This document shows positions 1 through 44,702 of a stretch of 44,702 nt of DNA, piece by piece. The notes below the pieces were generated by a model, which saw only the letters and a program-made list of their open reading frames with translations, made no database searches and had not been told where the DNA came from. The stretch is from a virus. Lineage: Duplodnaviria; Caudoviricetes. A program made the position numbers and the translations under genes. Location of the stretch: positions 1 through 44,702 of the IMG/VR virus record IMGVR_UViG_3300037247_000488, one strand, 5' to 3'. Every line of letters begins with the position of its first letter. Positions within the stretch are counted from its first letter, which is position 1.

Positions 1-1849
1 TGGTCAGGTATTTTTCATAATTAGTATCCGCCCCGCCGTCATCCAAGTTGGTATAAATCATGCTTACCAGGTTACCGTCCCTGTCCTCAAACAAGCCAGC
101 CGGTTCGTAATCATAAGTAGTAACCGACTGCGTCCATACGGCTATCTTGGAACCCCATGTCGCACATTCGTCGTCCGAGATTTTCATATAGATTTGACTC
201 AGGGCTTTTTCTGTCTCTTCTTCCTCCCAGATGCAGATAAAGTTTCCATTGGATAGTAGGAACAAAGACACATCCTCTGCCCCGTTAGTTGCGTCGAGAA
301 GGATGCCTGATGCCACAGTAGAGTATTCGCTCCAATTAGTACCGCTATCAGTAGTCCTGTAAATTTTAATATCATCCTTGTCGGACTTCTCTGATACTAC
401 AAAATACTCGGTATCGCTTAGAGCTACTAAATCAGCCTCCTTGTGTCGTCCTGATGCGATAACAACCTCCGTACTCCATGTCACCCCGCCATCCGTAGAG
501 TATGAAAATGTACGGGTAGACGTTTCATTCCATCCTAGAGCTAGTAGCCTTGAGTCATCTGGCGTGGGTACAATACCCCCAACACTACGCAAGGCACTGC
601 TATTTGAAATATCCTCAAACGTGCTACCCCCGTCCTCGGAAGCTAAGAAATAAGCAACGTTGGATTCCTTGACAGCTACAATAAGTTTACCTTTATGATA
701 CGCAATCTTTGTCCCTGTCTGTGCAAGATTGTTAGTAACATTACGAGGAAAATACCTCGGAGAAAAACTCTGAGCTACGGGTGCGAGGTTCGGGTCATCA
801 TCATCCCACGGCAACTGAACACCAGGGAATGCATTGCCATAGTACATTACAATATCTCTTGTAGCCGCTGATGCAGAGGTTACGCCAAGAAGATTAACTA
901 AAAACACCGCTGTAGTGTTTGGCGTATAGCTCAACCGCTTTTGCGGCAATGTCTTTCCGGTTATTGCATCTGCAAAGCGTATATCTCTAAACTCAGAATT
1001 CATATCTGAGTCATAAGTGACCGTCACCTTATGGAGATAGTCTGTTACATCACTGCCACCGCCTGTAATAGTAATCGTCTTTTTCTTCGGCCAGAAGTCT
1101 TGGACAACAAACGGTATGGTAGGATACGTTCCCTTCGCCATAAGAGTTATCTCAGACGCAGTTGGTATCCTGTCAAGGACAACTATTCCATCCATCTGCC
1201 CATCAAACTTAGAAACGAAAGTAGAATTGTGTGCACCAATTCTAAAGGGTTGAGTGCTAACGGAAATTTTGTTGCCGTCAAGAGTAGCTGTGCCTGTTAA
1301 ATCCGTCCCAACTAAATCTCCAGCAGCATCTCGTATCGCTATGACCCAGCTCTTGTCAGAGTTGTCGTAAGCGAACACTACATAATAGAAAGTATCTACT
1401 GCCAAGTCAGAACCGTGCGTGCCAAGTGTTTCAGTAGTCGCCCCACCGTTGAAACCCACTAGAAACTGAGCATTCACAGCACCACTTACTTCCCTAAATC
1501 GAGTTATTATTGTCTTGTCAGTTGCATTCCATTTAGTAACGAAATCCGTCGCCCCCGATGAGACAGGAAGGATGGTCATGCGTATCCATCCCTGGATACT
1601 TATAACCTTTGTAGTATCACTACTCCTGAGCGGAAAGTTTACGCTAAGTCCAGAGTCAAGGATGTCCATATGGTCTGTTTCAGAAGAAACCCATAAACCA
1701 CTTCCAGTTCCCTGCTTGAAATTCGTAGTATCTTCCGCTACACCAGAATTGGTAAAGTCATTGTCTAACCTGGAATCCATTACAAGATTCCCAGGCTCCA
1801 AATTCAAAAGGAGATGACAATTAGGATCATTTACAAAGTCATTCGCCAT
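1..1849 (-). CDS. Large virion/receptor-binding protein (runs off the window start): LamG/ConA-like domain, DUF2341-like segment and BNR/Asp-box beta-propeller
   Basis: Not in the ORF track because it has no stop in the window. ATG at 1849 follows the holin stop directly; the frame stays open to position 2 (MANDFVNDPNCHLLLNLEPG...NYEKYLT). LamG-like PFRIGAH..FDGQMDGIVV, DUF2341-like FRDIRFAD..MYYGN, and Asp boxes SEDGGSTF, STDGGVTW, TTDSGTNW, SDDECATW. Confidence 0.8.
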   Translation of the reverse strand, partial: MANDFVNDPNCHLLLNLEPGNLVMDSRLDNDFTNSGVAEDTTNFKQGTGSGLWVSSETDHMDILDSGLSVNFPLRSSDTTKVISIQGWIRMTILPVSSGATDFVTKWNATDKTIITRFREVSGAVNAQFLVGFNGGATTETLGTHGSDLAVDTFYYVVFAYDNSDKSWVIAIRDAAGDLVGTDLTGTATLDGNKISVSTQPFRIGAHNSTFVSKFDGQMDGIVVLDRIPTASEITLMAKGTYPTIPFVVQDFWPKKKTITITGGGSDVTDYLHKVTVTYDSDMNSEFRDIRFADAITGKTLPQKRLSYTPNTTAVFLVNLLGVTSASAATRDIVMYYGNAFPGVQLPWDDDDPNLAPVAQSFSPRYFPRNVTNNLAQTGTKIAYHKGKLIVAVKESNVAYFLASEDGGSTFEDISNSSALRSVGGIVPTPDDSRLLALGWNETSTRTFSYSTDGGVTWSTEVVIASGRHKEADLVALSDTEYFVVSEKSDKDDIKIYRTTDSGTNWSEYSTVASGILLDATNGAEDVSLFLLSNGNFICIWEEEETEKALSQIYMKISDDECATWGSKIAVWTQSVTTYDYEPAGLFEDRDGNLVSMIYTNLDDGGADTNYEKYLT

Positions 1850-2413
1850 TTACTTCCTCATCTTCCTCATTAGGCTTCCGACCATCCCGAGGGCTCCGCC
1901 GCCGGCCTTGTCGTCGCTACGCTTCTTGATGTAGATGCCGAGTGCGGTGAGTCCGGCAACGATTATCCACTGCATCGACGAGTAAGCGATAATCACTTGT
2001 ACGGCCTTGTCTACGGAGCTAAGGAGCATAACGCCAGTAACCGTTACAAACATGAGCACCATACAGAAAATCATTGCATAGCCGAAGGTCGGGCGCATCC
2101 GGCGCACGTAGGGGTCGGCGCTCTCGTACTCGACACGTATGGTCTCGTTGACCATCTCAAGGCGTTTGGTCTCCTCGGCGTACATCGTCGCAGCGTGTTC
2201 GTTCATGGCGGCCTTGTACTCAATCATCTTGGCCGGGTTGTCCTTGAGGATCTCAAGGGCCGCGTCGTCGGTCGATGCGCTTGTGAGAGCCCGAGCGGTT
2301 TGTGAGATCATCTCCGCTGCCTTACCCGCCGTCTTGTTCCCCGTCAGGAGCCCTACGACCGACGGCCCTACGGCCTGAGCTAGTGCCATTATGATCGGTA
2401 TCGCTGGTATCAT
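1850..2413 (-). CDS. Holin (GTA-type 3TM holin family)
   Basis: 187 aa with SADPYVRRMRPTFGY motif followed by two hydrophobic helices and a basic tail; next to the lysozyme. Confidence 0.75.
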   Translation of the reverse strand: MIPAIPIIMALAQAVGPSVVGLLTGNKTAGKAAEMISQTARALTSASTDDAALEILKDNPAKMIEYKAAMNEHAATMYAEETKRLEMVNETIRVEYESADPYVRRMRPTFGYAMIFCMVLMFVTVTGVMLLSSVDKAVQVIIAYSSMQWIIVAGLTALGIYIKKRSDDKAGGGALGMVGSLMRKMRK

Positions 2414-2414
2414 A

Positions 2415-2825
2415 TTATCCCTCCACCATCATGTCGGCCAGCTCAACGGCCCTGCGCCCTACTTGTATAGCCCAACGAGAATCAAGCATCTCTATAGCTG
2501 CTCTCTCGAAGTCGTGAAGCCTGATAGCGTCGATGGTTCTCTTGAAGCCTAAGAACCTTGAAAGGCCTAGATTAAAGACCATGCTCGCAACGACGATGCG
2601 CCGTGCTTCGGACAGGCCACAGAACCAGTCGAAGTTTTCCCGGCACTCCCTGAGCACACCCTTAACGTCGTTGTCAAGCATCAGGTCTGATTCATCCTGG
2701 CTGATACCGTTGTCCTCAAGGTTTCTACCCACCGCGATTGTCCACTTGCCAGCGGAACATTTATACAACTTAAGACTATCAGCTTCGTGCTTCCTAAGAA
2801 CGGCTTTGAATCTATCGGTAAACAT
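2415..2825 (-). CDS. Endolysin, T4-type lysozyme (GH24)
   Basis: HE..LKLYKCSAGKWTIAVGRNL and MVFNLG..F, AAIEMLDSRWAIQVGRRA motifs. Confidence 0.9.
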   Translation of the reverse strand: MFTDRFKAVLRKHEADSLKLYKCSAGKWTIAVGRNLEDNGISQDESDLMLDNDVKGVLRECRENFDWFCGLSEARRIVVASMVFNLGLSRFLGFKRTIDAIRLHDFERAAIEMLDSRWAIQVGRRAVELADMMVEG

Positions 2826-2827
2826 AT

Positions 2828-3130
2828 TTATTTACCCCCGATCTTATGCAGGTTGGTTATGCTATCCGGTAGATCGCTTATACTCAACTTGAACCATGTC
2901 AAGATGCCGAACAAGAAAATGATAAGCCCGCCCCATACAAAGAGCTTGGTGACGGTACGCCAGATGGTGCTCTTTGTACCTGAGACAAGCTGTGACAGGT
3001 TCTCTACAAATTCGTGGTGCTTAAAGTGAGTCTCACGGTCGATGTGGAAATTCTCCCGCTCTTCTTGCATAGCCTCTTTGACGACCTTCTTTATCATAAA
3101 GCAGACTTCGGCTTCTTTCTCAGGGGTCAT
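2828..3130 (-). CDS. Hypothetical single-TM membrane protein in the lysis cassette
   Basis: 100 aa with hydrophobic LFVWGGLIIFLFGILTWF; tightly coupled to its neighbours. Confidence 0.65.
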   Translation of the reverse strand: MTPEKEAEVCFMIKKVVKEAMQEERENFHIDRETHFKHHEFVENLSQLVSGTKSTIWRTVTKLFVWGGLIIFLFGILTWFKLSISDLPDSITNLHKIGGK

Positions 3131-3504
3131 TAGTAATCTCCCTTGTCTAGTTGCCTGTTCAGTCTTGCTATTACAATCGCGTCCGGTGTGCCCTTCACAA
3201 GTTCCAGGTCAAGAACATCCTCTATCGCCTGTCGCCTTTCCTTAAGAGTTACGACGGAGACGTCTATACTCACCCCACCCCCTTTGCTTCCTCGCCATTT
3301 CTCTCTGTCCTTACGATCCGGTAGGGCGGTGGAGTCCATATCATCGTAATCAAGACCTGATAAAGCAGGTTTCTTTATTATAACTTCTTGATAATATCTT
3401 TCAAGATGCTCAACCGCTGTCTCCTTGCCCCTTCTGGCCTTCGGTGCAGGATGGATCACGCTTACCTGCCCGTCAGGCTTATAAACTACTCTACACATAT
3501 TCAT
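3130..3504 (-). CDS. Hypothetical protein, possible tail-fibre assembly chaperone
   Basis: Follows the tail fibre gene with a GGAGG SD; LP.RK.R..WR motif seen in fibre-associated proteins. Confidence 0.6.
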   Translation of the reverse strand: MNMCRVVYKPDGQVSVIHPAPKARRGKETAVEHLERYYQEVIIKKPALSGLDYDDMDSTALPDRKDREKWRGSKGGGVSIDVSVVTLKERRQAIEDVLDLELVKGTPDAIVIARLNRQLDKGDY

Positions 3505-3515
3505 TTAAAGCCTCC

Positions 3516-5036
3516 TTACTGTGCGCCAAAGATTTGCACGGAAACATGGGTGGGGTCATTGGCTGCCGCCGAGCCATCCATTGTGACACATTGGACAATA
3601 CAACTTCCAGCAGCGTGATTACCTATATTTACGCTACCATTTGCTGCATTTTGTGAGCCTACTGCACTAAAATTACCGTCAGCCATGTCGGTATCTATAG
3701 TGACTGTATAATTTCCGACTCCATTATCGACTATACCAGATACATTTACAGAATCCTTTATGGCAATGGTGCCTGACCCATTTAGCGCAACCCAAGCTTT
3801 ACAGATACTTCCCTTGGACAACGTATTGGCAACAGGGGGGGAGGCAGCAGCTACTTGCACAGTTACCCCGGAAGCAACTACCCGCACTATTTCTGCACCG
3901 CCTATTATCGCGCTAAGATCGCCGGACGTTCCACCCCACCCTGCGGTAACATCTGCCTTGTCAGGACATAATGTCGGATTTGTTATAGAGGACGCTTCGT
4001 TTTGTAAGGCAGGGCCATTTGTGTTGTTGGCTATAAAAGCTGTAGCGCTTATATTCCACTTTATAGCCCCGCTGCAAGATATGCCTATTTCATTTGCTGT
4101 GCTTTCATAGAAGCCGGTATCTGTCCATCCGACAGCCGGAGCGGCGGCACTCCCGGTAACAAGAACAATCGCTCCCGTCATCGTGCCACCCGCAAGACCG
4201 AGAGGATTTGGATTGAGAAGCACCCACTTATCGAGCGTCGCATCAAAAACAAGGTGCATCCGGAAGTTCGCGCCGGGTATATCACCAGCCACTAGATCAA
4301 CATCATTCTCCTTTACCATAGTCTTGGCATCAAGGCCGTCAGGCGCGAAGGTCGCGACTCCGGTGTTGGCCCCGGCTGCCTCAACTATACCCTCTACGTT
4401 GTTCGCTAGGGCCGCGATTACCGGGCTAAAGGTAGTAGTGATGGCGTCAACCGTACCACCAGCTACGCCTTGTCTGTTCGGGATTGTGATGCTGAGGTTG
4501 GAGCTGGCTAGGGTAAGGTCGGGGCCTACGGTCGTGACAATGGAGAGATCTGCGGCGTCAACCTGTTCAAGGGCTGTGCCTGTGGCGTCCCATCTCCACC
4601 ACTTAAGGGCAACGGGCACTGGAAGCTCTGTGTCTACCCCTGTCACTGTCTCGGGGAGCTTGAACGCCTTATTGATAAGGCTCAACAACTGCTGGGCTAT
4701 CATCATTATGTAGTCGAAGAAATCCTCGTGAACCTCAGCGAAGAAGTCTCCTTGATTACGGATGTCGGTCTCCTGAAGAAGCTCTACGTTACGCCTTATG
4801 ACCAGAGTGTAGTCGGTAGTGAGATTGCCAGCGAGAAGAGTGATAGTGCCGCCGCTAGTATCGCCAGCCCCATCTACGGTATAGTCAACGTCGATGACGA
4901 GGGTTGATTCTACGTCCGAAGTGTCTCGAACCGTGACGAGGAGATGAGTAGCCAGGAAGACTTTGAAGCTGTACGAATACTCATCAACGGCTCCGTTCCC
5001 GACGTAAGCATTGAAATCAGTCGTGCTTTCTAGCAT
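3516..5036 (-). CDS. Tail fibre protein with T7 gp17-like N-terminal anchor
   Basis: N-terminal YVGNG...YSYSFKVF...DYTV...RNQGDFFAEVHEDFFD anchor; C-terminal KAWVALNG...NVSGIVDNGVGNYTV tip domain. Confidence 0.85.
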   Translation of the reverse strand: MLESTTDFNAYVGNGAVDEYSYSFKVFLATHLLVTVRDTSDVESTLVIDVDYTVDGAGDTSGGTITLLAGNLTTDYTLVIRRNVELLQETDIRNQGDFFAEVHEDFFDYIMMIAQQLLSLINKAFKLPETVTGVDTELPVPVALKWWRWDATGTALEQVDAADLSIVTTVGPDLTLASSNLSITIPNRQGVAGGTVDAITTTFSPVIAALANNVEGIVEAAGANTGVATFAPDGLDAKTMVKENDVDLVAGDIPGANFRMHLVFDATLDKWVLLNPNPLGLAGGTMTGAIVLVTGSAAAPAVGWTDTGFYESTANEIGISCSGAIKWNISATAFIANNTNGPALQNEASSITNPTLCPDKADVTAGWGGTSGDLSAIIGGAEIVRVVASGVTVQVAAASPPVANTLSKGSICKAWVALNGSGTIAIKDSVNVSGIVDNGVGNYTVTIDTDMADGNFSAVGSQNAANGSVNIGNHAAGSCIVQCVTMDGSAAANDPTHVSVQIFGAQ

Positions 5037-5039
5037 AGC

Positions 5040-8000
5040 CTACTCCTCTCTGGTAAGGTTTTTAACCGCTCGCGGCGTGAACTGTCGCTTGAGGCCCTCG
5101 GCTCCCTTGAGTCCCGGCTTTGTCTTGTACTCTTCAAGCTTTATAAGAGCCTCCAGGTTCTTTCCAAGCTCATGAAGAAAGGTCATGCTCCTCGGAACTG
5201 ACATAAGTAATGACGGATTAATAGCTCCGAGCAGAGTTAAGGACTCACGCTTGATTTTCTTCATGAGCTGACCCATGAAGCTATTGTCGTCCTCATCATC
5301 TCCGAAGCTATGAACTACCAGGGCAATAAACGTCAGATAGACTACCCTGTAAAGTTCCTGAGCTTCCCTGGCTGTCACAGCCTCCTTGAACTTCTTTTGT
5401 TTAAGCCTTGATGCCGTGACCCTGATGTCTTTAATAATTGTTCTAGCTATGACTATTGCCCAGCTCTTATACTGGACTCCAGCTCCACCGAGTGAGGTGC
5501 TTCCTATGAGCGACTTGGTTCCAGGCACAACCCTCATTCTGCCCATTTCAAGCTTGAGCTGTGCGAGGCGCTCATCGCTTATTTCACCCCTATTATACTC
5601 ATCCTTCGTAATCGAGCCAATAAGAAATTGCTTGTTGTGAGTTACGCTTGAGACGTGGAACATAAAGAAGAGCCCCTCCATCAACTTCTGAGGTAATTCC
5701 TTGCCCGGAGCCCAAAATTCCTCCCATGCGCTTCTGCCCGTGAAGACCTCATATTTCTTAAGGAGAGCCCTGCCTTTTTTGGTAGCCATACGTTTCACTC
5801 CGAGAGTATACTTCCTTGGCCCTAACATAGCGGCAGTGGCCATCGCTTCACCGACGATAGCTGACGCTCCAACATAAATGTTACCACCAAGATCTATCAA
5901 GGAGGTGAACGTCCTGAGCGCCCTTATCGACAGGTCTATCTTCTGCCCCTGAGGAATGACACCACCAAAGTCAAGACGCCTGCCCTTCTTGTTGTTGATA
6001 TATTTATAGACGAAATCCTTGAGCTTCTGGTCGGTCGCTAATCCAGTTTTTGTCGTGCCGGTCGGAGAGATCGACTGAGCATATATATCCATTTTCGTCA
6101 TGATGGTATCGAGAGCCATCTTCTTTTCTATGGTCTGGACATAAACCATAAAAGCCTTGACCACGTTACGGGTCGGGTCTATCCCTCCCGTCCTTCTCAT
6201 GGCAAATCTGAAGTGCTTATTGAGGGGGAGTATGTCGCCAGTTCTATCGCTCAGAATCTTAAAGCTCATCTCGTCTTCTTCGTAGCTCTTGAAAATATTC
6301 AGCACGGCCTTTCCGAGGCCATCACTTTTAAGAGTTTCCAAGAAAGACTTGCGAAGATGTATAAAGTAGTTATCACGTCCTCTCTCTAGCGACCTCACTT
6401 TGATAAGATAATCGAGATAGCCAGCGAGCCTTACCTGCATATAGCTGGCAAGGTCTACCTGCTCAGGAGTCATCTGTTTTGCCAAGTCTTGCTTTAGATC
6501 ATCGTCGGACTCAAGGTACTCGAAGACCTGTTCGTCTTGAGGCACAACCCCACGGACGACTTTCTGCCATAGCGTCCCACCCCTGGACTTCTCAGACTTC
6601 TTAGCGAGGGCATAGACTTCACTCTCAATTTTGTGCGCCCTGGCCTCGTGAGCTAAGAGAGCCGTCGTCACTTGGTCGACGAGTATCCTGTAGAAAGGAT
6701 TTTGCTCACGAAGGGCCGAGTCCCACCTGAAGAAGTCAGCCTGCCCTACATCAATATTATTAAGAACCTCAACAGAAACCCCGGCCTCTTTGGCGAGGCG
6801 CTCCTTGGCCTCTCTCCAAGTACGCACACCCTCAAGGTCGCTGAAGTCAATCATCGAGAGCTGTGCCGGGCCGAGGAAGACATCGTCATCCTCGAACTCC
6901 TCAAGCGCATCAGTATATTGGTCGAGCTGCTTAATGCTCATCTGGCTTACAGGCGGAAGCCCGAGGGTCTTTCTGTAGTTGTCAACTTTTCTTAGACGCT
7001 TACGATTAAACAGCTCCATAAGACGAGCCTTGGCGAAGGCGGTCTCCTGAATTTGTTCGGCACGTATAAGGAGATCGTCCTTGAACTGCTTCCATTCGTA
7101 GTTCGTCATATTGCCTATGTTCCGGCGCTTTGTTAGCTTCTTCATCTGGCCGTCGCTCAGGCCGAGGTAGTCCTTGATTATCTTGAGCTGCTCACGCCTC
7201 CGGGCCATCAACTGTGCATCAGTCCTACCTTTTATCCCCGACGCCTCAAGCTCCCTCACCACGAGCATCCTACCCATGACGTCGCGCACATCGTCAGTCA
7301 ACTCGACATTAAGCTCGGTCAAACTTTGGTAGACCTCCATGAGCCATTGCTGAAACTGCTTAAAAGCTTTCTTAAGAGCTGCGTTAGGAGACTTGCCCTC
7401 AAAAAGGAACGCCTCGAAGCCTCGGGCCCATTGCTCATGATGCTCTTCGGTGAGGGGCTGCCCCTCTTCGACTCCGAACCACTTAAGTATCTTGTCGTAG
7501 TCGGCTATAATATCAGCCGGAGCATTCTCGAAAGAGGCCAGCCTACGCATCACTTCGAGATAGAGGTGCCCGGTCTCATGGATGAAGGACGACTTGTCGG
7601 CCCTCTTGAGGAGTTCAATATCAATGCCCTCTAGGCCGAAGGTGATGCGTGCGCGAGGCTCTACCCCTACGGGTTCCTCTGGAAAAAGACCAGCCTCAAT
7701 TGCCGCGTCAACATCTTCGATAGAATAAACTGGTGTCCCGGTTCCGGTTGTCTTGGCATCTACATCTGATCGCAGCGTATCGAGGAACTCGGCAGCGGAA
7801 GGCCTTTCAGTAAAGTATCCGGCCTCCCATGCAGCCTCGGCCATAGCGTCGACGGACAGACCAGTCTTGTTGTTGAGGAGATTGAACCCCTCCTTGATAC
7901 TGAATCGAGAGAGTAGTTCGCCCTTCATGGCCTCGCCAGTAGTCTTGAGCCCACCTGTTTTGCGAACAAAGTCGGCGAGGGTGCGGCGCTTCTCGGGACG

Positions 8001-10184
8001 TTGGGCTTGCTCAAGTATCCTCGGGTCGGTCGGGTCGAAGCGCTGGGCGAAGACGGACTTGATTTGAGTAGGCTCAAAGGCTACATAAGTAGTCTCGTCC
8101 TTATCCGGAAGAGCGAACCCATCAAAGCCTTGCTGTATAACTTCGTCAAGGGTTAGCCTATTGTACTCATCCCAACCAGCCGGGTTCTTAAGTGACAGAT
8201 AGACTTCCTGTATAACGCCCCTACCCTGAGCACCTACCTCTCCCTTCTCGACAGCATCCCTGCTAGAAGTAAACCAGAACTGTCCGCCTATCGTAAACTC
8301 AGGATCAAAAGCTTCAAACTCAGTAGAAGTTCCGTGAAATACCTGTAATGGCTCTCCAGCTTCGTCTACCACCTTGCTCTCTCCAAACCATGCCTTGAAC
8401 GCCGGGGTCTCGGTAACAATTCGACCGGCCTGGTCAAAGGTCTGTCCGTCCTCCTCAACTCTCTCGCCACCTATCCTAATATTCAGTTCCTCGAACATCT
8501 GGACGGGGTCCATGCCTATGCGCTCGGCGAGGGCGCGGAACGGATTACCGTAGAGCACCTCGGCCTGGATAGTGGCATCGGCCTCCGAGACCCCGGCGTT
8601 GAGAAGCTGTTGCTTGACGGAGTTCTTGACCTGGTCCTCGGGCGAGATCTCGGCCTCAAGCTCTCCGGCCTCTACCTTCTCGCGGAACTCACGCACCTGC
8701 CGAATGCTCCGCGCCTCCGTAGTGACTCGAATATCCTCGTTGAGAGCCTCGCCATGGGGCGTGTTAGCTATCTCGGAGGCATACCTCTGGATAGGAATGG
8801 TCACGTCCTCACCGGCAATCCCGGCACCCAGCTTGAGAAGGATGTCGTTGGGGTTCTCGCCCTGTTCTTCCCAGTAGGCGTTCCATATAGAGGCAGGTAT
8901 AAAAACGTCCCTAAACGGGCTGTCACGGGTTATCTCGGTCATTATCTCGTCGTAGGTCTCAGGAGAGCGCTGCCTCACCTTAGAGGCGTCTGATAGGGCC
9001 CCTAAGGCTATGATGAGTTCTTTCTGGCTCTTGGGTTCCTCTTCCCCGACTACCTGGCCGGCAAGATGCCCTATCGAGCTCATACCCACGGTCGCCACCA
9101 CGGTAGCCACGAGAGTCTCGTAGCCTCGACCGGGGCGCTCGGCGAGGAACTCAGATGCGGTCTTGGTCGGATTTAAGGTAGTCCACTCCGTCATGTCCTG
9201 TAAGAGGGTGGCTACCTGCTCAGTCGGAACTTCGGCGGCGATCTGTCTGGCCAGCAACCTGAAGAGGGGCGTCTTCTTAGCTATGTCTCCAAGGAGGCGT
9301 CCCATAGGAATAATCTCAGTGACGATCTCGATAGCGCCCTGAGTCAGACCAAACCTCAGATTTTGAAAAGGAGAGAGTCCGGCCTCGGCTCCCTGGCCGA
9401 AGGCTTGCCCTGTAGTGATACCCCCCAGGATTCCGAGAGCTATCGTAGATCCCCCGGAGAGGATGCCGGCGATGACTGCTGGAACTTGAGCGCCTATGGA
9501 CTCGAAGCCTCCGGCGACCGCGCGAACAGTCGGCCCGAATTCGCTAATGTCGCCACGTATTCCGGTCTGTATCTCTTCGGTTTTGCGGCGATAGGAGCGT
9601 GAGTAGTCTTGCATACTGTCTGCGAACGACCCCGGAACTAGAGACCAGAGCTGCTCATTGATACCGTGCATGGCCGGGAAAATACTGAAAGCGCCCGAGG
9701 CCAGCGACCTCGGAGCCACTCTTCCAACCATGTTAAGAAATGTAGCTTCTGTCCGCCCAAGATTGTCGAGATCATCATAGATAAGCCCCGTTCTATAAGG
9801 TGACTCCCTCATCCATTTTCCGATATGAGGGCTTCTGCGTGCGAAACCTTCGGCGACTCTGCTGATAGATTGCTGTTTGGTGACGTCGAGATTACGCTCT
9901 ATAAAATCCAAGGGGAGTCCAGTTGCTCTCTGGATGTCCAAAACCTCGGCTGATAATTGGGGGGGCTTTCCCGCCCCATCAAGGGTGACGGCATTCAACT
10001 GTTCTGAAGCAGTTACGTCCCCTTCTAAGGTTTTCAAGAAAGGATTCTCTTCTTTCTTGGTTTCGACAGGAGCCGGGGAAGGCACATCGACTATGGGCTC
10101 CTCAGTCAAGGGCCTCGGCGTAACCTCGGCCCGAGTCTGCTCTGACGCTCTTTCTAGTTCTTCAAGATAAGGATTAACGGGCAT
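5040..10184 (-). CDS. Large internal virion (ejection) protein, T7 gp16-position, polyvalent: ART-PolyVal-like and zincin metallopeptidase-like domains
   Basis: 1714 aa, third of three core genes before the tail fibre; FKAWFGESKVVD...VFHGT...YLSLKNP...FEPTQIKS and FIHETGH...HEQWARGFE motifs. Confidence 0.85.
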   Translation of the reverse strand: MPVNPYLEELERASEQTRAEVTPRPLTEEPIVDVPSPAPVETKKEENPFLKTLEGDVTASEQLNAVTLDGAGKPPQLSAEVLDIQRATGLPLDFIERNLDVTKQQSISRVAEGFARRSPHIGKWMRESPYRTGLIYDDLDNLGRTEATFLNMVGRVAPRSLASGAFSIFPAMHGINEQLWSLVPGSFADSMQDYSRSYRRKTEEIQTGIRGDISEFGPTVRAVAGGFESIGAQVPAVIAGILSGGSTIALGILGGITTGQAFGQGAEAGLSPFQNLRFGLTQGAIEIVTEIIPMGRLLGDIAKKTPLFRLLARQIAAEVPTEQVATLLQDMTEWTTLNPTKTASEFLAERPGRGYETLVATVVATVGMSSIGHLAGQVVGEEEPKSQKELIIALGALSDASKVRQRSPETYDEIMTEITRDSPFRDVFIPASIWNAYWEEQGENPNDILLKLGAGIAGEDVTIPIQRYASEIANTPHGEALNEDIRVTTEARSIRQVREFREKVEAGELEAEISPEDQVKNSVKQQLLNAGVSEADATIQAEVLYGNPFRALAERIGMDPVQMFEELNIRIGGERVEEDGQTFDQAGRIVTETPAFKAWFGESKVVDEAGEPLQVFHGTSTEFEAFDPEFTIGGQFWFTSSRDAVEKGEVGAQGRGVIQEVYLSLKNPAGWDEYNRLTLDEVIQQGFDGFALPDKDETTYVAFEPTQIKSVFAQRFDPTDPRILEQAQRPEKRRTLADFVRKTGGLKTTGEAMKGELLSRFSIKEGFNLLNNKTGLSVDAMAEAAWEAGYFTERPSAAEFLDTLRSDVDAKTTGTGTPVYSIEDVDAAIEAGLFPEEPVGVEPRARITFGLEGIDIELLKRADKSSFIHETGHLYLEVMRRLASFENAPADIIADYDKILKWFGVEEGQPLTEEHHEQWARGFEAFLFEGKSPNAALKKAFKQFQQWLMEVYQSLTELNVELTDDVRDVMGRMLVVRELEASGIKGRTDAQLMARRREQLKIIKDYLGLSDGQMKKLTKRRNIGNMTNYEWKQFKDDLLIRAEQIQETAFAKARLMELFNRKRLRKVDNYRKTLGLPPVSQMSIKQLDQYTDALEEFEDDDVFLGPAQLSMIDFSDLEGVRTWREAKERLAKEAGVSVEVLNNIDVGQADFFRWDSALREQNPFYRILVDQVTTALLAHEARAHKIESEVYALAKKSEKSRGGTLWQKVVRGVVPQDEQVFEYLESDDDLKQDLAKQMTPEQVDLASYMQVRLAGYLDYLIKVRSLERGRDNYFIHLRKSFLETLKSDGLGKAVLNIFKSYEEDEMSFKILSDRTGDILPLNKHFRFAMRRTGGIDPTRNVVKAFMVYVQTIEKKMALDTIMTKMDIYAQSISPTGTTKTGLATDQKLKDFVYKYINNKKGRRLDFGGVIPQGQKIDLSIRALRTFTSLIDLGGNIYVGASAIVGEAMATAAMLGPRKYTLGVKRMATKKGRALLKKYEVFTGRSAWEEFWAPGKELPQKLMEGLFFMFHVSSVTHNKQFLIGSITKDEYNRGEISDERLAQLKLEMGRMRVVPGTKSLIGSTSLGGAGVQYKSWAIVIARTIIKDIRVTASRLKQKKFKEAVTAREAQELYRVVYLTFIALVVHSFGDDEDDNSFMGQLMKKIKRESLTLLGAINPSLLMSVPRSMTFLHELGKNLEALIKLEEYKTKPGLKGAEGLKRQFTPRAVKNLTREE

Positions 10185-11835
10185 TGGCTCTAGTCCTCAG
10201 GAAAAGTTCCCTGACAGCGTCGTTTGTTACGGGCAACCCTTGAGCTCTTAGGGCATCACGAACCAAGAGCCGCTCCTCAGGAGGTATAACTACGTTAGCC
10301 CTCTGCTCTTCAGTTGTCCTGAATAGCGGAGTCTCCTCTGCGCGTGAGAACCAACCGGCATCGGAAGTAATCTTGTTATCCATCTCCCTCTGCATGATGT
10401 CGTAGATCTCGTTCTGGCGAAGCTTGCGCCCTACGGTCTCTTGTTCCTCAGATAGCACGCTAATGACCTGCCCATAAAATGCGCCCAACTCTATCTTGTC
10501 GTCCGCACTCTTTTGCGGATTATAAGGATCAAGGCCGGCCAAGTCGGCGAGCCTGTCGAACTCTCTCTTTGTAAGCCCAACCTTCGACGTGTCGAACTTG
10601 TCGAGTGCCCTTTTCGCCTTAAGTAGCTGTGTAACCTGAGCCCTGCCAAGGTAGGGAGCCAGAGCTCTAAGCTCGGCCTCGGAGTGATGTACCAGCTCGT
10701 CAGGGTTCATGAGAGTCTGGAACTGGTTAAAATTCTCCGGGGTTACAGGCACGTCCTTGCCAGACCCTACCGTCTTAGCGTATTTAATGAGCGCTCGTTG
10801 CTTTGTAGCCGGAACAATCTTCCATTCCGGAGTTCTCATGATGTCCTCAATAGGAACGCCCTGGATAATACTGTCGGTAACAGCGGCTTCGTTCTCGGCT
10901 TCTATCTTCTTCTTGTCGCTATCATGGGTAGCAACCGCAGTGCTGGTTAGCGCGAGGGCGAGCTTTTCAACCTCAGGACTGAGCTTCATAGCCTTGACGG
11001 ACTTGACTACATCGCTCTTGAGAAGTGTGTCCGTGGCTGCCTCGCTAACGTACTTCGACATGACGGCATCAGATGCCTGTCTGGCCTTCTCATTGTTCGT
11101 CTCTTTCTCAGCTTGCTCTATAAGTTTATTTTTAACCGCTACGTCTATGCCGGTCGTCTTCTTAAGGAGGGTGAGCGCCTCTTCGGCTCTGTTGTCGGAT
11201 ATTAAGCTCTGAGCGTATGCCGTCACGAGAATAGTGTCTTGCCTCCGGAACTCAGCATTCATTATATCGGCTCTACCGGAGAGCCCTTTGGCGGTCATGT
11301 AGCCTACGATGGAAGCATGGTTGGATATAAGAGCTGTTTCAATATCACCGCTGGTAAGCGCGAGGTTTCTGATACCTTCCAGGTCGGCGGCATAGGCCTT
11401 GTCTTGCATCCTACCTATCTGAGTGTCGATATGGGAACTTGCCCAGCGACCGATAGATTCTTGCCTACTGACCAGCATCTCATCGAGGAGTCGATTCTGC
11501 GTAGCTCCGTTCGCTGTCTTCCTTAGCTCGTCACCCCTGGTCTTAAGGTCGGCTTCCAAGAGGTCGGGTATTTGCAGGGCATTTTCGCCTTGCATCTGAG
11601 TATAGCCGGTAGGGCCATGGACAGTCTCAGCTTCCCAGTTGTTCAGCTCACTTCTAAAGCCCGAAGCCTTGACCCTATCAGCCTCGCCCTTGGCTACATC
11701 GTAGAGATCTCCGGCGAACTTGGTTATGGCCTCTCCAGCCTTTCCCGTTGGAGCCGCAGGGCGCTCAGGGATAGGTGCCTCTCTCAAGGGTGCTATGCCT
11801 GTGTCGGTTCTCTTCCTTGTCGGAACTCTCGGCAT
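10174..11835 (-). CDS. Internal virion protein (T7 gp15-position)
   Basis: 553 aa, helical composition, MPRVP N-terminus typical of this position; synteny. Confidence 0.7.
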   Translation of the reverse strand: MPRVPTRKRTDTGIAPLREAPIPERPAAPTGKAGEAITKFAGDLYDVAKGEADRVKASGFRSELNNWEAETVHGPTGYTQMQGENALQIPDLLEADLKTRGDELRKTANGATQNRLLDEMLVSRQESIGRWASSHIDTQIGRMQDKAYAADLEGIRNLALTSGDIETALISNHASIVGYMTAKGLSGRADIMNAEFRRQDTILVTAYAQSLISDNRAEEALTLLKKTTGIDVAVKNKLIEQAEKETNNEKARQASDAVMSKYVSEAATDTLLKSDVVKSVKAMKLSPEVEKLALALTSTAVATHDSDKKKIEAENEAAVTDSIIQGVPIEDIMRTPEWKIVPATKQRALIKYAKTVGSGKDVPVTPENFNQFQTLMNPDELVHHSEAELRALAPYLGRAQVTQLLKAKRALDKFDTSKVGLTKREFDRLADLAGLDPYNPQKSADDKIELGAFYGQVISVLSEEQETVGRKLRQNEIYDIMQREMDNKITSDAGWFSRAEETPLFRTTEEQRANVVIPPEERLLVRDALRAQGLPVTNDAVRELFLRTRANAR

Positions 11836-11837
11836 CG

Positions 11838-12341
11838 CTATCCTCTCCTTACCTTGAAAGCCAAACTCGAAGCCCTGATGCCTCCGGCAAGTATAGTATC
11901 CGCAGCCTGAGACCTGCCATGAGCCTTAGCGACCCGGCCTCTCTCTGTAGCTTGTGACGCTGTAACCTTATACCCGTAAGCCTCGCGCATAGCGCTGATC
12001 TTTACGTTCTTAGCCTCTTCCTCGCCGAAGACAAAGGCCTCTTCTTGAACGTCTTGGGCCGACCCCACATCTACCCTGATACCCTGGGCCGCGAGAGCTG
12101 CCCTCTGAGAGCCGATGAGCAGCTTAGTCTTAGCCCTGACCTTGGCCTCCTTAACGTGACCGCGCTTGAGAGCGTCTTCAGCCTCTCTCTCCGCAAGCCT
12201 AGCATTGGCCTCTCCTACGATCTCAAGCCTTCTACCCTCTTCTCTCTGAGCGTAGGCCAGAGAGAGAGACTGTAGGACTGAGGAGAATACCATAGCTCCA
12301 CCTATGTAGGCCGGAGAGACTGATTTAACTATGTGAGCCAT
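11838..12341 (-). CDS. Internal virion protein (T7 gp14-like)
   Basis: Ala-rich 167 aa with GSQRAALAAQGIRVDVGSAQDV motif; follows the nozzle gene. Confidence 0.75.
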   Translation of the reverse strand: MAHIVKSVSPAYIGGAMVFSSVLQSLSLAYAQREEGRRLEIVGEANARLAEREAEDALKRGHVKEAKVRAKTKLLIGSQRAALAAQGIRVDVGSAQDVQEEAFVFGEEEAKNVKISAMREAYGYKVTASQATERGRVAKAHGRSQAADTILAGGIRASSLAFKVRRG

Positions 12342-12344
12342 AAT

Positions 12345-15113
12345 CTACCTCGGTAAAAAGCCTGACGAAGTGACCGCCAAGACGGTTATTGGTAACGGAT
12401 CTATCTGCCTGATAAGAACCTGTCCACTTTTGTTCCATTTGGATACTATATCGACCGTCTGCTCTCCTGTAGTCAACTGAATAGGCGTATCGTAATTTTC
12501 GTTTTGCCTAATCTTCAGCTCAATAAGTTCGTTCAGGTTATCTCTGAATCCGAAAAATCCGCCTCTTGAAGCTTCAAAGTGAATAACTATGTCGCCGATC
12601 TGCTTAGATTTGCCAGCAACGGAAGAGCTGTCCGGGTTGTTATACTTAAGGGTCTCCAGGTCTGCCGTTATGGTGAGCCCGATATGGACAACCGAATGAG
12701 GGTCGTCAAGGGTAATGGTCCCGTTAGAAACTGTCTTTATACCGTAGGCATCATTATTAGGGCTGGCGGATACATAGCCATCCGAGAAGATTGCGACGTC
12801 TTCGCCTTCGAGATGCCAGAGACCACCAACCGAAAGGACGGCATGCTCCCACAGCGTGATAGCCGTATCTTGCAATGCGGCCGGAACTGTCTTGTGAGGT
12901 CTGATCGTGACGACCGTAGGGCTGGTGTAACCAGTGATCGTACACCTTACTACGGTAGTGGCGGTCTTCATCCATATGGCGTGACTGCTCGTCGCGTCAT
13001 TCGATGTGAAGAACGATGCACTTGCTGTCAACGTAAGATCCTCGTCGTACTTCCATGTCGAGCCACCGGAGAGAGTCATCGTAGTGGCGCTCGTGTTGCG
13101 ACCGTCCAGGCTTAAACTCGAATCCATAAATACGGCGTCCACTATGTCTGTGACAAGACGAGTCTTCATGTATTCGATATACTTCACCGTTCGGCCATTT
13201 ATGGTGCGCTCAACGGTCATGTAAAGAACATCCTCAGAGCCCTCAGGAACTACGCATACGCTCTTTACGCTGCCCGACTGGAAGGTATGATTATGCCATG
13301 CCGTAACCTCGTGCTCCTTGATATACGTCAACCCTAAGAGGCGACCGTCACTCCTTGCACACCAGACCGTGGAGTTGGGTATTTTCTGATAAGCCCAGTC
13401 TGCGATGGTGAATTTATCGAAGAGATTAGAGGCGAAGACGGAAAGGTCTACCCCCGTGGTCTGCGATCTCTCTCCGGCGTTGTACCCTAGCTCCCTAACG
13501 GCAGAGCCGTGACCCTGGACATAGAGAGCTGTATCATTAATAACGAGTGGCTCAAGATCGTTTGATCCGTTATAGGAATGCTGCCTGGGATTGATTGCAC
13601 TAGGAATTAATATCCCAGCCGTATCTCCCTCGACAATCCACTCGCCCGACGTAGTAAGGATAAACAGACTCCCAAGATCAAGGAGATGCTTTATGGCATT
13701 GACCTCCTTACCAAGCATGGAGAACGTAACAGGGTCATCATCCTGTAAAGGAGTTGACTTCATAAAATTCTTTCTCAACGTAGACTTGCTAGACCAGACC
13801 CCTTCGATGTCGGCAGTTGTGTTGGCAAACATTTTGCGCTGTTGAAAATAAGTACAAACGGCGGGGTAGGTTCCCACGACGCCAGCGGAAGAATAAGCAG
13901 TGAACGCTGACGAATCCACATCCACCCCGGCAGTGGTCTGTAGTGAAATAGTATCGTCTGTTAACGATGTCATTAAATATTGGATGTCGTTAAGCTCTGT
14001 CATGCCCGTCACGTCATGGACAGTGACCAGAGTGTTAGAGGCGATGCCGTGCGCTACTACTGTAAGGACGCAAGGGTCGGCCTGTGTAGCGTCGGTTATC
14101 ACAACCTCGAAGGGCTGACGATCTACAGGAGGGTTATCTAACACGTCCGGAGTATATGTCGTCTCGGTCTTAAAGGAAGGTGACGCTACGCCCCCGGCCA
14201 ACCCTATCCAACCATACGCACCGTCTTGCAATTTGTAAATATTATAATGCCCAGCTCCAGAAACCGCAGTCCACGTAAGTGTCGTAGCAGCAGTTGAGGC
14301 CTCTTCAAGAGTTGAGGGTAAGCTCTCCTCGCTTGTCTCGGCATCTACCGCCGTCACCTTGTAAGTATGTCCGGAGCCAGGGGAGCTACTGAGTAAGCTG
14401 GTAGGAACTCCAATGGTAGCCTGAAAAACCACGACAGAAAGAGTCCATGTCGTATGCCCTGACCGAGCAAGTTCTCTCTGCTGGTATTTGTTGTGGGTAA
14501 TAGTAATGATGTCGCCAGACTGGGTGAACTTCAAAGTGCTCAGGTCTGCTTCGACGTAAGGCGTAACTACCTCGTAGACCTTGGCTGCCGTCCCGCCTGA
14601 GGTATAAGCCGTGTAGCCGGTTGAGTCGAGATCGGTGCCGTCCATCTCTTGCAGAGAGAAAGTGCTAGACGTCAGGTTCGTAACTTTAAAATTACGACCA
14701 TTCAATTCGGTCATACCGACAATGTCGGCAGCCTGGACTTCGGAGCCGGTAGCGTACCCGTGACCCGCAATTGTAAGAACACAAGGATTGGCTTGCGTCG
14801 CGCCGGTAATCGTCTTGGCCGTCTCGGTTAGCTGAGCCCCGTTCTGATGGACGCGCAAGTAAAGGTTGCCAAACTCAAGCACATAAGTCTGAGAGGCGTT
14901 AAAGACGAAGGGTTTAAGGATAGAGTCTTCGAGCGAATTTTCAACCTCAGCTACAAACCCCGTACCGGCACGATTAGTAGCTCCGCCCTGGCGCATGATC
15001 TGAAAGTTTTCGCACCGATTAAGGCCAGTAGCGTACTTGACGAGATCTACACGAGCCTGTAGAGCGGGTGCGAGGATGCCTCCAGCGAAAGAAAGTTGAC
15101 GCTTCTTAGTCAT
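12345..15113 (-). CDS. Tail tubular protein B / nozzle (T7 gp12-like) with two inserted beta-modules
   Basis: QLSFAGGILAP..RVDL.KY, FTQSGD, YP..TYFQQR and QIDPLPITVLAV motifs; 922 aa. Confidence 0.9.
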   Translation of the reverse strand: MTKKRQLSFAGGILAPALQARVDLVKYATGLNRCENFQIMRQGGATNRAGTGFVAEVENSLEDSILKPFVFNASQTYVLEFGNLYLRVHQNGAQLTETAKTITGATQANPCVLTIAGHGYATGSEVQAADIVGMTELNGRNFKVTNLTSSTFSLQEMDGTDLDSTGYTAYTSGGTAAKVYEVVTPYVEADLSTLKFTQSGDIITITHNKYQQRELARSGHTTWTLSVVVFQATIGVPTSLLSSSPGSGHTYKVTAVDAETSEESLPSTLEEASTAATTLTWTAVSGAGHYNIYKLQDGAYGWIGLAGGVASPSFKTETTYTPDVLDNPPVDRQPFEVVITDATQADPCVLTVVAHGIASNTLVTVHDVTGMTELNDIQYLMTSLTDDTISLQTTAGVDVDSSAFTAYSSAGVVGTYPAVCTYFQQRKMFANTTADIEGVWSSKSTLRKNFMKSTPLQDDDPVTFSMLGKEVNAIKHLLDLGSLFILTTSGEWIVEGDTAGILIPSAINPRQHSYNGSNDLEPLVINDTALYVQGHGSAVRELGYNAGERSQTTGVDLSVFASNLFDKFTIADWAYQKIPNSTVWCARSDGRLLGLTYIKEHEVTAWHNHTFQSGSVKSVCVVPEGSEDVLYMTVERTINGRTVKYIEYMKTRLVTDIVDAVFMDSSLSLDGRNTSATTMTLSGGSTWKYDEDLTLTASASFFTSNDATSSHAIWMKTATTVVRCTITGYTSPTVVTIRPHKTVPAALQDTAITLWEHAVLSVGGLWHLEGEDVAIFSDGYVSASPNNDAYGIKTVSNGTITLDDPHSVVHIGLTITADLETLKYNNPDSSSVAGKSKQIGDIVIHFEASRGGFFGFRDNLNELIELKIRQNENYDTPIQLTTGEQTVDIVSKWNKSGQVLIRQIDPLPITVLAVTSSGFLPR

Positions 15114-15716
15114 CTATCTCCCCGTGATGAAAATAGACTCAGGCTCCACTTCGTCCTGTTGCTCGTTAAAGGCTCTATTCTCGGCATCAAGGAGGTTGTT
15201 CTCGTAAAAAGCAAAAGACTTCTCTCCCAGTTTAAACTCATCCCCACCAGTAATCCCCGGAGCCGTAAGGTACGCCAGATAATATGAGAGGGTGAGAGTG
15301 AAGTCCGCCGCAAAGCGTGAGGTCTGAGTCACCCTCTTCGTGTACTCGATAATCGCGTCTTGCTCGTCGCACCAGAAGAGCTGGCCGGTATCGTCATCGC
15401 CAATCTTAAACGGAACCTTCTGCTTACGATTATCGTTTCTGAGGCCGGAGAGTACGCGGCGAACAGTGATGCAGTTTGAGGGATAGCGATACGAGAACGC
15501 CCACTCGGTATTAGGCTCAGTCTCTATGAGTCCAGCGTCACCAAATGTAGTAGCGAAGGGCCACGCAACCTTAGAGAGAACCGTATCCACGGCGAGATCA
15601 TAGAACGCTCGCATCGTAGCAGCCTCGGAGCTTTTTTCCGTATCCAAATTAGCTATAGGCTTTTCATGCCCGAGGTGGATGAGAGCCATGTTTGCTATTT
15701 GAGTCTTGGATGACAT
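15114..15716 (-). CDS. Tail tubular protein A / adaptor (T7 gp11-like)
   Basis: IANMALIHLG, WPFAT and W.F.YRYPSNC motifs. Confidence 0.88.
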   Translation of the reverse strand: MSSKTQIANMALIHLGHEKPIANLDTEKSSEAATMRAFYDLAVDTVLSKVAWPFATTFGDAGLIETEPNTEWAFSYRYPSNCITVRRVLSGLRNDNRKQKVPFKIGDDDTGQLFWCDEQDAIIEYTKRVTQTSRFAADFTLTLSYYLAYLTAPGITGGDEFKLGEKSFAFYENNLLDAENRAFNEQQDEVEPESIFITGR

Positions 15717-15732
15717 CGTGTCTCCCTTAAGC

Positions 15733-16035
15733 CTACTGGAACCTGCCTATAGCCATAACGGTAGCACCGGCCAGGGTAGTAACTTTCCAACCAGATCCGG
15801 TCTTGACCGTATTTATAGCTCCTATGTCCACAGAGTAGACGCCTATAGGGGCGCTCGGCGGAACGATAGGGATGGCCGACCCATTCCCGTCCTTTATTGT
15901 AACGGCAGAAGTCGCGTCGGCTACGTTTACCGTGACTATGAGCCTCTCCAGTATATTGCCTGTGATAGCCGAGCCCAAGACGAAGTCCGTCTTGGATACA
16001 GCAACCTCTACATGGTCATTGTGTCCTACCATCAC
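15733..16035 (-). CDS. Hypothetical small beta-rich structural protein
   Basis: 100 aa ORF in the head-tail operon. Confidence 0.6.
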   Translation of the reverse strand: MMVGHNDHVEVAVSKTDFVLGSAITGNILERLIVTVNVADATSAVTIKDGNGSAIPIVPPSAPIGVYSVDIGAINTVKTGSGWKVTTLAGATVMAIGRFQ

Positions 16036-16049
16036 TACCTCGCTACTGG

Positions 16050-16424
16050 CTATTTGACCGCCTTCTTCACGGCCTTCTTCTTTGTCTTTGGAGCCTTGGA
16101 CCCCGTGCTCTCAGTTGCTTCGTTGGGCGTCTTGTTGCCCTCGATCTCGTTGTCGTTCAGGACTATCTTCACCGGAGCACCCTCGCCAGAGGCCTGTCTC
16201 GCCCTCATGTCAGCGATACGCTCATCCTCTTCTCTGGCCTCTTCCTCCCTTTCGATTACGACCTGGGGCTTGGGGCCGCTCACATAGATCATCCATGTTC
16301 CTGAGAAATGATTAGGGCGGTCCAGAGGAAATTCATCACCAACCGCTCGCCTCTTGTTGCCGTAGAACCCCACGTACTTTGTCTCAATGCCTATGTCCTT
16401 CGCCTTGACTATGGTGCTTTCCAT
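16050..16424 (-). CDS. Hypothetical protein with Lys-rich C-terminus
   Basis: AAGGAG SD; GFYGNKRRAVGDEF..FSGTWM N-domain common after capsid genes; tail KAPKTKKKAVKKAVK. Confidence 0.7.
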   Translation of the reverse strand: MESTIVKAKDIGIETKYVGFYGNKRRAVGDEFPLDRPNHFSGTWMIYVSGPKPQVVIEREEEAREEDERIADMRARQASGEGAPVKIVLNDNEIEGNKTPNEATESTGSKAPKTKKKAVKKAVK

Positions 16425-16437
16425 TTCAGCTCCTTTA

Positions 16438-16476
16438 GAAAAAGGGGCGAGTAGCGAAAGTGCTACTCGCCCCTTT
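16438..16476 (-). terminator. Rho-independent terminator after the capsid/cement genes
   Basis: 15-bp perfect inverted repeat AAAGGGGCGAGTAGC / GCTACTCGCCCCTTT ending in a U-run on the minus strand. Confidence 0.85.
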
Positions 16477-16499
16477 GGGTTTGTGCTTCTTGGGTTACC

Positions 16500-16976
16500 T
16501 TACCCTATGACTACCGCGCTCGCTATGAGGTTCCGCTGCTCAACGAAGCTCAACGGTATCATAAAGGCAGATACGGTTATCGTCGGGGTATTCCCGGCTG
16601 TGGTGTATCTTACACCTATATACCTTGCCCCTTCGCCGATGGTCGTGGGCGGTATCGGTATGACGACCTGAAAACCAGCAACGAGCAGGTCGGCATCCTG
16701 TGCCGGAGCTGTTGGGGTTCCAGACTGAAACACCCTCCTACCCATCAACTCACGCCCAGCCGTCTGCGCCTCGTCAGTGAAGGTCTCGACGTCAAAGGTG
16801 TAATCCTCGTCACCCGAGGTCTGGTCGGCAGCGACCTCGACATTAAAGACGACACACATCGGCTCACCAACACTAACGGCCATGGCAACACCGAGGTCTA
16901 TCTTGTTCGTGCCGACCGCAGAAGCCGAGACCGCCTGCGAATCGGAGAACATATTATGAAGATCTCTTATACCCAT
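16500..16976 (-). CDS. Capsid cement/decoration protein (Bbp16-like)
   Basis: FSDSQAVSASAVGTNKIDLG and RYIGVRYT motifs; directly after the major capsid gene. Confidence 0.8.
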   Translation of the reverse strand: MGIRDLHNMFSDSQAVSASAVGTNKIDLGVAMAVSVGEPMCVVFNVEVAADQTSGDEDYTFDVETFTDEAQTAGRELMGRRVFQSGTPTAPAQDADLLVAGFQVVIPIPPTTIGEGARYIGVRYTTAGNTPTITVSAFMIPLSFVEQRNLIASAVVIG

Positions 16977-17003
16977 AACTACGTTCCTCCTGAAGTTAAG
17001 TAG

Positions 17004-17027
17004 TGAGCCCTCAGTATCGAGGGCTCA
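17004..17027. promoter_or_regulatory. Intergenic hairpin just after the major capsid stop
   Basis: TGAGCCCTC-AGTATC-GAGGGCTCA, 9-bp perfect stem without a strong U-tract; may stabilise or attenuate the mRNA. Confidence 0.5.
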
Positions 17028-17029
17028 GA

Positions 17030-18031
17030 TTACGCGACGAGCGCCTCGGTGTTGAGGATGCTGTCACAGGTCTTTATCGGTATCCCCCTAAAGCTCGGGA
17101 TCTCCTTACCGTCAACTACGGGGTAAGAGAGCTGTCCGCCAGTGGTCACGTTGTTGTACCTCTGGATGTCGAGCATCTGGAATACCGTTCTGTTCATGTA
17201 AAACACCGCCTTACCGGCCATGAGGTTCGGTATCCTATGAACGGCCTTTATCATCAGCTTGGTAAGGTTGGCCGCACTGGACTCGGCGACAAGGGCGGAT
17301 ACGTCGATGTTCGGTATGCGAACAACGAACCTCCAGTCCTTGAGGGATATGCCGGTCTTCCATCTGTAATGATCCTGGTAGGCTCTCATCCTATTACCAG
17401 CGATGCCAGCGGTAACTTCTACGGTTACGAGGCCGAGATCCTCATGCTCAAGACCAGCGGTCGAGCCCTTCGGGAAGATGCCGTGAATAGTATCCTCACC
17501 CCAGACTATCAACCAGATGGAGGTGTTATCGACATCAGAACCTCCGCCCACGACTATGTTCTGCGCGTTGTTGGCCGAGAGACTCGAATACCTGACACTC
17601 AGGCCGGTGAACTCTTCCGGCGAGATGGAGGCATTGCCGTAGAACAGGGTCGAAGAGTGCTCCTGAGTCATGGCCTCGATAAAGGACTTCGACTCAGATG
17701 CTCTCGCCTCGTTTATATGACCTCCGAGTTCGGCGAGTTCCTGGTCGGTCTCACTCCAGGCCTCAAGCATGCCTACCCCTTCGGTAGCCTGCGTCTTCTT
17801 CGACTTGGAGGGCGGTATGCCCTGGTTGATCGAGCGCCAGTAGACAGTAGGGAGGCCTACGCGAGTCGTTATCCTGTCCCCGGTGGGAAGGTTACCCTCT
17901 CTCCAAAACATATCTTCGAGAATAGGGTCGTGCTTACTCATCATCTCTATGACCGCAGCGACGGAACCATCAGGGTCGAGATCCTTCGCCCAGTCCTGTA
18001 GGGTGCGGACGTTATTACCTAACGTAGCCAT
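17030..18031 (-). CDS. Major capsid protein (BPP-1 Bbp17-like, HK97 fold)
   Basis: TLQDWAK, EGNLPTG, RVGLP.V.WRSINQG, EFTGLSVRY, DWRFVVRIPNID and FRGIPI motifs. Confidence 0.93.
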   Translation of the reverse strand: MATLGNNVRTLQDWAKDLDPDGSVAAVIEMMSKHDPILEDMFWREGNLPTGDRITTRVGLPTVYWRSINQGIPPSKSKKTQATEGVGMLEAWSETDQELAELGGHINEARASESKSFIEAMTQEHSSTLFYGNASISPEEFTGLSVRYSSLSANNAQNIVVGGGSDVDNTSIWLIVWGEDTIHGIFPKGSTAGLEHEDLGLVTVEVTAGIAGNRMRAYQDHYRWKTGISLKDWRFVVRIPNIDVSALVAESSAANLTKLMIKAVHRIPNLMAGKAVFYMNRTVFQMLDIQRYNNVTTGGQLSYPVVDGKEIPSFRGIPIKTCDSILNTEALVA

Positions 18032-18062
18032 ATCAAAACTCCTCTATGTTTGTATTGCGTGA

Positions 18063-18755
18063 TTACTTCTTATCTGCCGTGCCGGGATACATACGATCAG
18101 GCCAAGACTTCTGCTCTCTTTCCTCGTTAGCGCCACTACCGCTAACGAGCTTGTCGTCTTGCATGGCCTTGCCTATCCGGTTGACAAAGCGCACCATCTC
18201 TGGGTGCCTGCCTATTCCGGACTCCTTGAGCATCTTATCCAGATCCTTGCCGCCGAAACGCTCCATGACACGGAAAGAAATCTCGCCCGTCTCCTTGTAA
18301 TGCGTGCCTCCAAGGTAGGTATCATTTTTAACTTCTTTGTCCCATGCCTTCTGCGCGTCGGTGAGAACCTGCTCACTGCGCTTGCCCATGCCTTCGACTA
18401 TCTTGTCTATCAGATCCAGCGTACTCTTTGCCGCCTCAACCGATAACTCAGAGTCTTTTGCAAAGTCCGTGAGCAACTCAAGGTCAGAGGGAGCTAACGC
18501 GCTCTTGTCTGATAGTTTAAGATCTGCAAGATCTACAGGGTCATCGCCCTTTGGATCTTCTCCTTTTGGGTCTTCGCCCTTCGGGTCTTCTCCTTTAGAA
18601 TCTTCGCCCTTTGGATCTTCCTCGCCCTTAGGGTCTTCAGTCTTCTTGCCGTCTTCATCTTCGGCATCCTTTGCGGCCTTGGCGTCTATCTCCTCGATCA
18701 GCCTCTTCTCTTCAGCGGCCTGTGCCGCCTGCTCTTCTGCGCTTAACGGGTCCAT
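18063..18755 (-). CDS. Capsid assembly scaffolding protein
   Basis: Acidic, directly upstream of the capsid gene; GIGRHPEMVRFVNRIGKAMQDD motif. Confidence 0.8.
   Translation of the reverse strand: MDPLSAEEQAAQAAEEKRLIEEIDAKAAKDAEDEDGKKTEDPKGEEDPKGEDSKGEDPKGEDPKGEDPKGDDPVDLADLKLSDKSALAPSDLELLTDFAKDSELSVEAAKSTLDLIDKIVEGMGKRSEQVLTDAQKAWDKEVKNDTYLGGTHYKETGEISFRVMERFGGKDLDKMLKESGIGRHPEMVRFVNRIGKAMQDDKLVSGSGANEEREQKSWPDRMYPGTADKK
18538..18640 (-). repeat. Imperfect 15-bp tandem repeat encoding (EDPKG)n
   Basis: About 6-7 units: EDPKG EEDPKG EDSKG EDPKG EDPKG EDPKG DDP. Confidence 0.85.
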
Positions 18756-18758
18756 CTC

Positions 18759-19148
18759 TTAATCCTCCTCTAAGGGCTCGGTCAATGTGCTTGTAAGATC
18801 ATCAACTCCAAGCCGTCGTTTGTTTTTGTCTAGCTCTTCTTTCCACTCTCTTTCGGACTGCTGATACTCATTAAAAGCGCCCTCGTAAACATCGCCCTTT
18901 AGAATGCACCCTATCTCCCTCTCCCCTTCTCTGAAGTATGTGTCGGAGCCAGAGGACATGGCGCTGTTTTCATCATAGTGACACAGCTTGTTGATGATCC
19001 TGAATAACAATCTGCGGCCTTCAATCGTAGACATGACGGCCTTGATGTCAGCGAGTTCACCCTGACGCTCCTCAAGTGCCTTTATGGCATCATGCTTGAG
19101 GGCGTCAGGGTTAGACGAACTCTTATTAAGGCGGCGCTTCCTAGACAT
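18759..19148 (-). CDS. Bbp19-like conserved phage protein
   Basis: DIKAVMSTIEGRRLL...FREGEREIG motif in the portal-scaffold interval. Confidence 0.75.
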   Translation of the reverse strand: MSRKRRLNKSSSNPDALKHDAIKALEERQGELADIKAVMSTIEGRRLLFRIINKLCHYDENSAMSSGSDTYFREGEREIGCILKGDVYEGAFNEYQQSEREWKEELDKNKRRLGVDDLTSTLTEPLEED

Positions 19149-19977
19149 CGCCGAGGTTGAGCCAGGTAACGACTACGACACCGGACACGTAGACCGTGGA
19201 GGTAGTACCGTCGTCTATGTCAGCCGCGTCTATAAGCAAATTGACGAAGAGGTTCTTCGCCGTGGAAGACCCGTCCATAATTGAGGCCGGGTCCGATACG
19301 AGCTGAGAACTCGAAGAGTACGCTGCCATAGTCAGGGCTACTGCTGTAGCGAAGTCATCGTCCGTGGAATCCGTGCCGAGCCCATCAGCATTAGCCGGAG
19401 CCAAGGTGCCGACAGCGATGTCTCCAGCCGGAGTGGCATCGGTGAAATCAGCCTGGTCGTCAGCCGCTATGACGCAAGATAGGTCGGCTATGCAACCGAG
19501 CATATTTATCTCGCCCTCGGGGAACCCGTAAAGCTCCGTACCTCCGACTCCGGCCCCCGTTGTTACAGATATGACCGTGACGGGTACACTGGTGAGCCTG
19601 AGGACGGTCTTGTTTAAATGCCCATCACCGACTTCTTCAGCCGTACAAGTGATTACGGACGGTGTCCCGACCGCTGGGCCATCTACCACGTCGAGCGACA
19701 TGTCGGTCATGGTGACGGCTGCCGTGCCGGCTGTAAAGACCGTACACTGGAAGCTGTAGTTCGCGTCCTCTTCAGCCGTGAGGGTGGCTCCGTTATTGTC
19801 GGTATCGGTGAATGTTGCTATGGTCGTGTAGGTGTGTCCGCCGTCCGTCGTCTTGCGAAGGATAACAGTGCCGTCCCAACTGGCCAGCGCATCAAAACGG
19901 TAGAGCAATGACTGCCCTTTCTTTATGCGTAGCTCCTGGGTAACCCCTACCGCGCTAAACGTCTTCGTGATACTCAT
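19141..19977 (-). CDS. Hypothetical structural protein (Thr/Asp-rich, beta-rich)
   Basis: 278 aa between portal and Bbp19-like gene; AAGGAG SD. Confidence 0.7.
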   Translation of the reverse strand: MSITKTFSAVGVTQELRIKKGQSLLYRFDALASWDGTVILRKTTDGGHTYTTIATFTDTDNNGATLTAEEDANYSFQCTVFTAGTAAVTMTDMSLDVVDGPAVGTPSVITCTAEEVGDGHLNKTVLRLTSVPVTVISVTTGAGVGGTELYGFPEGEINMLGCIADLSCVIAADDQADFTDATPAGDIAVGTLAPANADGLGTDSTDDDFATAVALTMAAYSSSSQLVSDPASIMDGSSTAKNLFVNLLIDAADIDDGTTSTVYVSGVVVVTWLNLGDV

Positions 19978-19996
19978 AATCGTGTCTCCTTGTTTG

Positions 19997-21760
19997 TTAG
20001 AGTGCTCCGGCCTGCGATTGCTTCGCTAAGTCGGTGAGCACATTGTTACCCTCTGTACTCGCCCCTGCCATATCCTTTATGGACTTAGAGGCTTGCTCCA
20101 TAGCCTGACCTTCTTGTTCGGCGGCGGCGGCCCTGTTGCGCTCGTCTCTCATTTCCGCCACATCATCATCAGACCTCACAACCTTAGGCGAGATGCCGAT
20201 GATAATGCCGTACTCATCTATGAGCTGGTCGGTATCGACCTTATCGAGCACGTTGGGCTGGACGGCTGCCATGTCCGCAGTAAATCCAGCGAAGCGCTCG
20301 ACGATAGTGAGGCCAGCAAACTTCTGCGCCTGGTGCATGATAGATATGTACTCCACCTTGATAGGCTCACCCTCAAAGACTTCAGGAGCCTCGGGTATCA
20401 TGCCCTGCCTTTCCATTAGAATAAAGGCGATGTCGATCAAGGGGTCGAGGAGGTCTTGGTTGAGCTGTTCAAGAACAGGGCCAAGCGCCAAGAGCTTCTC
20501 TTCGTGGCGTTCGTCTACCTCTCGGGCGGTGACTTGCTTACGATCTATATTCGCCAGCATGAGAAAGAGGTCTTCGTAAAAAGCCCTCTGTATTCTCTTT
20601 TGCACAACCTGTATCTCTTGATCTATAGGCAGAAAGACGGTCGGTTTGATCTCATACAGAGGCTTAATACCCTGATCGCCAGCGCCACGAGAATTAACGT
20701 AATTCATATCTCCGGGGAGCTGGGAGACTCGTGTTTGCCGAAGCGACCCTGGCCCCTGTAAGGGCGGGTTCGTTATCTTGTCGACAAGCATCGCCCTACG
20801 CTTCACCATGAGCTGTAGGGATTTGATGTCTCCCAGTGCTACCATCCCCGGACACGACGTAGCATAGACATCCTCTGCCGTTACTTCCCATCTCGGGCCG
20901 AGTACCGGAAAATAGCCATACCCCTTGAGTCGGAGAAACTTAGTGCCATCCTCATCGGTTTGAGTTCGCGCCTTACCCTTCTGCATCGGCTTTTCGTAGT
21001 AAGCCGACGTATAAGGCTTGGAGTCAAGCCGCATATCGTCGTAGTCTTCGCTCGGATGAATGACATGTACGACCGTTACCCATGCGTCGAGGGTTTTGCG
21101 CTCATACAACATCATGGTTGCGCTTGAGATATTGTCAGGCTTGACAGTCCCGTCCTCGTTGCGCTCGCCGAACTCGTCGATGACCTGTCTCACGGTCAGC
21201 CTGAACTCTCTCAAGAAGCCCCTGACCTGCCCTTTGCCGTTAAGAAAGAGGCGGTAGGAACCGACAGGGAAAGCATAGCACCTAAGCGTGTCCTCAAAGT
21301 CCTCTTCGATGAGCATCGCTGCTGTACCGAAGACACCTATGTCGCCGTAGATAAGAGGAAGCACGTTATAGAGGTTGGACTTTAGGAAGACGGTTGTCAT
21401 CCTCTGGTTGACCGTGTCCAGCCATGTTTTAACATCCTTGTCTTCAGCTAGTTCGGGAGAGGCGGTACTGAGGCGCTTCCAGTCTCGCGCCGGGGAAGTG
21501 ATGCCGCCCATCATACCAGCCCTTAAGGTTCGGGATGCCATGGTAGCGGTCGAGTCGATTATATTCCGATTGCGCCGGTCGCCCTTGTTCGTATCGGTAA
21601 CAAGAAAACGACCGCGCCTCGGAGTTATGTTTTCCGCGAGGTCTTGATAGTGCGACCTGAAAGTCGCAAACTCAGTATTGAGAGCAGCCTGAAGGAAGTT
21701 ATACTTCTGTCTGCGAGGATCCCTCTTATTGCTCCGTGACGAATGATAATGGTCGGGCAT
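19997..21760 (-). CDS. Portal (head-to-tail connector) protein
   Basis: LRAGMMGGITSPARDW, TAREVDERHEEKLLALGPVLE and LLDPLID motifs of T7 gp8/Bbp21-type portals. Confidence 0.93.
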   Translation of the reverse strand: MPDHYHSSRSNKRDPRRQKYNFLQAALNTEFATFRSHYQDLAENITPRRGRFLVTDTNKGDRRNRNIIDSTATMASRTLRAGMMGGITSPARDWKRLSTASPELAEDKDVKTWLDTVNQRMTTVFLKSNLYNVLPLIYGDIGVFGTAAMLIEEDFEDTLRCYAFPVGSYRLFLNGKGQVRGFLREFRLTVRQVIDEFGERNEDGTVKPDNISSATMMLYERKTLDAWVTVVHVIHPSEDYDDMRLDSKPYTSAYYEKPMQKGKARTQTDEDGTKFLRLKGYGYFPVLGPRWEVTAEDVYATSCPGMVALGDIKSLQLMVKRRAMLVDKITNPPLQGPGSLRQTRVSQLPGDMNYVNSRGAGDQGIKPLYEIKPTVFLPIDQEIQVVQKRIQRAFYEDLFLMLANIDRKQVTAREVDERHEEKLLALGPVLEQLNQDLLDPLIDIAFILMERQGMIPEAPEVFEGEPIKVEYISIMHQAQKFAGLTIVERFAGFTADMAAVQPNVLDKVDTDQLIDEYGIIIGISPKVVRSDDDVAEMRDERNRAAAAEQEGQAMEQASKSIKDMAGASTEGNNVLTDLAKQSQAGAL

Positions 21761-21763
21761 CAG

Positions 21764-22096
21764 TTACCTTCCTATGAGCTGTTTAGGCCCACTCGCCAAC
21801 TTGTTGCCGGCCAGCCCCAGTGGCGAGGTGAGCACGTCACTACGAAGAGGTGACCTGTCTCCGGTAGCGCCACGTCGCTTGAGCAACCTCATTGCGGACT
21901 GTCTCTCCACGGACGCCTCATCCTTCTTGAGCTTCGAGGCCGCTTGCTCGCGCCTCTCGATCTCCGTACTACTAGCCTTACGGGCGTTCCTCGCCCCCCT
22001 TATCACGCTTCCTGTGGTGGCTACTGCCGCAGTCGCTATCGCAGCTCCCTGGAATACTGTCGATGCCAACACTGTCGATACGAACGCCCAACTCAT
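21764..22096 (-). CDS. Small virion-associated protein upstream of portal
   Basis: GGAGG SD before ATG at 22096 (MSWAFV...); Ala-rich N-terminus and LTSPLGL..KQLIG C-terminus. Confidence 0.7.
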   Translation of the reverse strand: MSWAFVSTVLASTVFQGAAIATAAVATTGSVIRGARNARKASSTEIERREQAASKLKKDEASVERQSAMRLLKRRGATGDRSPLRSDVLTSPLGLAGNKLASGPKQLIGR

Positions 22097-22652
22097 GAAT
22101 AGCCTCCTCAAGCAACTGTTTGGGTTCTGTCATGCCAAGTTCTGCATAACTACTTGCTATCACATACGGCTCGATCTCGGCAACAGATTTTACGTTGTCA
22201 GGATTATCGTGTAGCGTTGTCCACTCCGTCTCCTCAAAACAAAGCACTACGCGCTTGGTTCCGGCGACCGAGTCGAAGGCGTAAGGAGCGCGTATCTCGC
22301 GCACGCCGTCGAACTCCGTCACGACAAGACAACGCCCCTTCAATAGGAAGTTATCGTGCGCGTGACGATGTATCTTGCCGATGACAAGGAAGCCCTTCGG
22401 CATATGGATCGTTCGGGCGTAGAAGTGGTTACCTTCGTCATCGTCGAAGAAGTCAGACTCGACCGGAGCCTCGGGGCCCTTCTCGCAGTTCTCAACCATG
22501 TACTCCTGAAGACGCCAGATGGCTACGCGAAGACCCTCTGCTGAATGGTCGACCCTCATCCTCTCTATACAAGAGAAAGCGTAATTGGCCCTCTGTATTG
22601 ACCTCTGGAGCGAGGTGTCAGCGGTCTCCTCGCTCCAAGCCGCGTTATTCAT
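21978..22652 (-). CDS. Cupin-fold phage protein
   Basis: YARTIHMPKG..VIGKIHRHAH.N.L.KG...APY.F.S.AGTKRV...W.T.H motif. Confidence 0.7.
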   Translation of the reverse strand: MNNAAWSEETADTSLQRSIQRANYAFSCIERMRVDHSAEGLRVAIWRLQEYMVENCEKGPEAPVESDFFDDDEGNHFYARTIHMPKGFLVIGKIHRHAHDNFLLKGRCLVVTEFDGVREIRAPYAFDSVAGTKRVVLCFEETEWTTLHDNPDNVKSVAEIEPYVIASSYAELGMTEPKQLLEEAIHELGVRIDSVGIDSIPGSCDSDCGSSHHRKRDKGGEERP

Positions 22653-22933
22653 GCGGAGTTATTCCTCGCAGCCGCCTCAGCCGCCTCCGTCTTGGCGGCC
22701 TGTCCCTTCTGGTAGGGCATCCATTCGCAGTAGGAGCCCGAAGGTTTTCCGTCGCCTTCATGCAAGAGACGTATAGAGGTCGCTCCACTGGCCACGCCGT
22801 TCGGATCTATGACGCACAAGTTCACACAAGTATCGCTCCATACATGGGCGATGATGGCTGCTTGGTGCTCACTATTGGAGTTAAGGTAAAACCATACTAT
22901 GCGTCCTATTGTCGGTTCGATGATTGTCGGCAT
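22649..22933 (-). CDS. Conserved hypothetical phage protein
   Basis: PTIGRIVWF..AAIIAHVW....VNL.V motif; AAGGAG SD. Confidence 0.7.
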   Translation of the reverse strand: MPTIIEPTIGRIVWFYLNSNSEHQAAIIAHVWSDTCVNLCVIDPNGVASGATSIRLLHEGDGKPSGSYCEWMPYQKGQAAKTEAAEAAARNNSA

Positions 22934-22973
22934 CTTCGTCTCCTTGTTACTCGGTTAAGGGTTTATGGGATTG

Positions 22974-23177
22974 TTATATCTTGTTCTCGTCGAGCTTGTG
23001 GTCGCCGCACCAGTCGGTCTCGAAGACAACCGGATAACCGTTCATCGTGGGGGCGTGTCTCCGGCAACGCCCAATAGGAGCCGTTACGTTGCTACCTTCA
23101 GCCTGAACCTTCAGGACGAACCACATACACGTTGAACAACTCATTCCCTTACTTCTGTGCTTCCACGGATCTTCCAT
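22974..23177 (-). CDS. Small Cys-rich protein (HiPIP-like Cys spacing)
   Basis: CSTCMWF...GRCRRHAP...DWCGDH. Confidence 0.7.
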   Translation of the reverse strand: MEDPWKHRSKGMSCSTCMWFVLKVQAEGSNVTAPIGRCRRHAPTMNGYPVVFETDWCGDHKLDENKI

Positions 23178-23192
23178 TATCTCTCTCCTCGT

Positions 23193-24557
23193 TTAGTATT
23201 GAACGTCATAATCTATGACGCACTTACCCGGTTTGTTCACGGTCCCGTGAATGGGGTGATGGTCGACCACTACGTCCCACTGCACCTCTGGCGCCGTAGC
23301 GAAGTATCTGAAGCCATCAGCGGCATGCGAGTTAATGTCGTGGTCTGGTAGCTTACTGGTTCTGTTAGTGTCAGGATCAACCTTGTACTTGTAGCGCCTG
23401 AGCCCCGTCAAGCCGTCAGCGCAGTTCTCCTTGTCGAATCTACACAACGGGAAGACCGTGCGAACTGCCGAGAGGCCATCGGGTATGCTTAGCTTCGGGA
23501 TAATCTCGATATCATGACCAAGGGCTATGAGAACTTCCTCTACGCTCTTGCCTGTTGCGAGATGATGGGCCACGGCGTCATGAGGAAGATAGAGATGCCC
23601 ATAGATATACTTCTTCTCCTGAAGCACCTTCGCGTAATGCTGGATGGCCTTGCGACTATTTTGATAGAAGTCGATGATGTTATACTCAAGTCCGGACTTC
23701 TGGACGAACCATATAGACGTCATGTCGGAGTAACCAAGATCCCAGAACGTGTTAACGACAAGAGCCGGGTTGTGAGGTACTCGCATAATGCGGCCATCCT
23801 CAGCGGCATCGCGCATCTCGTCGGCATAGATGGCGCCCTCGACCGTCTGGCGACAGAAGCCCTCCCATACGACCTTGTAATCCTCGTAGTTCCGAGCCTT
23901 AAGATCCTCCATCTCCTGGCGCAGCTCGGCGGTAAACCATGGGTTATCTCGGAATGATAGCTTGACGACTACGGAGTTGGTGGGCGGTGTTAAGACGAAG
24001 CGCTGATAGGTCTCGTCCTCCTCAAGCTCCGGGTTGAAGCTTATCCATATCTCCGACCCCGACTTACGGATAGTCGGTATAAGGAAGTCCCATGAAGACT
24101 TAGAGGTAAAAGCTGCCTCCTCGACCCAGACGATGTCGATGCCCTCGTAAGACTTGATCTGCCCCGAGTTGTGACAGAGCCCTTCAAAGAAGAACTCCGT
24201 CCCGTTGATGCCTCTGATTGTGTTTTGTTGAACGTGGTAATGAGCCTCTAGCCCGAGGAACTTGACTTGGTCGGACAGGAGCTTATGCACTGAATCACGG
24301 ATAGACTTCTGGAGTTCTCTGGCACACAAGATTCGCAGAGGACGCTGTGCGCCCTGGATAAGTAACGCCCGAGCGATACCCCACGATTTAGCGCCTCCTC
24401 GTCCACCGTAAAGAATCTTGTACCTGTGCTTCTCAAATAGACAGGCGAGCTTTTCAGGGAACTCAGCCGCCCCTTTCTTCTGTGGTTTCGTGCGTATGCC
24501 CCCGTCTCGGGGCGGTAAGGGAATGAGAGTAGGTTCGATGCCATCAAATTCCTCCAT
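23193..24557 (-). CDS. terL: Terminase large subunit (PBSX family)
   Basis: Walker A GGRGGAKS, Walker B VWVEEA, SFNP, nuclease FWDLG..D and HAADGFRY. Confidence 0.95.
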   Translation of the reverse strand: MEEFDGIEPTLIPLPPRDGGIRTKPQKKGAAEFPEKLACLFEKHRYKILYGGRGGAKSWGIARALLIQGAQRPLRILCARELQKSIRDSVHKLLSDQVKFLGLEAHYHVQQNTIRGINGTEFFFEGLCHNSGQIKSYEGIDIVWVEEAAFTSKSSWDFLIPTIRKSGSEIWISFNPELEEDETYQRFVLTPPTNSVVVKLSFRDNPWFTAELRQEMEDLKARNYEDYKVVWEGFCRQTVEGAIYADEMRDAAEDGRIMRVPHNPALVVNTFWDLGYSDMTSIWFVQKSGLEYNIIDFYQNSRKAIQHYAKVLQEKKYIYGHLYLPHDAVAHHLATGKSVEEVLIALGHDIEIIPKLSIPDGLSAVRTVFPLCRFDKENCADGLTGLRRYKYKVDPDTNRTSKLPDHDINSHAADGFRYFATAPEVQWDVVVDHHPIHGTVNKPGKCVIDYDVQY

Positions 24558-24563
24558 TGCTTT

Positions 24564-24710
24564 TTAACCTTCTTCTTGCTTATAGGTATAAGCCTTGCAA
24601 ATTCTCGGCAACACCTCATCCACTTTATCGTTGCCTCCGAGCTGCTCCCATGCTAAACACACGACTTGATGGGTACAGAATAAACAAGAATCCTTATGCT
24701 CCTTAGCCAT
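24564..24710 (-). CDS. Small Cys-rich hypothetical protein (48 aa)
   Basis: Read by eye: MAKEHKDSCLFCTHQVVCLAWEQLGGNDKVDEVLPRICKAYTYKQEEG with GGAG SD; fills the gap before terL. Confidence 0.55.
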   Translation of the reverse strand: MAKEHKDSCLFCTHQVVCLAWEQLGGNDKVDEVLPRICKAYTYKQEEG

Positions 24711-24903
24711 TTTCATCTCCTTGTGCTGTTTTATTTATCCAACCAGTATCAAACTCGTCACCCCTATGATCCCATACTTCCCCGCCGTTGCCCTCGTCCA
24801 TATAGGACAGGAAGGGCTTGCAATAGCATAAGGTCAGGCAGGCGTGGGTATTGTCATCCGGCATAACATGTATTTTCTTGGTTGTGCGGTCGAGGTAAGC
24901 CAT
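24703..24903 (-). CDS. Hypothetical protein
   Basis: 66 aa coupled to the terS stop; HVMP.D..H....C.C.P motif. Confidence 0.6.
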   Translation of the reverse strand: MAYLDRTTKKIHVMPDDNTHACLTLCYCKPFLSYMDEGNGGEVWDHRGDEFDTGWINKTAQGDENG

Positions 24904-25466
24904 TACTTCTTACCCTCCGGTTCTGCCTTGACAAAGGTGATCTCTATACCCGTAAGGAGGTCGCCCTCTATCTCAATCTTGTCGCTGAATGCCTTGATTT
25001 TGACATGCTTGCCGAGGAGTTCGAGTATCTTCGTGCGGTCGGAGATGCGTATCTTGATGAGCTTCTTCGTCAGAGGGCAGCGCTCGAACCCGGAGACGAG
25101 CCCCTGTCTCCATATCTTCGGCCAGTCCTTCATGTCTTTGATGTCGCCATTCTTATCGAAGATGTCGGCGAAGTCGGCCTCGGTCTGTTCGGCTAGACGA
25201 GTGAGGACGTACTGGGCATCTATCTTGACAGCCTCTTCGACCTCACGTTGCATCTTTGCGATATACTTAACTACGACAGGGTTTTTAAGGAGGCGGCATG
25301 CCTGAGTCGCCGCACTCCGCGCAGAGTAACCGGCGCGAATAGCGGCATCAGTGGCGTTAAGATCCTTGAGGTACTCGATGCAAAACAACCTCTGTAAGGG
25401 ATTGAGGTCGGGCGTATGGTTCGACATCGAAACCTTCGGTGTCTTTTTAGGCTTCTTCTTACTCAT
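24903..25466 (-). CDS. terS: Terminase small subunit
   Basis: LNPLQRLFCIEYLKDLNATDAAIRAGYSARSA HTH and LELLGKH motifs. Confidence 0.93.
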   Translation of the reverse strand: MSKKKPKKTPKVSMSNHTPDLNPLQRLFCIEYLKDLNATDAAIRAGYSARSAATQACRLLKNPVVVKYIAKMQREVEEAVKIDAQYVLTRLAEQTEADFADIFDKNGDIKDMKDWPKIWRQGLVSGFERCPLTKKLIKIRISDRTKILELLGKHVKIKAFSDKIEIEGDLLTGIEITFVKAEPEGKK

Positions 25467-25792
25467 GTCTCTATGGTAGGCACATCGTACTTCTCGGCGT
25501 CAATAACTTTCTGGAGAAGAAAGACTATCGGATCGGTTACGCAGCCGATCTTCCCACTCCCAACATTGTGCAGTAGCGTCTCGGCCTCGGTGTCAGGGGT
25601 TTTAAAATACCAGTCATTGCAAAGTATATCTCCCCACTGCACAGGGTGAGCCTTGCCTGATTTATTATACCAGTAAAGAATCCCAGCATCATCAACCGCA
25701 CCCCACCCATCATTCATGAGTGGCCTCGTAATTTGCCTTCCCTTCGGCATATTACCTTTAGATCTAATTTCCAACGCCTCTCTGATATTCAT
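25463..25792 (-). CDS. Hypothetical protein
   Basis: Start moved to ATG 25792 (GGAGG SD, ATGA overlap); MNIREAL...DILCNDW. Confidence 0.6.
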   Translation of the reverse strand: MNIREALEIRSKGNMPKGRQITRPLMNDGWGAVDDAGILYWYNKSGKAHPVQWGDILCNDWYFKTPDTEAETLLHNVGSGKIGCVTDPIVFLLQKVIDAEKYDVPTIET

Positions 25793-26088
25793 TCCAACAC
25801 CTCCTTGATTATCTTCTTGGTTGTGCGAGTGACGCACTCGCGCTCGAACTTCTTGAGCGATACGCCGGCCACCTTGCAAATATGCTCCCTGGCCTCTTGC
25901 CAGGTGCCCCTCTTCCGGAACGCAAAGAGGTGAGCCTCACGGTGAGCATGATTGCGGAGCGCGGCTTGAGTCTTACAGCTATTACCATCAATGACGATGG
26001 CGAGATCCTCCGTAGTCTGAAGAAGGATAGAGAGAGCAAGGCACCTGTGAACTTCATACGGTATTCCGCCCAGCTCAAGGGTTATCAA
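25789..26088 (-). CDS. Hypothetical protein
   Basis: 99 aa with 4-bp overlaps to both neighbours. Confidence 0.55.
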   Translation of the reverse strand: MITLELGGIPYEVHRCLALSILLQTTEDLAIVIDGNSCKTQAALRNHAHREAHLFAFRKRGTWQEAREHICKVAGVSLKKFERECVTRTTKKIIKEVLE

Positions 26089-26300
26089 TCCATGGGCCTC
26101 CCTACTCTGCCGATGTTCTTGTAGGTGTTTGGATCTGTAGGCTCTATAGGTTGGGAACTATCTTTCGGTTGACACTCCCTAGCGTGGTGCACCTGGTCTG
26201 CGCGGCTTATGTTCACCCCACACCAAAGACACGAAGTGCAACACAAGCAACGTAGCAGTATTGAGCTGTCGGTGTGACACGCACACTCACAGGCTGTCAT
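26085..26300 (-). CDS. Small Cys/His-rich (zinc-binding) protein
   Basis: CECACH...CC..C..CG....H...C; ATGA overlap. Confidence 0.6.
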   Translation of the reverse strand: MTACECACHTDSSILLRCLCCTSCLWCGVNISRADQVHHARECQPKDSSQPIEPTDPNTYKNIGRVGRPMD

Positions 26301-26548
26301 AGCAACACCTTATTGAACGCCTTGATGGCTCCAGAACAGACTTCGCAGAAATACCACTCTACTCCAGGGTTATCACCATGTCTCCATAAGATACGCTGGT
26401 GTTCTGCAAGTTTTAAACAAGGCTCAAGAGGATCGGCTACCGGCTCTAAACTACGGAAGCCTTTCTGGAGCGCATAGACCGTGATGTTGTTATGCTTACA
26501 CTCTGGATTGTAGCAAGCCGGCATCTTAATCATAACGCACTCCCCCAT
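26297..26548 (-). CDS. Small Cys-rich protein
   Basis: CYNPEC...FCEVC; exact start uncertain. Confidence 0.5.
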   Translation of the reverse strand: MGECVMIKMPACYNPECKHNNITVYALQKGFRSLEPVADPLEPCLKLAEHQRILWRHGDNPGVEWYFCEVCSGAIKAFNKVLL

Positions 26549-26856
26549 GGCGTCACCCTTTGGCGAGTGCTCCGGATAGACCTGATCGTCTTGCCGGACT
26601 GCAAGGGCTGCGGCTGATGCCTGATCTTAAGGTGCTCCTCAAGGCCATAAGGATCAATAGCCGCCTCGTCAAAGAACTCTCCCTGTATACGCTCTTTGGT
26701 GAAGGCTTTTGGATCGAATACTGCGCTACCATAAATCATAAGATTAGTCGCGTAGTGATTAACTTCTTCAATAAGCGCTTCGATGATAGGTTTCACAAGG
26801 ATCATCCACTCCGGCTCCGGAACATGACAGCCTATGCCGATGTATCCGCTTTTCAT
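26530..26856 (-). CDS. Hypothetical protein
   Basis: ATGA overlap with the upstream small ORF; GGAGG SD. Confidence 0.5.
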   Translation of the reverse strand: MKSGYIGIGCHVPEPEWMILVKPIIEALIEEVNHYATNLMIYGSAVFDPKAFTKERIQGEFFDEAAIDPYGLEEHLKIRHQPQPLQSGKTIRSIRSTRQRVTPWGSAL

Positions 26857-26978
26857 TTGCACCTAGCCTCCCATTTAAGATCCCCGCAACGGTCGCACTT
26901 CATGACGGTTAAGGAGTAATTCTCGTAGTGTAGAACCCAGTTATGGAACCTTAAGAGACAGAGGAGCCAGTGTATCAT
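26853..26978 (-). CDS. Small zinc-ribbon-like protein (41 aa, DUF1660-like)
   Basis: Read by eye: MIHWLLCLLRFHNW...KCDRCGDLKWEARCK; ATGA overlaps at both ends. Confidence 0.55.
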   Translation of the reverse strand: MIHWLLCLLRFHNWVLHYENYSLTVMKCDRCGDLKWEARCK

Positions 26979-27340
26979 GTCATCACCTCCGTATTCCTGA
27001 GCGCGGCCTCTATCCTCGCAATATCACCTTCGGCAAAGGTACCCCTAAGAACAGGCAAGCGCTCCTTGACGGCCTCCCTAAGCTCTATGAAAGCTGAGAT
27101 GTCGGCGAGGGGCGTATCAGCACGCAGGCGAGAAGGGATGTCAGCACGTAGAAATGGAGAGACCGTCTCGATAACTCCGTCCGGATGAGCGAAGAGAAGC
27201 TCGAAGCCTTCTTTGATTTTTGTCACATCGAGAAGCTCCGAGCCCTTCGGTACGCCCTCGACGACCTCTATGGCGACCTGCTTGTAGCCGGTCATAAACC
27301 AGCTACCGAGAAGCTTAGCGCTTATCTTGACCATCCTCAT
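26975..27340 (-). CDS. Hypothetical protein
   Basis: 121 aa, coupled overlaps. Confidence 0.6.
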   Translation of the reverse strand: MRMVKISAKLLGSWFMTGYKQVAIEVVEGVPKGSELLDVTKIKEGFELLFAHPDGVIETVSPFLRADIPSRLRADTPLADISAFIELREAVKERLPVLRGTFAEGDIARIEAALRNTEVMT

Positions 27341-28530
27341 ACGTCCCCCTTCGCCGCATTGAGAGCGTACTCAGCGGCTTTCCGCAAGTCAACCCCTAGA
27401 AGATAATTACTGGCGACTCTCTCGCCCAACTCCATGAGCTTGGCGTAGCGACCGTGAGACTGGCAGTCGGCAGCGGTTATACGCTTGCTTTCTTTCTTGT
27501 GATAAAGAGCCGCCTTGTTCTCACCAACGGCCCTATACAAGGCGTCGTAAGTCTCTTCAAGCTCGTCGAGGCGCTTATCTACCTCTTCGCTCTCTTCGCT
27601 AGAAACCTCGACCCGACACTCGACTTGCTCAAGGACGCTGAGGCGACTCCTTATCTCTTTGGCATCCGCAGTTGTTATGTCGCTGATGACATTGACAAGA
27701 GGCATGGCGACCTCCAGTTCAAGGAGGCGTCTCATCAGCTCAGAGTGGTCGCTCCTGTGGGCTTGGCTATCTATATCGTCACTAAGATCCTTGACTACCG
27801 AATCAGTCATGGCAATACTTATACGAAGCCCCTCGGCCTTCTTCTCAAGCTCGTCAATCTCACCTCGATCTCGCCCAAGCTGAATACACGCTCCATCAGC
27901 ACGAAGAACTATGCTTGAGATTGCCTCCCAGTGCCTACTAAGCCTATCGTCGTGACGAACTTCCTTTATCTGAAGCTGCTCGATCCTAGTCGCCGCGTTG
28001 CCCTCGGCCCTTTCGAGTTCAGAGAGGCGAGTGTGAACTTCTTTGGCAAACGTGCTAGCGCTCTCAACTGTGACACTCTCTCCTCTCTGAAGATCAGCAA
28101 CAACCTCAGTAAGCGCGGCTCTCTGGTTACCAGCTACTCCCTCGGAAGCCTCTAGCCTCTCAAGGCGCTGGCCGTGCTTATCAAGCCACTCTCCATACAG
28201 GATGTCGTTAGCCCGGATAGCATCGCCGTTGATGACATCGTTATGACTGAGCGCGTCGAGACGCTTATCGCTAACAACTGTCCGCTTGAGAGCGTCGGCT
28301 GCGAGCTTGTTAAGATCAGCTATTTGATTCTTGTGCGCTCTCTGGATGTTCTCGTGATGCTGGACGTTATGACTCAACGCACCGATGAGCTTCTCTTGGA
28401 GAACCTCTCTATCCTCAAGCTCTTTGATCTTGGTATTTGATGTGTTGAGCATCTCCTGAAGGGATGCGAGGTGGGCCTGAGTCATTACCCGGAACTCTTG
28501 ATACTCTTTCCTCTCTTCGTCTGTTAGCAC
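27337..28530 (-). CDS. Long coiled-coil protein of unknown function
   Basis: 397 aa with recurring RL..LE heptads and almost no Pro. Confidence 0.75.
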   Translation of the reverse strand: MLTDEERKEYQEFRVMTQAHLASLQEMLNTSNTKIKELEDREVLQEKLIGALSHNVQHHENIQRAHKNQIADLNKLAADALKRTVVSDKRLDALSHNDVINGDAIRANDILYGEWLDKHGQRLERLEASEGVAGNQRAALTEVVADLQRGESVTVESASTFAKEVHTRLSELERAEGNAATRIEQLQIKEVRHDDRLSRHWEAISSIVLRADGACIQLGRDRGEIDELEKKAEGLRISIAMTDSVVKDLSDDIDSQAHRSDHSELMRRLLELEVAMPLVNVISDITTADAKEIRSRLSVLEQVECRVEVSSEESEEVDKRLDELEETYDALYRAVGENKAALYHKKESKRITAADCQSHGRYAKLMELGERVASNYLLGVDLRKAAEYALNAAKGDV

Positions 28531-28850
28531 GGCTCACCTCCCTGGCTGGTAACGAGTTCGCAGTGCATATTGTTGAGGGTGGGTTTCAGTTTAAGCTCCT
28601 CGCGCATATACTTCCGAGCCTGACGCCAGGTGACGCCGAGCTTCTTACACTGAGCCTCTATCTCCTTACGCATGGCGCGTCGCGTCGCGGCCCGAAACGA
28701 GATGTACTTATGCTCAACCTTTATCGTTTTCTCAGAGGCCTTGAGAGCCTCTCTCTTTACTGCCCGTAGCTTGCCGGGCCCTACTACAATCTTCTTGCCT
28801 CTCTTGAGAATCCTACTCAAGAGTCCTCCGTCTTGCTCGTGTTGATTCAT
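28524..28850 (-). CDS. Basic hypothetical protein
   Basis: AAGGAGG SD; Lys/Arg-rich 108 aa. Confidence 0.65.
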   Translation of the reverse strand: MNQHEQDGGLLSRILKRGKKIVVGPGKLRAVKREALKASEKTIKVEHKYISFRAATRRAMRKEIEAQCKKLGVTWRQARKYMREELKLKPTLNNMHCELVTSQGGEPC

Positions 28851-28895
28851 TCCAGCCTCCTTGGCATTGACCGTTAGGTCGGGTTATAAATTTGT

Positions 28896-29008
28896 TGTCC
28901 ATGGGAGGACTCGAACCCCCACCCCTTCTATCCCTATGCACAGAGATAGTCGGGACTGCCACCTTAGTGCATAAGGTTAACAGGTGTCTACCATTGCACC
29001 ACACGGAC
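28896..29008 (-). ncRNA. tRNA-like RNA (113 nt) with elongated anticodon and variable arms
   Basis: Acceptor GUCCGUG/CAUGGAC plus A; D-arm GUG-CAAUGGUAGA-CAC; T-arm GGGGG-UUCGAGU-CCUCC; central region folds into two long hairpins; no encoded CCA. Confidence 0.8.
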
Positions 29009-29035
29009 ATAGTTCTTAATTCGTGATGATTACAG

Positions 29036-29050
29036 CTAGAAGTGTCTCAT
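29036..29050 (-). other. Putative minigene MRHF*
   Basis: AGGAGGT SD 5 nt before ATG AGA CAC TTC TAG. Confidence 0.4.
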
Positions 29051-29093
29051 ATTGCACCTCCTATGGATATTGATTAGACATCGGCTCATTCAG

Positions 29094-29185
29094 GTAAGAT
29101 GCTCAAGGTGGCTGTCTATCCCATAATCGACCGGGCCGAGTGGTCTATAGCTCTGACGCCGTGCCACCCTGAGCTACGAGCTTAC
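29094..29185 (-). ncRNA. Long imperfect stem-loop, putative structured RNA
   Basis: GCUCAGGGUGGC/GCCACCUUGAGC 12-bp stem (G-U on the minus strand), outer GUAAG/CUUAC, inner CUAUA/UAUGG and GACC/GGUC. Confidence 0.45.
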
Positions 29186-29207
29186 TTTACCATTCTCCTT
29201 AAAGGTG

Positions 29208-29573
29208 TCAACCCCTCTTTTTCTTCTTACCCTTCACGAGACTGGCTACGGATGGGGTAGCCTCTACAACTCTGTACCCGAGGTTGAGATATGAGCCTAT
29301 CATAGAGACGGCATTATGAAGAGAGACCACTTTATAGCCGACCCCTTCAGTCGCTACTTGCTTCTCTAGGGGTATCTTAATATTGGCATTATCTTCGAGG
29401 GCCTCCAAGCGTATGTGTACGCTCGCGAAGCGCTGCACGAAGTCCACCCTGTTATTCTCCAAGGTCTTGAACTCCGCATCTATCTGGCGCTTGAAGTGAC
29501 ACCGAAGAAGAACATCGGCCACAAGCACCAGTATGAGCGCTATAACTATAAGTGCGACTGTTGTGTTCCCCAT
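29208..29573 (-). CDS. Membrane-anchored hypothetical protein
   Basis: GGAGG SD before ATG 29573; N-terminal TM VALIVIALILVLVA. Confidence 0.6.
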   Translation of the reverse strand: MGNTTVALIVIALILVLVADVLLRCHFKRQIDAEFKTLENNRVDFVQRFASVHIRLEALEDNANIKIPLEKQVATEGVGYKVVSLHNAVSMIGSYLNLGYRVVEATPSVASLVKGKKKKRG

Positions 29574-29797
29574 TATCCTAAATCCTCCTTTGATATTCGG
29601 CAGTGGGTACACTGAAGCGTATATGCCTCAGCGATACCACCGCACTCCTTACACTCTGTCGGTCTCCATGACCTACAGACCTTACACGTAACATCATCCC
29701 ATAAGTGAGCAAGTTTAACTTGGCGACCTACTCGACCACAGCACGTTGTATTAAACATAGGGCCAACCCTAACTCTGCGCTTATGCGTCTTAGCCAT
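29573..29797 (-). CDS. Zinc-finger-like small protein
   Basis: CG...VTCKVC...CKECG...CTHC. Confidence 0.6.
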   Translation of the reverse strand: MAKTHKRRVRVGPMFNTTCCGRVGRQVKLAHLWDDVTCKVCRSWRPTECKECGGIAEAYTLQCTHCRISKEDLG

Positions 29798-29999
29798 CGC
29801 ACCCTCCGTCTCTGTACTCTATGTTTTCTTGACGCACCTTGTCAAGCTCGGCGCCCAGCTTCTCAACGTATCGGCTCGTAAGAGCGGTTGCGTCCTCGAC
29901 TGCGAGGTCAACCTCTTCTCGACCCTTATCAATTCCGCCCATCCATACGAGGGCAAGGACCGTTAGGGCGAAGATTACGTTAAAGAACCATTCAGCCAT
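29790..29999 (-). CDS. Membrane-anchored hypothetical protein
   Basis: Probable start MAEWFF at 29999 (alternative 30068); TM followed by a short coil. Confidence 0.5.
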   Translation of the reverse strand: MAEWFFNVIFALTVLALVWMGGIDKGREEVDLAVEDATALTSRYVEKLGAELDKVRQENIEYRDGGCDG

Positions 30000-30678
30000 C
30001 GGCTGCGCCGTCCTTGCAGGTCTTACAAGGAACAAGCCTCCTGTACGAGAAATCATGATCCAGCTCATTTACCCATACCCACTTATCATCTCCGCAGTTA
30101 GGGCAAGGCTCACCGGACTTTTTGGTACAGCCCGGACATTTAATACTCATTTTTAAACCGCCGCAGTAAAGACAGAGTGGTGGCTTTTTTTCTTCGGTAC
30201 AGGCTTGCATAAGGACATGGATTAAGCAATCATCCTTATCGCAATTAGGGTGTACCAATCTATGTTGATTATATACAGGACGAGCTGCCGCCTGTATCTT
30301 CTCGATGAGGGCTTGCTGGTAATCTATTACAGATGCTTGATAAGCCCAATCTTTCTTTTTCTTTAGCTCCAACTCCTCGACCTTTTGCTTGAGATTGTCG
30401 TCACCACGCTTCTCTTCTTCGAACTTATGAAACCAGCTATCTCTCTCACCGATAGCCTCAAAAAGTAGCCCCTTTAGTTGCTCTATCTCCTCATCCTTCT
30501 CTTTAAGGAAGGCTTCTCGGACGTCTATACTTATGGTTATACTTTCCTCTAGCCTCTCTTTCTCTCCCTCAAGAACAGCAATGCGTCCATTGAGATGCTC
30601 GACCATAGCAATGTTCTGCTCGGCCTGGTTATAGAGATGCTCTCCAAGCTCTTCTTGGGTGTATATCTTCTCATCCAT
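29992..30678 (-). CDS. Coiled-coil protein with C-terminal Cys clusters
   Basis: AGGAGG SD before MDEKIY at 30678; HPNCDKDDCLIH then CLYC, CPGC, CPNC, CKTC. Confidence 0.65.
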   Translation of the reverse strand: MDEKIYTQEELGEHLYNQAEQNIAMVEHLNGRIAVLEGEKERLEESITISIDVREAFLKEKDEEIEQLKGLLFEAIGERDSWFHKFEEEKRGDDNLKQKVEELELKKKKDWAYQASVIDYQQALIEKIQAAARPVYNQHRLVHPNCDKDDCLIHVLMQACTEEKKPPLCLYCGGLKMSIKCPGCTKKSGEPCPNCGDDKWVWVNELDHDFSYRRLVPCKTCKDGAADG

Positions 30679-30694
30679 TTCGTCCTCCTCTTTT

Positions 30695-31189
30695 TTACGG
30701 ATTATGTTCTGTCCCACAATTTGGGCAAGCATGTCTAAATTTAATATCACCTATGAATATCTTTACGTCCCTCAACATAGCCTTGGTCATCTGCGGAGTG
30801 TATTGAAGCACCGTCCAACCCTGGAGTTGAGCGCTGTTTAGCTTCTGCATGTCGCCCTTAAAACCCTCACCACGGACGTGACGCCCTTGGACGTGAACTC
30901 CACCGTTAATCTCGATAGCGAGCATGAGTCCGGTATGAGCGTAGTCGAAGCGCCACTCTCTTTTATCATCAAAGCGGTGCTCGATTCTCCATCCATCCTC
31001 CGGTGGCGTGAGCCAGTCGAGAGAAGTTATTATCTCAAGAGCATCGGCGAGATTATTTCTCTTCTCGTTGAGCTTGTTACGCTCACTCCAAAACTTATTA
31101 TTGGTGCTTGGCTCTCTTGGCTGTCTTTTATGAACCAAGAGACAATGACTCGCTTCTATGAGCGCTATTTCAATACCTCGTCTGTTCAT
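30695..31189 (-). CDS. PD-(D/E)XK endonuclease (DUF559/Vsr-like)
   Basis: EHRF...REWRFDYA..LAIEINGG...GRH...D..KLN.AQL.GW.VL.YT, C-terminal CPNC. Confidence 0.8.
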   Translation of the reverse strand: MNRRGIEIALIEASHCLLVHKRQPREPSTNNKFWSERNKLNEKRNNLADALEIITSLDWLTPPEDGWRIEHRFDDKREWRFDYAHTGLMLAIEINGGVHVQGRHVRGEGFKGDMQKLNSAQLQGWTVLQYTPQMTKAMLRDVKIFIGDIKFRHACPNCGTEHNP

Positions 31190-31191
31190 TT

Positions 31192-31383
31192 TTATAACCT
31201 CATCTCAAGTTCTCTACGAGCCTCAATTAGCTCTTTTTTTAATTGGCGATATACTCGTCCACTCATCTCAGCCTCCCCTGCGATATATGCCATCATAAGT
31301 TTTTCAGAATCATATATCAGAGATCTAAGCTCGGAGATCCTTGTGATTCTTGCTATGGTATATCCTCCTACACCATAACTCAT
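31192..31383 (-). CDS. Hypothetical protein
   Basis: 63 aa, TAATG coupling. Confidence 0.5.
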   Translation of the reverse strand: MSYGVGGYTIARITRISELRSLIYDSEKLMMAYIAGEAEMSGRVYRQLKKELIEARRELEMRL

Positions 31384-31568
31384 TACGGCCTCCAGATTGT
31401 GCGATGATAACTACACCATTTATGCGCGCGCACCTTTCCGTAAGTAAGGAAGTTTGCGGTGTCTTCACCTATAGGTTCTCTCCTACACCAACCCACATTT
31501 TTCTCTGTCTGAAAAGGGTCGTACCACTGGCAGTTTTCACACTTGTTTTCTTTGCTCCATCTGTCCAT
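31383..31568 (-). CDS. Small Cys-rich protein (HiPIP-like Cys spacing)
   Basis: CENCQWY...GWCRREP...KWCSYH. Confidence 0.65.
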   Translation of the reverse strand: MDRWSKENKCENCQWYDPFQTEKNVGWCRREPIGEDTANFLTYGKVRAHKWCSYHRTIWRP

Positions 31569-31599
31569 TATATTGTCCTCATAATCTTTAAGGTTATCA

Positions 31600-31895
31600 C
31601 CCTGGGGGGGGTGGGGGGTCGGTTTCGCGTAATCAAATCATAACTATACATAATTATACTACTTAACCCCCTTATATATATAGAGAAGTATTTGATTACA
31701 GAGGGGCGTAATCAAATGAAATCAAATGCCGAAAGCGGTAATCAAATGCCTTTTGGTAATCAATTAAAATCATTTGATTACGTGTTTTCCTATTTGATTT
31801 CATTTGATTACGGGGCTCGGTAATCAAATATTCCCCTTATAGAGCGTACACTTACAGGCCTAAAATCATTTGATTACGTGATAAGGGGGTACGGG
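31600..31895. repeat. Putative replication origin: about 11 G(T/A)AATCAA(A/T)T iterons in both orientations with an AT-rich segment
   Basis: Copies near 31629(+), 31690(-), 31708(+), 31718(+), 31738(+), 31756(+), 31772(-), 31792(-), 31802(-), 31820(+), 31868(-); non-coding; directly downstream of the primase-helicase. Confidence 0.8.
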
Positions 31896-31899
31896 GCCC

Positions 31900-33816
31900 C
31901 TACCATCCAAAGACCTCAGGCTTTGTAGGGTCTTTATCCGGCTCTATCGGCTCCGTTATGACTCCGCTCTCCTCTTTATATTTAGCCTGGGGGGAGCGAT
32001 AATACTCAACGGTCCGCCGTCCCTTACCCTCACCCTCTTGGTTGCGCTTACAGAGGTCACCAGCTTCCACCAGATCGTCGAGACGCGTGCGGGCTACCCT
32101 CTGTGAGGCTTTCCATACTCCCGTGGCCTCCTTGACCGTAATAGCCTCGTGGCCGTCTTTCCACCACGTCTTCAGCTCGCTCTCAGTGGGATCGTAGGTG
32201 GAGCCCTCCGGAGGCATGACCGTCCATGTCATATTCGAGTAATCGAACTCTATAGGATAGGTCTCCTCGCTCACCTCGCGCCCCGTGACGTACATCTTGC
32301 CTATATCCTCATCCTTATCCCTACAGACGACTATTAGCGTGTCTGCGACTCCTTGAAGACCAGTTGAGCCCGAAATTTCGTCAAAGGGGTTGGTAGCTTG
32401 CCCAGCTTCCCCTTTCCGGGTGTGATGGATGCAGATGACCGGGACTCCATTCTGAATGCTCCAGCGCTGGAGCTGTTCGTAATCCTCATAGTCGGCTTGG
32501 TAGATATGCCGGGCCCCGCCTCCGGACTTTGGTCTGATCTTCTGGAGAGTGTCGATGATGATGAGACCACACGAAGGGTCTCTTTCGAGAATAACATCAA
32601 GCTCTTCCGCAAATCCCTCACCAATTCGAGGAAAATTAACATAAAAATGCAGATTATCAGGAAAGGTATCAAAGTATCCCTCCATGTGTTGCATGCGGCT
32701 CTGGAGACGCCGATGTGAATCCTCAAGGAATAGCGCATGAACCGAGGCCTTGTTAGTCGCCGCGAAGTTCCACGCCAGTCCGCCAGTCGCTACTGCATAC
32801 GCCAGCCCCATCATGAGCCAGCTCTTGCCGAACTTCGGGCGTCCGGCCAAGATGGTCAGCCCCTCTGGTATTATCCCTGGGACCGCCCACTTGAGGGGCT
32901 GAAAATGCTCACCTATCAAACGCTCGGCAGTGATAGAGCGCGTCCGTGGCGGAGCAAGGAGCGCCTTTATCCGGTCAAGGCCGTGTTTGGTCGCGTAATC
33001 GTTCCAGTCCCCCGATTCCGGTGGCGCCTGATACGTGACCTCGGCGAACACCTCTGCCACCGCCCGAGCCTTCTCGATCCCGACGTTCGTGTCGCTATCG
33101 GCGTCGTTGTCCGCCGCGATCACGATGTCACGGTAACCCTTCTCTATCAAAACCTCTGCGACCGGCATCAGGTTCCCGGCGTCGACCGCCACCACGACCA
33201 TGTTGCCAGTTGCCTCGTGGACGGTAGCGCCGGTGGAGTAGCCCTCGACCACGTATACCTTCGACTTGTCGCCCTTAATAATGAACGCGCAACCCTTTTT
33301 CTTGCCGCCCGTCATCAACATCTTCTTACCGTCGCCGTCGATGGTCTGGTACGTCATGACCGCGCCCCTGGTGTCCATAATGGGCATGAGGAGCTTATCC
33401 TTAAATGCCCGGAGACCGTGACTCTTTACACCCTTGCTCTTAAGGTAAGGATGATTTGGATCAGGAGGGGTATCGCCAAGCCCGGTAAACATCCTCTGTG
33501 CCTTTACTGAGGCTTCCTCCCACTCCTCGGCCTGCTCTGTATCGGCTCGGGCCCTCTGCTCTCTCACCATCGCATCGAAGTCGGCTCGGTCCTCAGATAA
33601 GTAGCTCTTCACCTTGTGCGCCTGCCAGACCTTTTTGATACCCTGAGAGTAGTCACCGAAGATACCACCGAGACCATCCTCGAAGAGGAATGCAAAACCA
33701 GCTTTGTTTGACGCCTTTTTCCCTATGCCTGGGAAGCGCACCCACTTCCCAGCGACCAGATCAGCAGGGGGTAAGAGGCCAGTGCTTTCTATGGCCTCGC
33801 GAAACTCAGTTGTCAT
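31900..33816 (-). CDS. Primase-helicase (TraC-like Toprim primase plus AAA_25/RepA-type helicase, possible C-terminal wHTH)
   Basis: HPYLKSKG, VVEGYSTG, IAADND, DWND; Walker A GRPKFGKS, IIIDTLQ, HHTRK, GSTG. Confidence 0.92.
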   Translation of the reverse strand: MTTEFREAIESTGLLPPADLVAGKWVRFPGIGKKASNKAGFAFLFEDGLGGIFGDYSQGIKKVWQAHKVKSYLSEDRADFDAMVREQRARADTEQAEEWEEASVKAQRMFTGLGDTPPDPNHPYLKSKGVKSHGLRAFKDKLLMPIMDTRGAVMTYQTIDGDGKKMLMTGGKKKGCAFIIKGDKSKVYVVEGYSTGATVHEATGNMVVVAVDAGNLMPVAEVLIEKGYRDIVIAADNDADSDTNVGIEKARAVAEVFAEVTYQAPPESGDWNDYATKHGLDRIKALLAPPRTRSITAERLIGEHFQPLKWAVPGIIPEGLTILAGRPKFGKSWLMMGLAYAVATGGLAWNFAATNKASVHALFLEDSHRRLQSRMQHMEGYFDTFPDNLHFYVNFPRIGEGFAEELDVILERDPSCGLIIIDTLQKIRPKSGGGARHIYQADYEDYEQLQRWSIQNGVPVICIHHTRKGEAGQATNPFDEISGSTGLQGVADTLIVVCRDKDEDIGKMYVTGREVSEETYPIEFDYSNMTWTVMPPEGSTYDPTESELKTWWKDGHEAITVKEATGVWKASQRVARTRLDDLVEAGDLCKRNQEGEGKGRRTVEYYRSPQAKYKEESGVITEPIEPDKDPTKPEVFGW

Positions 33817-34052
33817 CTAAAAGCCACCATTAACTCTTCTGATATATGGTGAGCGACATCAGAAATAGCGAGGTCTAATAGCTCCAAATCAAAACGAGCC
33901 TCTATAGTACGATCTGTAGACTCATCTCTAAGGCGTGCTACTAGAATCACATTCTCCCATTCCCATTTAAAGGTAAGGGTTAGTTTGGGGAACTTATATT
34001 GCACCTTATTTCTGACTTCGCTCAAAATTTTTAAGACCCCTTCAGTTAGCAT
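33813..34052 (-). CDS. Hypothetical protein
   Basis: 79 aa, ATGA overlap with the primase start. Confidence 0.55.
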   Translation of the reverse strand: MLTEGVLKILSEVRNKVQYKFPKLTLTFKWEWENVILVARLRDESTDRTIEARFDLELLDLAISDVAHHISEELMVAFR

Positions 34053-34134
34053 TCTTCCCCCTCGAAGCTCTCTTAAGAGCTATAAGAACAAGTGCAATTA
34101 TCAAACAATATGCGCCAGCAACCGCGTACCACAT
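34042..34134 (-). CDS. Small single-TM peptide (30 aa)
   Basis: Read by eye: MWYAVAGAYCLIIALVLIALKRASRGKNAN; TAATG coupling and GGAG SD. Confidence 0.5.
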   Translation of the reverse strand: MWYAVAGAYCLIIALVLIALKRASRGKNAN

Positions 34135-34340
34135 TATGCTCTCCATTTGAGTAGCTTAAGCTTTTTATCCGGAGTCTTCTTTATCCAGGCACTCAACTTC
34201 GCAACGGTCTGGTACGATGGAGCGCCCTTAGGCTTATTGACCAAGCGCCAAATTCTATCATATTTAACCCCCGAGAGCTTGGATACCTTCGTCAGGTTAA
34301 GCCCTGTTAGGGCTTTTCTTACATCAGCCAGTGTCAACAT
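34134..34340 (-). CDS. Cro-like HTH transcriptional regulator
   Basis: NLTKVSKLSGVKYDRIWRL....PSYQTV.KL pattern. Confidence 0.75.
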   Translation of the reverse strand: MLTLADVRKALTGLNLTKVSKLSGVKYDRIWRLVNKPKGAPSYQTVAKLSAWIKKTPDKKLKLLKWRA

Positions 34341-34341
34341 G

Positions 34342-34563
34342 CTACTCTCCCTTTATAGCGGCTTTCATGTCGGCTATTTCTGCCTCTTCGTGCGTGACAA
34401 CGCCCCATAGTGGCTCCGATATAAACCGTAACGAGGAGCGATCACAATGAATATTAATACAGTGCTTAGGGGTTTCAAACGTAAGGACAAAAGAACCGTC
34501 ATCGTTTACGGTAGAACTTATACTCCAGTTCTCTCTTATGTTAATTATTTTCGGCTGTGGCAT
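34342..34563 (-). CDS. Hypothetical protein
   Basis: 73 aa with GGAG SD. Confidence 0.55.
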   Translation of the reverse strand: MPQPKIINIRENWSISSTVNDDGSFVLTFETPKHCINIHCDRSSLRFISEPLWGVVTHEEAEIADMKAAIKGE

Positions 34564-34607
34564 TTCATTTCTCCCAAAGTGATTCGATCATAATATCAAT
34601 CTCGCCC

Positions 34608-34826
34608 CTAAGGGTATCGAGATAAGCTATTGTCATTTCTTTGGATACAGAGGTGTCGCCAAAAAGTTCCTTCACAGCCCTGGCCCCGCTGATGCTCCTC
34701 GCCCTGGCCCCGCTGATGCTCCTCGAATCTCTTTTGAGGGTCGATAGCGATCCCCGTGTAGTGGCCGGCGTGCTTGACGGGAGTTAAAAAGTGAATGACA
34801 TATACATACCAGGTTTCCTTCAACAC
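34608..34826 (-). pseudogene. Truncated GIY-YIG nuclease-like gene with internal duplication
   Basis: YVYVIHF...HYTG....RFEEH..G.G motif, then a duplicated EEHQRGQG and an unrelated short tail. Confidence 0.55.
34677..34724. repeat. Perfect 24-bp tandem duplication
   Basis: GCCCTGGCCCCGCTGATGCTCCTC twice. Confidence 0.95.
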
Positions 34827-35029
34827 TTACACCCGGCAAGCCTATCTGTCAAGTCCCTCTTGTTTTTCTTAAGCCTGAAGACTTCGACCCTTGACCTCTC
34901 AAGCTCTCTCTGAAGTTCCTCCTCGAAGTCTAGCGTGTATGGTTCGCAAGGAAAAGCTCCACGCCTGTTGGCTATAGGGTCGAGCATGTGCTTCTCGTCT
35001 TTCATTCTGAATGACTCTGGCATTACCAT
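34820..35029 (-). CDS. Hypothetical protein
   Basis: 69 aa with a short coiled coil; overlaps both neighbours. Confidence 0.5.
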   Translation of the reverse strand: MVMPESFRMKDEKHMLDPIANRRGAFPCEPYTLDFEEELQRELERSRVEVFRLKKNKRDLTDRLAGCKC

Positions 35030-35745
35030 ACCTCGCTTTCGTTATAACTCTTTATAATATTCTTGACGGAGCCTTCTGGTTTTAATGTGAAACCTATTTC
35101 TTCCTCTAGGGCGCTGATCTTAGCAATAGCCGAGGGGTTGTGGCGCTCGATGGCTGCGAGTTCTCTGGCCCCAGCGAATATGCAGACCTGGCAACTAAAC
35201 CTTGATAGATAGTTGTAAATCGGATGGAGAGGTATTTGAAGCTCGCGTAGATACCTTCTAACTTCGACTTCCGTCCAGTCTTGAATCGGGAGCCAATCCC
35301 AAACCGTGCGCTTTGAGTTTGTCATGCTCTTGTTGCGGGACAGGGGCCTCTTCTTCGCCCGAGCCGCTGACTCTTCAGCTCTGAGCCCCATTGCGCTGAC
35401 GATAGTGGTGTCCTTTATATTATTACGAATCCACTTCTGTATAGGGCCACGTTTGAGATCGCTAGTGCACTGCCTCTGGGCTGGGGCCGGGAACATCTTA
35501 CGATGCCTCACCATTCCGAAGAAGTCCTTGTTAGGATTGCGAACCACGTGGAGTTTTAAAGGGGCGTGATTGGTGCGAGCCGTTATCTTGTTTACCATCT
35601 CGGTGCACCACTCAACGACACCCTCGTGCTCCCACCCAGTATCAGCCAGGACGACATGCTTCTTGACCTCGGGCTTGTCCTGGCAAAGCCATGCCAGCAT
35701 CGCACAACTATCCTTGCCTCCTGAAAAATTGACTACAAGCTCCAT
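35023..35745 (-). CDS. PAPS-reductase-family PP-loop protein
   Basis: GGAGG SD before MELVVNFSGGKDS; DTGWEH, RQCTSDLK, GLRAEESAAR, PIQDW, RFSCQVC. Confidence 0.9.
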   Translation of the reverse strand: MELVVNFSGGKDSCAMLAWLCQDKPEVKKHVVLADTGWEHEGVVEWCTEMVNKITARTNHAPLKLHVVRNPNKDFFGMVRHRKMFPAPAQRQCTSDLKRGPIQKWIRNNIKDTTIVSAMGLRAEESAARAKKRPLSRNKSMTNSKRTVWDWLPIQDWTEVEVRRYLRELQIPLHPIYNYLSRFSCQVCIFAGARELAAIERHNPSAIAKISALEEEIGFTLKPEGSVKNIIKSYNESEVW

Positions 35746-35746
35746 G

Positions 35747-35986
35747 CTAATACCCCTCCACTTGCGCTTGTAATTTTGACGCGTGTTTCTTATCCCATTC
35801 CGCCTTGCGTCTATTATATATTGGTATGCAACGCTTGCATGCACCACCCATTAAAATAGACTCCTTGAACCCTTGGGGGCTTTCAGTATGCGATGACACT
35901 TCATACGTCTGCTTGCGCTCTACGGAACAGGCTGCATCATTCCATGTTCTGCTTTGCCTTAAGTGCCAAATTGCCCTTGCCATCAT
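35747..35986 (-). CDS. Hypothetical protein, first gene of the leftward arm
   Basis: AAGGAG SD before ATG 35986; H.......AAC...CKRC. Confidence 0.6.
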   Translation of the reverse strand: MMARAIWHLRQSRTWNDAACSVERKQTYEVSSHTESPQGFKESILMGGACKRCIPIYNRRKAEWDKKHASKLQAQVEGY

Positions 35987-36041
35987 TTTCTCCTTAATTA
36001 ATAATTGTTTACGCCTTTCCTTCTCTCTAATCTCTGTCACC

Positions 36042-36069
36042 ACTATACTCTCCTCTTTGTATATGTCAA
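36042..36069 (-). promoter_or_regulatory. Leftward sigma70-like promoter
   Basis: TTGACA-16 nt-TATAGT on the minus strand. Confidence 0.8.
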
Positions 36070-36125
36070 GAACTATTTTGCATATTTTCAAAATAAATTA
36101 TTTTCACATATCCGAAAAAAAGTGC

Positions 36126-36154
36126 TTGACAAGATTCTAGGTCGGGAGTATAGT
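36126..36154 (+). promoter_or_regulatory. Rightward sigma70-like promoter
   Basis: TTGACA-17 nt-TATAGT with an upstream A/T-rich UP-like tract. Confidence 0.85.
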
Positions 36155-36231
36155 GGCTCATCAGCTTCGCAGAGCGTGCCGGATTTTCCGGTCGCCGGAT
36201 GTAAGCTACCTATCTAAAGAAGGAGAATATT

Positions 36232-36636
36232 ATGTCGCAAGAATCCCTCCAGCTACTCGTCGCAAAACTCACCAAGATCAAATTAAAAATCTCCAAGCTT
36301 AACGCCGAGAAGGCTATCATCGATAATGACATAGCCCTGCATTTCAAAAACCTGCCCGACGAAGGAACGACGCACCTCTTTACTGAGGACGGCAAGCAAG
36401 ACATTTCTGCTACGACCAAGCTCAACTACTCTCTCGATACCGAGGCCTACAATGCTCGTGATAAGCAGCTCCTCCCGAAGAACGTAGCTCCTGTCGTGGA
36501 GAAGTTCTCTCTCGATCTTAAGGCGTATCGCCTGCTCGAAAAGATTAATCCCGAGGCTTACGCCGAGGCTCAGAAGTTCGTGACCACGAAGCCAGTCAAG
36601 ACTTCCATCTCGGTCAAGGACGTTAAAAAGAAGTAG
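36232..36636 (+). CDS. Conserved hypothetical protein upstream of the Sak4-like gene
   Basis: AAGGAG SD; EGT..., TTKP.K.S.V C-terminus typical of this position. Confidence 0.75.
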   Translation: MSQESLQLLVAKLTKIKLKISKLNAEKAIIDNDIALHFKNLPDEGTTHLFTEDGKQDISATTKLNYSLDTEAYNARDKQLLPKNVAPVVEKFSLDLKAYRLLEKINPEAYAEAQKFVTTKPVKTSISVKDVKKK

Positions 36637-36666
36637 CACACGAACTACATACAAGGAGATGAACCA

Positions 36667-37473
36667 ATGACAGAGAAACAGAAGGGTCTCAAAGACCTAG
36701 TCAATCACGAGAGAGAGAAGCTCCCCCCGAGGATTGTATTTTACAGTCTTGAGGGCATGGGCAAGTCAACCTTCGGAGCTTCGGCGCTTAAGCCTATTTT
36801 CCAGCCGACCGAGGACGGACTCGGCGAGATAGATGCACCGAAGTTCTCGAAGGCCAAGAGCTTCAGGGAGGTTATGGACAACCTCCGGATGCTCTATCAA
36901 GAGAAGCACGGCTACTTAACCTATGTCCTCGACACGATGGACTGGCTTGAGCCGCTGGTCTGTCTCGATGTCTGCGACCGCTACGGCCAAGACCCCAAGT
37001 TCGGGCTCGAAGGTAACGGCGGCAAAGGTAGCCCCTTCGGTTACGGCAAGGGCTACAAGTTTGCTATGAAGGTTTGGGAGGAGTTCCTTCTCGGCCTTGA
37101 CAAGCTCCGCAACGACAAGGGCATGGCAATACTCCTTATCGCTCACTCGGAGGTCAAGAGGTTCGAGAGCCCCGACGTAGAGCCTTATGATCGCCACCAG
37201 ATAAAGCTCCATAAGGAGATCAACGCCAAGGTGATCGAGTGGTGCGATGCTCTTCTCTTCGCCAATTACAAGGTGTTCACTGAGGCGAGCGACCTTGGCT
37301 TCGAGAAGACTCAGACCAGGGGCGTCGGCGGGACAGAGAGGGTAATATACACCGAGGAGCGCCCAGCCTTCAAGGCTAAGAACAGGTTCGGCCTACCCTC
37401 GGAAGTACCCTTTATTAAAGGCGAGGCATGGAACACCCTTATGAAAGGGATACAGGCGAGCAGAGCGAAGTAG
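36667..37473 (+). CDS. AAA_24 ATPase (Sak4-like single-strand annealing protein)
   Basis: Walker A-like EGMGKST, VLDTMDWLE, GYGKGY, EWCD..LF, AKNRFGLP. Confidence 0.88.
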   Translation: MTEKQKGLKDLVNHEREKLPPRIVFYSLEGMGKSTFGASALKPIFQPTEDGLGEIDAPKFSKAKSFREVMDNLRMLYQEKHGYLTYVLDTMDWLEPLVCLDVCDRYGQDPKFGLEGNGGKGSPFGYGKGYKFAMKVWEEFLLGLDKLRNDKGMAILLIAHSEVKRFESPDVEPYDRHQIKLHKEINAKVIEWCDALLFANYKVFTEASDLGFEKTQTRGVGGTERVIYTEERPAFKAKNRFGLPSEVPFIKGEAWNTLMKGIQASRAK

Positions 37474-37477
37474 TTAG

Positions 37478-37543
37478 GACGGCGGTGTCCACTGAATAAA
37501 TATTATCGGGGTGCTGGAGAGTGGCGAAAATCCCCGAGCCGTC
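37478..37543 (+). promoter_or_regulatory. Structured leader upstream of the SSB gene
   Basis: GACGGC/GCCGTC enclosing TCGGGG/CCCCGA, with possible CCACT/AGTGG pseudoknot pairing. Confidence 0.45.
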
Positions 37544-37584
37544 ATGATTTATAAACGCAGTACAACCACGAACAGGAGGTTCAT

Positions 37585-38133
37585 GTGTCACAGTTACCCG
37601 GAGAGTTCGATATAGAGAATGGAGTCAAGGAGTACAGGGAGGGATTTGCCGTAAGAGCCCCAGGGTGGTATAAGGCTGTCTTGCTCAAGGACGCGCAAAA
37701 GAACGTCAAGAGCGATGCCGAGAACAAGTTCCTTGAGGTCACGTTCCAGATACAGGACGGCTCCAACGATGAGATCGTCACGAGGTTCAACATCAAGAAC
37801 AAGAGCAAGAAGGCTCAGGCCATCGGCAGGGCCGGTCTCTGCAAGGTCGCCGAGAGCGTGGGGCAGACTGGCAAGTTCTCAAACACGGATGTCCTTAAGG
37901 GACGCCCCTTAATGATAAAGCTCGGCGTCGAGGAGTTCCAGACCAACAAGATAGATTCCGCGACCAACGCTCTTGAGCTAGACCCCAGTACAGGGAAGCC
38001 GAAGATGCTCAAGAGCAACGTCATCACGGGGTATGCTAAGGTCGGGAGCGCCCAGGCATCGGTTCAGGAGGCTGCGGCACCAGCTCCGGAGAGTGCGGCA
38101 TCAGCGCCCTCCACGGGCCCTGACGGGTGGTAA
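37585..38133 (+). CDS. DUF669-family single-stranded DNA-binding protein
   Basis: GGAGG SD plus GTG; PGWYKA, FNI.N.S.KA..IGR..L, N.I.GY; Ala/Pro tail ending in W; follows Sak4. Confidence 0.8.
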   Translation: MSQLPGEFDIENGVKEYREGFAVRAPGWYKAVLLKDAQKNVKSDAENKFLEVTFQIQDGSNDEIVTRFNIKNKSKKAQAIGRAGLCKVAESVGQTGKFSNTDVLKGRPLMIKLGVEEFQTNKIDSATNALELDPSTGKPKMLKSNVITGYAKVGSAQASVQEAAAPAPESAASAPSTGPDGW

Positions 38134-38149
38134 GGTAGTCTAACCAGGG

Positions 38150-38185
38150 GGTGGCGAGAGTGATGGGGCTCTCGTCACCTTGCTT
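38150..38185 (+). terminator. Hairpin / weak terminator after SSB
   Basis: GGTGGCGAGAG/CTCTCGTCACC stem followed by TTGCTT. Confidence 0.5.
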
Positions 38186-38197
38186 ATAAGGAGCACG

Positions 38198-38641
38198 ATG
38201 GAAAAGACAGAAGGAAAAGATACTCCAAAGAAGCTGACAAAGGAAGCACTGGAAGAAATAAGAAAGTGTGCTTTTCCCTGGGGGTATACTCCCGCTAAAG
38301 TGAGAAAATTACACGACCACATCACCGCCGTTGAGGGGGAGGTTGAGAGGCTATGGAGTAGAGAAGAGAGAGTTTTTGCCGAAGCCGTAAGATTCGCAAA
38401 TCCAAATATAAAGTCAGAGGACTTGACCATCTACGGCATAAAGATACGAGATGTCCTTTCGATGAAGGGGCGAATAATAGGTCTCCTTGAAGAGATAGCC
38501 AGGTGGAAGAGGTCAATAGATGACCTTGTGGCTATAGTTAAAGAGAAGAATGGGGAGATAGAGAGGTTGAGAGAAAACTCCTTAAATCGTGTTCACAATA
38601 TAAAGATGTGCACTAGTGCAGCCTGTCCAATATGTCGGTGA
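38198..38641 (+). CDS. Hypothetical protein
   Basis: AAGGAG SD; coiled coil; C-terminal H...C....CPIC. Confidence 0.6.
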   Translation: MEKTEGKDTPKKLTKEALEEIRKCAFPWGYTPAKVRKLHDHITAVEGEVERLWSREERVFAEAVRFANPNIKSEDLTIYGIKIRDVLSMKGRIIGLLEEIARWKRSIDDLVAIVKEKNGEIERLRENSLNRVHNIKMCTSAACPICR

Positions 38642-38659
38642 TATAAAGGAGATTGAATA

Positions 38660-39031
38660 ATGGGCAAGACAACAGGAAAGAAAATTTACGGAACCTGCGC
38701 ACATTGCGGGTCAATTCTTGAGGTTGAGGGCGTGGAAGGAGCAAAGTTTTTCGTGCCAAATCATGTAAAAGATACTGATGCCCTCAAGCAGAAGGTCGAG
38801 GCTGTAGGAGATACTCTTTTAGAGACACTCGATGAACTAGCTAAAGTTAGTGGCACGCTATCAGCAACAGAGGAAATCATCGAGAAGATTCAGGAGGCGG
38901 CTCTCTATGTAATCAACAAGCATGAGTTACTACACCCTCAATGCGGCAGAGATGATTGTTTAATCCACGACCTCAAACAAGCCTGTACCGATAAAAAGGG
39001 AAGCCATGACAGACATAAGCTGCATAAATGA
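38660..39031 (+). CDS. Hypothetical protein with CxxC and HPxCxxDDCLIH domain
   Basis: AAGGAG SD; CAHCG; C-terminal domain shared with 29992..30678. Confidence 0.65.
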   Translation: MGKTTGKKIYGTCAHCGSILEVEGVEGAKFFVPNHVKDTDALKQKVEAVGDTLLETLDELAKVSGTLSATEEIIEKIQEAALYVINKHELLHPQCGRDDCLIHDLKQACTDKKGSHDRHKLHK

Positions 39032-39785
39032 CGATAGCACGGTAGCAGAGGTCGACCGGCGCTTGGAAAAGATAGGGCGCAAAGAGAAGCCTCGTGACTA
39101 CCTCGGCATGTCAGAGGTCGGAGACGAGTGCTACCGGAAGCTCTGGTTCATCTTGCATGACCGCACTACCGAGAAGTTTAGCGCTCGCACCCTTAGGATT
39201 TTCAAGGCCGGTCACCGTATCGAGGCCGATATAATCCGCGATCTGGAGCTGGCCGGATACAAGGTCTCTGGTAGACAGAAGGTTTTCAGGGATTTTCAAA
39301 GCAAATGTACCTGCTCTGAATGTCCGACGCTCGCAGAGGATCCCGAGCCTCACAATAAATGGATGTTCAAAGGTCATAGTGACGGTATCCTTGAGGGCAT
39401 ACTTGAGAGCAAAGTTCCTCATGTCCTTGAGGTCAAGTCGTGCTCCGAGAAAAACTTCAAACTTTTCCTTAAGCACGGCGTCAAAGACCATCCGGTTTAT
39501 GGCGAGAAGTATTACGCCCAGGCCCAGCTCTATATGGGATACTCTGGCATCAAAAGGACGCTCTTTATTATCGAGAACAAAAACACGTCGGAGCGTATCC
39601 AGTTCAGGGTTAAATATGTGGCTAAGGACTTCAAGGCTCTCAAGGCCAAGGCGAAGATAATCATCGAAGCGAAGTATCCGCCCCCTGGCATCAGCGAGAA
39701 CCCTACATGGTTCAAGTGCAAGCTCTGTCAGTACAATGACGCGAAACATTGCAGAAGAGAATATGAGGTAAAATTAAATTGGTAA
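39006..39785 (+). CDS. Cas4-like PD-(D/E)XK exonuclease
   Basis: YLGMS.VG..C.RKLW, GH.DG, LEVKS, Q.QLYM, C-terminal CKLC....C. Confidence 0.88.
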   Translation: MTDISCINDDSTVAEVDRRLEKIGRKEKPRDYLGMSEVGDECYRKLWFILHDRTTEKFSARTLRIFKAGHRIEADIIRDLELAGYKVSGRQKVFRDFQSKCTCSECPTLAEDPEPHNKWMFKGHSDGILEGILESKVPHVLEVKSCSEKNFKLFLKHGVKDHPVYGEKYYAQAQLYMGYSGIKRTLFIIENKNTSERIQFRVKYVAKDFKALKAKAKIIIEAKYPPPGISENPTWFKCKLCQYNDAKHCRREYEVKLNW

Positions 39786-41578
39786 TGATACCTCGCCCTC
39801 ACCAGATAAAGGCGCTCGACATGATATGGAGGGCGCTCGGCTGTGATCCGAATGTACTTTTGAGCGCCGCGTGCTCTGCCGGAAAGACTTTTATGTTCTC
39901 GAAGATCACCAAGAGGTTCCTGGGTGACAGGCCGGCAGGGCGAGTGCTCATCCTTCTTGATATGGAAGTGCTCGTCACCCAGGCCCGAGACAAGCTCATC
40001 GAGGCCGTGCCGGAACTCCAGCTCGACATCGGTATCGCGTGCGCCTCGGTCTCGGCCTTTAAGGATACGTCCAAACGAGTTACCATCGCAAGCCGACAGT
40101 CTTTGGCAAATATCCTCGGCTCCTGTGAGCCCTTCCAGTTAATGATCGTGGATGAGTGTCACATGATGGCGATGCCCAAGGAGGAGGCGGTCGAGCCAGT
40201 CGATCAGTACGCCATTATCATCCAGGTGCTCAGGGACTATAATCCCAAGATGAGGATGCTCGGAGTAACCGCGACACCCTTCCGACTCAACGACGGCTAC
40301 ATCTACGGAAACAAGAATGCAAGCGGGTCAAGACCGTATTTTAGCGAAGTGCACCACAGGATCACCGTAGCGGAGCTGACCGCTGCCGGATACCTCGCTC
40401 CCCTCGTGGGAGTGACGGCGTGCCCGGAGGATCTGGTCCAACAACTCGGGGAAATAGGTATGATAGGAGGGGAATACAACCTCGGGAGACTAGGTGCCCT
40501 CATGGAGCAAGGCGTGCATGTAGGCTCTGCTGTAGAGGCTTGGCGTGAGCACGCGATAGCCCGAAAGAAGACCCTTGCCTTCTGCGTGACCATTGAACAC
40601 GCTGAGAGGCTCGCTGAGGGCTTCTCAGCGGCCGGAATACCGGCCACTGCCATCCATAGCAGGCTTACGCCCCTAGAAAACCACGCCAGGATGAAAGATC
40701 TGGAAAAGGGGCTTGAATCAAAGGTCTTCTGCTCGGTCGCCAAACTCACCAAAGGGCTCGACGTGATCGATATTGACTGTATACTCATGGCGAGGCCCAC
40801 CAAGTCCACAGCCCTTTATGCTCAGATGCTCGGGAGGGGGCAGCGGATAGCTCCGGGGAAGACCGACTGTATCGTCATCGATATGGTGGGCAACAATGCA
40901 GAGCACGGCACGGATCTCGATAAGCTCAAGGTTACATATAAGAGGGGGGTTGGCGACGAAGAGGGGCAGATGCCCACCAAGGAATGCCCGAAGTGCGCTT
41001 GTCTTCTTCACCCGGCTGTGAGAGTATGCCCTGAATGTCAGTACGAATATCCAGAGAAGGACTTCGAGGAGCTTGACAAGCCTCATCTGGTGCATTCGGA
41101 TTACGGAGTCGCCGAGCCAATACGTGCCAAGGTTCAGAGCATGTACGTTATCGACCATCTAGCGCGAAGGAAGAGCGGCGAAAAAGAAGAGGACAGAAGA
41201 ACGCTCCTTAAGATTGAGCTTTCTTGTTATCAGGATGGATATGCTCTTACCGCCATCGACGTTAAGATATGGCTATGTTTTCCGGACGATGGATACTCAG
41301 GGTTTGCGATAGAAAAAGGCGAAGCCAAGTGGCTAGAGATGTGCGGTACTAGACCCCCAAGGTCGGCGGCGGAGGCGCTCGACAGGCAAGAAGAAATAAA
41401 GATGCCAGAGGAGGCGTTGATAGACGTGTCGGGCAAATGGCCTGAGTTGCTCCAGGTGTTCTATGAGGTAGATCCGGCACCTCTCGATGTAGTAGAGAAA
41501 GCGCTCAAGGACAACGAAGGATTCGACATAAGAGATGTCGATTTATCGGGGATTGACTTAGAAGAAATCCCCTTCTGA
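39785..41578 (+). CDS. Superfamily 2 DExH helicase (RadD/YejH-like) with zinc finger
   Basis: PRPHQ, AGKT, IVDECH, TATPFR, QMLGRG.R, CPKC..CPEC. Confidence 0.92.
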   Translation: MIPRPHQIKALDMIWRALGCDPNVLLSAACSAGKTFMFSKITKRFLGDRPAGRVLILLDMEVLVTQARDKLIEAVPELQLDIGIACASVSAFKDTSKRVTIASRQSLANILGSCEPFQLMIVDECHMMAMPKEEAVEPVDQYAIIIQVLRDYNPKMRMLGVTATPFRLNDGYIYGNKNASGSRPYFSEVHHRITVAELTAAGYLAPLVGVTACPEDLVQQLGEIGMIGGEYNLGRLGALMEQGVHVGSAVEAWREHAIARKKTLAFCVTIEHAERLAEGFSAAGIPATAIHSRLTPLENHARMKDLEKGLESKVFCSVAKLTKGLDVIDIDCILMARPTKSTALYAQMLGRGQRIAPGKTDCIVIDMVGNNAEHGTDLDKLKVTYKRGVGDEEGQMPTKECPKCACLLHPAVRVCPECQYEYPEKDFEELDKPHLVHSDYGVAEPIRAKVQSMYVIDHLARRKSGEKEEDRRTLLKIELSCYQDGYALTAIDVKIWLCFPDDGYSGFAIEKGEAKWLEMCGTRPPRSAAEALDRQEEIKMPEEALIDVSGKWPELLQVFYEVDPAPLDVVEKALKDNEGFDIRDVDLSGIDLEEIPF

Positions 41579-41607
41579 TGTAAAACCTATAAACGAGGGA
41601 GGACGAA

Positions 41608-42003
41608 ATGGATGAGATGGATATAATAGCACTACAAGGCCTTAACCTTAGGGCCATCGAGAATGACGGGCTCGGTCTGGGCGATGTTTTTTTTGCCCAG
41701 ACTATCGTTATCCGTGCATCCGAAAAGTTACGGGAGCGCATAAAGGATCTTGAGTCTACGGTTAAGTCCAACGCCGAGGCTCATAACGTCATGGGCGATA
41801 AGCTCGTAGACACGGAGAGAGAGCGGGACGACTATAAGGAGAGGCTTCGCGTGCTCGTCGGCGAGCCCGAGCCCGAGGTCAAGGTCGAGGATACGGAACC
41901 CGTAGACACTGCCGGAGAGGGAATGGGACACGCCGATGGTTTTGATGACACCCCTCAGCCTGAAGACACCAAAGAGGATGAACCGCAGTACCCCAAGGAC
42001 TAA
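41608..42003 (+). CDS. Acidic hypothetical protein with coiled coil
   Basis: GGAGG SD; last gene of the rightward arm. Confidence 0.65.
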   Translation: MDEMDIIALQGLNLRAIENDGLGLGDVFFAQTIVIRASEKLRERIKDLESTVKSNAEAHNVMGDKLVDTERERDDYKERLRVLVGEPEPEVKVEDTEPVDTAGEGMGHADGFDDTPQPEDTKEDEPQYPKD

Positions 42004-42015
42004 GGCCTGAGACAG

Positions 42016-42048
42016 AGCCCCTAGAGCACACCACTCTGGGGGCTTTTT
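42016..42048 (+). terminator. Rho-independent terminator at the convergence of the two arms
   Basis: AGCCCCTAGAG/CTCTGGGGGCT stem followed by a T-run. Confidence 0.8.
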
Positions 42049-42423
42049 CTATCTACTCCCCGGTGGATATTTTCCGCCCCACTGCAAGACTCTGTACCGA
42101 TTGAATCCATGACGGTATTGCTTACCTATCTCGGGAGGGCCCATCTCGAAAGGTGGGACGGCCTCCGGAGTCTTGGCGGTGTAGGTACGAAAACCTCCAG
42201 GCCATCCGCCGACCCCTAACGCAGTTATATGGCCTACAGGATGTGGGCCACCTCCCTCCGGAGTCTTGGCGACAAAGGTGCGAAACCCTCTAGGCCATCC
42301 ACCAACACCCAGCGCCGTGATCTTCTCTACAGGATGTGGGCCGCCCCCTTCTGGAGTCTTAGGGGTGAAGGTATGCAGCCCTCCAGGCCACCCACCTACC
42401 CCTAGTGCCGTCTTCTGTGCCAT
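42049..42423 (-). CDS. Small Gly/Pro-rich protein with three 31-aa repeats
   Basis: TALGVGGWPxGxxTxxxKTPE(GGGPHPV) x3; last gene of the late arm. Confidence 0.7.
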   Translation of the reverse strand: MAQKTALGVGGWPGGLHTFTPKTPEGGGPHPVEKITALGVGGWPRGFRTFVAKTPEGGGPHPVGHITALGVGGWPGGFRTYTAKTPEAVPPFEMGPPEIGKQYRHGFNRYRVLQWGGKYPPGSR

Positions 42424-42431
42424 TGGCTACC

Positions 42432-44702
42432 CTACACGATAGAGAACGTATCGCCCGCGACAGGCGCGGTTGTGAGAGCTGTAAAGGTTAACTTGCTTCC
42501 AGACACAGCGACGCCGGTTATATCCGTAGCCTGTTTGCGTAGATTAGCGGTCGTCGTATCTGCTGCAAATATGAGTTGCCTACCCTTTAGCTGGTCGAGC
42601 ACCCCGACAGTCAGGTCTGTAGTCATCTCCGTAGTTGAGAGCGTTCCAGCCTCAGCCGCACCATCAGCAATAGATGCTGACGCCCTTGCCTGGGTGTCCG
42701 TTACCACCTTGATCGCATCTACATTGGAGTCCACTGTAGCCAGAGCCGCAGCGGTAGCTCCACTGTTCGTACCTCTCATGGTCTGCCTGATCTCGGTATA
42801 GAACATTCTGCCGGTAGCCCCGATTATCTCATAATCGTTTGCGGCGACCGTGACCTTCTGGCCCTTGAGGGTTATGCGTATAGTATCGCCCTCTGCGTAC
42901 CCTGCCCCTGAATCAAATACCTCATCATAGTAGATAAGACCGGCTATCTCAGAGCAGGCCGCATCAGAGACTATCGAAGTCCAAGACGTGCCGCCTATGG
43001 CCTTTCGGTCGATAGAGATCGTTCCCGGCGTTATCTCAACGGTAGATGGCAGGTCATCGAGAGAATTGAAGAGCATCAGGCCGAGTCGGACTGTAGCCGT
43101 GTCTGCCAGGTCTATAGAGGGTGGCATCAGCGGTTGGATATTGATTATGTCGGTAATCCCCCCGCCACCTCCAGTTATCCAAGCAGCATCGCCTCTATTT
43201 CTAATGGCTTCATTGGAGTCTGTACTCTCATCAAAACCAGAGCCCTTAATCTCGGTCAGGTGCGTCGTATTAATGTCCTGTTTCGCCTCTGTCGCCAACC
43301 CCGCCTGAATCTCAGAGATTGGATGAGCGTGCAAGGCAACGATCACAAAATCATCTCCATTGACCGGAGTGACAGGCCAAGGAGTATCCGCCTCAAAGGT
43401 TACGTGTCCACTAGCATTTACATAAGTCAGTATTGGCTTGCCTATCCCGGCGTTGGCCGCACCATTGACAAATATCATTACGGCATCCGCAAAATAAGTA
43501 TCAATTTCTGTGAGATCGGTATCGAAGTCTGTCGTTGTTGGTGAAGCATCAGATACAGCGCCATCTACCTGAATTAAATCACCACTCAGCCTGAGAACCT
43601 TACCAGCCGATTGACCTATATTATGGTTAGCCATGCTTATTACTCTATCCCAAACACCCTTGGCTATCGCCACAATACCTGTTGCTGTGCTTAGAACTAA
43701 ATCCAATCCCGTTGCCGCAAGAGAGTATCCTGCTTTAGAGCTTGCGGCAACGACAACACCGTCTGTTCCGGTATCCGCAAGAATATCCGCCACATCAGAC
43801 CCCTCAAAAGCGCCGAGAACTAAAACAACTGAGCCACCTGTGCGGTTATCTGTAAGACTTTCGTACTCGCCTAAAATCTTAATCGTACCATCCACACCGT
43901 TTAGTACAATGTCTCCGAGCTCCATACCGGAGATAGTCATCACATCACCAGCCTCAACATTGCTAACGGTGATAGTACCCGCCCAATTTCTCCACTGCGC
44001 GGTGATGGTTTGCCCCGGAGTTTTAGTAAATGTCGGGCCACCAACACCAGGAACTTTACTGTAGCAATTATGGTAATTATAATCACCGGCAAGGGTATGA
44101 GTGACTGTCCCATCGAATGAGCAGAAATCAAAGTGGCCTTTCTGCACTGACGTCGTGCCAACATCACAACCCTCAAAATGCACTTCGGCTGTTGATAACC
44201 CAACACCTGATACATGAGCACCTTGAAAATATGCCCCGGCGACATTTTGACCACCTAAAGCCAGTGTCCAGTTGTCTCCAAAATACGATTCGTTTACTGT
44301 ACTTTCAACTAGCAGAATTGAGGAACCGTTGATAAGATGAAAATCAGATAGGCCAACAGAACTACCTAATGTTTTGGCACTGGCAAGAAGATCTACCTGA
44401 TTGTCAGCTACACCATGAGTAAACGGGACTGTCCCGGCCTCCCCACCAGTTGTATTAATCCATATTTGACCGTTTGCATACCCGACTGACTGCCCGATAT
44501 TCGTAGCGAAAACGACTAATTGGTCAATGCTAATATTTGAGGGTGTCGTACTGTCCGTCTCAAGACGTATATATACTTTACCTAACTCAGCACCAGTTCC
44601 TACGTGCTTGGGCAACAAAATAGGATCTTCTGTCACAAATGCCCCACCGCCAGACCCTTCTACTGTCCCAATGATTTCCCAATCTGCACCTACATGGTCA
44701 TA
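42432..44702 (-). CDS. Large structural/fibre-like protein (5' end outside the window)
   Basis: Frame open to the window end (YDHVGADWEIIG...); beta-helix-like segment and two TDL..IF..TF..P..GD.F.IV modules. Confidence 0.75.
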   Translation of the reverse strand, partial: YDHVGADWEIIGTVEGSGGGAFVTEDPILLPKHVGTGAELGKVYIRLETDSTTPSNISIDQLVVFATNIGQSVGYANGQIWINTTGGEAGTVPFTHGVADNQVDLLASAKTLGSSVGLSDFHLINGSSILLVESTVNESYFGDNWTLALGGQNVAGAYFQGAHVSGVGLSTAEVHFEGCDVGTTSVQKGHFDFCSFDGTVTHTLAGDYNYHNCYSKVPGVGGPTFTKTPGQTITAQWRNWAGTITVSNVEAGDVMTISGMELGDIVLNGVDGTIKILGEYESLTDNRTGGSVVLVLGAFEGSDVADILADTGTDGVVVAASSKAGYSLAATGLDLVLSTATGIVAIAKGVWDRVISMANHNIGQSAGKVLRLSGDLIQVDGAVSDASPTTTDFDTDLTEIDTYFADAVMIFVNGAANAGIGKPILTYVNASGHVTFEADTPWPVTPVNGDDFVIVALHAHPISEIQAGLATEAKQDINTTHLTEIKGSGFDESTDSNEAIRNRGDAAWITGGGGGITDIINIQPLMPPSIDLADTATVRLGLMLFNSLDDLPSTVEITPGTISIDRKAIGGTSWTSIVSDAACSEIAGLIYYDEVFDSGAGYAEGDTIRITLKGQKVTVAANDYEIIGATGRMFYTEIRQTMRGTNSGATAAALATVDSNVDAIKVVTDTQARASASIADGAAEAGTLSTTEMTTDLTVGVLDQLKGRQLIFAADTTTANLRKQATDITGVAVSGSKLTFTALTTAPVAGDTFSIV

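What the first reader, a model, noticed from the sequence alone, without database searches (positions are those of the whole stretch)
28896..29008. tRNA-scaffold RNA whose two extended arms end in complementary (kissing) loops
Seen on the minus strand: a 7-bp acceptor stem, a class-II-like D-arm (UGGUGCAAUGGUAGACAC) and a canonical T-arm (GGUUCGAGUCC), so the elbow looks intact. The anticodon arm is about doubled (CUGUU-A-ACCUU / AAGGU-GGCAG, loop AUGCACU with U-GCA at its centre). The variable arm is a long hairpin (UCCC..CUAUCUCU / AGGGAUAG..GGGG, loop GUGCAU). The loops AUGCAC and GUGCAU are exact reverse complements, and the pairing can extend to 10 bp (CCUUAUGCAC/GUGCAUAGGG) as an alternative fold. 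There is no encoded CCA. Inference: the arm is too long to decode, so this may be a tRNA mimic. It could form an intramolecular kissing pseudoknot, act as a two-state switch, or oligomerise hand-in-hand as phi29 pRNA does through complementary loops. It could also be a decoy for anticodon nucleases or synthetases. The many retained G-U pairs argue against simple decay.
Basis: partly seen in the sequence, partly recalled or inferred. Interest (0 to 1): 0.9.

Follow-up and report, generated by a model that had tools for sequence, protein, structure and literature searches.

The report
Phage tRNA-Leu mimic with complementary tips
A phage carries a 113-base gene with the complete upper body of a leucine tRNA and two over-long lower arms whose tips are complementary; it likely cannot read codons, likely belongs with the unexplained tRNA-like RNAs of phages T5 and T4, and its tips are predicted, not shown, to pair.

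Summary
The structure is real. It is a tRNA-Leu frame (7/5 acceptor/T, Leu D arm, A15/U48, A73, no encoded CCA) with both lower arms about doubled, downstream of a sigma-70-type promoter in a phiV10/BPP-1-like podophage. It is not unique: one pattern finds about 1,500 viral stretches with a Leu frame and a long variable middle, and T5 RNA1 (GenBank: tRNA-like, function unknown) has the same layout. This scan has noted the class before on other DNA. The loops AUGCAC/GUGCAU are exact complements (chance 0.0005-0.003), but no homologue exists to test covariation, other members show no excess of kissing loops (1 of 56 against 0.24 expected), and the predicted exposed loops share only the palindrome UGCA. 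As a precedent, T4 RNA C keeps a 6-bp loop-loop match in 7 of 7 homologues aligned, with one compensatory change. A decayed copy of the 5' part lies just upstream, while the element keeps the tRNA-Leu D arm, which suggests selection. Best reading: a host-processed, probably leucylatable, non-decoding scaffold RNA whose tips may lock or dimerise it. A pRNA role is unlikely. No expression data.

The parts
29184..29211 (-). sigma-70-type promoter-like site (TTGACA, 16 nt, extended -10 TG-TAAAGT), likely driving the non-coding stretch
   Evidence: 10 of 12 matches; consensus match only (2 found in 2 kb, 1.4 expected)
29101..29174 (-). upstream structured element: 12-bp stem closing a predicted three-way junction; possible second small RNA, unidentified
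   Evidence: z -2.43, 4 of 200 shuffles; no Rfam match on this strand; no convincing homologue
29015..29068 (-). decayed tandem copy of the element's 5' 46 nt (acceptor 5' strand, D arm, 5' side and loop of the long anticodon arm)
   Evidence: score reached by 1 of 3000 shuffles and 1 of 1142 genome windows; D part 0 of 5000; anticodon-arm part 14 of 21 identical, P 0.011
28896..29008 (-). tRNA-Leu-framed RNA gene, 113 nt, no encoded CCA
29002..29008 (-). acceptor stem 5' strand (pairs with 28903-28897; discriminator A73 at 28896; U at -1)
   Evidence: sequence
28984..29001 (-). tRNA-Leu-type D arm (U8, A14, A15, G18, G19, U20, A20a)
   Evidence: identical 18-mer in ordinary tRNA-Leu genes L123, L124 and L254, L268
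28956..28983 (-). extended anticodon arm: 5 bp, bulged A, 5 bp, loop 1 AUGCACU at 28972-28966
28922..28955 (-). extended variable arm: 4 bp, GA/AA internal loop, 8 bp, loop 2 GUGCAU at 28941-28936; followed by U48 at 28921
28904..28920 (-). canonical T arm (5 bp, loop UUCGAGU)

Best explanation
The gene has the upper body of a leucine tRNA and two lengthened lower arms with complementary tips, and likely makes a stable non-decoding RNA in which the tRNA body would serve as a handle for host processing and leucine charging while the two arms, predicted to be locked or dimerised by tip pairing, would be the working cargo. Steps: transcription from the promoter at 29211-29184 (inferred); 5' cut by RNase P, 3' trimming and CCA addition by host enzymes (inferred from the intact 7+5 bp branch and elbow); leucylation by host LeuRS, which ignores the anticodon arm (inferred from identity elements shown in the sequence); exclusion from decoding because the anticodon arm is 10 bp (inferred from ribosome geometry, own knowledge); display of a compact two-arm domain that most likely binds and titrates a host tRNA-binding or anti-phage protein (inferred, no target identified). 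I put the scaffold part at about 80%, a real loop-loop contact at about 40%, and the protein-decoy role at about 50%.
For: All bacterial leucine identity elements listed in PMC9976931 (passage: A73, A15-U48, G18G19, A20a, D/T loop contacts; anticodon and variable arm dispensable) and PMC2377443 (abstract) are in the sequence. The class is large: about 1,500 viral stretches estimated for one pattern; 90 non-redundant members analysed keep A73 in 73 and U48 in 85, neither required by the search. T5 RNA1 has the same layout, 487 GenBank records match it, and 11 of 36 predicted pairs show changes on both sides in 9 aligned copies, with invariant tip-loop cores. T4 RNA C keeps a 6-bp loop-loop match in 7 of 7 aligned homologues with one double change. 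Engineered tRNA scaffolds protect RNA inserted at the anticodon arm (PMC3753655, passages). The neighbouring relic has lost U8 and G18G19 while the element keeps the outgroup D arm. The nearest terminase relative has tRNA-derived sequence at the same place (L335).
Against: No homologue of this middle part, so no covariation. Loop complementarity is not enriched in the class: 1 of 56 other members with two or more hairpins reaches 6 nt against 0.24 expected (P 0.22), 3 against 1.4 at 5 nt, 8 against 7.2 at 4 nt; at that null rate a few of 1,500 members would show such a match by chance (my arithmetic). T5 RNA1, the closest layout, has only a 3-bp possible tip match without double change. The T4 double change is reached by 61 of 500 shuffles. 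Predicted loops are only 5 and 4 nt, and I see no kink-turn that would bend two straight arms together (own reading, no 3D model). In the unprocessed transcript the acceptor stem is predicted not to form once 30 or more leader bases are included. No binding partner is identified.
Confidence: 0.5

Rival explanations
1. The RNA is a functional scaffold, but the tip match is a by-product: the variable arm arose as an inverted copy of the anticodon arm, or the match is chance helped by the palindrome UGCA, and the loops do not pair in the folded RNA.
For: The reverse complement of arm 1 aligns with arm 2 beyond the loops (P 0.013 under a structure-keeping null; 4 of 2588 genome windows score as well). 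The locus has other duplications (relic), and another class member carries a direct tandem copy of one arm (L164). UGCA also occurs in the D arm. No class-wide excess.
Against: Both arms are fully paired yet differ in sequence, so they have drifted while the six loop bases stayed exact complements (sequence; no outgroup to polarise). T4 RNA C precedent.
Confidence: 0.3
2. The RNA is a two-state switch: a single rod (10 bp + 6 bp cross-pairing of the arms) in the precursor and two arms in the mature RNA, with tip kissing as the nucleation step, coupling 5' processing to refolding.
For: For the middle alone the two folds are within 0.2 kcal/mol, a gap reached by 2.6% of structure-keeping shuffles. 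Rod probability is 0.70-0.96 with leaders from 29040 upward against 0.17 for the mature length.
Against: With the tRNA frame enforced the rod is 1% at 37 C (2.8 kcal/mol higher; 0.1-5% from 15 to 50 C). The model has no term for the L-shape. The leader pairing that favours the rod is made of short imperfect helices.
Confidence: 0.1
3. It is a decaying tRNA-Leu pseudogene enlarged by local duplications, with no function.
For: Singleton; region of orphan genes; a clear relic beside it; L335 has a degenerate tRNA at the matching place.
Against: 37 predicted pairs without a stem mismatch beyond the Leu-typical C13/A22, every identity element kept, while the adjacent copy lost them; the same layout is conserved with compensatory changes in T5-like phages.
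Confidence: 0.1
4. The arms are antisense guides against the phage's own mRNAs, as for C4 RNA of P1.
For: Loop 2 contains CAU (complement of AUG); other AI notes report such cases elsewhere (unchecked).
Against: Longest perfect complement of the middle in the genome is 10 nt, inside terL; mean duplex z-scores over 48 start regions are -0.22 and -0.03; the best single one (-3.4, gene at 12345-15113) uses a stem strand. Host targets could not be tested.
Confidence: 0.05
5. It is a decoding tRNA, either read directly through U-GCA as cysteine or after removal of an intron.
Against: The arm is 10 bp and position 37 is C; the ARAGORN product has a 4-bp stem with a U/C mismatch on a Leu body; no bulge-helix-bulge and too short for a self-splicing intron (sequence; own knowledge).
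Confidence: 0.03
6. It is a phi29-type packaging RNA that forms rings on the portal.
For: Two complementary loops; it lies about 3.4 kb upstream of the terminase genes on the same strand.
Against: The phage encodes both terminase subunits, a motor type that needs no RNA (own knowledge); no Rfam pRNA match.
Confidence: 0.02

Closest known systems
Phage T5 RNA1 (NC_005859.1 30501-30644; annotated 'tRNA-like stable RNA with unknown functions'); also T5 RNA2
   Same: Leu-type D arm, lengthened anticodon arm, lengthened variable arm, two bases before a 5-bp T arm, no encoded CCA in RNA1
   Different: No sequence likeness in the middle; T5 RNA1 lies in a tRNA array whereas this phage has no ordinary tRNA; T5 RNA1 tips match by 3 bp at most
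Phage T4 RNA C (species 1 RNA, rnaC, NC_000866.4 70908-71046; function unknown per PMC3014915 and PMC9697503, passages)
   Same: Acceptor-like stem and T arm; a variable-arm hairpin whose loop matches an upstream hairpin loop over 6 bp
   Different: No Leu D arm; its first loop sits on a side branch, not at the tip of a straight arm; different loop sequences; conserved in 751 records
Bacterial tRNA-Leu (class II; Rfam RF00005)
   Same: Acceptor, D and T arms and all listed LeuRS identity elements; D and T arms nearly identical to phage tRNA-Leu(UAA) in L124
   Different: Anticodon loop replaced by a 16-nt hairpin; variable region about 35 nt; no Leu anticodon
Engineered tRNA scaffold (PMC3753655, passages)
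   Same: Acceptor, D and T arms kept, anticodon region used as insertion site
   Different: Natural, Leu frame, both lower arms enlarged; processing here is untested
phi29 pRNA (recalled)
   Same: Two complementary loops on one RNA
   Different: pRNA has no tRNA frame; this phage has a two-subunit terminase

Membership tests
Decoding tRNA-Leu | 7/5 acceptor-T branch, D/T loop elbow bases, A73, A15/U48, A20a | tested here: met
   sequence; element list from PMC9976931
Decoding tRNA-Leu | 5-bp anticodon stem with 7-nt loop, Leu anticodon, purine 37 | tested here: not met
   10-bp arm, loop AUGCACU; ARAGORN no call
Decoding tRNA-Leu | aminoacylation with leucine | not testable with these tools
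   needs in vitro charging
T5 RNA1-type tRNA-Leu-framed phage RNAs (uncatalogued) | Leu D arm, T arm and acceptor kept, with an oversized structured middle | tested here: met
   113 nt lies within the 96-130 nt of 89 other members (range limited by my search pattern)
T5 RNA1-type tRNA-Leu-framed phage RNAs (uncatalogued) | sequence homology of the middle to T5 RNA1 or another member | tested here: not met
   blastn against all loci held, best E 0.65; no GenBank phage match
T5 RNA1-type tRNA-Leu-framed phage RNAs (uncatalogued) | accumulates as a stable RNA in infection | not testable with these tools
   needs RNA data from an infected host
T4 RNA C | 6-nt complementary loops, one on the variable-arm hairpin | tested here: met
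T4 RNA C | loop match conserved or covarying among homologues | tested here: inconclusive
   no homologue of the window's RNA
T4 RNA C | RNA C sequence and branched 5' domain without a Leu D arm | tested here: not met
tRNA-Sec, allo-tRNA, selC* tRNA | 8/5, 8/4 or 9/3 acceptor-T branch; for tRNA-Sec also long D stem and UCA (recalled) | tested here: not met
   7/5 (U-1 could pair with A73, but the D arm is Leu type and there is no UCA); 8/4 and 9/3 from PMC5389517 abstract; no Rfam tRNA-Sec at gathering
Intron-containing tRNA | splice signal and canonical product | tested here: not met
   ARAGORN product has a 4-bp stem with a mismatch; no bulge-helix-bulge seen in the sequence
phi29 pRNA | Rfam pRNA model; phi29-type motor without small terminase | tested here: not met
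   terS and terL present
tmRNA, YrlA (Y RNA), C4 antisense RNA | match to the family model; Ro60 neighbour for YrlA; antisense targets for C4 | tested here: not met
   no TROVE domain in 58 ORFs scanned

The most novel reading that the evidence does not exclude
Phages have repeatedly built tRNA-handled RNAs whose two lower arms kiss: this Leu-framed RNA and T4 RNA C are independent instances. Here the kiss also nucleates a rod fold that holds in the precursor and is released by 5' processing, giving a charged RNA that dimerises or locks and titrates a host defence or tRNA-binding protein.
Probability: 0.2. Interest if true: 0.75.

Novelty: new variant of a known kind. Interest (0 to 1): 0.45.

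Why it matters
T4 RNA C and T5 RNA1 are annotated stable RNAs whose role is still given as unknown (PMC3014915, PMC9697503, GenBank). This element adds an independent Leu-framed case and a concrete test: a 6-bp loop-loop contact that can be broken and rescued, most easily in T4 RNA C in laboratory E. coli, where the match is conserved. If the class is charged by LeuRS and carries folded cargo, it is a natural version of the tRNA scaffold used in biotechnology and an uncatalogued layer of phage non-coding RNA. For this single copy, however, the kiss cannot be told from chance or duplication without experiments.

Tried and rejected
Homologue searches that failed: blastn of 28860-29200 against GenBank phages, no match at E 1; exact D-arm pattern in viral contigs, 4 loci, 3 ordinary tRNA-Leu and 1 without tRNA frame; two-loop pattern, 6 of 119 loci passed my tRNA-frame filter and none has the loops on two arms as here; D arm plus distant T loop in metagenomes, 8 loci, 4 ordinary tRNAs and 4 oversized with unrelated middles; relaxed D-arm pattern, 51 loci, no related middle; GTDB D-arm scan, 23 loci over many phyla, no host inference. 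Relatives by the 397-aa neighbour and by the primase: none in viral contigs; by terL: 10 loci at 32-59% identity, none with this RNA. Sequencing runs: one DNA holder (X1, marine sediment metagenome, possibly the source), no variants; no RNA holder listed. Neighbour proteins: 2 relatives of the 397-aa protein without Pfam domain; no usable Atlas hit for the 108-aa protein. The idea that the upstream stem, the promoter region or arm 2 are further copies of the element was tested and rejected (P 0.32, 0.40; 0.22). Pairing of the upstream stem with arm 1 has predicted probability 0. Self-complementary loops are not enriched in the class (10 of 89 against 9.7). One ungapped relic comparison used a wrong start and is disregarded; one search repeats it correctly. 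Literature searches showed no paper on this class or on kissing in RNA C; the library lacks most subscription papers, including the 1970s sequencing papers that I only recall.

Full report
Setting. The window is a whole 44.7-kb virus record. Its genes are those of a phiV10/BPP-1-like podophage: GP7 capsid, Bbp16, head-tail connector, small and large terminase, primase-helicase (58 of the 141 listed ORFs were scanned, no integrase among them). The capsid is 53% identical to that of phiV10 and terL at most 57% to GenBank phages, so no close relative is known. The element lies in a 360-nt gap between two orphan genes on the minus strand, about 175 nt behind a sigma-70-type promoter-like site. The only run holding it is one DNA run of marine sediment.

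Observation. Every feature quoted is in the sequence. Rfam scores it as tRNA just above the gathering score, with 59 nt in place of 17 model positions, which is not a clean hit; ARAGORN misses it. The fold is better than shuffles (z -2.67; middle -3.13). The 6-nt loop match has a chance of 0.00047 (random) or 0.0029 (composition kept). In the predicted fold both loops close further, to UGCAC and UGCA, so six pairs need two weak closing pairs to open.

The frame is tRNA-Leu. The 18-nt D arm occurs letter for letter in ordinary tRNA-Leu genes of phages (L123, L124) and bacteria (L254, L268), and L124 shares the T arm but for one base. PMC9976931 (passage) lists A73, A15-U48, G18G19, A20a and the D/T loop contacts as leucine determinants in E. 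coli and says that variants lacking the anticodon and variable arms stay active; PMC2377443 (abstract) agrees for Aquifex, adding variable-arm orientation; PMC12360207 (passages) says LeuRS does not read the anticodon but contacts the variable-arm backbone. All these bases are present here. So charging with leucine is likely once CCA is added (inference), and a Leu frame is a natural place to hang a foreign lower half.

It is one of a class. A pattern asking for a Leu D loop and a T loop 52-82 nt apart matches about 1,500 viral stretches, of which 120 were returned. Parsing all loci then held gave 131 distinct frames, 118 oversized, 92 non-redundant; I dropped 2 with a whole tRNA nested inside, leaving 90 with the window's. 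A73 (73 of 90) and U48 (85 of 90) are kept although not searched for; CCA is encoded in 7 of 90. The middles are unrelated. Earlier AI notes of this scan describe the same class and pointed me to T4 and T5. I checked these: T5 RNA1 has a Leu D arm with both lower arms long, matches 487 GenBank records, and in 9 copies chosen for divergence 11 of 36 pairs change on both sides while the tip-loop cores stay fixed. The layout is thus under selection in a model phage.

Is the kiss real? For: the low chance value; and T4 RNA C, whose loops UUGACG and CGUCAA match in 7 of 7 aligned homologues (7 of 751 records, picked for divergence), with a double change in a Yersinia phage and both hexamers unchanged in phage Melville, where the rest of that arm has diverged (61 of 500 shuffles reach the double change, slid controls pair 17-50%). 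Against: no homologue of the window's middle in any collection searched; no excess in the class (1 of 56 at 6 nt against 0.24), so a few chance cases are expected among 1,500 members; T5 RNA1 offers 3 bp only; arm 2 resembles an inverted copy of arm 1 beyond the loop (P 0.013), which would give complementary loops for free; and two straight arms without an evident kink suit pairing between molecules better than within one (own reading; a two-copy fold pairs the variable arms across molecules). I put a real contact at about 40%.

Switch. The rod is a near-equal fold for the isolated middle (-23.5 against -23.7 kcal/mol; 2.6% of structure-keeping shuffles come as close), is 17% of the unconstrained mature RNA and 1% with the frame enforced, and 70-96% when 30 or more leader bases are added. 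This allows a precursor-to-mature switch but rests on a secondary-structure model alone.

Selection. A decayed copy of the first 46 nt lies at 29068-29015. It has lost U8 and G18G19, whereas the element agrees with outgroup tRNA-Leu, so the D-arm changes fall on the relic. The relic also covers the long anticodon arm without gaps (14 of 21 identical), so that arm predates the duplication. This is better evidence against decay than the G.U count. The nearest terL relative (L335, 59%) has, about 3.9 kb upstream of terL, a degenerate tRNA (Rfam 23.5 bits), a three-way junction and a small stem with a similar D-loop motif, so this is a habitual place for tRNA-derived RNA.

Rejected. Decoding or splicing, pRNA, tRNA-Sec or allo-tRNA (PMC5389517 abstract and one section), antisense control of phage genes, anticodon-loop mimicry as a class trait (1 of 89 against 0.65).

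Literature. PMC9697503 and PMC3014915 (passages) call RNA C and RNA D expressed RNAs of unknown role. PMC7609411 (passages) has no occurrence of 'phage'. PMC3753655 (passages) describes the engineered scaffold. Eight searches (listings only) showed no description of the class or of kissing in RNA C; older subscription papers are not in the library.

Verdict. A real, probably functional, non-decoding tRNA-Leu-framed RNA of the T5 RNA1 kind, with a tip match that has a conserved precedent in T4 RNA C but no support of its own beyond the sequence. New variant of a known, uncatalogued kind; interest 0.45.

Noticed in passing
L245:1409-1547 (T4 rnaC) and L329-L334: T4 RNA C loops UUGACG and CGUCAA are complementary, kept in 7 of 7 aligned homologues with one compensatory double change; not found in print in my searches.
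   Followed up: yes
L277:3002-3145 (T5 RNA1) and L347-L354: Both tip loops are nearly invariant while stems covary; a 3-bp CCR/UGG match is kept in all 8 distinct copies.
   Followed up: partly
window 29101-29174 (-): 12-bp stem closing a predicted three-way junction right behind the promoter; possible second small RNA, no family found.
   Followed up: partly
window 29015-29068 (-): Decayed tandem copy of the element's 5' part.
   Followed up: yes
L335:6055-6330 (+): Degenerate tRNA, three-way-junction RNA, a short stem carrying a Leu-like D-loop motif without T arm, then a terminator-like hairpin, upstream of packaging genes.
   Followed up: partly
L164 (minus strand, around 290-400): Leu-framed RNA whose middle is a direct tandem repeat with the self-complementary hexamer GUGCAC twice.
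   Followed up: no
L278 and L324: A whole tRNA-like unit nested inside a tRNA-Leu frame (middle over 100 nt).
   Followed up: no
L100, L286, L087; L277:5460-5584 (T5 RNA2): A second T-loop-like hairpin inside the middle: 3 of 89 class members against 0.23 expected.
   Followed up: partly
L247 (minus strand, around 200-310): Same D arm, normal-length anticodon arm with loop UUAGGGA and a long branched variable arm: a possible recoding or non-decoding tRNA.
   Followed up: no
window 5040-10184 (-): 1714-aa protein with ART-PolyVal (ADP-ribosyltransferase-like) and LPD22 domains: a polyvalent virion-type protein.
   Followed up: no
window 31692-31827: Near-perfect long inverted repeat downstream of the primase gene (two mirror ORFs); possible origin or terminator region.
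   Followed up: no
window 35023-35847 (-): PAPS-reductase-domain gene, in phages often tied to DNA modification (recalled).
   Followed up: no
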